This document shows positions 1 through 41,512 of a stretch of DNA of 41,512 nt, in pieces. Numbering within the stretch: the first letter of the stretch is position 1; the number at the start of each line of letters is the position of its first letter. This stretch comes from a virus. The notes under the pieces were generated by a model, which did not search any database, had not been told where the DNA came from, and saw only the letters and a program-made list of their open reading frames with translations. Made by a program: the position numbers and the translations under genes. Location: the UHGV virus genome UHGV-0155266; one strand, 5' to 3'.

Positions 1-49
1 ACAGTCGTGACACGACGCTGAAAGTTCCCAAACACACAGGAAACAGAAA

Positions 50-229
50 ATGAACGTGAATACTGAGATTTTGAAACTCTGGCAATCTAGGGGCGAAAAT
101 GAGCGCACCGGATTCGATGCGGAGAGGGTTGCAGATATTGCCTGGGAGCAGGGATTACAACTTCACCGCAACCGGCAGGAACATTACCAGCGAGTGATGT
201 ACCTCATAGGCCATCGCAATATCGGTTAA
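50..229 (+). CDS. small hypothetical protein (59 aa)
   Basis: ATG at 50 with AGGAAA 8 nt upstream, in-frame stop at 227-229, followed by a hairpin and T-run. Below the ORF-track length cutoff; no recognisable motif. Confidence 0.3.
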   Translation: MNVNTEILKLWQSRGENERTGFDAERVADIAWEQGLQLHRNRQEHYQRVMYLIGHRNIG

Positions 230-237
230 CTCATACA

Positions 238-258
238 GGCCGCGCATGCGGCCTTTTT
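238..258 (+). terminator. rho-independent terminator-like hairpin
   Basis: GGCCGC/GCGGCC stem (238-243 and 248-253) followed by TTTTT at 254-258; lies between the small ORF and the convergent 445-aa gene. Confidence 0.5.
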
Positions 259-1594
259 AGTCTGGATATTGAACATCTACTTCATTTTTTCTAATCTCTG
301 ATGAGATTTTTGAGCACGCTTTTATTAATTCATCCAAGACAATAGCGAGTTTGGCAAAATCATAATTGCTAAAACCCTTACTTCCTGGTTTTAGTTTCAT
401 GAATTTTTTCGTGTAATAGTCTTTATTTTCCAGCGCTCCTTGATAAGCATCACTTTCCTTTTTGTAATTTGACCACCGGATTTTCGCTTCATCATAATCA
501 GAAAATCTTAGATCCAGATAGCATTCAATCGCTACAGCCCGGCCATTGATGTTTTCATAGGTAACGCCGTGAGGACCAATAGCTGGAAATTGATTGAAAT
601 GAGGAAGATCAGGAAGATGAATGCAGCTAATATTGTGAGGCAATGCGAGTTTGCGGATTTTTTCATATGCCTCAATCCCTTCGCAATCATTATCTAACAC
701 GAAAACAATCAAGTTTTGAATGTCGATTTTTACGAGCCCAGCAGCGAACTTAACCAGATTTCCTGAACCAGTGAACGGGTACCCTTCACTCATGTCGATA
801 AAGTGAAAAAAATCTTCTACATCAGGCCGTAAGAGGTGCAATGCGTATTTGATGACGTTGGAGTCGGTGCTTCCCTCGGTGGCAATCAGGAACTTGTCAC
901 GTCTGCGAGCATTTACCTGAATATCTTTTATATTCGCATAACCAGCAGAAACTAGATCTCCGTAATCCCAAGTGACGAATTCATTATGATTATTTGGATT
1001 TTCGGCCAAAAGTCGCATCACTGAGTATGGATGTAGTATGCTAACTAAAGTCCCAAAAGCAGACTTTTCAGACCAAGCATTATCAAAGGCATTGTCGTAT
1101 TGGGGTATCCTGCTTAATAATTCATCATTATTAAATCGGCCCTTGATAAGCTCGCGTTCTTTTATTCTATCTTTTAAGCTAATATAATCATCGTTTAGCT
1201 CGCTAATATTTACGCTCTTGATGAAGTTAACGAATTCATCAAAGCTCATCATGTTACTAATTGGCTTTGCATATTCCGGACAGGATTCGTTAAATTCCTC
1301 TTGGTATTCAATTGAATCTTTAGCCATGAGTTCATACTCATAGCGTATATTTTCAAGGGTGAAACCCAACAATTCCAATCGGTAGGCAACTTGCCCCAAA
1401 GGCTTACGCAACACAGTACGACAGAGGATGCCATCAGGAGTGTCGAAGTCCTCTCCTTCCTCTATTTGATCTTCATTTAGTGGTTTGACGTGATGATCGG
1501 CACTTTGAAACAGGCCTCCATGATCTATACCCAGCGAGTTCTTACTCCAATCTAGCCCCACTCCTGACACTTCAAGAGAAATTACAGTACCCAT
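257..1594 (-). CDS. Toprim-domain protein with uncharacterised N-terminal half (candidate nuclease/defence effector)
   Basis: 445-aa ORF with AAGG upstream. Translation has EGxxD (LIATEGSTD, near aa 238-244) and DxDxxG (LDNDCEG, near aa 300-306) about 60 aa apart, the Toprim signature. No Walker A motif anywhere. Confidence 0.8.
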   Translation of the reverse strand: MGTVISLEVSGVGLDWSKNSLGIDHGGLFQSADHHVKPLNEDQIEEGEDFDTPDGILCRTVLRKPLGQVAYRLELLGFTLENIRYEYELMAKDSIEYQEEFNESCPEYAKPISNMMSFDEFVNFIKSVNISELNDDYISLKDRIKERELIKGRFNNDELLSRIPQYDNAFDNAWSEKSAFGTLVSILHPYSVMRLLAENPNNHNEFVTWDYGDLVSAGYANIKDIQVNARRRDKFLIATEGSTDSNVIKYALHLLRPDVEDFFHFIDMSEGYPFTGSGNLVKFAAGLVKIDIQNLIVFVLDNDCEGIEAYEKIRKLALPHNISCIHLPDLPHFNQFPAIGPHGVTYENINGRAVAIECYLDLRFSDYDEAKIRWSNYKKESDAYQGALENKDYYTKKFMKLKPGSKGFSNYDFAKLAIVLDELIKACSKISSEIRKNEVDVQYPD

Positions 1595-1975
1595 AGTTCA
1601 ACCTTTGAATGGCATTTTCCGTTGTACCGCAATACTACCAATACGCCGATTGGGCATCCATGATTTGAACTGGCTTCTATGCTCTATTTTTAGCAAATTG
1701 GACTTACGCCACCCTGGTTGCGTCTACTTCTCGCTCACAAGGAGCCCTCAGCAACGCTAGCTCGTCCGCGCCGTGCCAGAAGCGGACGTTGACAGCAACT
1801 CATAATGCAAATTTTCAGGGAGTGGATCGTCATGTACTGAATTGAGCCTAAGTTACAGATGATACTTGCTGTAAAAGCAGGAGAGGAATTATTTACTCTA
1901 TTGTGATAAGAGCGTTTTTATATTAATATCTTACATACAAATAGATATCTGAATAAACATTCAATAAGGTTCCAT

Positions 1976-2905
1976 ATGTCTGAAATAACTTCAGCTCCTG
2001 CTGTTATGGCGGCACTAGTATCTGCATTAGTTACGGTTTTATTATTTTTTATAAAAGGTGTATGCACACCTTTATGGAATAAATATTTCATTGTTTACAA
2101 AATCAAAGTTGAACATAGCTACGAACAAAAGAAGAAAATCAAAGAGGCGATATCAAAATATAAAATGCCTTTACTCGATTCAGCTGAGTCATTGAATCAT
2201 AGGTTGTGGAATTTTTCAGGAAATTGCACTAAAGGATGGCATAATTTCAAAAATAATGAATCAATTGGTGATAAATATTACCTACAAACTTTTTGTTATC
2301 GATTTTTAGCATTTTATGCTTGGTGTATAAAGTTCGAAAGAGAGTTGATATATTTAGATGTAACACTTTCAGAAAAGAACGATCTTTATTTTGTGAAGTA
2401 TATTAAAACCATGCAAAATATATTTTGCGATGCTTCGATGTTGAGTGGGACTGGTTATGATAATGAGCATGCTGTAGACCATTTTTTCAAGGATGACCTT
2501 ATTAGTATTGTGGAAAAAATGATTACACCTACAGGAGTTATTACTTATTCAGAATTCAAATCTAAATCAGAGTCTGAATTAGACTATACACAGGTTTGCA
2601 AGTACATATCCACCATAATGAGTGACAAATCTTGCAATAAATGGCATTTAATTAACTGTTTCCATTTTATCCTGATGGCCTTTTTGTCAAAGTATGGATA
2701 TGACTATCAAAGAACTGGGTTGTTTAAACTATATAAGCTGCGCTGCTCAGAACCTCAAAATAAGCTGATAAATAATTTTGAAAGGTTAGTATTCAATGCA
2801 AGATTAAATAAATGCAGAGAAATAAAGAAAGCAATAACTATTCTCGAATGCAAATCTAAAATTGCCAATCTCTGTAATTCCCTGAAATTAATAAAAGAGA
2901 ATTAG
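1976..2905 (+). CDS. hypothetical membrane-anchored protein (AT-rich accessory gene)
   Basis: 309-aa ORF with one hydrophobic N-terminal helix (PAVMAALVSALVTVLLFFI), Lys/Asn/Tyr/Cys-rich remainder, AT-rich codon usage; divergent from the Toprim gene. No HExxH, so not Lit. Confidence 0.7.
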   Translation: MSEITSAPAVMAALVSALVTVLLFFIKGVCTPLWNKYFIVYKIKVEHSYEQKKKIKEAISKYKMPLLDSAESLNHRLWNFSGNCTKGWHNFKNNESIGDKYYLQTFCYRFLAFYAWCIKFERELIYLDVTLSEKNDLYFVKYIKTMQNIFCDASMLSGTGYDNEHAVDHFFKDDLISIVEKMITPTGVITYSEFKSKSESELDYTQVCKYISTIMSDKSCNKWHLINCFHFILMAFLSKYGYDYQRTGLFKLYKLRCSEPQNKLINNFERLVFNARLNKCREIKKAITILECKSKIANLCNSLKLIKEN

Positions 2906-3034
2906 CTTGTGAAGCATAAAACTAGTTGTTCTGTACGATAGAAAATGAGAGAACCCAAGTCCGCATTGTGAATAGTGTTTGAGCTGAAAATATCGCTAAG
3001 ACCCTGAAAATTTTTTGGAGAAGCAGATTTTAAT

Positions 3035-3058
3035 GTCCGCTTCTCGCTCTAAGCGGAC
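3035..3058. terminator. bidirectional terminator-like hairpin between accessory gene and int
   Basis: GTCCGCTT/AAGCGGAC 8-bp stem with 8-nt loop, T-rich on both sides; sits between convergent genes ending at 2905 and 3119. Confidence 0.5.
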
Positions 3059-3118
3059 TGTTTGAAGCTTTTTCATGAGTGTTAAGAAAATCAAGATGGC
3101 GTTGAATCGCTTGAATTT

Positions 3119-4249
3119 TCACAAAGCTACTTTGCTCCAGCCTTTCCCACGGTCATCATGATAACGATCGGTTTGTTGCTGTGTTTTGTGACCAAGTAGT
3201 TTTTGTGTATCTAATCCCTGTTCCTTGTAAAGGCGTTCAGATAAAGATCGTTGCTCATGGAATGTGGCAGGTGAACCTTCCCCCCAGTTAATTTCTGCTA
3301 AATCTCTTGCTTTACTAAAATTCATCGTCAATGTATTGGATTTTACCTGTGCTCCACGTTCTGCCTGCGAAGTTGAACGGAAAAAATGCACTAAGTATGG
3401 GCTGACTGCATAGTCACGGCAGCGAGCTACTACATCACGTAAACTCCAGTTAATCGCATTGAGGCGAAGAGAAAGCGGAATTGCGATTTTGCTCCCTGTC
3501 TTTTCTTGTACGACATGAAGATGATCATCCCAAATATCGCTAAATTTCATACGTGAAATATCACCTAACCGCTGACCAGTAACCAAGGCTAGCAGCATGG
3601 CATTTCCCATGTAACGATGGCTGGCATCTGCGATATCGAATATTTTTTTCCATTCTTCGAGGCTCAGCCGTTGTCGGGTAATTTTTCTTCTTGGCTGTTT
3701 AGTAGCTAATGCAGGGTTATAGCCAGGAGGTACTTCTCCGTAGTGCTGCGCCTCTTTGAAAACATCAATCAGGACGGATCGAACTACTTGTGCCATTCTC
3801 GGTTGCCCAGCGGCAATATACTCATCAAGTAATTGTGCAATATCCCGGACATCAACAGCTGAAATTAGCTTCAATCCTGCCCGTTCTCTAAGTAAGGAGA
3901 CAGGTTTGGCTTTCTGCTTGTAGGTGTTGAGCTTTATATCACCACTTTTCAGCCTGTCATTCTGGATCGCTTGATAGCGATCTAACCAAGTTGACGTTGT
4001 GATTGCTTTCCCTTTGCTGGTTGCGATCCTGTCACTGATGGCCAGAATCTGCCGGGTTCTTTGTTCAGCCAGGCGCGTATTGGCTTCAGTGGCAATAGCG
4101 ATAGCTTCAGCTTCGTTTGTTCCCAAAGCATGGAATTTCCCTGTTATTGGATGCTTATACCGCCAATAGACTTTATTTACCTTTCGGCTATAAAGCGGAT
4201 ATAAGTTAGGGACTGAAACATTATTCTTACGCGGTCTGGCTGCCATCAC
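3119..4249 (-). CDS. int: tyrosine integrase (lambda Int family)
   Basis: 376-aa ORF with the lambda-integrase-like layout (N-terminal arm-binding region, C-terminal catalytic region ending with conserved His/Tyr context); overlaps xis 3' end. Start is GTG at 4249 or ATG at 4246. Confidence 0.9.
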   Translation of the reverse strand: MMAARPRKNNVSVPNLYPLYSRKVNKVYWRYKHPITGKFHALGTNEAEAIAIATEANTRLAEQRTRQILAISDRIATSKGKAITTSTWLDRYQAIQNDRLKSGDIKLNTYKQKAKPVSLLRERAGLKLISAVDVRDIAQLLDEYIAAGQPRMAQVVRSVLIDVFKEAQHYGEVPPGYNPALATKQPRRKITRQRLSLEEWKKIFDIADASHRYMGNAMLLALVTGQRLGDISRMKFSDIWDDHLHVVQEKTGSKIAIPLSLRLNAINWSLRDVVARCRDYAVSPYLVHFFRSTSQAERGAQVKSNTLTMNFSKARDLAEINWGEGSPATFHEQRSLSERLYKEQGLDTQKLLGHKTQQQTDRYHDDRGKGWSKVAL

Positions 4250-4472
4250 TCAAAATCCGTTGCAAAAGTAATGAGTCATTTTTCTTAATTACTGGTGTTA
4301 CCAGCTCTCCAACTAACTCGGCGTCCTCACGCACTCGCCATAACCGACCTTGTTTCATTGCCGGTGGACAAAACAAATTCTGCTTAGCATAACGACGCAA
4401 CGTGGAAACGCTTGGAGGATTACTTCTGTATTTTTCAGAAGCCCATTCTTCAAGAGTTAACATTTGAAGCAT
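4227..4472 (-). CDS. xis: excisionase (lambda Xis-like)
   Basis: 81-aa ORF immediately upstream of and overlapping int; TLEEW...RRYAKQNLFCPPAMKQGRLW resembles the lambda Xis winged-helix core; AAGGTG 7-8 nt before the ATG. Confidence 0.8.
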   Translation of the reverse strand: MLQMLTLEEWASEKYRSNPPSVSTLRRYAKQNLFCPPAMKQGRLWRVREDAELVGELVTPVIKKNDSLLLQRILSDGSQTA

Positions 4473-4965
4473 ATGCGATCACCTTATTACTTCAATAACT
4501 GTTCAGTCTCTGCGTATCGACCCTGCAAGGTCGGTTAGTTTCTCCACAAAACAGAGAAGAACACCTGCGATGACTGCCGCCTGGATGGATTGGGTTATGA
4601 GCCCGTCGTCCGGTGATGCTCTTCTCTGTTTTGTAAAAAGGATGGTACCAGCCGGAAGCAAGGGTACAAACTGGTACCGTCAAGACTACACACAGCATAA
4701 AGTTGTGGTTCCGGGTGCCTCCCGGTGCCTGGCGAAGGTTGCACACCAGACGGGTGGGTATCCACAGAAGGTCGACTGTCAGCCTCAACCTTAACCCGCG
4801 TGCGCTGAGCCGCATTCACCACAACGCTAAGGATTCTCTCTGGTTGAAAATACTTAGCTGTTATGTGCCTGCTTTTAGCCACATCAGGCGAGGTGGACCT
4901 GGTTATTCCCCAACAACAAGGATTCGGTTAATCTGGTTATCCCCAACAACGCAAAAGGAAAAGAA
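4473..4965. other. GC-rich structured non-coding segment (candidate ncRNA or cis-element)
   Basis: Four overlapping stop-free frames on both strands and no RBS-led protein-like ORF. Perfect 15-bp inverted repeat 4546-4560/4620-4634 with 59-nt loop; 8-bp inverted repeat 4644-4651/4671-4678; further short GC stems. Confidence 0.35.
4898..4950 (+). repeat. direct repeat pair CTGGTTAT(T)CCCCAACAAC upstream of ORF 4966
   Basis: cctggttattccccaacaac at 4898-4917 and tctggttatccccaacaac at 4932-4950, about 34 bp apart, just 5' of the ATG at 4966. Confidence 0.6.
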
Positions 4966-5400
4966 ATGTCCGGTAATATCTATACGCTGTACAAATCCCA
5001 CTGTGAAAATGTTGGAAAGTATCGGGGCATTGAAATCAGTGGGGTAGTGTCATCAGTCGAAATAAGCAAAGTTGAATCAAGGGCAACATTACTTACTCTT
5101 CTGGACCTTGTCTTACATGAGCACCGGAAGAAATTCGGCACTCCCTATAATCAGTTGAATGGGAAAAAAGCTCTGGTTCACCTTATTCTGATGAAGCATC
5201 ACTGGATGCCAAAACAGATTAATGAGATGAAATTTGATGAACTTCTTCTTTCAATTCAGGATGAACTCACGCTTGATAAAATAAGCGTAACCGCCCAGAA
5301 ATTTTTAGATTATCGAGACTGGAGATCACAAATTCATCACTTTGATGATTTTGACGAAAATGAATGGGATCCTAATTTGTCTGCACAATATCTAAAGTAA
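4966..5400 (+). CDS. hypothetical protein (144 aa)
   Basis: ORF with AAGGAAAAG before the ATG; protein-like composition; no recognisable motif. Confidence 0.6.
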   Translation: MSGNIYTLYKSHCENVGKYRGIEISGVVSSVEISKVESRATLLTLLDLVLHEHRKKFGTPYNQLNGKKALVHLILMKHHWMPKQINEMKFDELLLSIQDELTLDKISVTAQKFLDYRDWRSQIHHFDDFDENEWDPNLSAQYLK

Positions 5401-5578
5401 CATCCTGTGATAAAACCGTGATTTCCTGATCCAGTTTTTTTAAGGAGTCTATTGTTTCCTGTCGATAAGACAGCACTTCACGAAGCTGGTTTATAGCTGC
5501 CAGCTTCTTTGCCATCCACTCGTAAATTTCCTCATTTGTGTATCCGGGTGCGACGATTTTTGGTTCTGTTTTGTGCAT
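5372..5578 (-). CDS. small hypothetical protein (68 aa, predicted helical)
   Basis: ATG at 5578 preceded by GGAGG with a 6-nt spacer; convergent with ORF 4966-5400 and overlapping its 3' end by 29 bp. The track ORF starts at an upstream TTG (5593). Confidence 0.5.
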   Translation of the reverse strand: MHKTEPKIVAPGYTNEEIYEWMAKKLAAINQLREVLSYRQETIDSLKKLDQEITVLSQDVTLDIVQTN

Positions 5579-5637
5579 TTCACACCTCCTCAAGTTATCA
5601 GTTACTTGTTGATGGGGACCAGATTGTTAAAGAGCTA

Positions 5638-5660
5638 AGCGTCCTGTAGGGCGCTTTTTT
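5638..5660 (+). terminator. terminator-like hairpin
   Basis: AGCGTCC...GGGCGCT imperfect stem followed by TTTTTT at 5655-5660. Confidence 0.45.
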
Positions 5661-5843
5661 GTTGCTAACGAATCATCCTGGACTTCATATGCCCCAGGCG
5701 GCTACTTCGTGGGCGTCCTGCCTGTTCGTTGTTTTAACACCTTTAAGTTGTAATTTAGTTGTGGTTTTGAATGTTGTCAACAACTTTATGTGGTTTGAAC
5801 GAGTAGCCAAGGAGTGCAAGGATTATCAAAAAAAGGAGGTTGT

Positions 5844-6734
5844 ATGGAAGACGCGCTTTACGCTTTTAATTACACACAGAACCGGGACAAGTTATTTGCT
5901 AACTTGATTAGCATCATTGATGGAATCATTGCAGATGGAGTTGTCCGTGAAGAGGAGGTTCTTTACTTAGATACATGGTTACTTGAAGCAAAGCAGATTA
6001 TCAATAATGGAGTTATAAAAAGTCTATCAGCACGGGTGTCGGATATTCTTGCGGATGGAATAATCACATCAGAAGAACGTGATGACCTTAAAAATAGCCT
6101 TCTCCAAATACAGAGGGAAATTCTTGATATCCCTGAAATTGATTTTTACTCCAAGGATGTAGATGTCCATTTACTTAATGGACTATGTAAAGGATTAATT
6201 GCTGATCGGAACTTAACTCAAGAAGAAATAAGATATCTTAATTGGTGGCTTGAGCAAAATGGAGCTTTGAAGAACAACTACCCAGGAAAAAAACTTTATG
6301 CACTTGTAAAGGAAATTCTTAAAGATGGGGTTATTACTGAAGATGAGAGTTTAACTCTACATAAGGCATTAGTAGACTTCACAGGATGTGACTTGGAAAG
6401 TGGGGTGGTGGATGGTTTGGCGACCAGGCTGCCTATTGATGTAGGGGCTTCGATAGAGTTAGAGGGTAAAACCTATTGTCTTACAGGCACTTTTGTTGCA
6501 GGAAAGAGAGCCGTAGTTGAAAATTTGATTAAAAATGCTGGTGGGAACATCAGTAGTGGAATTACTCAAAAGTTGGATTTTTTAGTAATTGGGACGCTTT
6601 CCTCCCGTGATTGGAAATTCTCAAGTCACGGAAGGAAGATCGAAAAAGCTATATCTTATAGGGATGATAATGGTGCAAAACTTAAAATTATTTCTGAAGA
6701 AATGCTTTTCGATGCATTACCAAGTTCGCGATGA
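5844..6734 (+). CDS. BRCT-domain protein with four N-terminal tandem repeats
   Basis: ATG at 5844 after AGGAGG. C-terminus (GKTYCLTGTF...LDFLVIG...) follows the NAD-ligase-type BRCT pattern. N-terminus has four roughly 45-aa repeats sharing a D-G-[VI]-[VI]-T-x-[ED]-E motif. Confidence 0.75.
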   Translation: MEDALYAFNYTQNRDKLFANLISIIDGIIADGVVREEEVLYLDTWLLEAKQIINNGVIKSLSARVSDILADGIITSEERDDLKNSLLQIQREILDIPEIDFYSKDVDVHLLNGLCKGLIADRNLTQEEIRYLNWWLEQNGALKNNYPGKKLYALVKEILKDGVITEDESLTLHKALVDFTGCDLESGVVDGLATRLPIDVGASIELEGKTYCLTGTFVAGKRAVVENLIKNAGGNISSGITQKLDFLVIGTLSSRDWKFSSHGRKIEKAISYRDDNGAKLKIISEEMLFDALPSSR

Positions 6735-7403
6735 CCAGAATACCCTACCTATAACATGAATTCTGGCTCGTCTATCTTCAAAGGTGAGTATTTCATCTGG
6801 GTACTCATCTTTGTTGAAGCTTCTAAGAATCAAGCCACCGTCAGGTAAGTTGATAAGTATTTTAACCCTTAGCAATACACCATCTCGTACGGCATAAAGA
6901 TCGCCATCACGAATAGGAACGGTTTGAGAAATATCAACGGCAACAAGATCTCCATTATTGAGAACCGGTAATAAACTGTTCCCCCATATTTTTACGATCT
7001 TGGCATTAGATGCACATACGCCAGATTTTCTCAAATCTGCTCTTCTTAACGGAAACCAGTCAATAGCTGATTCAACTATTTCAGCCAGACATCCGTTACC
7101 TGCCGATAACTCGACATCTAAAACAGGAATGTTTACGAAAATATCGGGGTCTAATGCGGTGCTTTCTGCTTCTTTTACAACAAGATCAGGTATGGATGCG
7201 TTATCTTCAATACCAAGTTGTAACCACTTTTGTGATACACCTAAAACTTTTGCAATTTCTTTAATTTTGCGCGGTTGTAGAGTTTCGCCATTCTCTATTT
7301 TGGCTACAGATTGTTGTGAAAGTCCAATTTTTTCAGCTAGTTGAGCTTGGCTCATGCCAGCTTTCTCTCTACCTATCTTTAATCGTTCTGCCAGTGTTTT
7401 CAC
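6717..7403 (-). CDS. CI-like repressor (HTH_XRE plus S24 LexA-type peptidase)
   Basis: N-terminal HTH (MSQAQLAEKIGLSQQSVAKIENG) and C-terminal S24 autopeptidase region; GTG start at 7403 with GAGAGGG RBS; divergent from cro. Confidence 0.9.
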   Translation of the reverse strand: MKTLAERLKIGREKAGMSQAQLAEKIGLSQQSVAKIENGETLQPRKIKEIAKVLGVSQKWLQLGIEDNASIPDLVVKEAESTALDPDIFVNIPVLDVELSAGNGCLAEIVESAIDWFPLRRADLRKSGVCASNAKIVKIWGNSLLPVLNNGDLVAVDISQTVPIRDGDLYAVRDGVLLRVKILINLPDGGLILRSFNKDEYPDEILTFEDRRARIHVIGRVFWSSRTW

Positions 7404-7538
7404 AACATATCCCTCTCTTTTTTGATGAGGTTACAACTTTATGTTTTAGCTTTCCAACATCTAAAAGTTGTGATAAAAGTTGTTAATGTTGTATTCTTGC
7501 AACTCGTAACAACTTAACTACCAAAAAAGGAGAAAGCT
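7404..7538. promoter_or_regulatory. immunity-region operator/promoter block between cI and cro
   Basis: Five copies of the half-site ACAACTT/AAGTTGT in both orientations (near 7433, 7465, 7477, 7499, 7509) within a 135-bp divergent intergenic region; AAGGAG precedes cro. Confidence 0.6.
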
Positions 7539-7787
7539 ATGACACCTGAGCAATTAGCCTTATCGGAGGCAATCGCTCTGGCTGGTGGTCAATCAGAATT
7601 GGCTCGGAAGCTCACAGCCAGCAGCGGTCATTTAGTAAAGCAACAACATGTCTGGAACTGGTTGAACAGAGAAAAGCGTCCCCCTGCAAAGCTCTCGATA
7701 TTCATTGAAAAGACCACTGGCATATCAAAAGAAAAATTACGTCCAGATATTTTTCAAAAGATTAAAGATTCATCAGATGAAAAGTAA
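7539..7787 (+). CDS. Cro/YdaS-like HTH regulator
   Basis: 82-aa ORF divergent from cI, strong RBS, HTH segment GQSELARKL; position and size fit a Cro-type protein. Confidence 0.75.
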   Translation: MTPEQLALSEAIALAGGQSELARKLTASSGHLVKQQHVWNWLNREKRPPAKLSIFIEKTTGISKEKLRPDIFQKIKDSSDEK

Positions 7788-7809
7788 CCACAGTTTTAAG
7801 GAGATAGCC

Positions 7810-8367
7810 GTGGGTAAGCATCACTGGAAAATAGAAAAACAGCCTGAGTGGTACGTGAAAGCTGTCAGAAAAACTATCGCGGCGTTGCCGGGTGGTTACG
7901 CTGAAGCCGCTGACTGGCTGGATGTAACAGAGAACGCTTTATTCAACCGCCTTCGTGCAGATGGCGATCAGATTTTTCCGCTGGGATGGGCAATGGTTTT
8001 ACAGCGTGCTGGTGGCACTCACTTCATTGCTGATGCTGTGGCGCAGTCTGCAAATGGCGTATTTGTGTCTCTTCCTGACGTCGAGGATGTGGACAACGCC
8101 GATATTAACCAGCGTCTGCTGGAAGTCATTGAACAGATCGGCAGTTATTCAAAACAGATTCGTTCAGCAATCGAAGACGGTGTAGTGGAACCGCATGAGA
8201 AGACAGCAATTAACGACGAGCTGTATCTCTCAATTTCGAAGCTGCAGGAGCATGCAGCACTGGTCTACAAAATCTTTTGCATTTCAGAAAGTAATGACGC
8301 CCGCGAGTGTGCAGCTCCGGGCGTCGTGGCGTCGATTGCTTCTGGTTGTGGAGAAACTAACGCATGA
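7810..8367 (+). CDS. CII/YmfL-like early regulatory protein
   Basis: ORF directly after cro. GTG at 7810 has AAGGAG 7 nt upstream; an in-frame ATG at 7777 is the alternative start. Assignment by position and recalled similarity to e14 ymfL. Confidence 0.5.
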
Positions 8368-8702
8368 ACAGTTTAACAACACACTACCGTCGCTCGCAAC
8401 TGATTGCGCTTCCTGTACCGGGTGGAAAAGCGAAGGTGGAATATTGCTATGCAGTGAATGTACCAGGTGACAGGGAAATTGTAACCCACAGCTTTGCAGA
8501 GTGGGCTGTGGGTGATTTCAACCGGCAGAAGGAGACAGTCCTTTGCGACAAGTTAACCGCTGGTTCAAAGATCACTACGGAGTGCCCGTCAGAGTCATTC
8601 GTTGGGAGCCGGAAACACAACGGGTTATCTACCTCCGCGAAGGTTATGAGCATGAATGCTTCAGTCCGCTCGAACAGTTTCGTCGTAAATTCAGGGAAAT
8701 AG
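8364..8702 (+). CDS. hypothetical early protein (YmfM-like, 112 aa)
   Basis: Start overlaps the upstream stop. The C-terminal third looks non-protein-like while an alternative frame (8516-8719) looks protein-like; see findings. Confidence 0.45.
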
Positions 8703-8711
8703 AGGTCGGTC

Positions 8712-9653
8712 ATGAGCACTAAATTAACCGGCTATGTATGGGATGGTTGCGCTGCATCAGGCATGAAGTTATCCAGTGTGGCAATTATGGCCCGCCTGGC
8801 TGATTTCAGTAATGACGAAGGTGTGTGCTGGCCATCAATTGAAACCATTGCCCGTCAGATTGGCGCGGGGATGAGTACCGTCAGAACGGCTATCGCACGG
8901 CTGGAAGCAGAAGGCTGGTTAACGCGTAAGGCGCGTCGCCAGGGTAACCGCAATGCGTCGAATGTTTATCAGCTTAACGTTGCGAAGCTTCAGGCAGCGG
9001 CATTTTCTCAACTGTCAGATTCTGACCCGTCAAAATCTGACGCATCAAAATCTGACCCGTCAAAATTTGATGCGTCGAAATCTGGCAAAAAAGCGGGTTT
9101 TCACCCGTCAGAATCTGGCGGGGATCCGTCAGTAAAATCAAAACATGATCCGTCAGATAAAAAAACTTCTCGTCCGGACGCTTCGCAACCGGACACGCAG
9201 ACGGCTGAACAGGAGTTTTTAACTCGCCATCCTGATGCGGTTGTATTCAGCCCTAAAAAGCGCCAGTGGGGAACGCAGGATGATTTGACCTGTGCACAGT
9301 GGCTCTGGAAAAAAATCATCGCCCTGTACGAGCAGGCCGCCGAATGTGACGGCGAGGTGGTTCGTCCCAAAGAACCGAACTGGACAGCCTGGGCAAACGA
9401 AATTCGCCTGATGTGTGTGCAGGATAGTCGTACTCACAAACAAATCTGCGAGATGTACAGCCGCGTCAGCCGCGATCCGTTCTGGTGCCGTAACGTGCTC
9501 AGCCCGTCGAAGCTGCGGGAAAAATGGGATGAGCTTTCCCTGCGCTTATCGCCGTCCGTCAGCACGTACACCGAAAAACGCGAAGACCCGTACTTCAAAT
9601 CCAGTTACGACAACGTGGACTACAGCCAGATCCCGGCAGGATTCAGGGGGTGA
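8712..9653 (+). CDS. replication initiation protein (phage O-like replisome organiser)
   Basis: N-terminal HTH typical of phage replication initiators; internal five-residue peptide repeats (SDPSK/SDASK) are encoded by 15-bp DNA iterons, as in lambda O containing ori. Confidence 0.7.
   Translation: MSTKLTGYVWDGCAASGMKLSSVAIMARLADFSNDEGVCWPSIETIARQIGAGMSTVRTAIARLEAEGWLTRKARRQGNRNASNVYQLNVAKLQAAAFSQLSDSDPSKSDASKSDPSKFDASKSGKKAGFHPSESGGDPSVKSKHDPSDKKTSRPDASQPDTQTAEQEFLTRHPDAVVFSPKKRQWGTQDDLTCAQWLWKKIIALYEQAAECDGEVVRPKEPNWTAWANEIRLMCVQDSRTHKQICEMYSRVSRDPFWCRNVLSPSKLREKWDELSLRLSPSVSTYTEKREDPYFKSSYDNVDYSQIPAGFRG
9021..9085 (+). repeat. iteron array (putative phage origin) inside the replication gene
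   Basis: Tandem 15-bp units TCTGACCCGTCAAAA, TCTGACGCATCAAAA, TCTGACCCGTCAAAA, TTTGATGCGTCGAAA; further CCGTCAG copies and an A-rich tract follow to about 9170. Confidence 0.6.
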
Positions 9654-10144
9654 TCATGAGTCTGTTAAATGACGTTCAGAAATTCATTGAAGCTCATCCG
9701 GGGTGTACTTCCGGAGACATTGCAGATGCTTTTGCTGGTTACTCACGGCAGCGCGTTCTGCAGTCAGCAAGCAAGTTACGTCAGAGTGGGCGTGTGGCTC
9801 ACCGTTGTGAAGGGGATACACGCAGACATTTCCCGCGCCTGACTGAGAGAGCGCAGGAGCCGGAACCACAACCAGTTCGTGAAACCAGACCTGTGCGCAA
9901 TTTCTATGTCGGCACTAACGACCCCCGGGTGATTTTGTGCCTGACCCGCCAGGCTGAAGAACTGGAGTCCAGGGGCTTATACCGTCGTGCTGCAACGGTG
10001 TGGATGGCGGCATTCCGTGAAAGCCACTCCCAGCCAGAACGAAATAATTTTCTGGCGCGTCGTGAACGGTGTTTACGGAAAAGCAACAAGCGGGCTGCAT
10101 CAGGTGAAGAGTGGTATCTGTCAGGGAATTACGTGGGGGCTTAA
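9650..10144 (+). CDS. early protein, possible PerC/ANR-type regulator
   Basis: 164-aa ORF translationally coupled to the replication gene; the AEELESRGLYRRAATVWMAAF segment resembles the PerC-family motif as recalled. Inference only. Confidence 0.5.
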   Translation: MIMSLLNDVQKFIEAHPGCTSGDIADAFAGYSRQRVLQSASKLRQSGRVAHRCEGDTRRHFPRLTERAQEPEPQPVRETRPVRNFYVGTNDPRVILCLTRQAEELESRGLYRRAATVWMAAFRESHSQPERNNFLARRERCLRKSNKRAASGEEWYLSGNYVGA

Positions 10145-10797
10145 TGAGTAATAAATATTGCCGGGCGCTGGTGGAGCTGCGGAACAAACCAGCCCATGAA
10201 CTGAAGGAAGTGGGCGATCAGTGGCGCACGCCGGATAACATTTTCTGGGGAATTAACACCCTGTTTGGTCCGTTTGTTCTGGATCTGTTCACTGACGGTG
10301 ATAACGCCAAATGTGCCGCGTATTACACGGCGGAAGACAACGCGCTGGCACATGACTGGTCAGAACGTCTTGCGGAGCTTAAAGGTGCTGCCTTTGGTAA
10401 TCCCCCATACAGCCGCGCCAGTCAGCATGAGGGGCAATACATCACCGGCATGCGTTACATCATGAAGCATGCCAGTGCCATGCGTGATAAAGGCGGTCGC
10501 TATGTTTTCCTGATCAAAGCTGCCACCAGCGAAGTGTGGTGGCCGGAAGATGCAGATCATATTGCTTTTATTCGCGGGCGTATTGGTTTTGAACTGCCTG
10601 CCTGGTTTATCCCGAAGGATGAGAAGCAGGTGCCGACAGGCGCTTTCTTCGCTGGTGCTATTGCTGTTTTCGACAAGACCTGGAAGGGACCGGCAATCAG
10701 CTACATCGGGCGCGATGAACTTGAGGCATGTGGTGAGGCCTTTCTGGCGCAGGTTCGCCAGCAGGCGGAAAAACTGGTCAGGGAGATGGCTGCATGA
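10144..10797 (+). CDS. phage N6-adenine DNA methyltransferase (Dam-like)
   Basis: ATG at 10144 overlaps the upstream stop (TAATG). Contains GNPPY, matching the (D/N)PPY catalytic motif of N6-adenine methyltransferases. Confidence 0.8.
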   Translation: MSNKYCRALVELRNKPAHELKEVGDQWRTPDNIFWGINTLFGPFVLDLFTDGDNAKCAAYYTAEDNALAHDWSERLAELKGAAFGNPPYSRASQHEGQYITGMRYIMKHASAMRDKGGRYVFLIKAATSEVWWPEDADHIAFIRGRIGFELPAWFIPKDEKQVPTGAFFAGAIAVFDKTWKGPAISYIGRDELEACGEAFLAQVRQQAEKLVREMAA

Positions 10798-11120
10798 CGA
10801 CGTTAACTCAATGCCAGCAGCAGGTGCTGGATATGCTGATTTCTTACCAGAAAGAACGTGGCTTCCCGCCAACCAATCAGGAGGTGGCAACCATGCTGGG
10901 ATACCGTTCAGTGAATGCAGCGGTGGAGCATCTTCGAGCACTGGAGAAAAAAGGCGTCATCACGATAAAGCGTGGAGTGGCCCGGGGGATAACGCTTCAT
11001 ACCGCGATGAAGGACGACGACAGCGAGGCGGTCGGGATTATCCGCGCACTGCTTGCCGGTGAGGCAAACGCCAGGCTGCGTGCAGCCCACTGGTTACATG
11101 AGAGGGGCCTGAAAGTATGA
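10794..11120 (+). CDS. LexA-N-terminal-like DNA-binding protein
   Basis: 108-aa ORF; TQCQQQVLDMLISYQKERGFPPTNQEVATMLGYRSVNAAVEHLRALEKKGVI resembles the LexA DNA-binding domain; start overlaps the Dam stop. Confidence 0.55.
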   Translation: MTTLTQCQQQVLDMLISYQKERGFPPTNQEVATMLGYRSVNAAVEHLRALEKKGVITIKRGVARGITLHTAMKDDDSEAVGIIRALLAGEANARLRAAHWLHERGLKV

Positions 11121-11506
11121 AGCTAATACTGCCTTTTCCGCCCAGCGTGAACACGTACTGGCGACACCCCAACAAAGGGGCGTTTGCAGGTAAGAGCCTG
11201 ATAAGCGCGGCGGGGCGCAAATTCCAGAGCGCGGCGTGTGCAGCAATAGTTGAGCAGTTACGTCGTCTGCCAAAACCAACGTCGGCACCTGCTTCAGTGG
11301 AGATCGTGTTGTTTCCTCCGGATAACCGGATCCGCGATCTGGACAACTATAACAAGGCGCTGTTTGACGCCCTGACCCACGCGGGTGTGTGGGAAGACGA
11401 CAGTCAGGTGAAAAGAATGCTGGTGGAGTGGGGACCGGTTATCCCGGAAGGGAAGGTCGAGATCACTATAAGTAAGTACGAGAAAACGGCGGGTGCAGCC
11501 GCCTGA
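11117..11506 (+). CDS. rusA: RusA-type Holliday junction resolvase
   Basis: 129-aa ORF; size and conserved acidic pattern (DLDNYNKALFDALTHAGVWEDDSQV) match the RusA family. Confidence 0.85.
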   Translation: MKLILPFPPSVNTYWRHPNKGAFAGKSLISAAGRKFQSAACAAIVEQLRRLPKPTSAPASVEIVLFPPDNRIRDLDNYNKALFDALTHAGVWEDDSQVKRMLVEWGPVIPEGKVEITISKYEKTAGAAA

Positions 11507-11525
11507 TTAAGAGGAGAAACGAAGT

Positions 11526-12335
11526 ATGAATAATCTGATGGTCATTGATGGTATTGAAGTTCGTCGTGATGCTTATGGGCGTTACAGTCTGAACGATCTG
11601 CATCGCGCAGCAGTAGCATCTGGTGCAAATGCCAGAACCAAGGAGCCAGGAAAGTTTCTTTCCAGCCAACAAACTGTTGAGCTTGTTCATGAATTGACCA
11701 ACACCCAGAATTTGGGTGTTGACCCGGTGAGTGTGATTCATGGGGGAAATGAACGGGGAACGTATGTCTGCAAGGAACTGGTGTATGCCTATGCAATGTG
11801 GATCAGCCCGTCATTCCATCTGAAGGTGATCCGTACTTTCGACATGGTAACCAGCGCACCGGAAAAATTATCCGGACAGGCTGCTGACAAGATGCAGGCT
11901 GGTGTGATTCTGCTGGACTTTATGCGCCGGGAATTAAACCTGTCTAACTCTTCAGTGCTTGGTGCCTGTCAGAAACTCCAGGAGGCTGTTGGCTTACCGA
12001 ATCTGGCACCGCGCTATGCCATTGATGCTCCTGCTGACGCGCCTGATGGCTCAAGCCGCCCCACGCTGTCACTGAGTGCACTGCTGAAGCAGTATGGTAT
12101 CCGCCTGACAGCTAATCAGGCATATCACCAGATGGTGAAGCTGGGGATCGTCGAGCAGCGCGAACGATACAGCCGTACCGCGATTAACAACATCAAAAAA
12201 TTCTGGTCGCTGACAGCGAAAGGCTGCATGTTCGGCAAGAACATCACCAGTCCCGCAAATCCGCGCGAGACGCAGCCGCATTTCTTCGAATCCCGATTCC
12301 CCGAGCTGTTAAAGTTGCTCGATACCGTTCATTGA
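11526..12335 (+). CDS. KilA-N domain protein
   Basis: The N-terminal 100 aa match the KilA-N DNA-binding domain pattern; AAGAGGAG RBS. Confidence 0.7.
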   Translation: MNNLMVIDGIEVRRDAYGRYSLNDLHRAAVASGANARTKEPGKFLSSQQTVELVHELTNTQNLGVDPVSVIHGGNERGTYVCKELVYAYAMWISPSFHLKVIRTFDMVTSAPEKLSGQAADKMQAGVILLDFMRRELNLSNSSVLGACQKLQEAVGLPNLAPRYAIDAPADAPDGSSRPTLSLSALLKQYGIRLTANQAYHQMVKLGIVEQRERYSRTAINNIKKFWSLTAKGCMFGKNITSPANPRETQPHFFESRFPELLKLLDTVH

Positions 12336-12336
12336 G

Positions 12337-13332
12337 GTGACTGTGAGAGCACTACTGACCCCTGAAATTGCCCCGCGTATGGGGATCGTATTGTTCAGGC
12401 CCGGTTCAGAGCTGATGCCCCTGTTTATGCAGGGGCGTGTCCTGCTGGAGCCTGAGCCGGAACGTTATTCATCTTTCGCCAGTGGTGCCGTTCCCGCGGC
12501 ATCACAACCGCTGGCGGATGATCCTGCCGTTCGGGCCGTGTTCCGCAATGAGGCAGTGATCCGTCGTGCTGGTGGGGTGGAATGTCTTGAAAGCTGGTTA
12601 CTTCGTGAAAAAGGCTGCCAGTGGCCTCATTCCGACTGGCACAGCGAGAACATGACCACAATGCGGCACGCTCCGGGCGCAATCCGTCTCTGCTGGCACT
12701 GCGATAACCAGCTGCGCGATCAGTTCACGGAACGGCTGGAATCAATGGCAACGGATAACTGTGCCCGTTGGGTGTTGTCTGTTGTGCGTCGGGATCTCGG
12801 TTTTGATGACAGTCACGTTGTGACAATGCCGGAACTGTGCTGGTGGCTGATTCGTAATGACCTGGCGGATGCCTTACCGGAAAGTGCAGCCCGTAAGGCA
12901 CTGAGATTACCGAAGCCTGTTGTGCCGTCTGTCACCCGGGAAAGTGACCTTGTGCCTTCGGTTCCTGCCACCAGCATTATCCAGGATAAAGCGAAAAAGG
13001 TGCTGGCGCTGAAAGTGGATCCGGAGTCGCCGGAGTCTTTTATGTTACGCCCAAAACGTCGCCGCTGGGTTAATGAAAAGTACACGCGCTGGGTTAAGAC
13101 ACAGCCGTGTGCATGTTGTGGAAAGCTTGCTGATGATCCCCACCACCTGATAGGCCACGGTCAGGGGGGAATGGGTACAAAAGCGCATGACCTCTTTGTG
13201 TTGCCTTTGTGCAGAAAGCATCACGACGAGCTGCATGCGGATACCGTGGCATTTGAAGAGATGTATGGCTCCCAGTTGGAGCTGATATTTCGTTTTATCG
13301 ATCGTGCGCTGGCAATAGGCGTACTGGCGTAA
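12337..13332 (+). CDS. DUF968-like phage protein (Cys/His-rich C-terminus)
   Basis: 331-aa ORF with GTG start; C-terminal CxxC...HH...H cluster (QPCACCGK...HHLIGHGQGG...CRKHHDELH) typical of lambdoid early-region DUF968/HNH-like proteins. Confidence 0.55.
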   Translation: MTVRALLTPEIAPRMGIVLFRPGSELMPLFMQGRVLLEPEPERYSSFASGAVPAASQPLADDPAVRAVFRNEAVIRRAGGVECLESWLLREKGCQWPHSDWHSENMTTMRHAPGAIRLCWHCDNQLRDQFTERLESMATDNCARWVLSVVRRDLGFDDSHVVTMPELCWWLIRNDLADALPESAARKALRLPKPVVPSVTRESDLVPSVPATSIIQDKAKKVLALKVDPESPESFMLRPKRRRWVNEKYTRWVKTQPCACCGKLADDPHHLIGHGQGGMGTKAHDLFVLPLCRKHHDELHADTVAFEEMYGSQLELIFRFIDRALAIGVLA

Positions 13333-13345
13333 GTGGAGAACGAGC

Positions 13346-14098
13346 ATGAACCTTGAAGCCTTACCAAAATATTACTCCCCAAAATCTCCAAAATTGAGTG
13401 ATGACGCACCGGCGACAGGCTCGGGTGGTTTAACAATTACAGATGTGATGGCTGCGCAGGGGATGGTGCAGTCGAAAGCACCACTGGGTTTTGCCTTATT
13501 CCTGGCAAAAGTTGGTGTTCAGGATCCTCAGTTTGCGATTGAAGGTCTGCTCAATTACGCGATGGCACTGGATAACCCGACATTGAACAAATTGAGTGAA
13601 GAAACCCGGCTACAGATCATTCCTTACCTTGTGAATTTTGCCTTTGCTGATTATTCCAGATCTGCGGCAAGTAAGGCTCGCTGTGAGCATTGTGCTGGTA
13701 CTGGATTTCATAATGTATTGCGCGAAGTGGTGAAACACTCCAGAAACGGGGAATCTGTTATCAAGGAAGAGTGGGTGAAGGAACTATGTCAGCATTGTCA
13801 TGGTAAGGGAGAAGTCAGCACAGCGTGCAGAGGATGTAAGGGTAAAGGTATTGTCCTGGATGAAAAAAGAACCCGGCTTCATGGCACGCCTGTTTATAAG
13901 ATTTGTGGGCGTTGCAATGGAAACCGATTTAGCCGTTTACCAACCACACTGGCACGACGTCATGTCCAGAATCTGGTAACAGACCTGACGGATTATCAGT
14001 GGTACAAAGGATATGCAGACGTCATTGATAAACTGGTTACAAAGTGCTGGCAGGAAGAAGCATATGCTGAAGCGCAATTGAGAAAAGTGACAAGATAA
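13346..14098 (+). CDS. late-gene antitermination protein Q-like
   Basis: 250-aa ORF at the end of the early region with paired-Cys zinc-binding clusters (CEHCAGTG, CQHCHGKG, CRGCKGKG, CGRCNG); lysis and late genes follow. Confidence 0.65.
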   Translation: MNLEALPKYYSPKSPKLSDDAPATGSGGLTITDVMAAQGMVQSKAPLGFALFLAKVGVQDPQFAIEGLLNYAMALDNPTLNKLSEETRLQIIPYLVNFAFADYSRSAASKARCEHCAGTGFHNVLREVVKHSRNGESVIKEEWVKELCQHCHGKGEVSTACRGCKGKGIVLDEKRTRLHGTPVYKICGRCNGNRFSRLPTTLARRHVQNLVTDLTDYQWYKGYADVIDKLVTKCWQEEAYAEAQLRKVTR

Positions 14099-14252
14099 AT
14101 GATTTTCAACAAAGATAGCGACATGATGCTTGCATTTTTCAAAAAACATGGATAAGATTTTCTCAACGATGGGCTTTGTGTGTCTACCGTTGATAAGTCC
14201 AAAAAACCGCAGCCGAGCGGGTTAAATTATTTTTTCTTACACGGGGATATGG

Positions 14253-14783
14253 ATGTTATACCGAGATCTTCTGCCTATTTTCTCAGAAAGAACCATATTT
14301 GAAGCTCCTGAGGCTGAAAGAATACTTCGTGAGCAATATTCTATCATTGCCCCCTCTCCTGTAATTCAGGAGATTTATTATGGATTGGTAGGTGATGACA
14401 GATTTCAGAAGCTTTATGGGGATCTTGATATTGACCAAATTGAATGGAAATTGATTGAACTTCCCACTAAAAACTTTTTAACTATCGGGGATAATGCTAC
14501 TTGCCCTGATTTTTTGCATGAGGTCGTTGAAGATTACATGACCCGTAAAGGTGATGTATTTATGGATGATGAAATAAAAGCGCATTGGTGTAATTTTGGC
14601 ACATGGTGCGAACCACCATTTTTTATAGATCGAGCTTTGCTGAAAAGTAATACAACAGGGCTCCATTTAATGGAAGGGCATACAAGAGTTGGAACCCTGT
14701 TAGGGGCAGTTAAGTATAACTTCGTTAAGCTTGCTAATACTCATAAAATTTATTATGCGCAAGCAAAAGAATGTATTAAATAA
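14253..14783 (+). CDS. hypothetical protein (post-Q moron, AT-rich)
   Basis: 176-aa ORF in the slot directly downstream of Q, followed by its own terminator; AT-rich relative to neighbours; no recognisable motif. Confidence 0.6.
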   Translation: MLYRDLLPIFSERTIFEAPEAERILREQYSIIAPSPVIQEIYYGLVGDDRFQKLYGDLDIDQIEWKLIELPTKNFLTIGDNATCPDFLHEVVEDYMTRKGDVFMDDEIKAHWCNFGTWCEPPFFIDRALLKSNTTGLHLMEGHTRVGTLLGAVKYNFVKLANTHKIYYAQAKECIK

Positions 14784-14820
14784 GTTGAGTGAAATTACTG
14801 TTGGTTTTTTAACAATACTT

Positions 14821-14843
14821 ACCGCGTTCTCGCGGTTTTTTTA
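14821..14843 (+). terminator. rho-independent terminator
   Basis: ACCGCG-TTCT-CGCGGT hairpin followed by TTTTTTT. Confidence 0.6.
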
Positions 14844-14940
14844 TAAATTAAACATTGGTGCAGTACGGTAAACACGCTGGTGGTCGTGAATACTGACTGT
14901 TTATCTTGCTGGCTTTTTAGACAAGAGTTATTGGTATGTC

Positions 14941-15159
14941 ATGTTAACCAGAAGGGAAAAAGACATGCTAAAACAGCAAGATATGACAGAAACGGCGAAA
15001 GTTGTTTTTAATGAATTAAGCATCGAACCGGCAACAGTCGGGGAGATTGCACAAAACACATACCTTTCACGCGAACGCTGTCAGTTAATACTGACCCAGC
15101 TGGTTATGGCGGGGCTGGCAGATTACCAGTTCGGCTGTTACAGACGCCTTCAGCAATGA
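14941..15159 (+). CDS. small hypothetical protein, possible winged-HTH
   Basis: 72-aa ORF with weak RBS (alternative ATG at 14965 has AAGGGA); segment ATVGEIAQNTYLSRERCQLILTQLVMAGLADY is HTH-like. Confidence 0.4.
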   Translation: MLTRREKDMLKQQDMTETAKVVFNELSIEPATVGEIAQNTYLSRERCQLILTQLVMAGLADYQFGCYRRLQQ

Positions 15160-15308
15160 AGGGCTTTTAATTTGTGAAAATGGGCGGCTGGTGGGTGTTG
15201 GTAGCACCTGCCAGCCATTCGCTCATGCTTACTGGTCACAAGCGAACCATGGCCCACTGCTTTAGCGCAAAAGCAGAGTGAGCCTACCAGAGTTACGCTT
15301 ACTGATCC

Positions 15309-16361
15309 ATGAAAAATACTGTAAAAACAAACAGTGTTGATTTAATCAACGCTGATTGCCTGCATTTTATTCAGTCCCTGCCTGATGATTCCATTGACCT
15401 GATTGTTACCGATCCGCCGTACTTCAAGGTGAAACCCAACGGTTGGGACAATCAGTGGAAAGGGGACGAAGATTACCTTAAGTGGCTGGACCACTGTCTG
15501 GCCCAGTTCTGGCGGGTGTTGAAACCTGCCGGAAGCCTTTACCTGTTCTGTGGGCATCGCCTGGCATCTGATATTGAGATCATGATGCGTGAACGTTTCA
15601 ACGTGCTTAACCATATCATCTGGGCGAAGCCGTCCGGACGTTGGAATGGGTGTAATAAAGAAAGTCTGCGCGCATATTTTCCTGCCACAGAGCGCGTTCT
15701 GTTTGCTGAACATTACCAGGGGCCATATCGCGGCAAAAGTGACGGCTATGCGGCAAAAGAAAGGGAACTCAAACAGCACATAATGGCACCGCTGATATCG
15801 TATTTCAGGGATGCTCGTGCCGAACTGGGTATAACGGCAAAACAAATTGCCGAAGCCACAGGTAAGAAAAATATGGTTTCCCACTGGTTTGGTGCCAGTC
15901 AGTGGCAGTTGCCGAATGAGGCTGACTACCGGAAGTTACAGGCACTGTTTTCCCGTATAGCGGCAGAGAAGTTTCAGGAACAACAACTGGAACAACCACA
16001 CCACCAGTTGGTGGCATCTTATGATTCACTGAATCGCAAATATTCTGAATTGCTGGATGAGTTTAAATCTCTCCGGCGCTATTTCTCCGTATCAGTCTCC
16101 GTGCCTTATACCGATGTCTGGATGCATAAACCCGTTCAGTTCTACCCGGGTAAACATCCGTGTGAGAAACCGGCGGATATGCTCAGGCAAATAATCAATG
16201 CCAGTAGTCGACCCGGCGATCTGGTTGCTGATTTCTTTATGGGATCCGGTTCCACAATAAAAGCAGCAATGGCGCTGGGGCGTCGGGCGTTAGGTGTTGA
16301 GCTTGAGACAGAGCGGTTTAATCAGACGGTGAAAGAGGTAAGTGAACTGGTGGGGAAATAA
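15309..16361 (+). CDS. DNA methyltransferase (amino-methyltransferase, motif IV before motif I)
   Basis: DPPY near the N-terminus (IVTDPPYF) and an FxGxG-like SAM motif near the C-terminus (DFFMGSGST); no adjacent endonuclease gene. Confidence 0.85.
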   Translation: MKNTVKTNSVDLINADCLHFIQSLPDDSIDLIVTDPPYFKVKPNGWDNQWKGDEDYLKWLDHCLAQFWRVLKPAGSLYLFCGHRLASDIEIMMRERFNVLNHIIWAKPSGRWNGCNKESLRAYFPATERVLFAEHYQGPYRGKSDGYAAKERELKQHIMAPLISYFRDARAELGITAKQIAEATGKKNMVSHWFGASQWQLPNEADYRKLQALFSRIAAEKFQEQQLEQPHHQLVASYDSLNRKYSELLDEFKSLRRYFSVSVSVPYTDVWMHKPVQFYPGKHPCEKPADMLRQIINASSRPGDLVADFFMGSGSTIKAAMALGRRALGVELETERFNQTVKEVSELVGK

Positions 16362-16368
16362 TTCTGGT

Positions 16369-16390
16369 GGCCACGTTGCGTGGCCTTTTT
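16369..16390 (+). terminator. rho-independent terminator
   Basis: GGCCACG-TTG-CGTGGCC hairpin followed by TTTTT; it lies inside track ORF 16342-16773, so the holin start must be downstream. Confidence 0.6.
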
Positions 16391-16437
16391 ATTTCCAACA
16401 CAGCACCCGCAAATATCGCGAGGTGAGAGATGACGAA

Positions 16438-16773
16438 ATGCCTCATAACCCAAATACCTGGCCGGACTGGCTGGAGTTGTTTCAGAGCTGGTGGCGTGGA
16501 GACACACCGCTGGGTGCAGTGATTATGTCGATCGTTATGGCTGGTTTGCGCATCGCCTATTTTGGCGGTGGTGGTGGCTGGAAGCGAAAAACGCTCGAGA
16601 TTTTGCTCTGTGGCGCTCTGACGCTGACCTTTGCATCCGCTCTTGAGTATGTCGGATGGCCTAAATCGCTTTCTGTTGCCATTGGTGGTGGCGTGGGGCT
16701 GATCGGTGTCGATGCTATTCGTGGGGCTGCAATGCGAGTAATCGGTAACAAGTTTGGTGGCTCTAAGGAGTAA
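16438..16773 (+). CDS. holin (putative)
   Basis: 111-aa ORF immediately upstream of the endolysin with hydrophobic and Gly-rich segments; start chosen at the first ATG after the terminator. Confidence 0.6.
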   Translation: MPHNPNTWPDWLELFQSWWRGDTPLGAVIMSIVMAGLRIAYFGGGGGWKRKTLEILLCGALTLTFASALEYVGWPKSLSVAIGGGVGLIGVDAIRGAAMRVIGNKFGGSKE

Positions 16774-16776
16774 TTT

Positions 16777-17253
16777 ATGCAGGTACTAAATTCCCAGCGT
16801 AAAGCTTTCCTTGATATGGTGGCATGGTCAGAAGGAACGGATAACGGGCGACAACCGACACGTAACCACGGTTATGATGTTATTGTTGGTGGCGAACTGT
16901 TCACTGATTACTCCGATCACCCTCGCAAACTTGTCAAGCTAAACTCCAAACTCAAATCAACAGCCGCCGGACGTTACCAGCTTCTTTCCCGTTGGTGGGA
17001 TGCTTACCGTAAACAGCTTGGTTTGAAAGACTTCTCCCCCAAAAGCCAGGACGCAGTGGCATTGCAGCAGATTAAAGAGCGTGGCGCTTTACCTATGATT
17101 GATAGCGGCGATATTCGTCAGGCAATCGACCGTTGCAGCAATATATGGGCTTCATTACCCGGTGCAGGTTACGGTCAGTATGAACATAAAATCGGTGACC
17201 TGATTGCCCGATTTAAAGAGGCTGGTGGGGTGGTAAATGAAGTTGAGTTATAA
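16777..17253 (+). CDS. endolysin, lambda R-like lytic transglycosylase
   Basis: 158-aa protein nearly colinear with lambda R as recalled (QRKAFLDM(V/L)AWSEGTDNGRQ...SNIWASLPGAGYGQ). Confidence 0.9.
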   Translation: MQVLNSQRKAFLDMVAWSEGTDNGRQPTRNHGYDVIVGGELFTDYSDHPRKLVKLNSKLKSTAAGRYQLLSRWWDAYRKQLGLKDFSPKSQDAVALQQIKERGALPMIDSGDIRQAIDRCSNIWASLPGAGYGQYEHKIGDLIARFKEAGGVVNEVEL

Positions 17254-17629
17254 GCTGACTATCTCTGCTTTCTTCTTTACTGTTATTGGCTCTTTCATCT
17301 GGTCAGCGAATCACTACTACAGCAAATATCAGCACGAAAAGAAACGTGCTGATGAGGCTGTACAAAATGCCAAATCGGCAACTGCCATTACCAATAACGT
17401 CCTGCAATCACTGCAAATCGTCAATACAGTACTGGAGGCTAACCAGCATGCAAAACAGCAGATCGCACTGGAGTCACAGAGAACCCAGGAAGATATCAAA
17501 ATGGCTGTTGCGGATGATGATTGTGCTTCACGTGCTGTGCCTGCTGCCGCTGCTGACCGGTTGCGGAAGTACGCGGACAGTTTACGTGAGCGTTCCGGTG
17601 GCACCACTGCCACCCAGCCTGACTTCTGA
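17237..17629 (+). CDS. Rz-like i-spanin
   Basis: 130-aa ORF overlapping the endolysin 3' end, with N-terminal TM helix and a charged helical periplasmic region. Confidence 0.65.
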   Translation: MKLSYKLTISAFFFTVIGSFIWSANHYYSKYQHEKKRADEAVQNAKSATAITNNVLQSLQIVNTVLEANQHAKQQIALESQRTQEDIKMAVADDDCASRAVPAAAADRLRKYADSLRERSGGTTATQPDF

Positions 17630-17771
17630 TACTCCTGTACCGTTTATACCTAATCCGCTGACGTATGGTGCCAGTCTGGAGCTGAATGTGAGTCTGTTGT
17701 CTGCGCTGGCTAACTGCAATCGGGATAAAGCTGATATTCGTAAAATAGATGCAGAGAGAACTAACCATTAA
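17514..17771 (+). CDS. Rz1-like o-spanin (lipoprotein)
   Basis: ORF in an alternative frame starting inside Rz; signal peptide with lipobox LLTGC and a Pro-rich mature region. Confidence 0.6.
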   Translation: MMIVLHVLCLLPLLTGCGSTRTVYVSVPVAPLPPSLTSDTPVPFIPNPLTYGASLELNVSLLSALANCNRDKADIRKIDAERTNH

Positions 17772-17792
17772 GCAATAAAATTGTCAAATTAA

Positions 17793-18419
17793 TCAGTTGT
17801 CAAATGAATATACGTTAAAGGTATATGTCGACATAATTTCACCAAGTACCTCAATACATACACTTTTTTTATGAAAATTACTGGGAAATGAACTTAGCTC
17901 CTCAAGACATTGCACATAAGTGCTGATATCACTTGCATCACGTTCAAGGAATTTCACTTGACCAAAAGAAGGAGTTTTAATCTTGGTTCTTTGCTGGATT
18001 ATATGGATAAAGTGTGTAGTTGGTGAAACTATTACTCTTGAAATATCGGAAATGATGTCTTCTTGAACTTGCCGATAAAGTAAATCCTTTGGATAATGGT
18101 GTTTTATCTCGATGGTTGCAACATTGCCATTATGTTCAGACGTTAATATCGACTGGTTATAAAGTGATATGTCAACAGCGCCGATACCGAGTTTTGGATG
18201 CTCACTTAAAGCAGTTAGTGTGCTGATTTGATTGAGTATAACAACTAACTCATCACGTATTTGTGTTTCATGTTTGCGATTGTAGAAGTAGCCATTCAGT
18301 TCATTTAACTTTTTATGCATCCTATCGTGACTAATTGCTTCGATCAGTAAATCCTGAATCATACTTTTCTCTAGGTAATCCGAACGGTTGTAAGTGACAG
18401 TATTGTGCTGGCATGTCAT
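17793..18419 (-). CDS. hypothetical protein (208 aa), downstream gene of a minus-strand cassette
   Basis: AT-rich ORF opposite to the flanking lysis and packaging genes; no recognisable motif; weak RBS, so the start is uncertain. Confidence 0.6.
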   Translation of the reverse strand: MTCQHNTVTYNRSDYLEKSMIQDLLIEAISHDRMHKKLNELNGYFYNRKHETQIRDELVVILNQISTLTALSEHPKLGIGAVDISLYNQSILTSEHNGNVATIEIKHHYPKDLLYRQVQEDIISDISRVIVSPTTHFIHIIQQRTKIKTPSFGQVKFLERDASDISTYVQCLEELSSFPSNFHKKSVCIEVLGEIMSTYTFNVYSFDN

Positions 18420-18462
18420 TAATATGTAAAGGTATTGTGAATGCCAGAAAGATAACGAAGTA

Positions 18463-18798
18463 TCATCGATAGAAAAACTTTACAGCCCACTCGTAAACAG
18501 CTTTGTAAATCGGTTCATGGTAAATACTATCGATACTATTCAGATATGCGATCATCGCCTCCACAGTTGTAGTGGTTGTTTCTAATATTTCGATTATTGC
18601 AGGGCGGTCATCATCTTCATCGAAGTATTCGAACAGCAGTACAGGTTTACCATGCAATTCAGCATCTGAGACTCTAAGGTTACAACTACCGCTCAACTCA
18701 AAGTGAATTTTGTAATTACCTTCTACAGAATGGCCTACGGGGAAAAAGTATAGGGTGTCATCTTTGTTCAAAAGCCATGCCCATTCATAACTATTCAT
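18463..18798 (-). CDS. hypothetical acidic protein (111 aa), upstream gene of the minus-strand cassette
   Basis: ATG at 18798 preceded by AGGAG with a 7-nt spacer; the track ORF begins 6 codons earlier; contains an acidic patch (EYFDEDDDRPAIIEILE). Confidence 0.6.
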   Translation of the reverse strand: MNSYEWAWLLNKDDTLYFFPVGHSVEGNYKIHFELSGSCNLRVSDAELHGKPVLLFEYFDEDDDRPAIIEILETTTTTVEAMIAYLNSIDSIYHEPIYKAVYEWAVKFFYR

Positions 18799-18948
18799 TT
18801 GTGAACTCCTGTTCATTGAGTTTCAACAACTATCAACTACATCCAGCGAAGCATAAAAGATCGTTTATGGCAAAACCGGAATGGAGTGCGATTCGATTCT
18901 GAGAAGGGTGCCACGTATCGTACGCGAACCATCCAAGAGGATTATGCA

Positions 18949-19299
18949 ATGCCCCCACGAACCCCAAAAGCCTGCCGCGTTCGCGGCTGCCGCCATACCA
19001 CCACTGACTCGTCAGGCTATTGCGAAAGCCACAAAAGCGAAGGCTGGAAGCAATACAAGCCAGGCCAGTCCCGACACCAGCGCGGTTATGGTTCGAAATG
19101 GGATGTTATCCGTGAACGTGTGCTCAAGCGTGACAAAGGCCTGTGCCAGTTGTGCCTGCGTGCTGGTGTGGTGCGCGAGGCGAAAACCGTTGACCACATC
19201 ATCCCTAAAGCGCATGGCGGCACTGATGCCGACTGTAATCTGCAGAGTCTGTGCTGGCCGTGTCATAAGGCGAAGACGGCCCGTGAACGGTTGAAGTGA
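18949..19299 (+). CDS. HNH endonuclease (packaging-associated)
   Basis: CxxC...HH...CxxCH pattern (CQLCL...VDHIIPKAHGG...CWPCHKAK); lies immediately upstream of the terminase genes, as in HK97-like cos phages. Confidence 0.8.
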   Translation: MPPRTPKACRVRGCRHTTTDSSGYCESHKSEGWKQYKPGQSRHQRGYGSKWDVIRERVLKRDKGLCQLCLRAGVVREAKTVDHIIPKAHGGTDADCNLQSLCWPCHKAKTARERLK

Positions 19300-19325
19300 T
19301 AATAATTCTCAACTGCCTGAGGGGA

Positions 19326-19386
19326 GGGGCGGGTCAAATCCCTGCGGCCTGACGTCTTCCGGACTGCCCGCCCCATCGTTTTTTTA
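19326..19386 (+). terminator. GC-rich hairpin plus T-run (terminator and/or cos region)
   Basis: GGGGCGGG (19326-19333) pairs with CCCGCCCC (19367-19374), followed by TTTTTTT; located between HNH and terS, where HK97-like phages carry cos. Confidence 0.4.
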
Positions 19387-19424
19387 TACCCGCGAAAAAT
19401 GAAATTTAACCAGGAGTGCCGCAT

Positions 19425-19919
19425 ATGGCTGGAACGGCGGGGCGTTCCGGGCGTCGCCCCAAGCCAACGGCGCGCAAGGCGCTGGCCGGAAACCCCGGCA
19501 AGCGAGCCCTGAATAAAGATGAACCTGTTTTTACGCCCATCAAAGGTGTTGAGCCACCGGAGTGGTTCGCTGAAGAAGATCTCCCTCTCGCCACGATCAT
19601 GTGGCAACTGACAACCAAAGAACTCTGCGGTCAGGGCCTGCTGTGCGTGACTGACCTGGCGGTACTTGAGCGGTGGTGCGTGGCCTATGAGTTCTGGCGA
19701 CGTGCCGTGAAAAATATTGCCAGACAGGGCAACACCATCACCGGTGCAATGGGTGGCATGGTCAAAAATCCGGAGCTGACCGCCAAGAAAGAACAGGAGT
19801 CCGAGATGAGCAGCACGGGGGCAATGCTCGGACTCGACCCCAGCAGCCGCCAGCGTCTGATTGGCCTGGCGGGGCAGAAGAAAGCCACTAACCCGTTTCT
19901 GAAAATCATCGAATCATGA
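19425..19919 (+). CDS. terminase small subunit
   Basis: 165-aa ORF directly upstream of and overlapping TerL; basic N-terminus; AGGAG 8 nt before the ATG. Confidence 0.75.
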
Positions 19920-21649
19920 GCCGGAAATCTTACCCCAACGTAAATGCTGCCAATCAGTATGCCCGTGATGTCGTGCGCGGAAAGATTGTGGCCTGCCAGT
20001 TTGTGATTCAGGCCTGCCAGCGCCATCTTGATGACCTGATGGCGGAAAAAAGTAAGTCGTTTCGTTACCGCTTCGACAAGGACCAGGCTGAACGGGCCGC
20101 GAAATTTATTCAGCTGTTGCCGCACACCAAGGGTGAGTGGGCATTCAAACGGATGCCCATCACGCTGGAGCCGTGGCAGCTCTTTGTGATCTGCTGCGCG
20201 TTTGGCTGGGTCAATAAAGGCTCCCGGCTGCGCCGCTTCCGGGAGGTGTATACCGAAATTCCCCGTAAGAACGGCAAATCGGCAATCTCTGCCGGTGTTG
20301 CCCTGTATTGTTTTGCCTGTGATAACGAGTTCGGCGCGGAAGTGTATTCCGGTGCCACGACGGAGAAACAGGCATGGGAAGTCTTTCGTCCGGCACGACT
20401 GATGTGTAAACGCACACCCATGCTGACGGAAGCGTTCGGGATTGAGGTTAACGCCTCAAACATGAACCGTCCGGAGGATGGCGCGCGGTTTGAACCGCTG
20501 ATCGGTAACCCCGGTGATGGATCATCACCCCACTGTGCGGTGGTGGATGAATATCACGAGCACGCCACCGATGCGCTTTACACCACGATGCTTACCGGGA
20601 TGGGGGCGCGACGTCAGCCACTGATGTGGGCCATTACTACTGCCGGGTACAACATTGAGGGGCCGTGCTACGACAAACGGCGGGAAGTTATCGAGATGCT
20701 CAACGGTTCGGTACCCAACGATGAACTGTTCGGGATCATCTATACCGTTGACGAAGGTGACGACTGGACCAACCCACAGGTGCTGGAAAAAGCCAACCCG
20801 AATATCGGGGTGTCGGTTTACCGTGAGTTTTTGTTAAGTCAGCAACAGCGTGCGAAAAATAACGCCCGTCTGGCAAACGTCTTTAAAACAAAACACCTCA
20901 ATATCTGGGTGTCGGCGCGTTCGGCGTATTTCAACCTGGTGAGCTGGCAGAGCTGCGAGGATAAATCACTGACTCTTGAGCAATTCGAGGGGCAGCCGTG
21001 CATTCTGGCCTTTGACCTGGCGCGTAAACTGGATATGAACAGCATGGCGCGACTTTATACCCGCGAGATTGACGGTAAAACGCATTACTACAGTGTGGCC
21101 CCGCGTTTCTGGGTACCGTATGACACGGTGTACAGCGTCGAGAAAAATGAAGATCGCCGGACAGCCGAACGCTTTCAGAAATGGGTGGAAATGGGCGTCC
21201 TGACCGTTACCGATGGTGCAGAGGTGGATTATCGCTACATCCTCGAAGAGGCCAAAGCGGCGAACAAAATCAGCCCGGTCAGCGAGTCACCCATCGACCC
21301 CTTCGGGGCGACCGGGCTGTCACATGACCTTGCTGATGAAGACCTGAATCCCGTCACTATCGTCCAGAACTTCACCAATATGTCCGATCCGATGAAAGAG
21401 CTGGAAGCAGCGATTGAATCGGGACGTTTTCATCATGACGGCAATCCCATCATGACCTGGTGTATCGGCAACGTGGTCGGCAAAAACATGCCGGGTAACG
21501 ATGATGTGGTGAAGCCCGTCAAAGAGCAGGCGGAAAACAAAATTGACGGTGCAGTTGCGCTGATTATGGCGGTTGGCAGAGCCATGCTGTACGAGAAAGA
21601 AGACACGCTGTCTGACCACATTGAGTCCTATGGGATCCGCTCGCTTTAA
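19916..21649 (+). CDS. terminase large subunit
   Basis: 577-aa protein with an N-terminal ATPase region (Walker A-like IPRKNGKS) and C-terminal nuclease region; typical position. Confidence 0.9.
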
Positions 21650-21660
21650 CTGAGGTAATT

Positions 21661-21843
21661 ATGATCATGCTGATTTTAGCGCCTCTGGTGGGCGTGCTGG
21701 GTGCGCTTTTGCTGGCGTATGGTGCCTGGCTGATTTATCCCCCGGCGGGTTTTGTTGTTGCCGGGGCGCTGTGCCTGTTCTGGTCGTGGCTGGTGGCGCG
21801 ATATCTCGACCGTACACAGTCGTCTGTCGGCGGAGGTAAATAG
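21661..21843 (+). CDS. small hydrophobic protein (60 aa)
   Basis: Two predicted TM segments; RBS-like GAGGT; lies between TerL and portal. Confidence 0.4.
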
Positions 21844-23084
21844 TGTTCTTTTCGGGATTATTTCAACGGAAAAGTGACGCACCGGTGACCACGCCAGCAG
21901 AGCTGGCGGATGCTATCGGGTTGTCCTACGACACCTATACCGGAAAGCAGATCAGCAGCCAGCGGGCCATGCGACTGACGGCGGTTTTTTCCTGTGTCAG
22001 GGTGCTGGCGGAGTCGGTCGGGATGTTGCCCTGCAACCTGTATCACCTGAACGGCAGCCTGAAGCAGAGAGCCACTGGCGAACGTCTGCATAAGCTGATC
22101 TCCACGCATCCCAATGGCTATATGACGCCGCAGGAGTTCTGGGAGCTGGTGGTCACCTGTCTGTGCCTGCGGGGAAACTTTTACGCCTACAAAGTGAAAG
22201 CATTTGGCGAAGTGGCTGAACTGCTGCCCGTCGATCCCGGCTGTGTGGTACCGAAGCTTAACAGTAGCTGGGAGCCGGTCTATCAGGTCACATTCCCGGA
22301 TGGCTCCACGGATGTACTGAGCCAGGAGGATATCTGGCATGTGCGCACGCTGACGCTGGACGGACTGGTGGGGCTGAATCCCATCGCCTATGCCCGCGAG
22401 GCAATATCGCTGGCGGCAGCGACCGAAGAGCACGGGGCCAGACTGTTCAGCAATGGCGCGGTGACGTCGGGTGTGTTGCGTACAGAGCAGACGCTGTCAG
22501 ATCAGGCTTACGAGCGCCTGAAGAAAGATTTTGAGGAGCGTCACACCGGGCTTGGTAATGCTCACCGCCCGATGATCCTTGAGATGGGGCTGGACTGGAA
22601 GTCGATGGCGCTGAACGCCGAGGACAGCCAGTTCCTGGAAACCCGCAAGTTTCAGCTTGAAGAAATCTGTCGTCTGTTCCGGGTGCCGTTGCACATGGTG
22701 CAGAACACCGATCGCGCCACCTTCAACAATATTGAAGAGCTGGGGCTGGGATTTATCAACTATTCACTGGTGCCGTATCTGACCCGCATCGAACAGCGGA
22801 TCAACACCGGACTGGTACGAAAAAGTAAGCAGGGCGTTTATTACGCCAAATTTAACGCCGGGGCGTTACTGCGCGGGGATATGAAGTCCCGTTTTGAAGC
22901 CTACGCCACCGGGATTAACTGGGGAATTTACTCTCCCAATGACTGCCGCGACCTGGAAGATATGAATCCGCGTCCCGGTGGTGATGTCTATCTCACACCG
23001 ATGAACATGACCACGAAACCCTCCGATGGCAGTAAAGCCGGTAAGCAGAAGGATAACGCCAATGCAGACGAAACAACGTCTTGA
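21843..23084 (+). CDS. portal protein (HK97 family)
   Basis: 413-aa ORF after the terminase; GTG start with GGAGG 6 nt upstream; size and position fit an HK97-type portal. Confidence 0.85.
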   Translation: MFFSGLFQRKSDAPVTTPAELADAIGLSYDTYTGKQISSQRAMRLTAVFSCVRVLAESVGMLPCNLYHLNGSLKQRATGERLHKLISTHPNGYMTPQEFWELVVTCLCLRGNFYAYKVKAFGEVAELLPVDPGCVVPKLNSSWEPVYQVTFPDGSTDVLSQEDIWHVRTLTLDGLVGLNPIAYAREAISLAAATEEHGARLFSNGAVTSGVLRTEQTLSDQAYERLKKDFEERHTGLGNAHRPMILEMGLDWKSMALNAEDSQFLETRKFQLEEICRLFRVPLHMVQNTDRATFNNIEELGLGFINYSLVPYLTRIEQRINTGLVRKSKQGVYYAKFNAGALLRGDMKSRFEAYATGINWGIYSPNDCRDLEDMNPRPGGDVYLTPMNMTTKPSDGSKAGKQKDNANADETTS

Positions 23085-23712
23085 TGTACCGCTGAGTCTG
23101 AAATCTGTCAGTGACTCCGGTGAGTTTGAAGGGTATGGCTCCGTCTTTGGTGTAAAGGACAGCCACGATGATGTGGTGATGTCCGGGGCATTTGCTGCTT
23201 CCCTGCGGGCGTGGAGTGACAGAAAAGCGTTACCTGCGCTGCTCTGGCAGCACCGCATGGATGAGCCCATCGGAGTTTACACCGAAATGAAGGAAGACGA
23301 TGTCGGGCTTTACGTCAGGGGGCGGTTGCTCATTGATGATGATCCCCTGGCAAAACGCGCACATGCACACATGAAGGCCGGTTCGTTAACCGGCCTTTCT
23401 ATTGGGTACGTCCTGAAGGACTGGGAATACGACCGGAGCAAAGAAGCCTTTCTGCTGAAAGAAATCGACCTCTGGGAAGTCAGTCTGGTGACGTTTCCGT
23501 CTAACGACGAGGCGCGGATCAGCGACGTCAAGAACGCGCTGGCCCGCGGGGAAATCCCCGAACAGAAAAAAATCGAAAGAGTCCTGCGTGATGTCGGACT
23601 CTCCCGTACCCAGGCCAAAGCATTCATGGCCGGGGGCTATGGCGCACTGTCCCTGCGCGACGCTGAGGATGTGGGCTCTGCACTGAATGCACTGAAAAAT
23701 CTGAACTTCTAA
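23062..23712 (+). CDS. prohead protease (HK97 family)
   Basis: Located between portal and major capsid; ATG at 23062 within the track ORF. Confidence 0.8.
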   Translation: MQTKQRLDVPLSLKSVSDSGEFEGYGSVFGVKDSHDDVVMSGAFAASLRAWSDRKALPALLWQHRMDEPIGVYTEMKEDDVGLYVRGRLLIDDDPLAKRAHAHMKAGSLTGLSIGYVLKDWEYDRSKEAFLLKEIDLWEVSLVTFPSNDEARISDVKNALARGEIPEQKKIERVLRDVGLSRTQAKAFMAGGYGALSLRDAEDVGSALNALKNLNF

Positions 23713-23726
23713 TCAGGAGAAATACG

Positions 23727-24932
23727 ATGTCGGTTGATATTAAAGATGTGGAACAGGTCGCGCAGGAGCTGCAGCAGAAGTTTGACGACTTCAAAGCAAA
23801 GAACGACAAGCGCGTGGATGCGATTGAGCAGGAAAAAGGCAAACTTGCCGGGCAGGTGGAAACCCTGAACGGGAAACTCAGCGAGCTGGAAAATCTCAAA
23901 AGCGACCTTGAAAAAGAGCTGCTTGAGCTGAAACGTCCGGCAGGGGGTGCGCAAAATAAACTGGCCACCGAGCATAAAGAAGCGTTTGTGGGCTTCCTGC
24001 GTAAAGGCCGTGAAGATGGTCTGCGCGATCTGGAGCGCAAGGCATTACAGGTGGGCACCGATGAAGACGGTGGCTATGCCGTGCCGGAAGCGCTGGATCG
24101 CAACATTCTGACCTTGCTGAAAGATGAAGTGGTGATGCGCCAGGAAGCCGCGGTGATCACCGTTGGCGGTTCCGACTACAAAAAACTGGTGAATCTGGGC
24201 GGCACGGCTTCCGGATGGGTTGGCGAGACTGACGCGCGCTCCCAGACTGCCACCTCCAGACTGGGGCTGATTGAACCTTTCATGGGGGAAATCTACGGTA
24301 ACCCGCAGGCCACCCAGAAAATGCTGGATGATGCCTTTTTCAACGTGGAGGCCTGGATCAACAGCGAGCTGGCAACCGAATTTGCCGAACAGGAAGAAAT
24401 TGCCTTTACCACCGGCGATGGTACCAAGAAGCCGAAAGGGTTCCTGGCGTATGAATCCACTGATGAAACCGATAAGGTCCGGGCGTTCGGCAAACTTCAG
24501 CATATTGTATCCGGCGACGCGACTGCGGTGACCGCAGACGCCATTATCAAACTGATTTACACGCTGCGAAAGGCACACCGCACCGGCGCGAAGTTCATGA
24601 TGAACAACAACAGCCTGTTTGCCATCCGTTTGCTGAAAGACAGCGAGGGTAACTATCTGTGGCGTCCGGGGCTGGAACTGGGGCAGCCGTCCTCTCTGGC
24701 GGGTTACGGTATCGCTGAAAACGAACAGATGCCGGATATCGCCGCTGATGCGAAAGCCATTGCATTTGGTAACTTCAAACGGGGTTACACCATCGTTGAC
24801 CGTATCGGCACCCGCATTCTGCGTGACCCGTACACCAATAAACCGTTTGTCGGTTTTTATACCACCAAGCGCACCGGCGGGATGCTGGTCGATTCGCAGG
24901 CCATCAAACTGCTGAAGATTGCAGCGGCGTAA
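23727..24932 (+). CDS. major capsid protein (HK97 fold)
   Basis: 401-aa protein with an N-terminal coiled-coil delta-like region followed by the capsid core; AGGAG RBS; directly after the protease. Confidence 0.9.
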   Translation: MSVDIKDVEQVAQELQQKFDDFKAKNDKRVDAIEQEKGKLAGQVETLNGKLSELENLKSDLEKELLELKRPAGGAQNKLATEHKEAFVGFLRKGREDGLRDLERKALQVGTDEDGGYAVPEALDRNILTLLKDEVVMRQEAAVITVGGSDYKKLVNLGGTASGWVGETDARSQTATSRLGLIEPFMGEIYGNPQATQKMLDDAFFNVEAWINSELATEFAEQEEIAFTTGDGTKKPKGFLAYESTDETDKVRAFGKLQHIVSGDATAVTADAIIKLIYTLRKAHRTGAKFMMNNNSLFAIRLLKDSEGNYLWRPGLELGQPSSLAGYGIAENEQMPDIAADAKAIAFGNFKRGYTIVDRIGTRILRDPYTNKPFVGFYTTKRTGGMLVDSQAIKLLKIAAA

Positions 24933-24939
24933 TCACTCA

Positions 24940-24959
24940 GGGGCGCGGAACCGCGCCCC
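24940..24959 (+). terminator. GC-rich hairpin after the capsid gene (attenuator/terminator-like)
   Basis: GGGGCGCGG-AA-CCGCGCCCC palindrome 8 bp after the capsid stop; weak T-run. Confidence 0.4.
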
Positions 24960-24981
24960 CTGTTCTGACGGGTGAAGAATC

Positions 24982-25182
24982 ATGATCCTGAAACAAGATC
25001 TGAAATGGTCACCGGACGGTATGCGTGTTGAGGTCATTCGGGCCGGTGAGTATGACGACGGGGCGCTTCCTGCCCGGGTGCAGGAGATTGCACTTCAGGC
25101 CGGGTTAGCAGAGCGCGGAACCCGTGCAAAAAGCAGTAAAGCGGCAAAAGAGAAAAAAGCCACGACCAGTAAAGAGGGCTGA
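24982..25182 (+). CDS. small hypothetical protein (66 aa)
   Basis: ORF between capsid and connector genes with a Lys-rich C-terminus. Confidence 0.4.
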   Translation: MILKQDLKWSPDGMRVEVIRAGEYDDGALPARVQEIALQAGLAERGTRAKSSKAAKEKKATTSKEG

Positions 25183-25184
25183 GT

Positions 25185-25508
25185 ATGCTTCTGACAATGG
25201 AAGAGATTAAAGCTCAACTCCGGCTGGATGAGGATTTCGATGCTGATGACTGCCATCTGCAACTGCTGGCCTGTGCGGCGCAAAAGCGGACGGAAACGTA
25301 TCTGAACCGGAAGCTCTATGCACCGGATGAAACCATTCCGGACAGCGATCCGGACGGGCTGCACCTGCCGGATGATATTCGTCTGGGGATGCTGATGCTT
25401 ATCAGCCATTTTTACGAAAACCGCTCGTCGGTTACGGAAGTGGAGAAACTCGACATGCCGCAGAGTTTTGGCTGGCTTGTCGGCCCGTACAGGTACTTTC
25501 CGCAATGA
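25185..25508 (+). CDS. head-tail connector protein (gp6-like)
   Basis: 107-aa ORF in the expected position with a strong RBS. Confidence 0.6.
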   Translation: MLLTMEEIKAQLRLDEDFDADDCHLQLLACAAQKRTETYLNRKLYAPDETIPDSDPDGLHLPDDIRLGMLMLISHFYENRSSVTEVEKLDMPQSFGWLVGPYRYFPQ

Positions 25509-25915
25509 AAATTCGTCAGGCGCAGACCAGCGCAACCTACATTCTGCCGGACCCCGGTGAACTGAATAAACGCATCCTGATCCGCCAGCGGGTGGATATG
25601 CCCGCGGATAACTTTGGCGTGGAGCCTCAATACCCGGTTACGTTCCGGACATGGGCGAAGGTTATCCAGACCAGTGCCACCACCTGGCAGGAAACCGCGC
25701 AGACCGGAGACGCCATCACCCATTACATCACCATTCGCTACCGCCGGGGGATCACCGCTGATTATGAGGTGGTCTGCGGTGACAGTGTGTACCGGGTAAA
25801 ACGTCAGCGCGATCTGAACGGGGCGCGGCGCTTTCTGCTGCTGGAGTGTACGGAGCTGGGCGAATTTACGCAGAGTCACGGAGGCAACAATGGCGACTTC
25901 CTTTTTTCACGTTGA
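25505..25915 (+). CDS. head closure / head-tail adaptor protein
   Basis: 136-aa ORF, translationally coupled; assigned by position and size. Confidence 0.6.
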   Translation: MKIRQAQTSATYILPDPGELNKRILIRQRVDMPADNFGVEPQYPVTFRTWAKVIQTSATTWQETAQTGDAITHYITIRYRRGITADYEVVCGDSVYRVKRQRDLNGARRFLLLECTELGEFTQSHGGNNGDFLFSR

Positions 25916-26396
25916 TGTTCAGCAGCCCGCAGAGATGCGCTTTAACCGCGCCCGTGTCCGGCGGGCGTTTGTCACGATTGGGCAGCGTCATATGCGTGAT
26001 GCCCGTCGGCTGGTGATGCGCCGTGCGCGGTCGGCACCGGGTGAAAACCCCGGTTATCAGACCGGACGCCTGGCTCGTTCGATTGGTTATATGGTACCCA
26101 GAGCCAGTAAACATCGCCCTGGTTTTATGGCACGTATAGCCCCTAACCAGCGCAACGGGAAGGGGAACCGGATGATCTCTGGTGACTTCTATCCGGCGTT
26201 TCTGTTTTTTGGTGTCCGGGGAGGAGCAAAACGTCGTCGCAGTCATCATCGTGGTGCATCCGGTGGCAGCGGCTGGCGACTGGCTCCACGTAATAACTTC
26301 ATGGTGGAAACTCTTGAAAAGAACCGCAGCTGGACACGCTATTTTCTGGCGCGGGAATTGCGTAAATCACTGAAGCCGGAGCGACGACACAGATGA
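25890..26396 (+). CDS. HK97 gp10-like neck protein
   Basis: 168-aa basic protein with GGAGG RBS; assigned by position. Confidence 0.55.
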   Translation: MATSFFHVDVQQPAEMRFNRARVRRAFVTIGQRHMRDARRLVMRRARSAPGENPGYQTGRLARSIGYMVPRASKHRPGFMARIAPNQRNGKGNRMISGDFYPAFLFFGVRGGAKRRRSHHRGASGGSGWRLAPRNNFMVETLEKNRSWTRYFLARELRKSLKPERRHR

Positions 26397-26953
26397 AACT
26401 GACGCCTGTTATTGCTGCACTGCGTGCCCGCTGTCCGTATTTTGAAAACCGGGTTGCAGGCGCGGCCCAGTTCAAAAATCTGCCGGAGGTCGGAAAGCTG
26501 AAACTCCCGGCGGCATATGTGGTACCGGGTGATGATTCTCCAGGAGAAAACAAAAGCCAGACCGACTACTGGCAGGAGCTGAAAGAGGGCTTCTCCGTGG
26601 TTGTCATACTGAGTAACGGGCGTGATGAGCGCGGTCAGTTTGCCTCGTATGATGTGGTGGACGATGTCCGGCAGATGCTCTTTAAGGCTCTGCTGGGCTG
26701 GAACCCGGAGGCGTGCGGTAACCCGATTACCTATGACGGCGGCACGCTGCTGGATCTGAATCGTCATGAGCTGATTTATCAGTTCGATTTTTCGGTCATC
26801 AGCGAGCTGACTGAAGACGATACCCGCCAGCAGGATGACCTGAACAGTCTGGATGAACTGCGAACGCTGGCGATTGATGTTGATTATCTCGATCCCGGTA
26901 ACGGGCCTGACGGCGATATCGAACATCACACCGAAATACCCCTTCCTTCCTGA
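26393..26953 (+). CDS. tail terminator / tail completion protein
   Basis: 186-aa ORF immediately before the sheath operon; assigned by position. Confidence 0.5.
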   Translation: MKLTPVIAALRARCPYFENRVAGAAQFKNLPEVGKLKLPAAYVVPGDDSPGENKSQTDYWQELKEGFSVVVILSNGRDERGQFASYDVVDDVRQMLFKALLGWNPEACGNPITYDGGTLLDLNRHELIYQFDFSVISELTEDDTRQQDDLNSLDELRTLAIDVDYLDPGNGPDGDIEHHTEIPLPS

Positions 26954-26961
26954 GGATCATC

Positions 26962-27132
26962 ATGTTTGTGAAACCTGTTAAAGGGCGGTCAGTGCCTGAC
27001 CCTGCCCGCGGCGACCTTTTGCCCGCCGAAGGGCGAAATGTTGATGAGAACAACTACTGGCTGCGCCGTGAAGCAGCGGGTGATATCCGGCGCGTGAATA
27101 AAAAGGTGAACACCGATGACGATAAGCTTTAA
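26962..27132 (+). CDS. small protein preceding tail sheath (DUF2635-like, 56 aa)
   Basis: ATG at 26962 after GAGGA; absent from the ORF track (below cutoff); overlaps the sheath start; Mu-like tail modules carry a small gene here. Confidence 0.4.
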   Translation: MFVKPVKGRSVPDPARGDLLPAEGRNVDENNYWLRREAAGDIRRVNKKVNTDDDKL

Positions 27133-28612
27133 CACCATTCCGTCGAATACGCTGGTTCCGCTGTTTTATGCGGAAATGGATAACCAGGCTGCGAATACTG
27201 CACAGGACAGCGGAGCATCGCTGCTGATTGGTCATGCCAATAACGGTGCAGAGATTGTTGCCAACAGTCTGGTGCTGATGCCGTCGGCAGACTATGCACG
27301 CCAGATTTGTGGTGCGGGAAGTCAGCTGGCGCGTATGGTCGAGGCTTATCGCCAGACCGACCCGTTTGGTGAGCTGTATGTGATTGCCGTTCCGGAAGCC
27401 ACAGGCGCGGCGGCAACGGTTACGCTGACGGTGACCGGGGAAGCAACCGAAAGCGGCACGGTGAATGTCTATGTGGGACGTACCCGCGTGCAGGCTCCGG
27501 TGACCAACGGCGATAACGTCACGACGATTGCCAGCAGTATCAAAGATGCCATCAATGCCGTTCCGACTCTGCCGTTTACAGCTTCATCTTCGGCTGGTGT
27601 TGTCACGCTGACCGCGCGTCATAAGGGGCTTTGCGGGAATGAAATTCCTGTCAGCCTCAATTACTACGGCTTCGGTGGGGGCGAAGTGCTGCCAGCGGGC
27701 GTACAGATTGCCGTGGCGACGGGGACCGCCGGAACGGGCGCTCCGGTTCTCACCGGCGCGGTGGCTGCAATGGCGGATGAGCCGTTTGATTATATCGGTC
27801 TGCCGTTCAACGACACGGCCTCCGTTAACACGCTGGTGACCGAGATGAACGATACCAGCGGTCGCTGGAGCTATGCGCGTCAGCTGTATGGTCATGTGTA
27901 TACGGCAAAGACCGGCACACTGTCAGAACTGGTGAACGCAGGTGACCAGTTTAACCGGCAGCACATCACCCTGGCGGGGTACGAAAAAGAGACCCAGACG
28001 CCTGCCGACGAGCTGGCGGCAAGCCGTACCGCCCGCGCAGCGGTGTTTATCCGCAACGATCCGGCACGTCCCACGCAGACCGGTGAGCTGGTGGGTATGC
28101 TGCCTGCGCCGAAGGGGAAACGGTTCACGATGACCGAGCAGCAGACCCTGCTGTCTCATGGCGTGGCAACGGCGTATGTCGAAAGCGGGGTGCTGCGCAT
28201 TCAGCGTGATGTCACCACGTACAGGAAAAATGCTTACGGGGTTGCGGATAACAGCTACCTCGACAGCGAGACGCTGCATACCAGTGCGTATGTACTGCGC
28301 AAACTGAAATCCGTCATTACCAGTAAGTACGGGCGTCACAAGCTTGCCAGCGACGGTACCCGCTTTGGTCCCGGTCAGGCGATTGTCACCCCGGCGGTAA
28401 TCAAAGGGGAACTGCTGGCAACCTACCGTCAGCTTGAGCGTGCGGGGATCGTGGAAAACTACGAACTGTTTAAGCAGTACCTGGTTGTGGAGCGTGATGC
28501 CAGCGATCCGAACCGCCTGAACACGCTGTTCCCGCCTGACTATGTTAACCAGTTGCGTGTTTTTGCCGTGGTTAACCAGTTCCGTCTTCAGTATTCAGAG
28601 GAGTCTGCATAA
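27116..28612 (+). CDS. contractile tail sheath protein
   Basis: 498-aa protein; size, position and composition match Mu/P2-type sheath proteins. Confidence 0.85.
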   Translation: MTISFNTIPSNTLVPLFYAEMDNQAANTAQDSGASLLIGHANNGAEIVANSLVLMPSADYARQICGAGSQLARMVEAYRQTDPFGELYVIAVPEATGAAATVTLTVTGEATESGTVNVYVGRTRVQAPVTNGDNVTTIASSIKDAINAVPTLPFTASSSAGVVTLTARHKGLCGNEIPVSLNYYGFGGGEVLPAGVQIAVATGTAGTGAPVLTGAVAAMADEPFDYIGLPFNDTASVNTLVTEMNDTSGRWSYARQLYGHVYTAKTGTLSELVNAGDQFNRQHITLAGYEKETQTPADELAASRTARAAVFIRNDPARPTQTGELVGMLPAPKGKRFTMTEQQTLLSHGVATAYVESGVLRIQRDVTTYRKNAYGVADNSYLDSETLHTSAYVLRKLKSVITSKYGRHKLASDGTRFGPGQAIVTPAVIKGELLATYRQLERAGIVENYELFKQYLVVERDASDPNRLNTLFPPDYVNQLRVFAVVNQFRLQYSEESA

Positions 28613-28968
28613 TGGCCCGTATCGGGGGAACCTGTTATTTCAAAATTGACGGTCAGCAGCTATCGCTGACCGGCGGCATTGAGGTGCCCATGAACAGGAC
28701 GGTCAATGATGACATCATCGGCCTGGACGGTTCAGTGGACCGCAAGGAAACTCACCGTGCGCCTTATGTCAAAGGGACCTTCAAGGTGCCGAAGAATTTT
28801 CCGGTGAGCAAAATCACCTCGTCTGATGAGATGACCATCACTGCCGAGCTGGCGAACGGTCAGGTCTATGTATTGTCGTCCGCCTGGCTGCACGGAGAAG
28901 CGAACCATAATGCCGAAGAAGGCACGGTTGATCTTGAGTTCCACGGTGAAGAAGGGGATTACCAGTAA
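28612..28968 (+). CDS. tail tube protein
   Basis: 118-aa ORF translationally coupled to the sheath (ATG overlaps the sheath stop). Confidence 0.7.
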   Translation: MARIGGTCYFKIDGQQLSLTGGIEVPMNRTVNDDIIGLDGSVDRKETHRAPYVKGTFKVPKNFPVSKITSSDEMTITAELANGQVYVLSSAWLHGEANHNAEEGTVDLEFHGEEGDYQ

Positions 28969-29237
28969 TGAAAGAGCTTGAGTTAAAGAAACCGATTATC
29001 GCTCATGGTGAGACACTCTCCGTACTGGAGTTTGATGAACCCACCGGGAAGGATGTCCGCGAGCTGGGGTATCCCTACCAGATGAATCAGGATGAGTCCG
29101 TCAGACTTCTGGCGCATGTGGTGTCGAAATACATTGTGCGGCTGGCGAAAGTGCCGCAAAGCTCTGTCGACCAGATGTCTCCGGCAGACCTGAATGCAGC
29201 GGCGTGGCTTGTGGCTGGTTTTTTCCTCCAGGCCTGA
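28968..29237 (+). CDS. tail assembly chaperone (short form)
   Basis: 89-aa ORF between tube and tape measure; contains the slippery heptamer T_TTT_TTC near its 3' end. Confidence 0.65.
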   Translation: MKELELKKPIIAHGETLSVLEFDEPTGKDVRELGYPYQMNQDESVRLLAHVVSKYIVRLAKVPQSSVDQMSPADLNAAAWLVAGFFLQA

Positions 29238-29386
29238 CGGCTGAATACCTCACTGATCGCTTCTTTGACTGCGCCAGCTACTGGCGCATTAATCCCTTCG
29301 AATTGCTGAATATGCCGATCAGTGAAATTCCCTTGCTGGTCAGTCAGGCAAACAGGATAGAGCAGGAGAAACGCACACATGGCTGA
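29219..29386 (+). CDS. -1 frameshift extension of the tail assembly chaperone
   Basis: Slippery T_TTT_TTC at 29219-29225; the -1 frame stays open to 29386, overlapping the tape-measure start. Confidence 0.5.
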   Translation, partial: FFPPGLTAEYLTDRFFDCASYWRINPFELLNMPISEIPLLVSQANRIEQEKRTHG

Positions 29387-31211
29387 ATTTGAGCTTAAGG
29401 CGTTGATCACCGGTGTCGACAGGCTTTCTCCCGCGCTGTCGAAAATGCAAAAGAAAATCCGGGGATTTAAACGCCAGGCGGAAGAAGCGTCACAGGGTGG
29501 GCTGGCGCTTGGTGGCGGACTGGCAGCGGGTCTGACGCTTTCCCTGAAATCTTATGCCGATCAGGAAAACGCCGCCACCGGGCTGAAAGTCGCCATGATG
29601 GATGCGAACGGCGAGGTTGGAAAGAGCTTTCAGGACATCAATAAACTGGCTATTGGCCTGGGTAATCAGCTACCCGGTACAACGGCTGATTTCCAGAACA
29701 TGATGCAGATGCTGGTGCGTCGGGGGATCCCGGCAGAAAACATTCTTGGCGGTGTGGGTAAAGCGACAGCTTATCTTGCGGTACAACTGAAAAAAACACC
29801 GGAAGCGGCTGCCGAGTTTGCCGCAAAGATGCAGGATGCTACCGGAACGGCGTCAGAAGACATGATGGGGCTGTTCGACACTATCCAGAAGGCGTTTTAT
29901 CTGGGCGTTGACGATACCAACATGTTGTCCTTCTTCACTAAAACCAGTTCTGTTCTGAAGATGGTGAACAAGGACGGTCTTCAGGCTGCACAGAGCCTTG
30001 CCCCCATCAGCGTCATGATGGATCAGATGGGGATGAACGGGGAGTCGGCAGGTAACGCCCTGCGAAAAGTTATCCAGTCCGGATTAAGCGTTAAGAAAAT
30101 CAGGGACGTCAATAAAATCATGGCCCGCCAGAAACTCGGGGTACAGCTCGATTTTACTGACGGCAAAGGGAGTTTTGGCGGTCTTGATAACATGTTCAGG
30201 CAACTGGCAAAGCTGCGAAAACTGACCGACGTTAAGCGAACAGGCGTACTTAAGGCAATATTTGGTGATGATGCTGAAACCCTTCAGGTGGTCAATGCAC
30301 TAATCGATAAAGGAAAGGATGGCTACGATCAGATCCAGCAGAAGATGAATAAACAGGCCAGCCTGAATAAACGTGTTCAGGCTCAGCTTGGTACGCTGTC
30401 CAACCTGTGGGAGGCAATGACGGGGACCGCAACTAACGGTCTTGCAGCTATTGGCGGCGCATTTTCTGGTGACGCCAAAAATATCACGCAGTGGCTGGGG
30501 GAGTTGGGGGAGAAATTCACGAAGTTTGCGGATGAAAATCCCCGGGTTATTCGCGGCGTCGTCGGGCTTGCTGCCGGTCTTGCGATTCTGAAACTGGGAT
30601 TGATGGGCGTGGGCAGTGCCATCAGTATTGTCAGCAGGATTATGTCGATGACGCCGATTGGCATGATTGCGACGGCGATTGCTCTGGCTGCGGGATTAAT
30701 TATCACTAACTGGGATGTTGTCGGACCTTATTTTAAGAAGCTCTGGGAAACCATTGGTCCTTATTTTGAGGCTGGCTGGGAACTTCTGAAGAAGGTTTTT
30801 GCCTGGTCGCCGCTGGGGATGGTGATCAATAACTGGGGACCGGTTGTTAAGTGGTTTCAGGATATGTGGGATAAGCTGAAGCCAATTATTGAGTGGTTTA
30901 CCGACAGTTCCGGTGACACGGTCGATGCCATTAACTCTGCGCAGTGGGGCGCGGGTGCTTATGATGCTTATGGGACGGGAATACCGGCGCGGGGATACAC
31001 ACCTTATCCGGCGGTAGATCTGGCTCAGTCAAACAACGCCTCCGATGCCACAGGCCCGAATCCCTTCATGATTAACAAAGCTTCTGCGCCAAAAGTTGAT
31101 GGTGAGATCAAGGTATCATTTATAAATATGCCACCAGGTATGCGGGTTACGGAAACACGCTCCAGTGGCATTGATATAAATCACGATGTTGGCTATACCC
31201 GATTTTGGTAG
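29379..31211 (+). CDS. tail tape measure protein
   Basis: 610-aa protein, Ala/Gly-rich with helical and TM segments; directly downstream of the frameshifted chaperone. Confidence 0.85.
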   Translation: MAEFELKALITGVDRLSPALSKMQKKIRGFKRQAEEASQGGLALGGGLAAGLTLSLKSYADQENAATGLKVAMMDANGEVGKSFQDINKLAIGLGNQLPGTTADFQNMMQMLVRRGIPAENILGGVGKATAYLAVQLKKTPEAAAEFAAKMQDATGTASEDMMGLFDTIQKAFYLGVDDTNMLSFFTKTSSVLKMVNKDGLQAAQSLAPISVMMDQMGMNGESAGNALRKVIQSGLSVKKIRDVNKIMARQKLGVQLDFTDGKGSFGGLDNMFRQLAKLRKLTDVKRTGVLKAIFGDDAETLQVVNALIDKGKDGYDQIQQKMNKQASLNKRVQAQLGTLSNLWEAMTGTATNGLAAIGGAFSGDAKNITQWLGELGEKFTKFADENPRVIRGVVGLAAGLAILKLGLMGVGSAISIVSRIMSMTPIGMIATAIALAAGLIITNWDVVGPYFKKLWETIGPYFEAGWELLKKVFAWSPLGMVINNWGPVVKWFQDMWDKLKPIIEWFTDSSGDTVDAINSAQWGAGAYDAYGTGIPARGYTPYPAVDLAQSNNASDATGPNPFMINKASAPKVDGEIKVSFINMPPGMRVTETRSSGIDINHDVGYTRFW

Positions 31212-31302
31212 CCAGGATTCCCCTCACAGGTATTGCTGGTTGTAAGTCATAAATAGAGTGATAGAATTAATGCACATTTAGAAAAATGTTAATAGGCGAA
31301 AA

Positions 31303-31833
31303 ATGAAAGGCTATATCACAGCAAGTGTAATTCTTGGAGCAGCGGCTGTTTTTTCATCTCTCATAATCTCTGGCAACATCTCCTTTAAAGATGAACATAT
31401 TATTCAGTTATCTGGAGGAGCCATAAAACTTGGTGATGTTTATAAAGAAAATAAATTGATAAGTGCAAAGATTATTTTTCCAGATAATCAGGGTGAACAG
31501 ATTCTTGTTGTCGACGGCAATCCTGAAAACTTTAAGGAGGATTTTCAGGAGAAATTAAATAAAGTAATAAAAACTTTAAATGCGTCAAAGAAAAAAGATG
31601 AAGAGAAAGTTAGCCTGGATAATTTAAGTGTTATTGAAGAGTCTAAACTAGAGCTCGTTTCTGCGGTGCGTTACTCTGCTCAGTATGTTCCTATGTTTAC
31701 TCTGACGCTGGACAAAAAAGAAATTACCATGCCTAAAAATACGGTAATATTTCCATTTGCCAGCGATGAAACAGCTAAGTATTTAAATGAACAACAGCAA
31801 AAGTATAAAGATTCGTTGTTTCTGACTCGCTAA
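31303..31833 (+). CDS. hypothetical secreted/membrane-anchored protein (tail-region moron)
   Basis: 176-aa AT-rich ORF with a signal-peptide-like N-terminus (ITASVILGAAAVFSSLIISG) and its own terminator, inserted between tape measure and baseplate genes. Confidence 0.55.
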   Translation: MKGYITASVILGAAAVFSSLIISGNISFKDEHIIQLSGGAIKLGDVYKENKLISAKIIFPDNQGEQILVVDGNPENFKEDFQEKLNKVIKTLNASKKKDEEKVSLDNLSVIEESKLELVSAVRYSAQYVPMFTLTLDKKEITMPKNTVIFPFASDETAKYLNEQQQKYKDSLFLTR

Positions 31834-31853
31834 TTAATAAAATTCATTACAAG

Positions 31854-31878
31854 GCCACCTTCTAATAGGTGGCTTTTT
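31854..31878 (+). terminator. rho-independent terminator
   Basis: GCCACCT-TCTAAT-AGGTGGC hairpin followed by TTTTT. Confidence 0.6.
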
Positions 31879-31894
31879 AATTTTCGGAGTATAT

Positions 31895-33223
31895 ATGACG
31901 TGGAAAGACAGGCTTCAGGATGCGTCATTTCGAGGTGTGCCGTTTAAGGTTGAAGAAGAAAGTGCGGGAACTGGCCGTCGTGTGGAAACGCACGAATACC
32001 CGAACCGCGACAAACCCTATACCGAAGACCTGGGGAAAATCACTTTCCGCCCGTCCATCACGGCTTATGTGGTGGGAGATGACTGCTTTGACCAGCGCGA
32101 TCGCCTGATTGACGCGCTGAATAAACCCGGTCCCGGCACGCTTGTCCATCCGACTTACGGTGAGCTGAAAGTCTGTGTTGACGGAGAAGTTCGGGTCAGT
32201 ACATCGAAGAGTGAAGGGCGTATTGTCCGCTTTGACCTGAAGTTTGTCGAAGCAGGAGAACTCTCTTACCCCACATCAGGTGCGGCGACGGCGCAGGCGC
32301 TGATGTCATCCTGTTCTGCACTGGATGACTGCATCAGTAACAGCTTCAGCGGTTTCAGTATCGATGGCGTGGCGGATTTTGTGCAGAACGACGTTGTCGG
32401 TAATGCCAGCACAATGCTTGGGTATGTTTCTGATGCGATGAAAGTGGTGGATTCTGCCGTATCGGATGCCGCCAGGCTGTTGCAGGGGGATATCTCGGTA
32501 CTTCTGCCGCCGCCATCGTCAGGCAAAAATTTCGTTGAGCAGGTGCAGAAAATGTGGCGTACCGGGAAACGCCTTTATGGTAACGCCAGCGACCTGGTCA
32601 CCATGATCAAAACGCTTTCCGGGGTCAGTCTCGGCAGCAATCTGCAACCCCGCGGCATCTGGAAAACGGACAGTAAAACCACCGCCACGGCTACGCAGCA
32701 GCGTAACGTGGTTGCCAGCACCCTTCGTACGACCGCAATCAGCGAAGCGGCGTATGCCGTCACACGATTGCCTGCGCCCACAACTTCCGCGGTGATGCAG
32801 AATGCCACAGTGGGGCAGTCAACAACACCCGCGCAGAGCACTGGCTGGCCTTCCGTCACGCATCCGGCACTGAACAATGCACCTGCGGTGAAAAACACGG
32901 TTGACCTGCCAACGTGGGAAGAACTGACCGACATTCGCGACACACTGAATACGGCAATTGATAAGGAGTTGTCCCGTACAACCAGTGATGCGCTGTTTCT
33001 GGCGCTGCGCCGGGTGAAAGCAGATCTGAATGCGGATATCAACACGCGCCTTGAACAGTCTGCACGGATCATTCAGCGCACGCCGGATGAGGTTTTACCC
33101 GCGCTGGTGCTGGCGGCGACCTGGTTTGATAACGCGGCGCGTGACGCGGACATTATCCGGCGTAATGCCATTACACATCCCGGCTTTGTGCCGGTGATCC
33201 CTCTGAAGGTGCCAGTGCAATGA
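31895..33223 (+). CDS. Mu gpN-like DNA circularisation / tail protein
   Basis: 442-aa protein; the N-terminus resembles the Mu N family as recalled; follows the tape measure as in Mu. Confidence 0.7.
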   Translation: MTWKDRLQDASFRGVPFKVEEESAGTGRRVETHEYPNRDKPYTEDLGKITFRPSITAYVVGDDCFDQRDRLIDALNKPGPGTLVHPTYGELKVCVDGEVRVSTSKSEGRIVRFDLKFVEAGELSYPTSGAATAQALMSSCSALDDCISNSFSGFSIDGVADFVQNDVVGNASTMLGYVSDAMKVVDSAVSDAARLLQGDISVLLPPPSSGKNFVEQVQKMWRTGKRLYGNASDLVTMIKTLSGVSLGSNLQPRGIWKTDSKTTATATQQRNVVASTLRTTAISEAAYAVTRLPAPTTSAVMQNATVGQSTTPAQSTGWPSVTHPALNNAPAVKNTVDLPTWEELTDIRDTLNTAIDKELSRTTSDALFLALRRVKADLNADINTRLEQSARIIQRTPDEVLPALVLAATWFDNAARDADIIRRNAITHPGFVPVIPLKVPVQ

Positions 33224-34299
33224 ACGATAACGTCACGCTACGGGTAAATGGCCGGGAGTGGAATGGCTGGACATCGGTGCGCATCGGTGCCGGTATTGAA
33301 CGGCTGGCGCGGGATTTCAGCGTGGAGATCACCCGCCAGTGGCCGGGAGATGAGGGTATCACCACGCTTCAGCCGCGCATTAAAAATGGTTCAAAAGTGG
33401 AAGTGCTGATTGGTGATGAGCTGGTGATCACCGGCTGGGTGGAGGCGACCCCCGTTCGTTACGATGCCCGTTCGGTCAGCACCGGTATTGCCGGACGTAG
33501 TCTGACTGCTGACCTGATTGACTGTGCAGCCGAACCGACACAGTTTAACGGACGATCGCTGGTACAGATTGCGCAGGCGCTTGCTGCGCCTTTCGGCATT
33601 GAGGTGGTGAACAGCGATGCGCCGTCGGGTGTTATTCCGGATGTCCAGCCTGATCACGGTGAAACGGTGATCGAGGTGATCAACAAAATACTCGGTCAGC
33701 AGCAGGCGCTGGCTTACGACGACCCGCACGGCAGGCTGGTGATTGGCGGTATTGGCTCAACGCGGGCACATACCGCGCTGGTACTCGGGGAAAACATCCT
33801 TTCCTGCGATACGGAGAAGAGTATCCGGGAGCGGTTTTCTGTTTACCAGGTGGCGGGGCAGCGTGCCGGAAACGACGATGATTTCGGTGAGGCCACCACC
33901 ACCGCGCTGCGGGCCCGCACAGAGGACGCATTTATTGCCCGTTACCGTCCGATGTATATCAGGCAGACAGGGCAGGCTACGGGGGCAGGCTGTATTGCGC
34001 GTGCTGACTTTGAAGCCCGGCAACGGGCGGCGCGGACGGATGAAACCACCTATGTGGTGCAGGGCTGGCGACAGGGTAACGGTACGCTGTGGCAGCCCAA
34101 CCAGCGGGTGATTGTCTTTGATCCGGTCTGTGGTTTTGACAATACCGAACTGCTTGTTTCGGAAGTCACGTTTACTCAGGACCAGAACGGCACCCTGACG
34201 GAAATCCGTGTCGGCCCGCCTGATGCTTATCTGCCTGAACCTGAAGACCCCGGCGCGCGGAAAAAGAAAAAAGCCAGAGTACAGGAGGACCCGTTCTGA
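33220..34299 (+). CDS. baseplate hub protein (Mu gp44/P-like)
   Basis: 359-aa ORF, translationally coupled, at the Mu P position. Confidence 0.7.
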   Translation: MNDNVTLRVNGREWNGWTSVRIGAGIERLARDFSVEITRQWPGDEGITTLQPRIKNGSKVEVLIGDELVITGWVEATPVRYDARSVSTGIAGRSLTADLIDCAAEPTQFNGRSLVQIAQALAAPFGIEVVNSDAPSGVIPDVQPDHGETVIEVINKILGQQQALAYDDPHGRLVIGGIGSTRAHTALVLGENILSCDTEKSIRERFSVYQVAGQRAGNDDDFGEATTTALRARTEDAFIARYRPMYIRQTGQATGAGCIARADFEARQRAARTDETTYVVQGWRQGNGTLWQPNQRVIVFDPVCGFDNTELLVSEVTFTQDQNGTLTEIRVGPPDAYLPEPEDPGARKKKKARVQEDPF

Positions 34300-34847
34300 T
34301 GAAGGCGATTGAAACCATACAGCGACAACTCCTCGGCCTGATTGGGCGGGCGGTGGTGAAAAGCATCAGTGCCGCCACGAAATGTCAGACCGTGGATGTG
34401 TCCCTGATTGCCGGTGAACCCAAAGCCGGGGTTGAACATCTTGAACCCTACGGTTTTACCGCAAGGGCAAACAGCGGTGCGGAAGCGGTGGTGTTGTTTC
34501 CGGATGGTGACCGTTCTCATGCGGTGGTTGTTACGGTGTCGGACCGGCGCTACCGCCTGAAAGGGCTGCAGACGGGTGAGGTGGCTGTCTATGACGATCA
34601 GGGGCAGTCCGTGACGCTGACCCGGGCGGGGATCGTGGTGGACGGTGCAGGTAAAACGATCACGTTTCGCAATGCGCCTAAGGCTCGTTTTGAAATGGAC
34701 CTGGAAGTGACCGGACAGGTGAAAGACCTGTGCGACTCCAGCGGCACCACCATGTCAGCGATGCGGCTTGCCTATAACGGGCATCGTCACAGAGAGAACG
34801 GTCAGGGCAGTAACACCGACAAACCTGATAAAGCGATGGAGGCATGA
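34299..34847 (+). CDS. baseplate spike/assembly protein (Mu gp45, gpV-like)
   Basis: 182-aa ORF by position and size. Confidence 0.7.
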   Translation: MKAIETIQRQLLGLIGRAVVKSISAATKCQTVDVSLIAGEPKAGVEHLEPYGFTARANSGAEAVVLFPDGDRSHAVVVTVSDRRYRLKGLQTGEVAVYDDQGQSVTLTRAGIVVDGAGKTITFRNAPKARFEMDLEVTGQVKDLCDSSGTTMSAMRLAYNGHRHRENGQGSNTDKPDKAMEA

Positions 34848-35272
34848 TGGAACTGTGGCTGACGGTGAACGGTAAACGCACCTGCGCCAGCGCACCGCTG
34901 GATCCGCTGACCCGTGCCGTGGTGATTTCCCTGTTCACCTGGCGGCGGGCTGAACCTGATGACAATGCCGACGTCCCGATGGGATGGTGGGGGGATACCT
35001 GGCCTGCGGTACAGAATGACCGTTACGGCTCCCGACTGTGGCTGCTTCAGCGCAGCAAACTGACCAATCAGCTGGTGCAGACGGTAAGGGGGTATATCCG
35101 CGAATGCCTGCAATGGATGATTGATGACGGCGTGGTGTCCCGTATTGATCTGGATATCCGCCGCACCGGGATTAATGAACTGGGTAACAGTATCACTCTC
35201 TGGCGTCGTGACGGACCGGTAATGATTTCTTTTGATGATCTGTGGAGTGCGATAACGCATGGCGGACAGTGA
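34844..35272 (+). CDS. baseplate protein (Mu gp46, gpW/gp25-like)
   Basis: 142-aa ORF by position and size. Confidence 0.7.
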   Translation: MMELWLTVNGKRTCASAPLDPLTRAVVISLFTWRRAEPDDNADVPMGWWGDTWPAVQNDRYGSRLWLLQRSKLTNQLVQTVRGYIRECLQWMIDDGVVSRIDLDIRRTGINELGNSITLWRRDGPVMISFDDLWSAITHGGQ

Positions 35273-36317
35273 ATTTCAGCGCCCGACGCTGGCAGAAAAT
35301 ATCAGTATGCTCCGTAACGATTTATTCGCCAGGCTGGACGTCAGCGACACGCTCCGGCGCATGGATGAAGACGTGCGGGCAAAGGTGTATGCGGCGGCGC
35401 TGCATACGGTTTACGGTTACATCGATTATCTGGCAATGAACATGCTGCCTGACCTGTGCGATGAGTCCTGGCTGGCGCGACATGCTGCGATGAAACGGTG
35501 TCCGCGCAAGGGAGCCACGGCTGCCAGTGGGTATATGCGCTGGGAAGGTGTCAGCGATGGCCTGAAGGTGACCGCCGGGAGTGTTATTCAGCGCGATGAC
35601 CTGGTGCAGTACACGACAACTGACGATGCAACCAGCTCCGGTGGTGTCCTGCGCGTGCCGATCGCCTGCTCAAGTGCAGGTGCGGTCGGTAACGCTGACG
35701 ACGGTACGGCATTAATCCTGGTCACGCCGGTGAATGGTCTGCCGTCTTCCGGTGTGGCTGACACCCTGACAGGCGGATTTGATACTGAAGAGCTGGAAAC
35801 GTGGCGCGCCCGCGTCATTGAGCGGTATTACTGGACGCCGCAGGGCGGGGCTGACGGGGACTATGTTGTCTGGGCTAAAGAAGTGCCCGGCATTACCCGC
35901 GCATGGACATACCGTCACTGGATGGGAACGGGAACTGTCGGTGTGATGATTGCCAGCAGTGACCTGATTAATCCCATTCCGGAAGAATCAACGGAAACGG
36001 CGGCAAGACAACATATCGAGCCACTGGCCCCGGTGGCAGGCTCTGATTTGTATGTGTTCAGGCCGGTGGCACATACGGTGGATTTTCATATCCGTGTGAC
36101 GCCGGACACACCGGAAATACGGGCTGCCATCACCGCGGAGTTGCGTTCGTTCCTGCTGCGTGATGGTTATCCGCAGGGAGAACTGAAGGTATCGCGTATC
36201 AGTGAGGCGATTTCCGGTGCGAACGGGGAATACAGCCATCAGTTGCTTGCACCGGCAGACAATATCTCCATTGCAAAAAATGAACTGGCGGTACTGGGGA
36301 CGATTTCATGGACGTGA
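35259..36317 (+). CDS. baseplate J-like protein (Mu gp47)
   Basis: 352-aa ORF by position and size; equivalent to e14 jayE as recalled. Confidence 0.8.
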
Positions 36318-36892
36318 CAAACGATGATTACATCCGTCTGTTGTCGGCACTGTTGCCCCCCGGTCCGGCGTGGTCAGCCAGCGATCCGGCGATTGCCGGT
36401 GCGGCACCGTCATTAACCCGCGTTCATCAGCGTGCGGATGCCCTGATGCGGGAGCTGGATCCGCGCACCACCACTGAACTGATAAACCGCTGGGAGCGTC
36501 TGTGCGGTCTGCCGGATGAATGTATTCCCGCAGGGACACAGACCCTTCGCCAGCGTCAGCAACGGCTGGATGCGAAGGTTAACCTGGCGGGCGGAATCAA
36601 CGAGGATTTTTATCTTGCACAGCTTGCTGCCCTGGGCAGACCAGATGCCACCATCACGCGATACGACAAAAGCACGTTCACCTGCTCATCGGCCTGTACT
36701 GACGCTGTGAACGCGCCTGAATGGCGGTATTACTGGCAGGTCAACATGCCAGCCGCCACCAACACCACCTGGATGACATGTGGCGATCCCTGTGATTCCG
36801 CACTGCGTATCTGGGGCGACACAGTTGTCGAATGTGTGCTTAACAAACTCTGCCCGTCGCATACCTACGTAATTTTTAAATATCCGGAGTAA
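36308..36892 (+). CDS. tail protein (Mu gp48-like, YmfQ/DUF2313-like)
   Basis: 194-aa ORF between the J-like gene and the tail fibre gene. Confidence 0.65.
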
Positions 36893-36895
36893 TCC

Positions 36896-37558
36896 ATGCA
36901 TCGTATAGACACGAAAACCGCGCAGAAGGATAAGTTCGGCGCGGGTAAGAACGGTTTTACCCGTGGTAACCCCCAGACCGGCACGCCTGCCACCGATCTG
37001 GATGATGACTACTTTGACATGTTGCAGGAGGAGCTTTGCAGCGTTGTGGAGGCGTCCGGTGCCAGCCTGGAGAAGGGGCGGCACGACCAGCTACTTACCG
37101 CGCTTCGCGCGCTGCTGTTAAGCCGCAAGAATCCGTTTGGCGATATCAAATCGGATGGCACGGTGAAAACGGCTCTCGAAAACCTTGGTTTGGGAGAAGC
37201 GGCAAAACGGAATGTGGGGACAGGGGAAAATCAGATACCGGACATGGCCTCTTTTGCCAGTGGTGATGGATGGATGAAATTACCCAACGGTAAAATTCTG
37301 CAATATGGTCGAGGCGAGGCTATGCCGAAATTATCGACGCAAACAATGAGGATTACATTTCCTATCCCTTTCCCTAAAAAAGCGGACTGCGCCATTCTTA
37401 CCCATTCTGGTGATGGCGGTGCGCCTTTAGGCGCTGGGCGAGGGTTCGTGATGACTGCAGAAGGCCCTACGTTAACCGGCTTTAATTCTGCTTACAGAAC
37501 GTCATCAACCAGTGACACGGTATCTATGCATTACAGTTGGTGGGCTGTTGGTGAGTAA
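36896..37558 (+). CDS. tail fibre protein (constant N-terminus plus currently expressed variable C-terminus)
   Basis: 220-aa ORF; the constant part ends at GLGE, encoded across the left inversion site near 37185; the C-terminal 124 aa lie inside the invertible segment. Confidence 0.75.
37173..37198. repeat. left Pin recombination site (gix/pix-like)
   Basis: ctctcgaaaaccttggtttgggagaa; its 3' 14 nt are identical to the reverse complement of 39064-39077. Confidence 0.6.
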
Positions 37559-37569
37559 TTTTATTCAGG

Positions 37570-38022
37570 GTGATTTATATGAACGAATATGTTTATAGTG
37601 CCAGGCATAATGCTTTTTTCCCTGTGGATATGATTGATAAATATAAATCAGTAGGATGGGATTTATCAGATGCTAAGGAGGTGAATCAAAATATTGTCAG
37701 TGAGTTTATGGCTGAACCGCCACAAGGAAAAGTCCGTATTGCCGGAGAGGATGGACTACCTGCGTGGGCAGATATTCCTCCACCTACTCATGAAGAGCTT
37801 ATTGAAATTACTGAATCAGAAAGACAGCTACTAATTAACCAGGCTAACGAATACATGAACGGTAAGCAATGGCCTGGTAAAGCCGCTATTGGTCGTCTGA
37901 AAGGTGAGGAACTGGCGCAATATAATTTGTGGCTGGATTATCTGGACGCACTGGAGCTGATCGATACTTCCGGTGCGCCAGATATTGAATGGCCTACGCC
38001 TCCGGCAATTCAGGCCAGATGA
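37570..38022 (+). CDS. tail fibre assembly protein (active orientation)
   Basis: 150-aa ORF directly after the tail fibre gene; its C-terminal motif (DTSGAPDIEWPTPP) parallels that of the opposing copy (DTSTAPDVIWPELP). Confidence 0.7.
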   Translation: MIYMNEYVYSARHNAFFPVDMIDKYKSVGWDLSDAKEVNQNIVSEFMAEPPQGKVRIAGEDGLPAWADIPPPTHEELIEITESERQLLINQANEYMNGKQWPGKAAIGRLKGEELAQYNLWLDYLDALELIDTSGAPDIEWPTPPAIQAR

Positions 38023-38596
38023 CATCCGGCGCTGTGCTGGTATCTGTTGCCGTCACCGCGTCAATGTAATCCAGCACAGCGTTAAGGCGGGTTGTTTCTG
38101 CCTGCGTCAGCTTCCGTCCGGCCTGTAATTTCAGTTGAATCAGACTGATGGAGGCCATTGCAGTATCAATCAGCGACTGGCGCTGTGCTTCTGCTGCATC
38201 TACTGCTGCGCCGTGCTGTGCCTCGGTATCTGTCACCCATTTCTCACCATTCCATTCATCGTATGGCGTTAACGGGGCGATAGTGGTTGTATTTTCAGGA
38301 TAATCACCCGGAGCTGTGATTTCTTTCGATTCTCCTGTTTCGGTGCTATAGACAATTTCACCGCGATGATCTGGCACATATTCCCATGAGTTTAAATCCA
38401 TCGAACGGCAGATAGCATAACCCGCCTTATGTGTGCCAGGGGCATCTAAACAGGAATATGCAGGGATACCGACACCAATGGCAAGATATTCATTTGAAGT
38501 GGAAATATATTCCCGAGTTTTACCATCATAGTTATAGACGGTAATATTCCCCGCCTTCGTGGCAATAAGCTCGCTATTTAATACGGCGTTATCCAT
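37994..38596 (-). CDS. tail fibre assembly protein (alternative, inverted orientation)
   Basis: 200-aa ORF on the minus strand inside the invertible segment, convergent with and overlapping the plus-strand tfa. Confidence 0.7.
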   Translation of the reverse strand: MDNAVLNSELIATKAGNITVYNYDGKTREYISTSNEYLAIGVGIPAYSCLDAPGTHKAGYAICRSMDLNSWEYVPDHRGEIVYSTETGESKEITAPGDYPENTTTIAPLTPYDEWNGEKWVTDTEAQHGAAVDAAEAQRQSLIDTAMASISLIQLKLQAGRKLTQAETTRLNAVLDYIDAVTATDTSTAPDVIWPELPEA

Positions 38597-39076
38597 TATG
38601 CAGCCCTCACGATAAAATTAAATGCAATATTTCGTGGACGGGTTTCATTCCCGCCAGTATTACCGATACTCCCTCGTGAATGAAGTGTCGGTGATGGGAT
38701 CAGACTCCCTCCTGTATTTGTGGCATCAAGTCCCCGTCCTTGTGTGTATGTCTTTTTGAAAATCGTAGCCAGTTCCCATTCATCTTTTGTGTCGTAACCA
38801 TCATTTGCAACAACAATATGGCGGTGTTTTTCCAGCATCCCTGTCTGAATGCTCAATAAAACACGTCCTGCATCAATACCGCGCCCGTCATCCCAGCCAC
38901 GAATAAACTCACCGCGTAAATCAGGTAATTTATTTGTTGGATAAGCCTTTGCCAGTTCCGGGTATTCTTCAGCAGAAAATGCCGCACCGTTGCATTTCAG
39001 CCAGCCTGTTGGCGGTGTGGCTGAAGGCCATGGAACAGGCACACCAACAGGTAATGCAGAGCCTTCTCCCAAACCA
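38596..39076 (-). CDS. alternative tail fibre variable C-terminus (silent until inversion)
   Basis: Minus-strand frame encoding ...NVGLGEGSALP... and a Gly-rich fibre tip; it shares the GLGE junction with the expressed fibre at the inversion site and has no start codon of its own. Confidence 0.65.
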
Positions 39077-39089
39077 ACGTTTATGAAAA
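39064..39089. repeat. right Pin recombination site (gix/pix-like)
   Basis: ttctcccaaaccaacgtttatgaaaa, inverted relative to 37173-37198. Confidence 0.6.
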
Positions 39090-39143
39090 TGCAGAAATAA
39101 CGAGCAAATGGCATCATTCCTGCTTTTGTCAGGGGGATCTACC

Positions 39144-39698
39144 ATGCTTATTGGCTATGTACGCGTATCAACAAATGACCAGAACACAGATCTACAACGT
39201 AATGCGCTGAACTGTGCAGGATGTGAGCTGATTTTTGAAGACAAGATAAGCGGTACAAAGTCCGAAAGGCCGGGACTGAAAAAACTGCTCAGGACATTAT
39301 CGGCAGGTGACACGCTGGTGGTCTGGAAACTGGACCGGCTGGGGCGCAGTATGCGGCATCTTGTCGTGCTGGTGGAGGAGTTGCGCGAACGAGGCATCAA
39401 CTTTCGTAGTCTGACGGATTCAATTGATACCAGTACCCCAATGGGGCGCTTTTTCTTTCATGTGATGGGTGCCCTGGCTGAAATGGAGCGTGAACTGATT
39501 GTTGAAAGAACAAAAGCTGGACTGGAAGCTGCTCGCGCACAGGGACGAATTGGTGGACGTCGTCCCAAACTTACACCAGAACAATGGGAACAGGCCGGAC
39601 GATTAATTGCATCAGGAGTTCCTCGCCAGAAGGTGGCGATTATCTATGATGTTGGTGTGTCAACTTTGTATAAGAGGTTTCCTGCAGGGGATAAATAA
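39144..39698 (+). CDS. pin: DNA invertase Pin (serine recombinase, Gin/Hin/Pin family)
   Basis: MLIGYVRVSTNDQ N-terminus with the catalytic Ser, resolvase domain and C-terminal HTH; closely matches e14 PinE as recalled; adjacent to the invertible segment. Confidence 0.9.
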   Translation: MLIGYVRVSTNDQNTDLQRNALNCAGCELIFEDKISGTKSERPGLKKLLRTLSAGDTLVVWKLDRLGRSMRHLVVLVEELRERGINFRSLTDSIDTSTPMGRFFFHVMGALAEMERELIVERTKAGLEAARAQGRIGGRRPKLTPEQWEQAGRLIASGVPRQKVAIIYDVGVSTLYKRFPAGDK

Positions 39699-39804
39699 AG
39701 TTAAAGACACTTTTTGTACAAAAGAGAATAAAACAACAGCAACTTGTTGCAATTTTATCAATAAAAGTAGTATTGTCGTGAAAAATTGATTAAAGATTAA
39801 TATT

Positions 39805-40638
39805 ATGCATGTTTTTGATAATAATGGAATTGAACTGAAAGCTGAGTGTTCGATAGGTGAAGAGGATGGTGTTTATGGTCTAATCCTTGAGTCGTGGGGG
39901 CCGGGTGACAGAAACAAAGATTACAATATCGCTCTTGATTATATCATTGAACGGTTGGTTGATTCTGGTGTATCCCAAGTCGTAGTATATCTGGCGTCAT
40001 CATCAGTCAGAAAACATATGCATTCTTTGGATGAAAGAAAAATCCATCCTGGTGAATATTTTACTTTGATTGGTAATAGCCCCCGCGATATACGCTTGAA
40101 GATGTGTGGTTATCAGGCTTATTTTAGTCGTACGGGGAGAAAGGAAATTCCTTCCGGCAATAGAACGAAACGAATATTGATAAATGTCCCAGGTATTTAT
40201 AGTGACAGTTTTTGGGCGTCTATAATACGTGGAGAACTATCAGAGCTTTCACAGCCTACAGATGATGAATCGCTTCTGAATATGAGGGTTAGTAAATTAA
40301 TTAAGAAAACGTTGAGTCAACCCGAGGGCTCCAGGAAACCAGTTGAGGTAGAAAGACTACAAAAAGTTTATGTCCGAGACCCGATGGTAAAAGCTTGGAT
40401 TTTACAGCAAAGTAAAGGTATATGTGAAAACTGTGGTAAAAATGCTCCGTTTTATTTAAATGATGGAAACCCATATTTGGAAGTGCATCATGTAATTCCC
40501 CTGTCTTCAGGTGGTGCTGATACAACAGATAACTGTGTTGCCCTTTGTCCGAATTGCCATAGAGAATTGCACTATAGTAAAAATGCAAAAGAACTAATCG
40601 AGATGCTTTACGTTAATATAAACCGATTACAGAAATAA
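39805..40638 (+). CDS. mcrA: McrA-like modified-cytosine restriction endonuclease (HNH)
   Basis: 277-aa protein with a C-terminal HNH motif (HHVIPLSSGGADTTDNCVALCPNCH); sequence and position (after pin at the e14 right end) match E. coli McrA as recalled. Confidence 0.85.
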   Translation: MHVFDNNGIELKAECSIGEEDGVYGLILESWGPGDRNKDYNIALDYIIERLVDSGVSQVVVYLASSSVRKHMHSLDERKIHPGEYFTLIGNSPRDIRLKMCGYQAYFSRTGRKEIPSGNRTKRILINVPGIYSDSFWASIIRGELSELSQPTDDESLLNMRVSKLIKKTLSQPEGSRKPVEVERLQKVYVRDPMVKAWILQQSKGICENCGKNAPFYLNDGNPYLEVHHVIPLSSGGADTTDNCVALCPNCHRELHYSKNAKELIEMLYVNINRLQK

Positions 40639-40869
40639 AATTATTTATTAAAGTCACATTTAAGACGTAATACCCTACAGGGTAAAAATTTTCTCTGATC
40701 TTAACTTCTGCAAATGTTAACTGCTATTTTTATGCTAAAAATGGTTATCAAAACTCAAAAACACATGTTTATAATCAATGAGTTATAGAAATGCTAAGGG
40801 CTAATGAGTTATATGCAAATTAGTAAAATTATGTTGCTATGTCAAATAGTTACGATTTAGTCATCTAAC

Positions 40870-41035
40870 TAATGTTACGCCATATGGGCTGGACTGAAGC
40901 CGCAGACTTGATTGTTAAAGGTATGGAAGGCGCAATCAATGCGAAGACCGTAACCTATGATTTCGAACGTCTGATGGAAGGTGCTAAACTGCTGAAATGC
41001 AGCGAGTTTGGTGATGCGATCATCAAGAACATGTA
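40870..41035 (+). pseudogene. icdC: displaced 3' fragment of icd (attR)
   Basis: In-frame translation ...[55 protein letters not shown] matches the Icd C-terminus with no upstream gene body; homology begins near 40870. Confidence 0.8.
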
Positions 41036-41058
41036 ATTACTACATGTGTTAAATATTG

Positions 41059-41090
41059 TAACGGGCGTATAACACGCCCGTTGTTTTATT
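41059..41090 (+). terminator. rho-independent terminator (icd terminator)
   Basis: 9-bp stem AACGGGCGT/ACGCCCGTT with loop ATAAC, followed by a T-rich run. Confidence 0.6.
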
Positions 41091-41138
41091 TATGTGGATA
41101 TTATTAATATCATGTCGAGAATATTTATATGAAGGCCA

Positions 41139-41462
41139 TTACTTGAGTCCATATGGGCATATTTTTATAATACAACTATTATGTAAACATTTATTTGTTA
41201 TTTCGCTTTCTCCTGGAGGACACTCTTGACTGCTTTTGAGTAAACTCCATAAATTCTTGTTGAATGGTGCAATGTTATAAATAGTAATAGGATATTCTTT
41301 ATCCTCAAGGATAATACCAGGCTTAACCGGTGTAAATATACTTCCAGGAGGAAGAAATATAGTAGATTGATACCAGATGATCATTTTCATATCACCCCAT
41401 ATGGCTGAAAAAGATATGCCGCATGTAGGTTGAATTACCGTGTCAATTACTACCCACTTCAT
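41139..41462 (-). CDS. iraM: anti-adaptor protein IraM-like (host flank)
   Basis: 107-aa ORF with an AT-rich gene body; closely resembles E. coli IraM as recalled (MKW(V/I)VIDTVIQP...ICPYGLK); lies outside the prophage. Confidence 0.7.
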
Positions 41463-41512
41463 TTGTTATGTCTTATCCCACGGTATTTAATATAGTTCAT
41501 TTGGATGTTCAT

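Follow-up and report, generated by a model that had tools for sequence, protein, structure and literature searches.

A candidate stand-alone PD-(D/E)xK nuclease gene and a separate acidic gene at a cargo hotspot between the lysis and packaging modules of an Escherichia coli prophage

Two small, AT-rich genes lie on the minus strand between the lysis and packaging modules of a temperate phage, against the direction of the genes around them. Do they form one system, and what might they do for the prophage that carries them? We analyzed the locus within a window of 41,512 nucleotides (virus genome UHGV-0155266; "the window" refers throughout to this whole stretch of DNA). The window is a temperate prophage of Escherichia coli, and a 99.8%-identical copy of it adjoins tRNA-Thr/proA in strain UPEC_U013. 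The order of its genes runs from the integrase through the early genes, Q, the lysis cassette, an HNH gene, the P27-type small terminase gene, and the large terminase gene to an HK97-type head and a contractile, Mu-like tail. An earlier note, made from the sequence alone, had placed the two genes at the position of a lambda bor-type moron and had likened them to a toxin-antitoxin or two-component antiphage system. The features of the locus are collected in Table 1.

Table 1. Features of the cargo region and its flanks (positions are numbered from the first nucleotide of the window)
Feature	Position	Strand	Basis
Rz1-like LysC gene (left flank)	17514..17771	+	PGAP annotation of the 99.8%-identical UPEC_U013 prophage
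Variable cargo region, GC 0.37	17741..18948	.	Homology breaks versus the empty site of MB10; other cargo in sister prophages; GC content
189-aa gene; stand-alone protein with predicted PD-(D/E)xK (restriction endonuclease-like) fold; WP_000613842-like, phrog_12494	17793..18362	-	
Predicted catalytic-core codons of the 189-aa gene	18102..18275	-	Conservation and model
Individual codons of the predicted core	K30 18275-18273; E32 18269-18267; E54 18203-18201; D64 18173-18171; E85 18110-18108; K87 18104-18102	-	
100-bp intergenic spacer; contains the 19 extra codons wrongly included in the 208-aa ORF, a weak sigma-70-like site, and what may be the degraded start of a terS gene	18363..18462	-	
111-aa gene; acidic protein (pI 4.5); WP_001089763-like, phrog_14397	18463..18798	-	
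Shine-Dalgarno sequence AGGAG, 7 nt before the 111-aa ATG	18806..18810	-	Sequence read directly
Fossil of the 5' end of a Terminase_2-type terS, ATGGCAAAACCGGA (encodes MAKP..)	18867..18880	+	Identity to the terS start beside solo 111-aa homologs
HNH endonuclease gene of the packaging module (right flank)	18949..19299	+	PF01844, E 5e-15
P27-type terS, downstream of the HNH gene	19416-19919		PF05119, E 2e-21
terL, downstream of terS	19916-21649		Annotation

Two co-oriented minus-strand genes are present where the earlier note had put them, between Rz1/LysC and the HNH-terminase genes, and both are antisense to the direction of the late operon. The corresponding ORFs are 17793..18419 (208 aa, as the longest ORF) and 18463..18816 or 18463..18798 (117 or 111 aa, depending on the start). 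For the smaller gene, the start at 18798 is common to all homologs. This gene had been described as acidic with a strong ribosome binding site, and both properties were borne out (net charge of -11 at a pI of 4.5; AGGAG 7 nt before the ATG at 18798). The length of 208 aa given for the downstream gene had to be revised, as every homolog, PGAP, and phrog_12494 use the internal ATG at 18362 as the start codon, for a protein of 189 aa. In the 19-codon extension of the longer call, 4 of the 19 residues are changed, compared with 96% identity in the body of the gene, and the extension overlaps an apparently noncoding remnant. The stop codon of the 189-aa gene and the convergent stop codon of LysC are separated by 21 bp.

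The dN/dS ratio of the 189-aa gene was 0.10 to 0.19. In comparisons of both genes with other genera, dS was saturated and dN was ∼0.2 to 0.5, with the lowest values for the closest genera. Both genes are under purifying selection and are therefore real genes rather than chance ORFs. The region is also AT-rich: 17741-18948 has a GC content of 0.371, whereas the lysis genes have 0.50 and the late region has 0.556, and an equal or lower GC content was found in just 4.3% of 1.2-kb windows across the whole stretch. A consensus scan for promoters and terminators of both genes gave no convincing sigma-70 promoter and no terminator; the sigma-70-like site in the spacer (TTTACA-17-CACAAT, 18430-18402) has 9 of 12 consensus matches, in a scan whose total was not above the shuffled expectation. 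An Rfam scan of 17500-19100 found no RNA family.

Positions 17741-18948 comprise a cargo insert at a lysis-packaging hotspot of an e14/SfV-like E. coli prophage. The site is empty in E. coli MB10, whose otherwise homologous prophage has 26 bp between Rz1/LysC and the HNH gene and whose homology to the window ends at 17740 and restarts at 18949. At the same junction, other sister prophages carry Iss/Bor, DUF2441, DUF6979, DUF6236, DUF2513, or a GrlR-like gene. The locus thereby shows presence/absence polymorphism at a fixed junction, conserved flanks, alternative cargo, and deviant base composition, and the moron position proposed in the earlier note is upheld by the empty site, the alternative cargo, and the antisense, AT-rich genes. 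The likeness to lambda bor and E. coli iss is one of locus kind, namely, accessory cargo of the late region, and in a sister prophage Iss/Bor occupies exactly this Rz-HNH junction. Bor and Iss are outer membrane lipoproteins associated with serum resistance; unlike them, the proteins encoded here are cytoplasmic and unrelated in sequence, and one of them has a predicted nuclease fold. Neither gene was found by megablast and tblastn in 50,697 deposited phage genomes, and a search of a plasmid collection gave one partial match, from E. coli.

We fetched 109 loci with a homolog of either gene and searched each of them for the other gene. Both were found together only in the E. coli cassette, whose copies are nearly identical, with at least 95% identity to the window for each gene. 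The diverged homologs of the 189-aa gene (49 to 73% identity), from Yersinia, Citrobacter, and Proteus according to record titles, from Enterobacter, Klebsiella, Pectobacterium, and Morganella according to protein source names, and from many IMG/VR contigs, were all without the 111-aa gene, and the diverged homologs of the 111-aa gene (56 to 73% identity) were all without the 189-aa gene. The 111-aa gene stood alone in 15 loci, and in two E. coli loci (L039 and L040) the 189-aa gene is present at 96% identity with the 111-aa gene absent. Diverged solo homologs of either gene still keep the position between the lysis genes and terS, on the strand opposite to these genes, and most abut the start of terS. 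Upstream of the 189-aa gene, Enterobacter has an unrelated, mildly acidic ORF of 75 aa, and several lineages have no space for any partner gene beside it. A profile search of genome contigs with one family alignment (A1) returned four loci.

The suggestion of a toxin-antitoxin or two-component pair was not sustained by these distributions, with no co-occurrence outside the cassette of at least 95% identity, a 100-bp gap between the genes, and no toxin-antitoxin or defense model in Pfam, NCBIfam, or PADLOC matched by either the 189-aa or the 111-aa protein. What the locus shares with type II toxin-antitoxin modules is a small acidic gene upstream of a larger one on the same strand; unlike in such modules, the genes do not co-occur across lineages, are 100 bp apart, and have no homology to toxin-antitoxin families. 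Membership in this class fails on conservation as a unit across lineages and on homology. The cassette would most likely consist of two independently mobile cargo genes stacked head to tail rather than one two-gene system.

Could the two genes nevertheless work as a pair in this lineage of E. coli, with the acidic 111-aa protein acting as an inhibitor of the nuclease, as an antitoxin, or as a regulator and the nuclease being released on infection? Their common strand with the small acidic gene upstream would suit this, as would their near-constant company in complete E. coli genomes (the nuclease gene in 80 and the 111-aa gene in 79 of 5,426, in a cassette that is always at least 95% identical). 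Insertion elements are found in the nuclease gene only, as expected of a toxic partner, and a small, mildly acidic ORF precedes the Enterobacter homolog as well. We consider such a pair unlikely, given that co-occurrence is confined to one lineage at 95% identity or more and that the nuclease gene is found alone, its catalytic motif intact, in at least six other genera as well as in E. coli L039 and L040. The 15 solo loci of the 111-aa gene, the 100-bp gap with its possible internal promoter, and the lack of similarity to any toxin-antitoxin or immunity family argue in the same direction. Because both genes travel together within E. coli, we keep a lineage-specific modulation of the nuclease by the 111-aa protein as a possibility. 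For ∼1.5% of complete E. coli genomes, two "hypothetical proteins" can be redescribed and a toxin-antitoxin label avoided.

The DNA upstream of the two genes bears on how they came together. The sequence ATGGCAAAACCGGA at 18867-18880 is identical to the start of the intact terS that lies divergently beside solo homologs of the 111-aa gene; it occurs once in the window, with 0 occurrences expected by chance. An alignment with the regions upstream of solo homologs points to a weaker terS-start-like remnant upstream of the 189-aa gene, and in solo contexts each gene adjoins a terS start. That the 111-aa gene is preceded by such a fossil, and the nuclease gene by a weaker one, speaks for two separate acquisitions and against a functional pair. 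The simplest history would be that two separate terS-proximal cargo genes were stacked by recombination. The 111-aa gene, which is usually solo and divergent from terS, would have arrived here with a scrap of the terS of its donor phage, and terS-start fossils of this kind suggest how cargo passes between unrelated phages.

The earlier note had recognized no motif in either protein. The remote-homology searches and structure prediction that it had named as a check brought out a PD-(D/E)xK fold and motif in the 189-aa protein, so that the statement does not hold for the larger of the two, which carries an invariant PD-(D/E)xK nuclease signature. When 1.84 billion representative proteins were searched exhaustively with a profile, only 42 clusters (50% identity) were found at an E value of ≤0.001. 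Across 33 family sequences, down to 18% identity, no change is seen at K30, E32, D64, E85, or K87; E54 and P56 reach at least 90% conservation in these 33 sequences and do not vary in a 12-sequence alignment. The AlphaFold2 model of the 189-aa protein (pLDDT, 84; pTM, 0.84) has an alpha-beta-beta-beta-alpha-beta core, and the conserved residues map to helix 29-46 and to strands 50-53, 65-68, and 80-89. It is well supported that the 189-aa protein has a PD-(D/E)xK fold of the type II restriction endonuclease-like kind and is a predicted nuclease, and the predicted active site, in which E32 comes from the first core helix, D64 from strand 2, and the E85-x-K87 pair from strand 3, is well supported too.

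Comparisons with Pfam gave a similar picture for distant members of the family. Two of them (P0079 and P0089) scored 24.0 and 24.1 bits against PDDEXK_4, whose gathering threshold is 22.3. Other members had subthreshold matches to HSDR_N (twice; best E value, 1.4e-4), PDDEXK_9, and DpnII-MboI, which we take to be PD-(D/E)xK nuclease families, and unrelated weak matches were listed as well. The 189-aa protein itself had no match in Pfam, NCBIfam, or PADLOC, and in PHROGs it matched only a family without a function. A Foldseek search of the nuclease model against viral structures gave nothing at an E value of ≤0.001, and no model in PADLOC-DB v2.0.0 matched four distant relatives. Within the searchable library, literature searches gave no mention of the accessions, the PHROG identifiers, or DUF6508 (a C-terminal domain of some relatives), and the accessions are absent from the DefensePredictor supplements. 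This is a small family of stand-alone predicted nucleases that is so far without annotation and is absent from Pfam, NCBIfam, and PADLOC.

Among known nucleases, the EcoRV-like type II enzymes (SwaI, 5tgq; BglI, 1dmu; EcoRV, 1eo3; HincII, 3ebc) resemble the 189-aa protein in size (∼190 to 250 aa) and share with it the D...ExK on strands 2 and 3 and an acidic residue on the preceding helix. The active-site residues of EcoRV are E45, D74, D90, and K92. Unlike these enzymes, the nuclease is encoded by a solitary prophage cargo gene with no linked methyltransferase, and no sequence similarity was detectable when the family profile was compared with the PDB at E values of up to 10. Shedu SduA, NucC, and Mrr-type type IV enzymes belong to the same PD-(D/E)xK superfamily and are found in the same defense island neighborhoods as the 189-aa family. 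The 189-aa protein differs from them in being far smaller and in having no sensor or reader domain; further, no cyclase or other signaling gene adjoins its gene in the prophage loci examined, and it has no PADLOC match.

With its restriction enzyme-like fold, the nuclease might belong, as the endonuclease, to a type II restriction-modification system that is split, with the methylase elsewhere in the prophage. Two genes could be considered for that role, a 350-aa N6/N4 methylase gene (15309-16361) and a 217-aa N6-adenine gene in the early region of related prophages. The 350-aa methylase lies 1.4 kb away, matches the PADLOC type II methyltransferase PDLC03265 (E 6e-152), and has homologs in the Citrobacter locus and in three of the loci with 51 to 53% identity (L059, L060, and L062). 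Yet identical nuclease alleles occur both with and without a nearby 350-aa methylase. It is missing from eight loci whose nuclease alleles are 98 to 100% identical (L018, L025, L027, L030, L036, L041, L042, and L053), and these eight loci showed no amino-methylase motif within 8 kb, except for a small NPPY-motif gene in L018. The full S56 prophage has only the 217-aa gene, which is annotated as "phage N-6-adenine-methyltransferase," and no linked methylase was found in the Enterobacter, Klebsiella-type, and Pectobacterium-type loci or in Yersinia frederiksenii L014. Taken with these loci, a split system seems to us highly improbable. In Yersinia enterocolitica L008, an unrelated D12-class methylase lies ∼3 kb from the nuclease gene. 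Membership in type II restriction-modification fails, with no cognate methyltransferase consistently linked and the 350-aa methylase present in some loci only. As no methyltransferase is consistently linked, self-DNA must be spared by another route.

The genomic neighborhoods of distant relatives of the nuclease were informative about its possible role. In 7 of 10 such contexts, the gene adjoins known defense or toxin-antitoxin genes. One relative lies inside a type I restriction-modification island with SMODS/SLATT and AbiE and another beside HsdMS, DUF2441, and GmrSD; others lie beside DarTG, beside HipA, beside HigBA, 3 bp upstream of hsdR, and directly upstream of an RNase_T gene and two GmrSD genes. 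Two further relatives among the 10 contexts are on small Rep3 plasmids. Together, the defense and toxin-antitoxin neighborhoods of the relatives and the prophage hotspot point to a defense role, and it is plausible that the locus is defense related through the nuclease gene alone.

A role in the lytic cycle of the phage itself, in recombination, junction resolution, or degradation of host DNA, has to be weighed against this. Small structure-specific nucleases are common in lambdoid phages, and RusA is already present in this prophage family by annotation; Hjc resolvases are among the structural matches of the 189-aa protein, and its gene always lies near packaging genes. A lytic function fits poorly with an AT-rich gene that runs against the late operon and that some prophages carry and others, otherwise nearly identical, lack. 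The distant relatives, moreover, are found in chromosomal defense islands and on small plasmids, not in phages, and the gene is missing from all 50,697 deposited phage genomes. We regard a lytic role as quite unlikely.

On balance, we give somewhat better than an even chance to the reading in which the two are independent cargo genes, the 189-aa one encoding a stand-alone PD-(D/E)xK nuclease that defends the lysogen and the 111-aa one being separate from it. Transcription of the nuclease gene, opposite in direction to the late operon, would presumably take place in the lysogen. Its product would be a metal-dependent DNA endonuclease that cleaves foreign DNA on entry and would thereby protect the lysogen and hence the prophage. 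Self-DNA could be spared by host methylation, by a dependence on phage DNA modification, or by a trigger. Because late transcription must cross the cassette to reach the HNH and terminase genes, a dampening of the cassette would be expected during lytic growth of the prophage itself; the Q-antiterminated transcripts would read antisense through it. A bolder form of the same reading, which we hold only tentatively and consider doubtful, is that the family is a new one of single-protein, methylase-less, restriction-like defense nucleases that tell self from non-self via host housekeeping methylation or phage DNA modification and that are traded at the conserved 5' end of terS, with the 111-aa protein perhaps modulating the nuclease. 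If the protein is an active defense nuclease, a compact single-gene family would be added to the antiphage repertoire, and the question would be raised of how a methylase-less, restriction-like nuclease avoids cutting its own host.

There is a precedent for a defense gene at such a site. Phage phi80 has Tai, a validated single-gene defense of 204 aa that is encoded opposite to the late operon at the lysis/packaging site (He et al. 2024, PMC11364771). Tai and Ati are encoded by orf63 and orf64 of phi80; Tai blocks tail assembly, the counter-defense gene is on the late strand, and insertion elements knock out the defense gene once it is costly (PMC11364771). Tai and the nuclease gene are alike in site, orientation, size, and insertion element knockouts, and the dampening of the cassette by late antisense transcription proposed above would parallel the finding for Tai in phi80 (PMC11364771). 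Unlike the locus here, with both genes on one strand, Ati is on the late strand, and Tai is not a nuclease. Homology to Tai and Ati was examined and rejected (BLASTP E value of 24; hhalign probability of 0.6% for the nuclease versus orf63 and of 0.2% for the 111-aa protein versus orf64). The lysis-terS junction of enterobacterial temperate phages, where this predicted nuclease gene lies as a candidate beside the validated Tai, offers a practical hunting ground for defense genes.

The knockouts in the nuclease gene are of more than one kind. In some strains, an IS3 element is inserted after codon ∼38, and the same break is found in L070-72. In other assemblies the gene is truncated at two recurrent positions, and there are recurrent partial proteins that end near residue 86. 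These disruptions are a weak sign that the nuclease carries a cost. The 111-aa gene, in contrast, is always full length.

The 111-aa protein had no match in Pfam, NCBIfam, or PADLOC and matched only a family without a function in PHROGs, and the comparison of its family profile with the PDB returned only noise. Its structural model is poor (pLDDT, 58). Judging by the available source names and contexts, only a few enterobacterial prophages carry members of this family, and the 111-aa gene behaves as an independent cargo gene.

Short sequences resembling the start of a small terminase gene (terS) precede both genes of the cassette (see the table). The one upstream of the 111-aa gene is a fossil start of a Terminase_2-type terS (MAKP...), and the one upstream of the 189-aa nuclease gene is a degraded and weaker look-alike. 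Together, these sequence vestiges suggest that cargo is exchanged through recombination at the 5' end of terS.

The genes found beside homologues of the 189-aa gene varied. In an E. coli prophage (L039), the 189-aa gene was present at 96% identity, and a 151-aa ORF took the place of the 111-aa gene. In Enterobacter prophages, a conserved, mildly acidic ORF of 72 to 75 aa, unrelated to the 111-aa gene, was located about 90 bp upstream of the nuclease homologue. DUF2441 was seen twice, once as other cargo occupying the cassette's junction in an E. coli prophage (match H28) and again adjoining a distant nuclease relative in a type I R-M/GmrSD island (L114); it may have a defence function of its own. 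A DUF6508 domain was present at the C terminus of some distant nuclease relatives (P0093, P0095, P0096, P0098, and P0104, the last at locus L112), and one such DUF6508-bearing relative was on an Acinetobacter baumannii Rep3 plasmid. A literature search gave no paper naming DUF6508.

The 189-aa gene was also found disrupted. In E. coli PS1Thumoskin9 (L111), an IS3-family element lay after about codon 38, and in three further loci (L070 to L072) the gene was broken at this same point. The interrupted cassette was otherwise 100% identical, with its 111-aa gene intact. Draft assemblies also yielded partial proteins of the 189-aa gene that stop near residue 86, a hint that insertion occurs at a second site.

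Coordinates of features in the window and in related loci
Feature	Location	Strand	Remarks
Second AT-rich island, two ORFs	window 14253-14783 and 14941-15159	+	GC 0.35-0.38
Orphan 350-aa N6/N4 DNA methyltransferase	window 15309-16361	+	PF01555; PADLOC MTase_II, E 6e-152
Look-alike of terS start	window about 18375-18405	-	
Fossil terS start	window 18867-18880	+	
176-aa ORF	window 31303-31833	+	AT-rich, GC about 0.33
151-aa ORF	L039 7369-7824	-	predicted membrane segment; late-operon strand
72-75-aa ORF, Enterobacter prophages	L003 5683-5910	+	same gene in L004-L006, L069; L002/L007: 5692-5910
DUF2441 gene	L114 9400-10104		
IS3-family element	L111 1783-2945		

The second AT-rich island directly follows the Q antiterminator gene. 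Its first ORF (176 aa) matched phrog_8867 (unknown function) and had zero matches in Pfam and PADLOC; the second (72 aa) had weak winged-helix matches. Related prophages had different genes in this post-Q slot, on the opposite strand. The methyltransferase gene, between Q and the holin gene, was carried by only some of otherwise near-identical prophages.

The other 176-aa ORF, with a hydrophobic segment at its N terminus, is flanked by the tape-measure gene (29379-31211) on one side and, from 31895, by the DNA-circularization gene on the other. HK97 carries its superinfection-exclusion moron, gp15, at this position. This ORF matched phrog_5485 (unknown function) in PHROGs and was absent from a related prophage of E. 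coli strain UPEC_U013.

Follow-up and report, generated by a model that had tools for sequence, protein, structure and literature searches.

An optional AT-rich cassette between tail genes of an SfV-like phage encodes a predicted membrane-anchored protein of the PHROG 5485 family

The segment at positions 31212–31894 of the window, by which we mean the whole 41,512-nt stretch of DNA analysed (UHGV virus genome UHGV-0155266), is well supported as a moron, that is, a self-contained optional cassette made of a leader, one ORF and a terminator. The junction between the tape-measure gene and the gp43-like gene, where it lies, is a recombination hotspot for interchangeable cargo, and the ORF itself is a real gene under purifying selection. 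From its sequence and from structural modelling, the product is predicted to be bitopic, spanning the inner membrane once and holding an α/β domain of ~150 residues in the periplasm. Its most likely function would be superinfection exclusion at the step of genome entry, a proposal argued from analogy and position that we hold tentatively and to which we give slightly less than an even chance.

RESULTS

The cassette fills the gap between two tail genes

With the last base of the tape-measure ORF at 31211 and the first of the DNA_circ_N ORF at 31895, the 683 bp from 31212 to 31894 are the complete intergenic insert and fill the entire gap between the stop codon of one gene and the start of the next, and the coordinates given in the initial annotation agree with these ORF ends. 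The features of the region are the following.

29379..31211, + strand: tail tape-measure gene, left flank, 610 aa (PF10145 PhageMin_Tail, E = 1.5e-26; PHROG tape-measure families)
31212..31302, + strand: AT-rich leader of the cassette, 91 nt, with a promoter-like site and, ~8 nt 5′ of the ATG, a weak Shine-Dalgarno sequence (AGG)
31303..31833, + strand: cargo CDS, 176 aa, a WP_000679481.1-type RefSeq ‘hypothetical protein’ and member of PHROG 5485
31306..31371, + strand: predicted transmembrane anchor, codons 2–23, N-in/C-out (Kyte-Doolittle peak, AlphaFold2 helix, charge bias of the family)
31372..31830, + strand: predicted exported α/β domain, codons 24–176
31851..31885, + strand: intrinsic-terminator-like hairpin AAGGCCACCT-TCTAAT-AGGTGGCTTT, 10 pairs, followed by a T-run
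31895..33223, + strand: Mu gp43/N-like DNA-circularisation gene (baseplate hub-associated), right flank (PF07157 DNA_circ_N, E = 6e-34; phrog_184 baseplate hub)

The cargo CDS is the only ORF in the insert. The terminator-like hairpin of 10 pairs with its T-run, placed at 31851–31876, stands immediately 5′ of GGAG, the ribosome-binding site from which the gp43-like gene would be translated. The GC content of the insert is 0.34 (GC3 0.30) versus 0.515 for the tape-measure gene (GC3 0.56), and 200-nt windows give 0.30–0.37 in the insert versus 0.52–0.60 in the flanks. The AT-richness noted in the initial annotation was thus borne out (GC 34% versus ~55% for the flanks), together with the AT-rich leader, the terminator of the cassette's own 3′ of the cargo ORF and the Lys/Glu-rich body of the product (11.9% Lys and 8.0% Glu, with neither Cys nor Trp). 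The description of the surrounding tail operon as otherwise tightly coupled did not hold, since the empty junction of SfII still contains ~60 bp and an annotated terminator hairpin. No direct or inverted repeats of the kind that transposons leave were found flanking the cassette, and it therefore most likely moves via recombination in the conserved flanks. A sub-threshold Rfam match to a Phe-leader RNA over the terminator was rejected, so that no Rfam family is present in the insert. A second AT-rich ORF of 176 aa in the window (14253–14783) was compared with the cargo ORF and is not a paralogue of it.

The cassette is optional in near-identical phages

The phage is SfV/SfI/SfII-like and is integrated at icd. 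The DNA flanking the insert is 95–96% identical both to SfI, SfII and SfV, which are phages of Shigella and E. coli, and to E. coli phages such as SKA5, and the tape-measure protein of the window has 98% identity to those of SfII and SKA5. A near-identical prophage in strain LST200A (NZ_CP110858) terminates at a partial icd beside iraM, which indicates integration at the e14 site.

In SfI, SfII and SfV, ~60 bp replaces the 683-bp insert between flanking proteins that are 98% identical, and the cassette is missing from SfIV and SKA5 as well. Because SfI, SfII and SfV are viable with such flanking proteins and without the gene, its product is not a required virion or assembly component; a conserved virion component, the alternative raised in the initial annotation, is hence not what these phages contain. 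Among 5,426 complete E. coli genomes, 174 (~3%) carry the cassette at an identity of at least 98%, while the tape-measure/gp43 junction is found in 868, about 174 of which (~20%) carry the cassette. The comparison with related prophages that had been suggested thus shows the gene to be optional, absent not only from the three phages above but also from ~80% of the E. coli junctions, and the proposal of a moron, in the sense of optional AT-rich cargo between tape-measure and baseplate genes, is upheld by near-identical phages without it. The product is labelled ‘hypothetical protein’ in 29 of the 29 full-length E. coli matches listed. Searches of 50,697 deposited phage genomes by blastn and tblastn gave no match to the cargo family.

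Promoter and terminator signals

A sigma-70-like site, TTGTAA-16-TAGAAT with a TG upstream, was identified by consensus match at 31240–31267, and the insert contains two promoter-like matches where 2.5 are expected from shuffled sequence. Promoter-like sites are also present 5′ of four of the six other family members examined (L092, with 11/12, and L010, L007 and L008). The cassette may have a promoter of its own. At its other end, a hairpin with a T-run closes every cargo variant at the junction and also the empty site. The sequence of the hairpin differs between cargo variants, whereas the T-run and the ribosome-binding site after it are conserved. Since the empty site of SfII has a terminator hairpin of its own, the terminator is a standing feature of the junction.

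The tape-measure/gp43 junction exchanges unrelated cargo

To survey the junction, both flanks were joined as one query against E. coli genomes, and the occupants were named from annotated records. The query found discrete spacings between the flanks, as listed here with the cargo of phage SKA5.

+63 bp: empty site, the commonest state among the records listed
+683 bp: PHROG 5485 cassette
+589 / +446 bp (L094, L095): TM-anchored OB-fold protein (PF12869 tRNA_anti-like), 148 aa, on the minus strand
+821 bp: lipoprotein of 225 aa with an LLGGC lipobox, phrog_1353
+496 bp: bPH_1 protein, 125 aa
684 bp, in phage SKA5: signal-peptide protein, 166 aa, phrog_8976

At least four other unrelated cargo genes therefore share the slot in other E. 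coli prophages. All cargo variants at the junction are AT-rich, with a GC content of 0.31–0.42. With the PHROG 5485 protein included, four cargo types out of five are envelope-targeted. The OB-fold cargo (GC 0.37) matches phrog_8545 with E = 1.3e-49, a family whose label, ‘superinfection exclusion Sie-like’, is a database annotation not traced to an experiment. A PADLOC scan recognised none of the cargo variants. In the literature searched we found no description of a hotspot at this junction, nor any report on the RefSeq accession, on exclusion genes between DNA-circulation and tape-measure genes or on tRNA_anti-like Sie proteins.

The cargo gene is under purifying selection and belongs to PHROG 5485

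The cargo protein matches PHROG 5485, a family of unknown function, with E = 4.3e-108, its residues 1–176 aligning with profile positions 1–176. An exhaustive profile search collected 77 representative clusters of the family, whose members are ~165–250 aa long and mostly 170–200 aa, a few partial sequences aside. The 58 near-full-length members that were aligned have in common an N-terminal hydrophobic segment and the conserved residues G39, L43, G44, E49, Y124 and L134, and a distant member (L101) still matches PHROG 5485 with E = 1.9e-29. In E. coli prophage contigs, 75 of the 76 full-length copies are intact, and 26 E. coli alleles differ by 14 synonymous and 10 non-synonymous changes, giving a pN/pS of 0.19. 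Together with the family match and the confident structural model described below, these figures establish as a real gene the 176-aa ORF that had been called from the sequence.

The family was previously unannotated in every library that we searched. A word-indexed search returned close relatives in Enterobacteriaceae only, every one of them labelled hypothetical, and scans of the cargo protein against Pfam, NCBIfam and PADLOC gave no match. When the 58 family members were scanned against Pfam, the matches were scattered and at chance level, with at most three members per Pfam family. In the PHROGs library the cargo protein matched only families of unknown function and, marginally, one endonuclease family (E = 0.014); no PHROG annotated as Sie was matched at E ≤ 0.1.

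Relatives at the same junction and elsewhere

Orthologues with 41–59% identity occupy the identical junction in Leclercia (L003–L006, L008), Edwardsiella (L013) and metagenomic contigs (L010, L092), and a scan of genome contigs found a single relative, in Edwardsiella. Judged by these sequences, the gene is not a one-off insertion in E. coli. The cassettes of the relatives are AT-rich in every case examined, with a GC content of 0.35–0.39 versus 0.51–0.55 for the surrounding DNA in Leclercia, Edwardsiella and the metagenomic contigs. Comparison of L003 with L010 gives identities of 97% for the sheath, 93% for the gp43-like protein, 85% for the cargo and 40% for the tape-measure protein. The divergence of the cargo hence tracks the sheath and gp43-like genes and not the tape-measure gene, and the cargo gene evolves faster than the structural genes. 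We considered whether cargo varies together with the type of tape-measure protein, and this pair rules it out: a cargo identity of 85% beside a tape-measure identity of 40% gives no sign of co-evolution with a tape-measure target.

Other members of the family lie in different slots. One (L108) is found immediately 3′ of antiterminator Q, one (L101) lies within an unrelated Pam3/E217-like baseplate module, where it is again AT-rich and followed by a terminator, and one (L107) adjoins a TMP_3-type gene; further members are located in an integrase island (L105) and, for L102 and L103, in a chromosomal setting. The copy of Lelliottia amnigena is an isolated gene beside icd, with a stub of the 3′-end of a tape-measure gene upstream (…EIDVNHHVSYTPIG…) and the terminator kept downstream, which identifies it as all that is left of a prophage that has decayed. 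The orthologues at the same junction, the other moron slots and the Lelliottia orphan together point to a family of mobile cargo genes that, as we infer, are expressed in the lysogen, and not to a component of the tail.

Membrane anchor and predicted fold

Residues 5–23 of the cargo protein are strongly hydrophobic (19-residue Kyte-Doolittle mean of 2.09), and AlphaFold2 places a helix at residues 2–23. Across the 58 family members the uncharged N-terminal stretch has a median length of 22 residues, with a charge of about +2 on its N side and about −0.7 in the 15 residues on its C-terminal side, and no conserved cleavage or signal-peptidase motif was found. A lipobox-like motif occurs in only one of the 58, and the cargo protein lacks Cys; a receptor-masking lipoprotein of the T5 Llp or phi80/N15 Cor type was rejected on these grounds. 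The length of the uncharged stretch, the charge bias and the lack of lipobox and cleavage motifs argue for an N-in, C-out signal anchor, and the N-terminus looks like an uncleaved one, although cleavage after S23 or G24 would still be conceivable, this question having been judged by heuristics. Of the ‘signal or anchor’ proposed in the initial annotation, then, the hydrophobic, exported or membrane-bound nature of the protein stands, and a classical signal peptide is disfavoured.

AlphaFold2 modelling with the alignment of 58 family sequences gave a mean pLDDT of 91.6 and a pTM of 0.76. The predicted fold is a two-layer α/β domain (β33–36, β39–42, β46–58, β70–72, α74–93, β114–126, β132–143 and α149–171), in which residues 33–42 form a β-hairpin. 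Conservation peaks near Y124 and L134 and in a membrane-proximal hairpin at residues 32–49, which contains G39, L43, G44 and E49. When PDB sequences were searched with a profile, the best match had an E of only 0.66, and a fold search of the PDB gave no convincing match and no immunity-protein structure; the fold is thus confidently predicted and without a convincing match among the solved PDB structures. Foldseek against BFVD gave one significant match, a 144-aa ‘Lipoprotein’ of Pseudomonas phage ventosus (E = 2.5e-6, TM-scores 0.55/0.65), which, going by the name that is its sole annotation, would be another envelope-tethered phage protein.

DISCUSSION

Proposed superinfection exclusion and its alternatives

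If the cargo protein acts in superinfection exclusion, it would be made in the lysogen, from a gene presumed to be expressed in the repressed prophage, and would sit at the periplasmic (outer) face of the inner membrane, with a short cytoplasmic N-terminus, one helix and a periplasmic domain. From there the conserved membrane-proximal hairpin may interfere with the channel formed by the tape-measure or ejection proteins of an incoming, probably contractile-tailed, phage, or alternatively may target an inner-membrane host factor that this channel needs, so that adsorption would proceed and DNA entry would fail. An inner-membrane anchor makes the masking of outer-membrane receptors unlikely and favours the DNA-entry step. 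Moreover, the C-terminal segments of the window's tape-measure protein are hydrophobic by sequence and appear to be of the kind that inserts into the inner membrane or forms pores. The gene is also dispensable and prophage-encoded, as exclusion proteins are, given its absence from SfI, SfII and SfV. The proposal draws further on the precedents of HK97 gp15, T4 Imm and P22 SieA and on the OB-fold cargo of the same slot, which matches the PHROG annotated Sie-like. Several points speak against exclusion: searches of PHROGs, Pfam, NCBIfam, PADLOC and the PDB (sequence and fold) found no homology to a characterised exclusion or defence family; the known blockers gp15, Imm and SieA are small or polytopic, and none has a large periplasmic α/β domain; the promoter match occurs at chance frequency in a gene that is co-oriented with the late operon; the cargo does not vary together with the type of tape-measure protein; the Sie-like label of the OB-fold cargo is a database annotation; and, as the family is absent from the 50,697 deposited phage genomes, an experimental phage system for it does not yet exist. 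A wider reading, in which the junction is a dedicated hotspot for interchangeable envelope exclusion genes and PHROG 5485 a new structural class, whose single-anchored periplasmic α/β domain would stop channel opening by the tape-measure/tail-tube complex of contractile-tailed phages, unlike the membrane-embedded gp15, Imm and SieA, appears to us rather unlikely as it stands.

The same moron architecture and optional distribution would also fit a lysogenic-conversion gene whose benefit is unrelated to phages, for example an orphan immunity protein against toxins that act in the periplasm (colicins or T6SS effectors), a factor in envelope stress or colonisation, or a protein that modulates a transporter of the inner membrane. 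Immunity proteins against periplasmic toxins usually consist of an anchored periplasmic α/β domain, a format that the cargo protein would share; orphan copies are kept in chromosomes outside recognisable phages (L007, L102, L103), and PADLOC gives no match to a defence family. Set against this, no cognate toxin gene adjoins the family in any context seen, the fold searches returned no immunity-protein structure, close relatives are nearly all within prophages, and an alternative cargo at the slot matches the PHROG annotated Sie-like. We regard a conversion gene of this kind as a weaker candidate than exclusion, improbable on balance and yet to be taken seriously.

Because it is co-oriented with the late operon, the gene could also be mainly a late gene, that is, an accessory for the phage's own lytic cycle reached by read-through from the tail operon, which might spare progeny futile injection into cells that are lysing or have been infected before, or might tune envelope events of lysis or injection. 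Its position inside the late operon in the same orientation, the weak promoter evidence, orthologues that hold the exact position across genera while their divergence tracks the phage, and a distant relative within a different myovirus baseplate module are all in keeping with such a role. It is difficult to reconcile with the absence of the gene from ~80% of near-identical prophages and from the viable SfV, SfI and SfII, with its survival as the last gene of a decayed prophage in Lelliottia, with relatives 3′ of antiterminator Q or in non-phage islands, and with a terminator that parts it from the downstream genes while promoter-like sites recur 5′ in relatives; we consider it distinctly improbable. 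A role in tail structure or assembly, such as that of a protein ejected together with the tape-measure protein, is suggested by the location between tape-measure and baseplate genes and by an N-terminal hydrophobic helix such as membrane-inserting ejected proteins have. This we judge very improbable, as phages whose tape-measure and gp43-like proteins are 98% identical are viable without the gene, unrelated genes, including one on the opposite strand, substitute for it at the site, family members occur in non-tail contexts, and the sharply deviating GC content is kept in every lineage examined.

Prophages are known to confer phage resistance through envelope proteins encoded by morons in tail operons, few of which have been characterised; the slot described here hosts at least five unrelated small cargo genes that replace one another. 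If exclusion at DNA entry is true for the PHROG 5485 protein, it would be a new protein class for predicting host range in phage therapy of E. coli and related Enterobacteriaceae and a tractable tool for studying the passage of temperate phages with contractile tails across the inner membrane, and the junction would be a further cargo and defence hotspot to mine. If exclusion is false, the gene would be one more lysogenic-conversion gene.

Comparison with known systems

The architecture is that of a textbook moron, and nothing here contradicts expectation. The closest parallel is gp15 of HK97, a tail-operon moron adjoining the tape-measure gene whose product keeps superinfecting phages from delivering their genomes, in a manner that depends on the tail (Juhala et al. 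2000; Cumby et al. 2012; review, PMC3594210). Both genes are optional, deviate in GC content, have terminator signals and promoter signals, the latter putative for the present cassette, lie in the tail operon beside the tape-measure gene and encode an inner-membrane product, which in our case is predicted. However, gp15 is a small YebO-like protein with no sequence relationship to the cargo protein, which has 176 aa with a large folded periplasmic domain, and its gene lies upstream of the tape-measure gene of a siphovirus, whereas the present cassette is found downstream of it, in a contractile tail module of the Mu-like type. The function of gp15 has been demonstrated, while that of the cargo protein is proposed by analogy; we would tentatively see in it a functional analogue, not a homologue, of gp15.

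Imm of T4 has as its binding partner the tape-measure protein of a phage with a contractile tail (bioRxiv 10.64898/2026.03.06.709160), and SieA of P22 blocks the conduit of ejection proteins (PMC10883804). These are likewise phage-encoded inner-membrane proteins that halt DNA translocation after adsorption, and Imm shows that phages with contractile tails can be stopped in this way. Unlike the cargo protein, SieA and Imm, the latter of 83 aa, are mostly membrane-embedded and helical; they share no sequence or fold with it and are not encoded in a tail operon. Another group is that of the lactococcal Sie2009-type proteins, which fall in a size class of ~160–180 aa that matches the 176 aa of the cargo protein. 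They and Ltp of S. thermophilus are membrane- or lipid-anchored exclusion proteins with a globular domain on the outside, and they block DNA injection (PMC3952083). Like the cargo protein as predicted they are prophage-encoded, with an N-terminal anchor and most of the chain lying outside the cytoplasmic membrane. Their hosts are Gram-positive, however, their folds are different (that of Ltp is helical), their genes belong to lysogeny modules, and we detected no homology.

Tab of JBD26, an 83-residue protein, blocks tail assembly and not DNA entry (PMC10884400). It resembles the present gene as a small late-operon moron whose activity concerns the tape-measure protein, as we propose for the cargo protein. 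At the level of the site, the parallel is with temperate phages of the P2 and P4 type, in which Rousset et al. (2022), a study cited in PMC10884400, are said to have described hotspots for defence genes and other cargo. Here as there, unrelated accessory genes swap among near-identical phages at a fixed site between conserved late genes; the cargo at the tape-measure/gp43 junction differs in being small and mostly made up of envelope proteins, none of them recognised by PADLOC. A further comparison is offered by the junction itself, in the OB-fold cargo of L094 and L095, which is unrelated in sequence and fold and encoded on the opposite strand, and yet occupies the identical slot, is AT-rich, carries a TM anchor at its N-terminus and, with 148 aa, is comparable in length. 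At this site it appears to be a functional alternative to the PHROG 5485 protein.

Alternative cargo and module exchange at the tape-measure/gp43 junction

At the boundary between the tape-measure gene and the Mu gp43-like (DNA-circularisation) gene, other prophages of E. coli, as well as phage SKA5, have at least four different cargo genes in place of the AT-rich cassette (loci L094/L095, L096/L098, L097 and L001). One encodes a TM-anchored OB-fold protein (phrog_8545, annotated 'Sie-like'); the products of the others are a lipoprotein of 225 aa, a bPH_1 protein and a signal-peptide protein of 166 aa. No description of this junction as a hotspot was found in the searchable literature.

In the Leclercia-type prophages, a comparison of loci L003-L006 with L010 gives identities of 97, 85 and 93% for the sheath, cargo and gp43-like proteins, respectively, whereas the tape-measure genes are just 40% identical; modular exchange has thus replaced the tape-measure gene in tails that are otherwise near-identical. 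Between their gp43-like and gpP-like genes, these phages have two additional ones, of about 505 and 94 aa, for which Pfam gives no match.

Orphan and damaged copies

An orphan copy of the cassette gene adjoins icd in Lelliottia amnigena (L007, 5860-6570), with a stub of the tape-measure 3'-end upstream and its own terminator downstream. Because all remaining phage genes are absent, it appears to be all that is left of an icd-site prophage that has otherwise decayed. In E. coli, only one of the 76 full-length copies has a disrupted reading frame (IMG/VR prophage locus L084, 6001-6529), owing to one inserted base near codon 18. A cargo-gene call of only 104 aa comes from NZ_CP081716.1 (L104), a circular 37,667-bp record from E. 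coli CX04 that was deposited as a 'plasmid' but is of phage-genome size; it has the cassette and tail-module genes of the window's phage type, and the 6.7 kb examined carry many annotated frameshifts. We suspect that the record represents the phage genome after excision, with errors in the reads carried into the assembly.

Possible further cargo slots in the window

Low-GC or AT-rich reading frames are also present downstream of antiterminator Q (13346-14098) and between the lysis genes and terminase.

Features of the post-Q and lysis-terminase intervals (coordinates, strand, description)
14253-14783, +, AT-rich 176-aa ORF directly 3' of Q, phrog_8867 (unknown function)
17793-18419, -, low-GC 208-aa ORF, phrog_12494 (unknown function)
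18463-18816, -, low-GC 117-aa ORF, phrog_14397 (unknown function)

The post-Q ORF is the second of 176 aa in the window; kinship with the cassette protein was considered and rejected, as the two are unrelated. The post-Q slot of another prophage, L108, holds a distant relative of the cassette protein. In strain LST200A, the Q-to-holin slot is instead occupied by a TIR-domain protein. The interval between the lysis genes and terminase, with its two ORFs, looks like a further cargo slot.

McrA-like gene at the right end and possible defence-type cargo left of the integrase

Features left of the integrase and at the right end of the prophage (coordinates, strand, description)
257-1594, -, 445-aa HEPN/Toprim N-terminal domain protein, left of integrase (PF18871, E = 1.7e-48)
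1976-2905, +, 309-aa ORF, GC 0.31, left of integrase
3119-4249, -, integrase
39805-40638, +, AT-rich 277-aa HNH protein, PADLOC match

The two genes left of the integrase may form a two-gene defence-type cargo; the 309-aa ORF had no match in Pfam, PHROG or PADLOC, and the pair was not recognised by PADLOC. The right end of the LST200A prophage has a DUF262 protein. In the window, the right end holds the HNH gene, whose product is covered end to end by the PADLOC model for type IV methyl-directed restriction enzymes (E = 6.5e-203), a match that makes it McrA-like. A prophage near-identical to that of the window terminates in a partial icd gene adjoining iraM, so the window's prophage is an e14-site one with an mcrA-type defence gene.

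Follow-up and report, generated by a model that had tools for sequence, protein, structure and literature searches.

A very probable Pin/pix tail-fiber inversion switch in an e14-family prophage at icd

Near one end of virus genome UHGV-0155266, two tail-fiber tips with their assembly genes face each other beside a gene for a DNA invertase. This raises the question of whether the stretch between them can invert and, if so, which proteins would be exchanged and what the exchange might serve. We analyzed the whole 41,512-nt stretch of DNA (here called the window). A preliminary description had proposed a Pin-driven invertible segment that encodes two alternative fiber C-termini with their chaperones. 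Very probably, the locus is the Pin/pix inversion switch, or P segment, of a prophage of the e14 family that is integrated at icd. The segment itself is the already known e14 P segment with Pin, of the Hin/Gin/Cin/Pin group, and RefSeq routinely annotates its genes (pinE, tfaE).

The segment is bounded by two 26-bp recombination sites that are inverted relative to each other and carry no strand of their own. The left site, pixL (37173..37198), reads CTCTCGAAAACC-TT-GGTTTGGGAGAA, with two 12-bp half-sites around a core TT at 37185-37186, and the right site, pixR (39064..39089), reads TTCTCCCAAACC-AA-CGTTTATGAAAA, with a core AA at 39076-39077. Every base of both sites is the same as in the P segment of Escherichia coli K-12 e14. 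With the two 26-mers aligned in one sense, 21/26 positions agree, and each site is an imperfect palindrome, with half-sites that match at 9/12 and 8/12 positions and AA/TT at the core of both. The 14-nt core that the preliminary description had found common to the sites, TTCTCCCAAACCAA, occurs exactly twice in the window, once per strand, where chance would give ~0.02 matches; none of 100 shuffles (0/100) gave two copies. Perfect inverted identity between the sites extends to 15 nt (37185-37199 / 39063-39077), and the best inverted repeat of the region has 20-nt arms (37180-37199 and 39063-39082) that are 95% complementary. Both fiber reading frames run across the sites as ...N(L/V)GLGE.... 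The inverted 26-bp sites at these coordinates, their identical core, and the GLGE junction peptide shared by the two fiber variants thus all stand as first described. No third site of the pix type was found elsewhere in the window, and a multisite (shufflon or Min-like) system was rejected because the window has just these two. Crossover should fall at the central TT/AA dinucleotide (37185-37186 / 39076-39077) and invert 1,893 bp (37185-39077).

The invertase gene, pin (39144..39698, plus strand), encodes a 184-aa protein of the small serine DNA invertase type, in which Ser9 is the nucleophile; this protein matches the Pfam families Resolvase (E = 1.5e-51) and HTH_7 (E = 1.4e-13). Pin has the build of the Din family, whose members (∼185 to 195 aa) combine a catalytic N-terminal domain bearing Ser9/10 with a C-terminal helix-turn-helix. 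It is identical to K-12 PinE at 180/184 positions (97.8%), and the four differences (T129A, A149E, A157S, and T159V) leave Ser9 untouched. Identity to Mu Gin is about 80%. Residues 1-181 align with the solved Gin structures 3uj3 and 4m6f (E = 5.5e-95), of which 3uj3 has Ala at the position where Pin and 4m6f have Ser9. A Resolvase-plus-HTH_7 serine recombinase so close to PinE, encoded by the gene adjoining the segment, bears out the proposal that the segment is Pin driven.

A candidate recombinational enhancer with two putative Fis sites lies in the 5′ end of pin (39162..39233, no strand assigned). In the P1 record, nt 19-90 of cin are annotated as the enhancer; their homologue in pin is 39162-39233, which begins 85 bp from the pixR core, similar to the ~100 bp in hin (PMC3798978). 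This stretch shares 58/72 nt with P1 cin and 56/72 nt with gin, although it is coding sequence in which conservation is expected anyway; for the rest of the gene, pin and cin agree at 72%. Two 15-mers of the form G-N13-C (39165-39179 and 39214-39228) have centers 49 bp apart. In a strict scan for this form, the pair was conserved in pin and gin, and P1/P7 cin did not have the terminal C of the first 15-mer. Because that 15-mer is imperfect in P1/P7 cin, we assigned the enhancer by homology only, and both its position and its Fis dependence in pin are predictions from sequence. A promoter and terminator scan of 36700-39900 returned no more sites than shuffled controls did, and neither pin nor a minus-strand leader discussed below had a convincing site upstream; we therefore make no promoter claim.

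Between the core dinucleotides lies the invertible segment proper (37185..39077, unstranded; 1,893 bp), whose limits were defined by the exact inversion between two natural strains described below. The constant 5′ part of the tail-fiber gene, codons 1-96 (36896..37184, plus strand), is outside the segment and joins either tip. It belongs to a 220-aa open reading frame (ORF; 36896-37558, plus strand), and K-12 StfP and the short tail fiber of phage SfII have near-identical N-termini. Fiber tip A (37199..37558, plus strand), which is expressed in the window orientation, is a Gp53-like_C domain (Pfam PF21882, E = 5.4e-13), and it is followed by assembly chaperone A (37579..38022, plus strand; 147 aa; Pfam Caudo_TAP, E = 4.6e-29), the counterpart of TfaP. 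The ORF of this chaperone has an alternative start, GTG 37570. On the minus strand, fiber tip B (38596..39063), of the StfE type, carries a phage tail Collar domain (Pfam Collar, E = 1.2e-15), matches the T4 gp37 tip 2xgf (E = 2e-16), and is similar to the region with which T4 gp37 and short tail fibers bind receptors. Its ORF (38596-39117, minus strand) encodes 173 aa including a leader. Tip B pairs with assembly chaperone B, or TfaE (37994..38596, minus strand; 200 aa; Pfam Caudo_TAP, E = 3.2e-32), and the two chaperone genes overlap by 29 nt at their 3′ ends. The two pairs are thus convergent, each consisting of a tip and then its own Caudo_TAP chaperone. Tips A and B are unrelated (BLASTP between them, E = 2.3), and the chaperones have only the C-terminal Caudo_TAP part in common. 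Since each tip has its own chaperone and the two chaperones are alike only in that part, each orientation provides a matched tip and chaperone.

As it stands, the window encodes the 220-aa fiber with the Gp53-like tip. When we replaced 37185-39077 by its reverse complement in silico, the 96 constant codons came into frame with the Collar tip and gave a 256-aa fiber; RefSeq places a tail fiber protein coding sequence of 771 nt, which corresponds to 256 aa, at the same position in flipped genomes. Both alternative fiber reading frames are open. These results agree with the preliminary description, which had two alternative C-termini with chaperones (now assigned to Gp53-like_C and Collar tips, each with a Caudo_TAP protein) and a swap of fiber tip and tfa upon inversion. 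Its remark that the window holds one orientation also stands: this is the orientation of the K-12 reference.

The preliminary description had proposed looking for both orientations in a population, and public genomes provide them. We compared a 2,951-nt query (36800-39750), in its window and flipped versions, with 5,426 complete E. coli genomes, counting matches in which at least 80% of the query was covered in one piece. The window orientation was found in 79 genomes and the flipped orientation in 82, and a near-identical series of cattle isolates was present in both lists. For two of these cattle strains, 139 and 118, the chromosome records are equally long, and the 14.9-kb loci are distinguished solely by the DNA between the sites; when the 1,893 bp of strain 139 are flipped, the result is the strain 118 locus, with 0 mismatches over the 14.9 kb. 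The near-clonal set thus contains an exact inversion. The natural breakpoints are located to within the 15-nt stretch that both sites share, in inverted form, at their inner ends. Copies at the icd locus that are 99.4% identical to the window also occur in both orientations, and in one prophage, which shares 99.9% identity with the window along its first 20 kb, the segment has been frozen in the flipped state by an IS3-associated deletion.

Work on K-12 is consistent with these observations. In e14, both orientations coexist in clonal cultures, as seen by sequencing and PCR (PMC4272514). Overproduction of PinE led to 49% inversion, deletion of pinE locked the segment in the noninverted state, and the inverted state was present in 33% of 562 deposited E. 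coli genomes (PMC12529663). An assembly artifact as the source of the orientation differences was ruled out by the mismatch-free flip of the 14.9-kb locus together with the PCR and quantitative PCR results in K-12 (PMC4272514; PMC12529663). Phage vB_EcoM-689R6 (ON470584) was considered as a complete reference and rejected: the record is partial, includes flanking host sequence (icd and others), and is interrupted at the invertible segment, so it says nothing on orientation. Based on these relatives, inversion probably occurs in the copy analyzed here as well.

The mechanism of inversion is established for the Hin/Gin/Cin/Pin invertases and is carried over here from the family, whose members need Fis, negatively supercoiled DNA, and inversely arranged sites in vitro. 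Pin dimers would bind the two 26-bp sites, and the bound sites would synapse on the Fis-bound enhancer in the 5′ end of pin to form an invertasome, as in the Hin family model, in which the Fis-bound enhancer lies ~100 bp from one site (PMC3798978). All four strands would then be cut at the central AA/TT dinucleotides through phosphoserine links to Ser9, one pair of subunits would turn 180 degrees, and religation would leave 37185-39077 inverted. The start codon and first 96 codons of the fiber lie outside the segment, as would its promoter. In the window orientation, the cell or phage would make the 220-aa Gp53-like fiber with chaperone A and, after inversion, the 256-aa Collar-tip fiber with chaperone B (TfaE).

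The closest known system is the P segment and PinE of the K-12 cryptic prophage e14, for which the work of Plasterk and van de Putte in 1985 is said to be the reference. The preliminary description did not name this known segment. In K-12 (NC_000913, b1154-b1158), it occupies the same place, the right end of the icd-inserted element, with mcrA, icdC, and iraM following; K-12 and the window share the gene context of ymfQ, fiber, two tfa genes, pinE, mcrA, icdC, and iraM. Accordingly, the window ends with mcrA (its McrA is 100% identical to that of K-12), a duplicated icd 3′ end, and iraM, which together form the e14 right junction. Besides the identical pix sites, the constant fiber head is the same, and TfaE and YmfQ are 90.5% and 98.5% identical, respectively.

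The contents of the segment differ. It measures 1,893 bp here and 1,829 bp in K-12 e14. Window positions 37214-37867 (tip A and the front of chaperone A) have no detectable DNA similarity to K-12, and 38646-38845 (the middle of tip B) have no DNA match there. The tip A fiber is 220 aa, compared with 209 aa for StfP, and the two are 57.7% identical overall, with nearly all of this identity within the constant head. Chaperone A (147 aa, compared with 137 aa in K-12) is 41.8% identical to TfaP and is conserved in its C-terminal third alone, and the tip B ORF is 61.7% identical to StfE, with its middle part replaced. Both receptor-binding parts have thus been replaced relative to K-12, whereas the junction, the Collar domain, the C-terminal ends, and TfaE were kept. 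The tips are not of the K-12 type defined by the StfP and StfE C-termini, and by sequence comparison the cassette is an allelic variant, not the K-12 allele. It is also not new, since many sequenced E. coli, O157:H7 among them, carry this allele. The surrounding prophage, with a tail like those of SfII and SfV, looks complete here, unlike the deleted remnant in K-12.

The Mu G and P1 C segments are arranged in the same way, with a constant head outside, two opposed pairs of tip and chaperone inside, and a small serine invertase gene alongside. In Mu, this takes the form of a constant S head, Sv-U, U′-Sv′, and gin. The Mu gix sites have the same 26-bp design and agree with pix at 17 to 18 of 26 positions, although the core is AA here and GA in gix. 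The Mu G segment is larger (about 3 kb, compared with 1.9 kb here), its fibers are longer (about 500 aa, compared with 220 and 256 aa), and the tips are unrelated. In P1, which like P7 has a C segment with the invertase Cin, the invertase gene is on the other side of the segment; the homologue of the cin enhancer sits in the 5′ end of pin. The Hin/hix system of Salmonella flagellar phase variation uses a recombinase of this subfamily and also works through an invertasome, whose Fis-bound enhancer is located ~100 bp away from one of the sites (PMC3798978). Hin inverts a promoter, whereas Pin here would swap the 3′ ends of coding sequences. The head, tail, and baseplate modules of Shigella phages SfII, SfI, SfIV, and SfV, as well as the first ~116 aa of the fiber, are ~97% identical to those of the window, and the start of the Shigella phage fiber includes an intact copy of the left site. 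Yet the SfII stretch that we examined has no invertase and no second site, only a single tip and chaperone, and is not a switch.

By analogy with Mu G and P1 C, we infer that the segment acts as a host-range switch. The window holds a full set of head, tail, and baseplate genes, ~97% identical to those of SfII, SfI, SfIV, and SfV, and this complete structural gene set makes a host-range switch for real particles plausible. Because the prophage is complete, its lysate would hold particles of two receptor specificities, as with Mu G(+) and G(−).

The same arrangement permits a second outlet for the tips. A short leader lies outside the segment (39078..39117, minus strand), with its first 13 codons reading MMPFARYFCIFIN and then continuing into VGLGE inside the segment (ORF 38596-39117). 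Its start, ATG 39117, opens a frame into whichever tip adjoins pin. Since this leader ORF is present here, the "silent" minus-strand pair may not be entirely silent. In K-12, an ORF that starts outside the segment near pin gives StfE or StfE2, and inversion by PinQ or PinE yields StfE2, with resistance to T2 and reduced T2 adsorption (PMC12529663). The sole published phenotype of inversion in K-12 is defense against T2, not host range (PMC12529663).

These reports raise the alternative that the switch is mainly an anti-phage device of the host, in which the leader-tip protein would cover receptors in the outer membrane and keep other phages from adsorbing. Besides the StfE2-linked T2 resistance of K-12 e14 (PMC12529663), conservation of the leader ORF (MMPFARYFCIFINVGLGE here and MPFACYFFIFINVGLGE in K-12) fits this reading, as does other defense cargo of the element, mcrA and a HEPN/Toprim protein. 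However, the leader would here be fused to a tip very unlike that of K-12 StfP, and the T2 result is for this reason not transferable. The scan of 36700-39900 found no promoter-like site at the leader, and given the full structural gene set, a fiber switch is the simplest purpose. We consider a mainly defensive role unlikely, though one that merits weight, and the defense and fiber-switch roles are not mutually exclusive. A bolder version is that the leader joined to the Gp53-like tip after inversion would be a receptor-masking decoy with an anti-phage specificity other than that of StfE2, and that the tip cassettes of e14-family elements would form a diversifying, invertase-switched defense repertoire; this is speculative and, in our judgment, rather improbable.

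Two further readings concern whether the local switch works at all. The segment could be a fossil, with sites and gene present in a copy that no longer switches, given that K-12 e14 has decayed and that the window shows one orientation only. This is extremely improbable: both sites and pin are intact and all but identical with their counterparts in a working system, both reading frames are open, and the orientations are about equally frequent among genomes and occur together within a near-clonal set of isolates. Alternatively, inversion might be driven mainly in trans by another Pin-family invertase of the PinQ/PinR type, encoded elsewhere in the genome and thus beyond the window, with the local pin contributing little. 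Hin, Gin, Cin, and Pin can replace one another. Both PinE and the PinQ of prophage Qin invert the K-12 segment, and PinQ does so more fully (88%, compared with 49%; PMC12529663). Against a minor part for the local gene, deletion of pinE locks the K-12 segment in its noninverted state (PMC12529663), and the pin of the window is intact, with substitutions that all spare Ser9. We regard a dominant trans-acting invertase as quite improbable.

Read as a Pin/pix inversion switch of an e14-family prophage, the finding adds little in itself, as it reidentifies a textbook site-specific inversion system that is annotated in many E. coli genomes. Its setting is of modest value. The window represents a complete, ancestor-like form of the e14 element that is deleted in K-12, and it indicates that fiber-tip cassettes within the segment are swapped from one allele to another. 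It thereby offers a natural variant in which the defense role proposed for the P segment may be compared with the classical role in host range.

The stretch from 3034 to 41100 of the window is apparently a complete, whole prophage of the e14 family, and similarity between it and e14 of Escherichia coli K-12, a deleted remnant, is confined to blocks. In window coordinates, the deletion edges of the K-12 element lie at 8945/20513 and 22250/35530. These two gaps account for the K-12 fusion gene ymfN, which joins a replication protein to terminase, and for the pseudogenes beeE and jayE, which are portal and baseplate J fragments, respectively.

Cargo at the left end also differs, with K-12 e14 carrying ymfD, ymfE, and lit. 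In the window we found a 445-aa protein with a HEPN/Toprim N-terminal domain (257-1594, minus strand) and a 309-aa protein (1976-2905, plus strand), for which Pfam and PADLOC gave no match; the two possibly form a defense pair. A BRCT-domain protein of the early region (5814-6734, plus strand) had a weak PADLOC match to the candidate system PDC-S48 (E = 2.7e-7). The prophage also encodes an N6/N4 DNA methyltransferase (15309-16361, plus strand), and no restriction partner for it was present among the scanned open reading frames. McrA, a methyl-directed nuclease, is carried on the same element as this methyltransferase.

Within the invertible segment (37185-39077), the two chaperone genes converge, with a 29-nt overlap (37994-38022) between their 3′ ends. 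G+C content falls from ∼0.55 to 0.6 in the baseplate genes to 0.41 to 0.47 in parts of the segment, consistent with imported cassettes.

A prophage of E. coli PS1Thumoskin9 (NZ_CP180607) shares 99.9% identity with the window. In the region concerned (9576-12239 of the examined stretch), its tail genes have been replaced, together with one half of the invertible segment, by an IS3-family element. The surviving half is in the flipped orientation, and the switch is thus now locked. The partial record of Escherichia phage vB_EcoM-689R6 (ON470584.1), which includes the host genes icd, mnmA, and hflD, begins at the invertase and has a truncated fiber; the contig appears to have been broken at the invertible segment. 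In Shigella phage SfII (NC_021857), the left site (window 37173-37198) recurs intact at 1755-1780 of the examined stretch, inside a short tail fiber gene whose first ∼116 aa are the same as those of the window fiber. Neither a second site nor an invertase was found in the 6 kb examined, over which SfII is a nonswitching relative with an orphan site.

Beside pin lies a leader (39078-39117, minus strand) that starts outside the segment and whose frame runs into the tip adjoining pin. Its reading frame is MMPFARYFCIFINVGLGE, and the final five codons fall inside the segment. This leader is conserved in K-12 e14, where its postinversion product, StfE2, is reported to block T2 adsorption (PMC12529663).

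Follow-up and report, generated by a model that had tools for sequence, protein, structure and literature searches.

The right end of the 41,512-nt window analysed here (the whole stretch of DNA, virus genome UHGV-0155266) carries a restriction gene next to a fragment of the host gene icd, and raises the question of whether mcrA is prophage cargo, which of two icd 3' ends belongs to the host, and how complete the element is. With a probability of about 95%, the region 39805-41090 is the right end (attR) of a full-length prophage of roughly 41.4 kb, a temperate member of the e14 family inserted at the 3' end of icd in a non-K-12 strain of E. coli.

For e14, the order pin-mcrA-attR-icdC and the rebuilding of icd by a phage 3' end have been known since the late 1980s and belong to standard annotation. 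An intact mcrA followed by the displaced host end of icd is a textbook e14-family right end, already known, and our interpretation adds nothing new to the published e14 biology that it restates (PMC4444293, PMC6379469, PMC13626634). The value of the analysis lies in a clean annotation, with 40871/40872 as the right boundary and 40872-40888 as the att core. The right end is laid out as follows.

39144..39698, plus strand: pinE, the serine DNA invertase of the tail-fibre P segment; Pfam Resolvase (E 1.5e-51) and HTH_7
39699..39804, plus strand: pin-mcrA spacer, 106 nt, AT-rich; presumed mcrA promoter region
39805..40638, plus strand: mcrA, a 277-aa ORF; type IV (modification-dependent) restriction endonuclease
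40639..40871, plus strand: phage arm of attR (P-arm equivalent), 233 nt, AT-rich, non-coding
40872..40888, plus strand: att core region, the 17-bp block ATGTTACGCCATATGGG, the same in attL and attR
40872..41036, plus strand: icdC-like remnant, 165 nt, the displaced last 54 codons and stop of the host icd
41058..41084, plus strand: native icd intrinsic terminator, an 11-bp stem followed by a T-run
41139..41462, minus strand: iraM (NCBIfam PRK09919, anti-adapter IraM, E 3.9e-50), the nearest host gene on the right of the prophage

The sequence-only reading had placed mcrA between pin and an icd 3' fragment, and the ORFs of pinE (39144-39698), mcrA and the fragment (40872-41036) agree with this order. 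It had identified the fragment correctly, but its coordinates of 40870-41035 were 1-2 nt off, and its end coordinate of 41090 for the region includes the native icd terminator. With regard to the genes themselves, pinE is the final gene of the phage structural module ahead of the cargo and differs from K-12 pinE at 19 of 555 nt. In the spacer, which differs from K-12 at 3 of its 106 nt, the GC content drops from about 0.5 to 0.35. A promoter scan upstream of mcrA returned weak sigma-70-like matches (39778-39806, 39797-39825), at a frequency no higher than in shuffled sequence, and an Rfam scan of 39000-41512 gave no match near any gathering score. The GC content of mcrA is 0.35-0.41, compared with 0.55-0.60 in the tail genes, and the gene is a low-GC moron lying just inside attR.

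The assignment of mcrA to an HNH restriction enzyme gene, as the sequence-only reading had it, was borne out: the protein is K-12 McrA, and structures and the PADLOC model agree on this. All 277 residues are identical to the product of the K-12 MG1655 gene, from which the nucleotide sequence differs at two synonymous positions (2/834 nt). PDB entry 6GHC (EcoKMcrA) matches across the full length (E 2.9e-190), entries 6R64, 6T21 and 6T22, which cover the N-terminal domain, match residues 1-143 (E 2.5e-94), and the PADLOC model mREase_IV (PDLC03656) covers residues 1-277 of 277 (E 6.5e-203). The C-terminal HNH (beta-beta-alpha-Me) nuclease with its Cys4 zinc site is present (Pfam HNH, residues 207-256, E 3.5e-15), its residues being those of 6GHC in that region, and so is the N-terminal modified-cytosine recognition domain (NEco, residues 1-143). 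The alignment with 6GHC takes in all residues, those of the HNH/zinc motif and of the N-terminal 5mC/5hmC reader among them. The one difference from 6GHC, at position 194 (K versus E), is peculiar to the crystallised construct, as the K-12 genomic allele is the same as that of the window.

The mcrA gene is known to reside on e14, and its product, which combines an N-terminal reader with an HNH domain, restricts C5mCGG- or m5CG-methylated DNA as well as T-even phage containing non-glucosylated hmC; the reader domain binds modified DNA, and cleavage by the HNH domain is Mn2+-dependent (PMC12707154, PMC2847215). EcoKMcrA is a dimeric type IV enzyme in which the N-terminal domain reads 5-methyl- or 5-hydroxymethyl-cytosine and the HNH domain cuts the DNA, and a lysogen is predicted to restrict incoming 5mC-methylated DNA and non-glucosylated hmC T-even phage. 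Since it does not differ from the characterised protein in any residue, the window McrA is expected to have this activity too, and it is presumably expressed and active in the source strain, judging from the 100% identity. An allele of the active type would be relevant when the source strain is transformed or infected with DNA containing 5mC or 5hmC. The gene is not always maintained, since mcrA is frameshifted in some relatives (strain elppa4).

The prophage also encodes two orphan-looking DNA methyltransferases, one of the Dam-type N6A family (PF05869, 10111-10797) and one of the N6_N4_Mtase family (PF01555, 15309-16361). The phage's own methyltransferases were considered as a source of McrA substrates and rejected, because they are of the N6A and N6/N4 types. 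As neither is a C5-cytosine enzyme, both are compatible with the carriage of mcrA.

The position of the junction follows from the icd remnant and its surroundings. The 54-aa ORF at 40872..41036 matches the C-terminus of Pfam Iso_dh (profile positions 301-348 of 348), and its peptide has the same sequence as the C-terminus of Icd in strains without the prophage. Three such strains were compared (MINF_7C, E. coli B and O104:H4 2011C-3493), and each has icd, the terminator and iraM directly contiguous, without mcrA. The alignment that had been proposed as a check, of the fragment with icd of prophage-free strains, showed that it aligns to the icd 3' end and passes directly into the native terminator and iraM. 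To the right of 40872 the window is continuous with the prophage-free strains, and to the left with the K-12 e14 arm. On the phage side (39699-40871), 6 mismatches to K-12 e14 were counted in 1173 nt, against 18 in the 165 nt that follow; because of this jump in mismatches, the phage/host boundary is placed at 40871/40872.

The same 165 nt bear on the origin of the remnant. Compared with native icd ends, the fragment has 7-9 mismatches in 165 positions; compared with the phage-borne ones in K-12 and PS1Thumoskin9, it has 18-21. The window terminator is that of prophage-free strains and differs from the phage-borne terminator copy. Furthermore, window positions 40872-41512 match the attR-iraM stretch of E. 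coli strain 1190 at all 641 nt (100% identity), an agreement which, at this length, is not a matter of chance. Given the native-type mismatch counts and the identity with the attR flank of strain 1190, the remnant is the displaced host end. The earlier claim of a host-derived remnant therefore stands, as the fragment is collinear with native icd, terminator and iraM and closer to native than to phage-borne ends.

One could suppose the reverse assignment, in which 40872-41036 came with the phage and the host 3' end is still part of the intact icd. In this lineage the peptide encoded by the two copies is the same, so the protein alone does not decide between them, and the attL of strain 1190 is largely host-like. 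However, the fragment runs unbroken into the native terminator and iraM, as it does in prophage-free strains; after the stop, 3-4 of 60 nt differ from native sequence and 21-22 of 60 from phage-borne sequence; and the attL on contig L010, described below, has a divergent phage-type end followed by phage DNA. We regard the reversed assignment as refuted by the continuity with terminator and iraM, the mismatch counts and the L010 attL, and give it hardly any credence.

In strain 1190, the rebuilt icd 3' end at attL (locus L003, 41462-41700) is a mosaic, mostly host-like and including a native-type terminator, then giving way to phage sequence. This mosaic suggests gene conversion or recombination between both icd 3' copies. 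Host and phage copies of icd can be blurred by gene conversion, as icd 3' ends are mosaic in some lysogens.

Similarly, mcrA could be taken not for prophage cargo but for a gene that belongs to the chromosome around icd and iraM, since host DNA is no more than 233 nt away and the gene's base composition is unlike that of the remaining phage. Nevertheless, it is missing from the prophage-free strains, where iraM directly follows icd, and it is located on the phage side of the att junction, in DNA that is 99.5% identical to K-12 e14, whereas the host side is ~89-93% identical. It has also been reported that mcrA is lost together with e14 at excision (PMC4444293). A chromosomal origin is the least probable of the alternatives considered here, and mcrA is best read as prophage cargo.

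If the remnant is the displaced host end, a rebuilt icd is to be expected at the prophage's opposite end. A direct-repeat search for a second icd copy within the window found none, attL being off-window. An exact look-up of the HEPN/Toprim protein encoded at the left end yielded seven distinct public contig contexts, and in all seven a full 416-aa icd (Iso_dh gene) lies just past the identical left-end gene. Among them, contig L010 (Logan SRR30909830) corresponds to window positions 1-11594 with 0 mismatches. Its icd is intact (416 aa), with the stop ending 350 nt to the left of window position 1. The last ~148 nt of this icd, its stop (TGA) and its terminator are of the phage type and are followed by phage DNA, and in its last 165 nt there are 18 mismatches to attR. 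The sequence-only reading had held that integration rebuilt icd with a phage-borne 3' end outside the window; this is what was seen on contig L010, and the intact second icd upstream that it called for was likewise found on this identical contig rather than in the window itself.

When attL of L010, attR and native attB were aligned, a 17-bp block (40872-40888) was found to be shared by both prophage ends. The block is also present in strain PS1Thumoskin9, and K-12 has an 11-bp block at the same site. As attL and attR share the 17-bp block, strand exchange must fall within 40872-40888, and the core-to-core distance (515 + 40,871) gives a prophage of ~41.4 kb.

These data best support the following course of integration. 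The phage attP would lie between mcrA on one side and, on the other, the icd 3' copy brought by the phage (the last ~165 nt and the terminator), and IntE, a tyrosine recombinase of the lambda type with an arm-binding domain, would exchange strands inside the 17-bp block, where the duplicated segment has its 5' edge. The phage copy would then complete icd at attL, 350-515 nt to the left of the window, while the host's own 3' end would stay at attR, together with its terminator and iraM, as a promoterless remnant. Integration would leave icd functional because the phage brings its own icd 3' end and terminator beside attP. In K-12, excision of e14 fuses icd back to the icdC remnant (PMC4444293, PMC13626634, PMC6379469).

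A search of a phage collection for a virion genome with mcrA beside attP returned ON470584.1 (locus L015, Escherichia phage vB_EcoM-689R6) as the only full match. It was rejected as a source of attP, as host genes are present. The record contains icd, rluE, nudJ, mnmA and hflD together with an odd placement of pin and mcrA, and represents an extract of a prophage region and no virion genome.

The left end of the window carries the integration module that works on this attR and, between attL and int, cargo at the position that is occupied by ymfD-ymfE-lit in K-12.

257-1594, minus strand: HEPN/Toprim-N protein, 445 aa; Pfam HEPN_Toprim_N PF18871, E 1.7e-48
1976-2905, plus strand: 309-aa protein without a family match
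3119-4249, minus strand: intE; Pfam Arm-DNA-bind_1 and Phage_integrase
4227-4472, minus strand: xisE; RefSeq names intE and xisE on identical DNA

The window IntE shows 97% amino acid identity to K-12 IntE and 92% to that of strain 1190. The attP was reconstructed from the window arm and the L010 sequence to the right of the core. In the arm on the mcrA side, the motif GTTATCAAAA lies at -128 from the core (40744-40753), its only exact copy in the 41.5-kb window, and GAGTTAT occurs at 40780-40786 (-92) and at 40806-40812 (-66). In the off-window arm on L010, three tandem GTTATCAAAA-like sites are located at +233, +244 and +257, right after the phage-borne icd terminator. The arm of strain 1190 is unrelated (31% ungapped identity), yet it has GTTATCAAAA at -127 and GAGTTAT at -91 (L003, 2384-2393 and 2349-2355). 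We refer to GTTATCAAAA and GAGTTAT as putative Int arm-type sites, to which Int presumably binds. Their layout resembles that of the P and P' arm-type sites of lambda and fits an Int with an Arm-DNA-binding domain. The window prophage is probably competent for excision.

With regard to completeness, the window ORFs for int, xis, the repressor, replication, lysis, terminase, head, sheath, tube, baseplate, tail fibre, pin and mcrA are all open, and no IS elements were found in the window. A complete set of head, tail, lysis and regulation genes is present both in the window and in annotated relatives. The window thus apparently holds a complete 41-kb relative of the K-12 e14 remnant. Among 5,426 complete E. 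coli genomes, 328 cover at least 80% of the mcrA-icdC-iraM junction, and the best junction match among these genomes is 98.6% identical and has a frameshifted mcrA.

This bears on the possibility that the element is itself a decayed, immobile remnant like K-12 e14, with a fossil mcrA-icdC junction and a gene that may be silent. Several relatives point in this direction: K-12 e14 is defective and measures 15.2 kb (PMC6379469), the relative in PS1Thumoskin9 has IS3 insertions and deletions, the capsid gene in strain 1190 has an internal stop, and both mcrA and pinE are frameshifted in elppa4. In the window, by contrast, the phage ORFs are open from int through mcrA, the putative Int sites are kept in both arms, and the mcrA ORF encodes the same protein as the active K-12 allele. 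Moreover, excision and McrA expression are known even from K-12 e14, defective as it is (PMC4444293, PMC13626634). Decay is therefore an unlikely account of this prophage, albeit one that deserves clearly more weight than a reversed junction or a chromosomal mcrA, and the reading of a full-length temperate prophage is retained.

The claim that the element carries defence cargo at both ends holds in part. McrA is a characterised restriction enzyme, but both left-end proteins gave no PADLOC match (E <= 0.01) and no NCBIfam match, the one family match being to Pfam HEPN_Toprim_N, a domain of the kind seen in conflict systems. On the basis of domain type and position, they are predicted as defence candidates. 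The label "defence" for these genes is a prediction only and calls for caution in annotation. At the position of this left-end cargo (257-2905), ON470584.1 has a DUF262/NsnA-like gene.

The attR-proximal slot itself (window 39699-40871) was found to vary among E. coli lysogens. In strain 1190 and 53 others (54/5,426), it encodes a GmrSD-family enzyme of 629 aa (L003, 2270-5000); the enzyme of strain 1190 matches Pfam GmrSD_N and GmrSD_C as well as PADLOC mREase_IV (E = 0). In WCHEC035125 and 288 others (289/5,426), a McrBC-like pair of an AAA_5 ATPase and McrC takes this place (L018, 1227-4996). These counts, like the 328 genomes with mcrA in the slot, are junction-similarity hits uncorrected for clonality, with a handful of loci inspected. 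Four sampled strains have sitABCD, which is no defence system, in the slot (L016, L017, L019 and L020, ~600-4990).

A second type of attR arm is common to the McrBC-like and sitABCD prophages, at 80% identity, and its icd junction lies 3 nt further to the right.

L018 4990-5010, L016 4990-5010 and L020 4985-5005: second-type icd junction, …TATATACTG|TTACGCCA…

Evidently, two different integration systems use the same icd site. An e14-type element with McrBC-like cargo was considered and rejected, because the attR arm is of the other type, common to the sitABCD prophages. The second arm type is probably a phage-21-type system acting on the same attB (PMC12803456).

Three of the four cargo types at the slot are type IV (modification-dependent) nucleases. 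Defence hotspots at prophage ends are an established concept, with which alternative type IV nucleases at one slot are in keeping (PMC9122126). We tentatively raise the idea, which we consider rather doubtful at present, that the attR-proximal slot at icd is a hotspot preferentially filled by unrelated families of type IV nucleases, across two integrase/att-arm types. If so, icd phages would specialise in shielding the bacteria that harbour them from T-even-like phages with hypermodified cytosine. In e14-type elements, exchange of the cargo and of almost the entire arm may be possible while the arm-site motifs stay at -128/-92.

Three further observations concern other parts of the window. Inverted repeats of 20 nt (37180-37199 and 39063-39082), 95% complementary and 1,863 nt apart, lie inside two opposed tail-fibre genes and are the crossover sites of a Pin-invertible P segment, as in K-12 e14; inversion of the P segment has been reported to block T2 adsorption (PMC12529663). 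Inside a gene resembling a replication initiator (8712-9653), five to six tandem 15-nt repeats (TCAAAATCTGACCCG-like, 9000-9122) resemble origin iterons that are part of a coding sequence, as they are in lambda O. Finally, a 306-aa BRCT-domain protein (5814-6734, plus strand) adjoins a CI-like repressor (6717-7403, minus strand); its gene may be a further moron, and PADLOC gave it a weak match to PDC-S48, a candidate system (E 2.7e-7).

The closest known system is e14 of K-12. The two elements share the gene order pinE-mcrA-attR-icdC-iraM, an identical McrA protein, the same integration point in icd and, as the remnant, the same 165-nt segment of the icd 3' end; their attR arms (40639-40871 in the window) differ at 1 of 233 nt (99.6% identity). 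In contrast, K-12 e14 comprises 15.2 kb, whereas the window prophage comprises ~41.4 kb with a full morphogenesis set of the myovirus type. At the left end, K-12 has ymfD-ymfE-lit in place of the HEPN/Toprim-N and 309-aa proteins, and its att identity block is 11 bp long rather than 17 bp. The host side (icdC, iraM) is ~89-93% identical, and the host lineage accordingly differs from K-12.

Other icd prophages, among them those of the phage 21 / NC-SV type, use the same attB and resemble the window prophage in that they, too, enter icd at its 3' end, restore the gene and leave behind a remnant beside iraM (PMC12803456). They differ in having an unrelated attR arm, a junction 3 nt further right, and sitABCD or the McrBC-like pair instead of mcrA.
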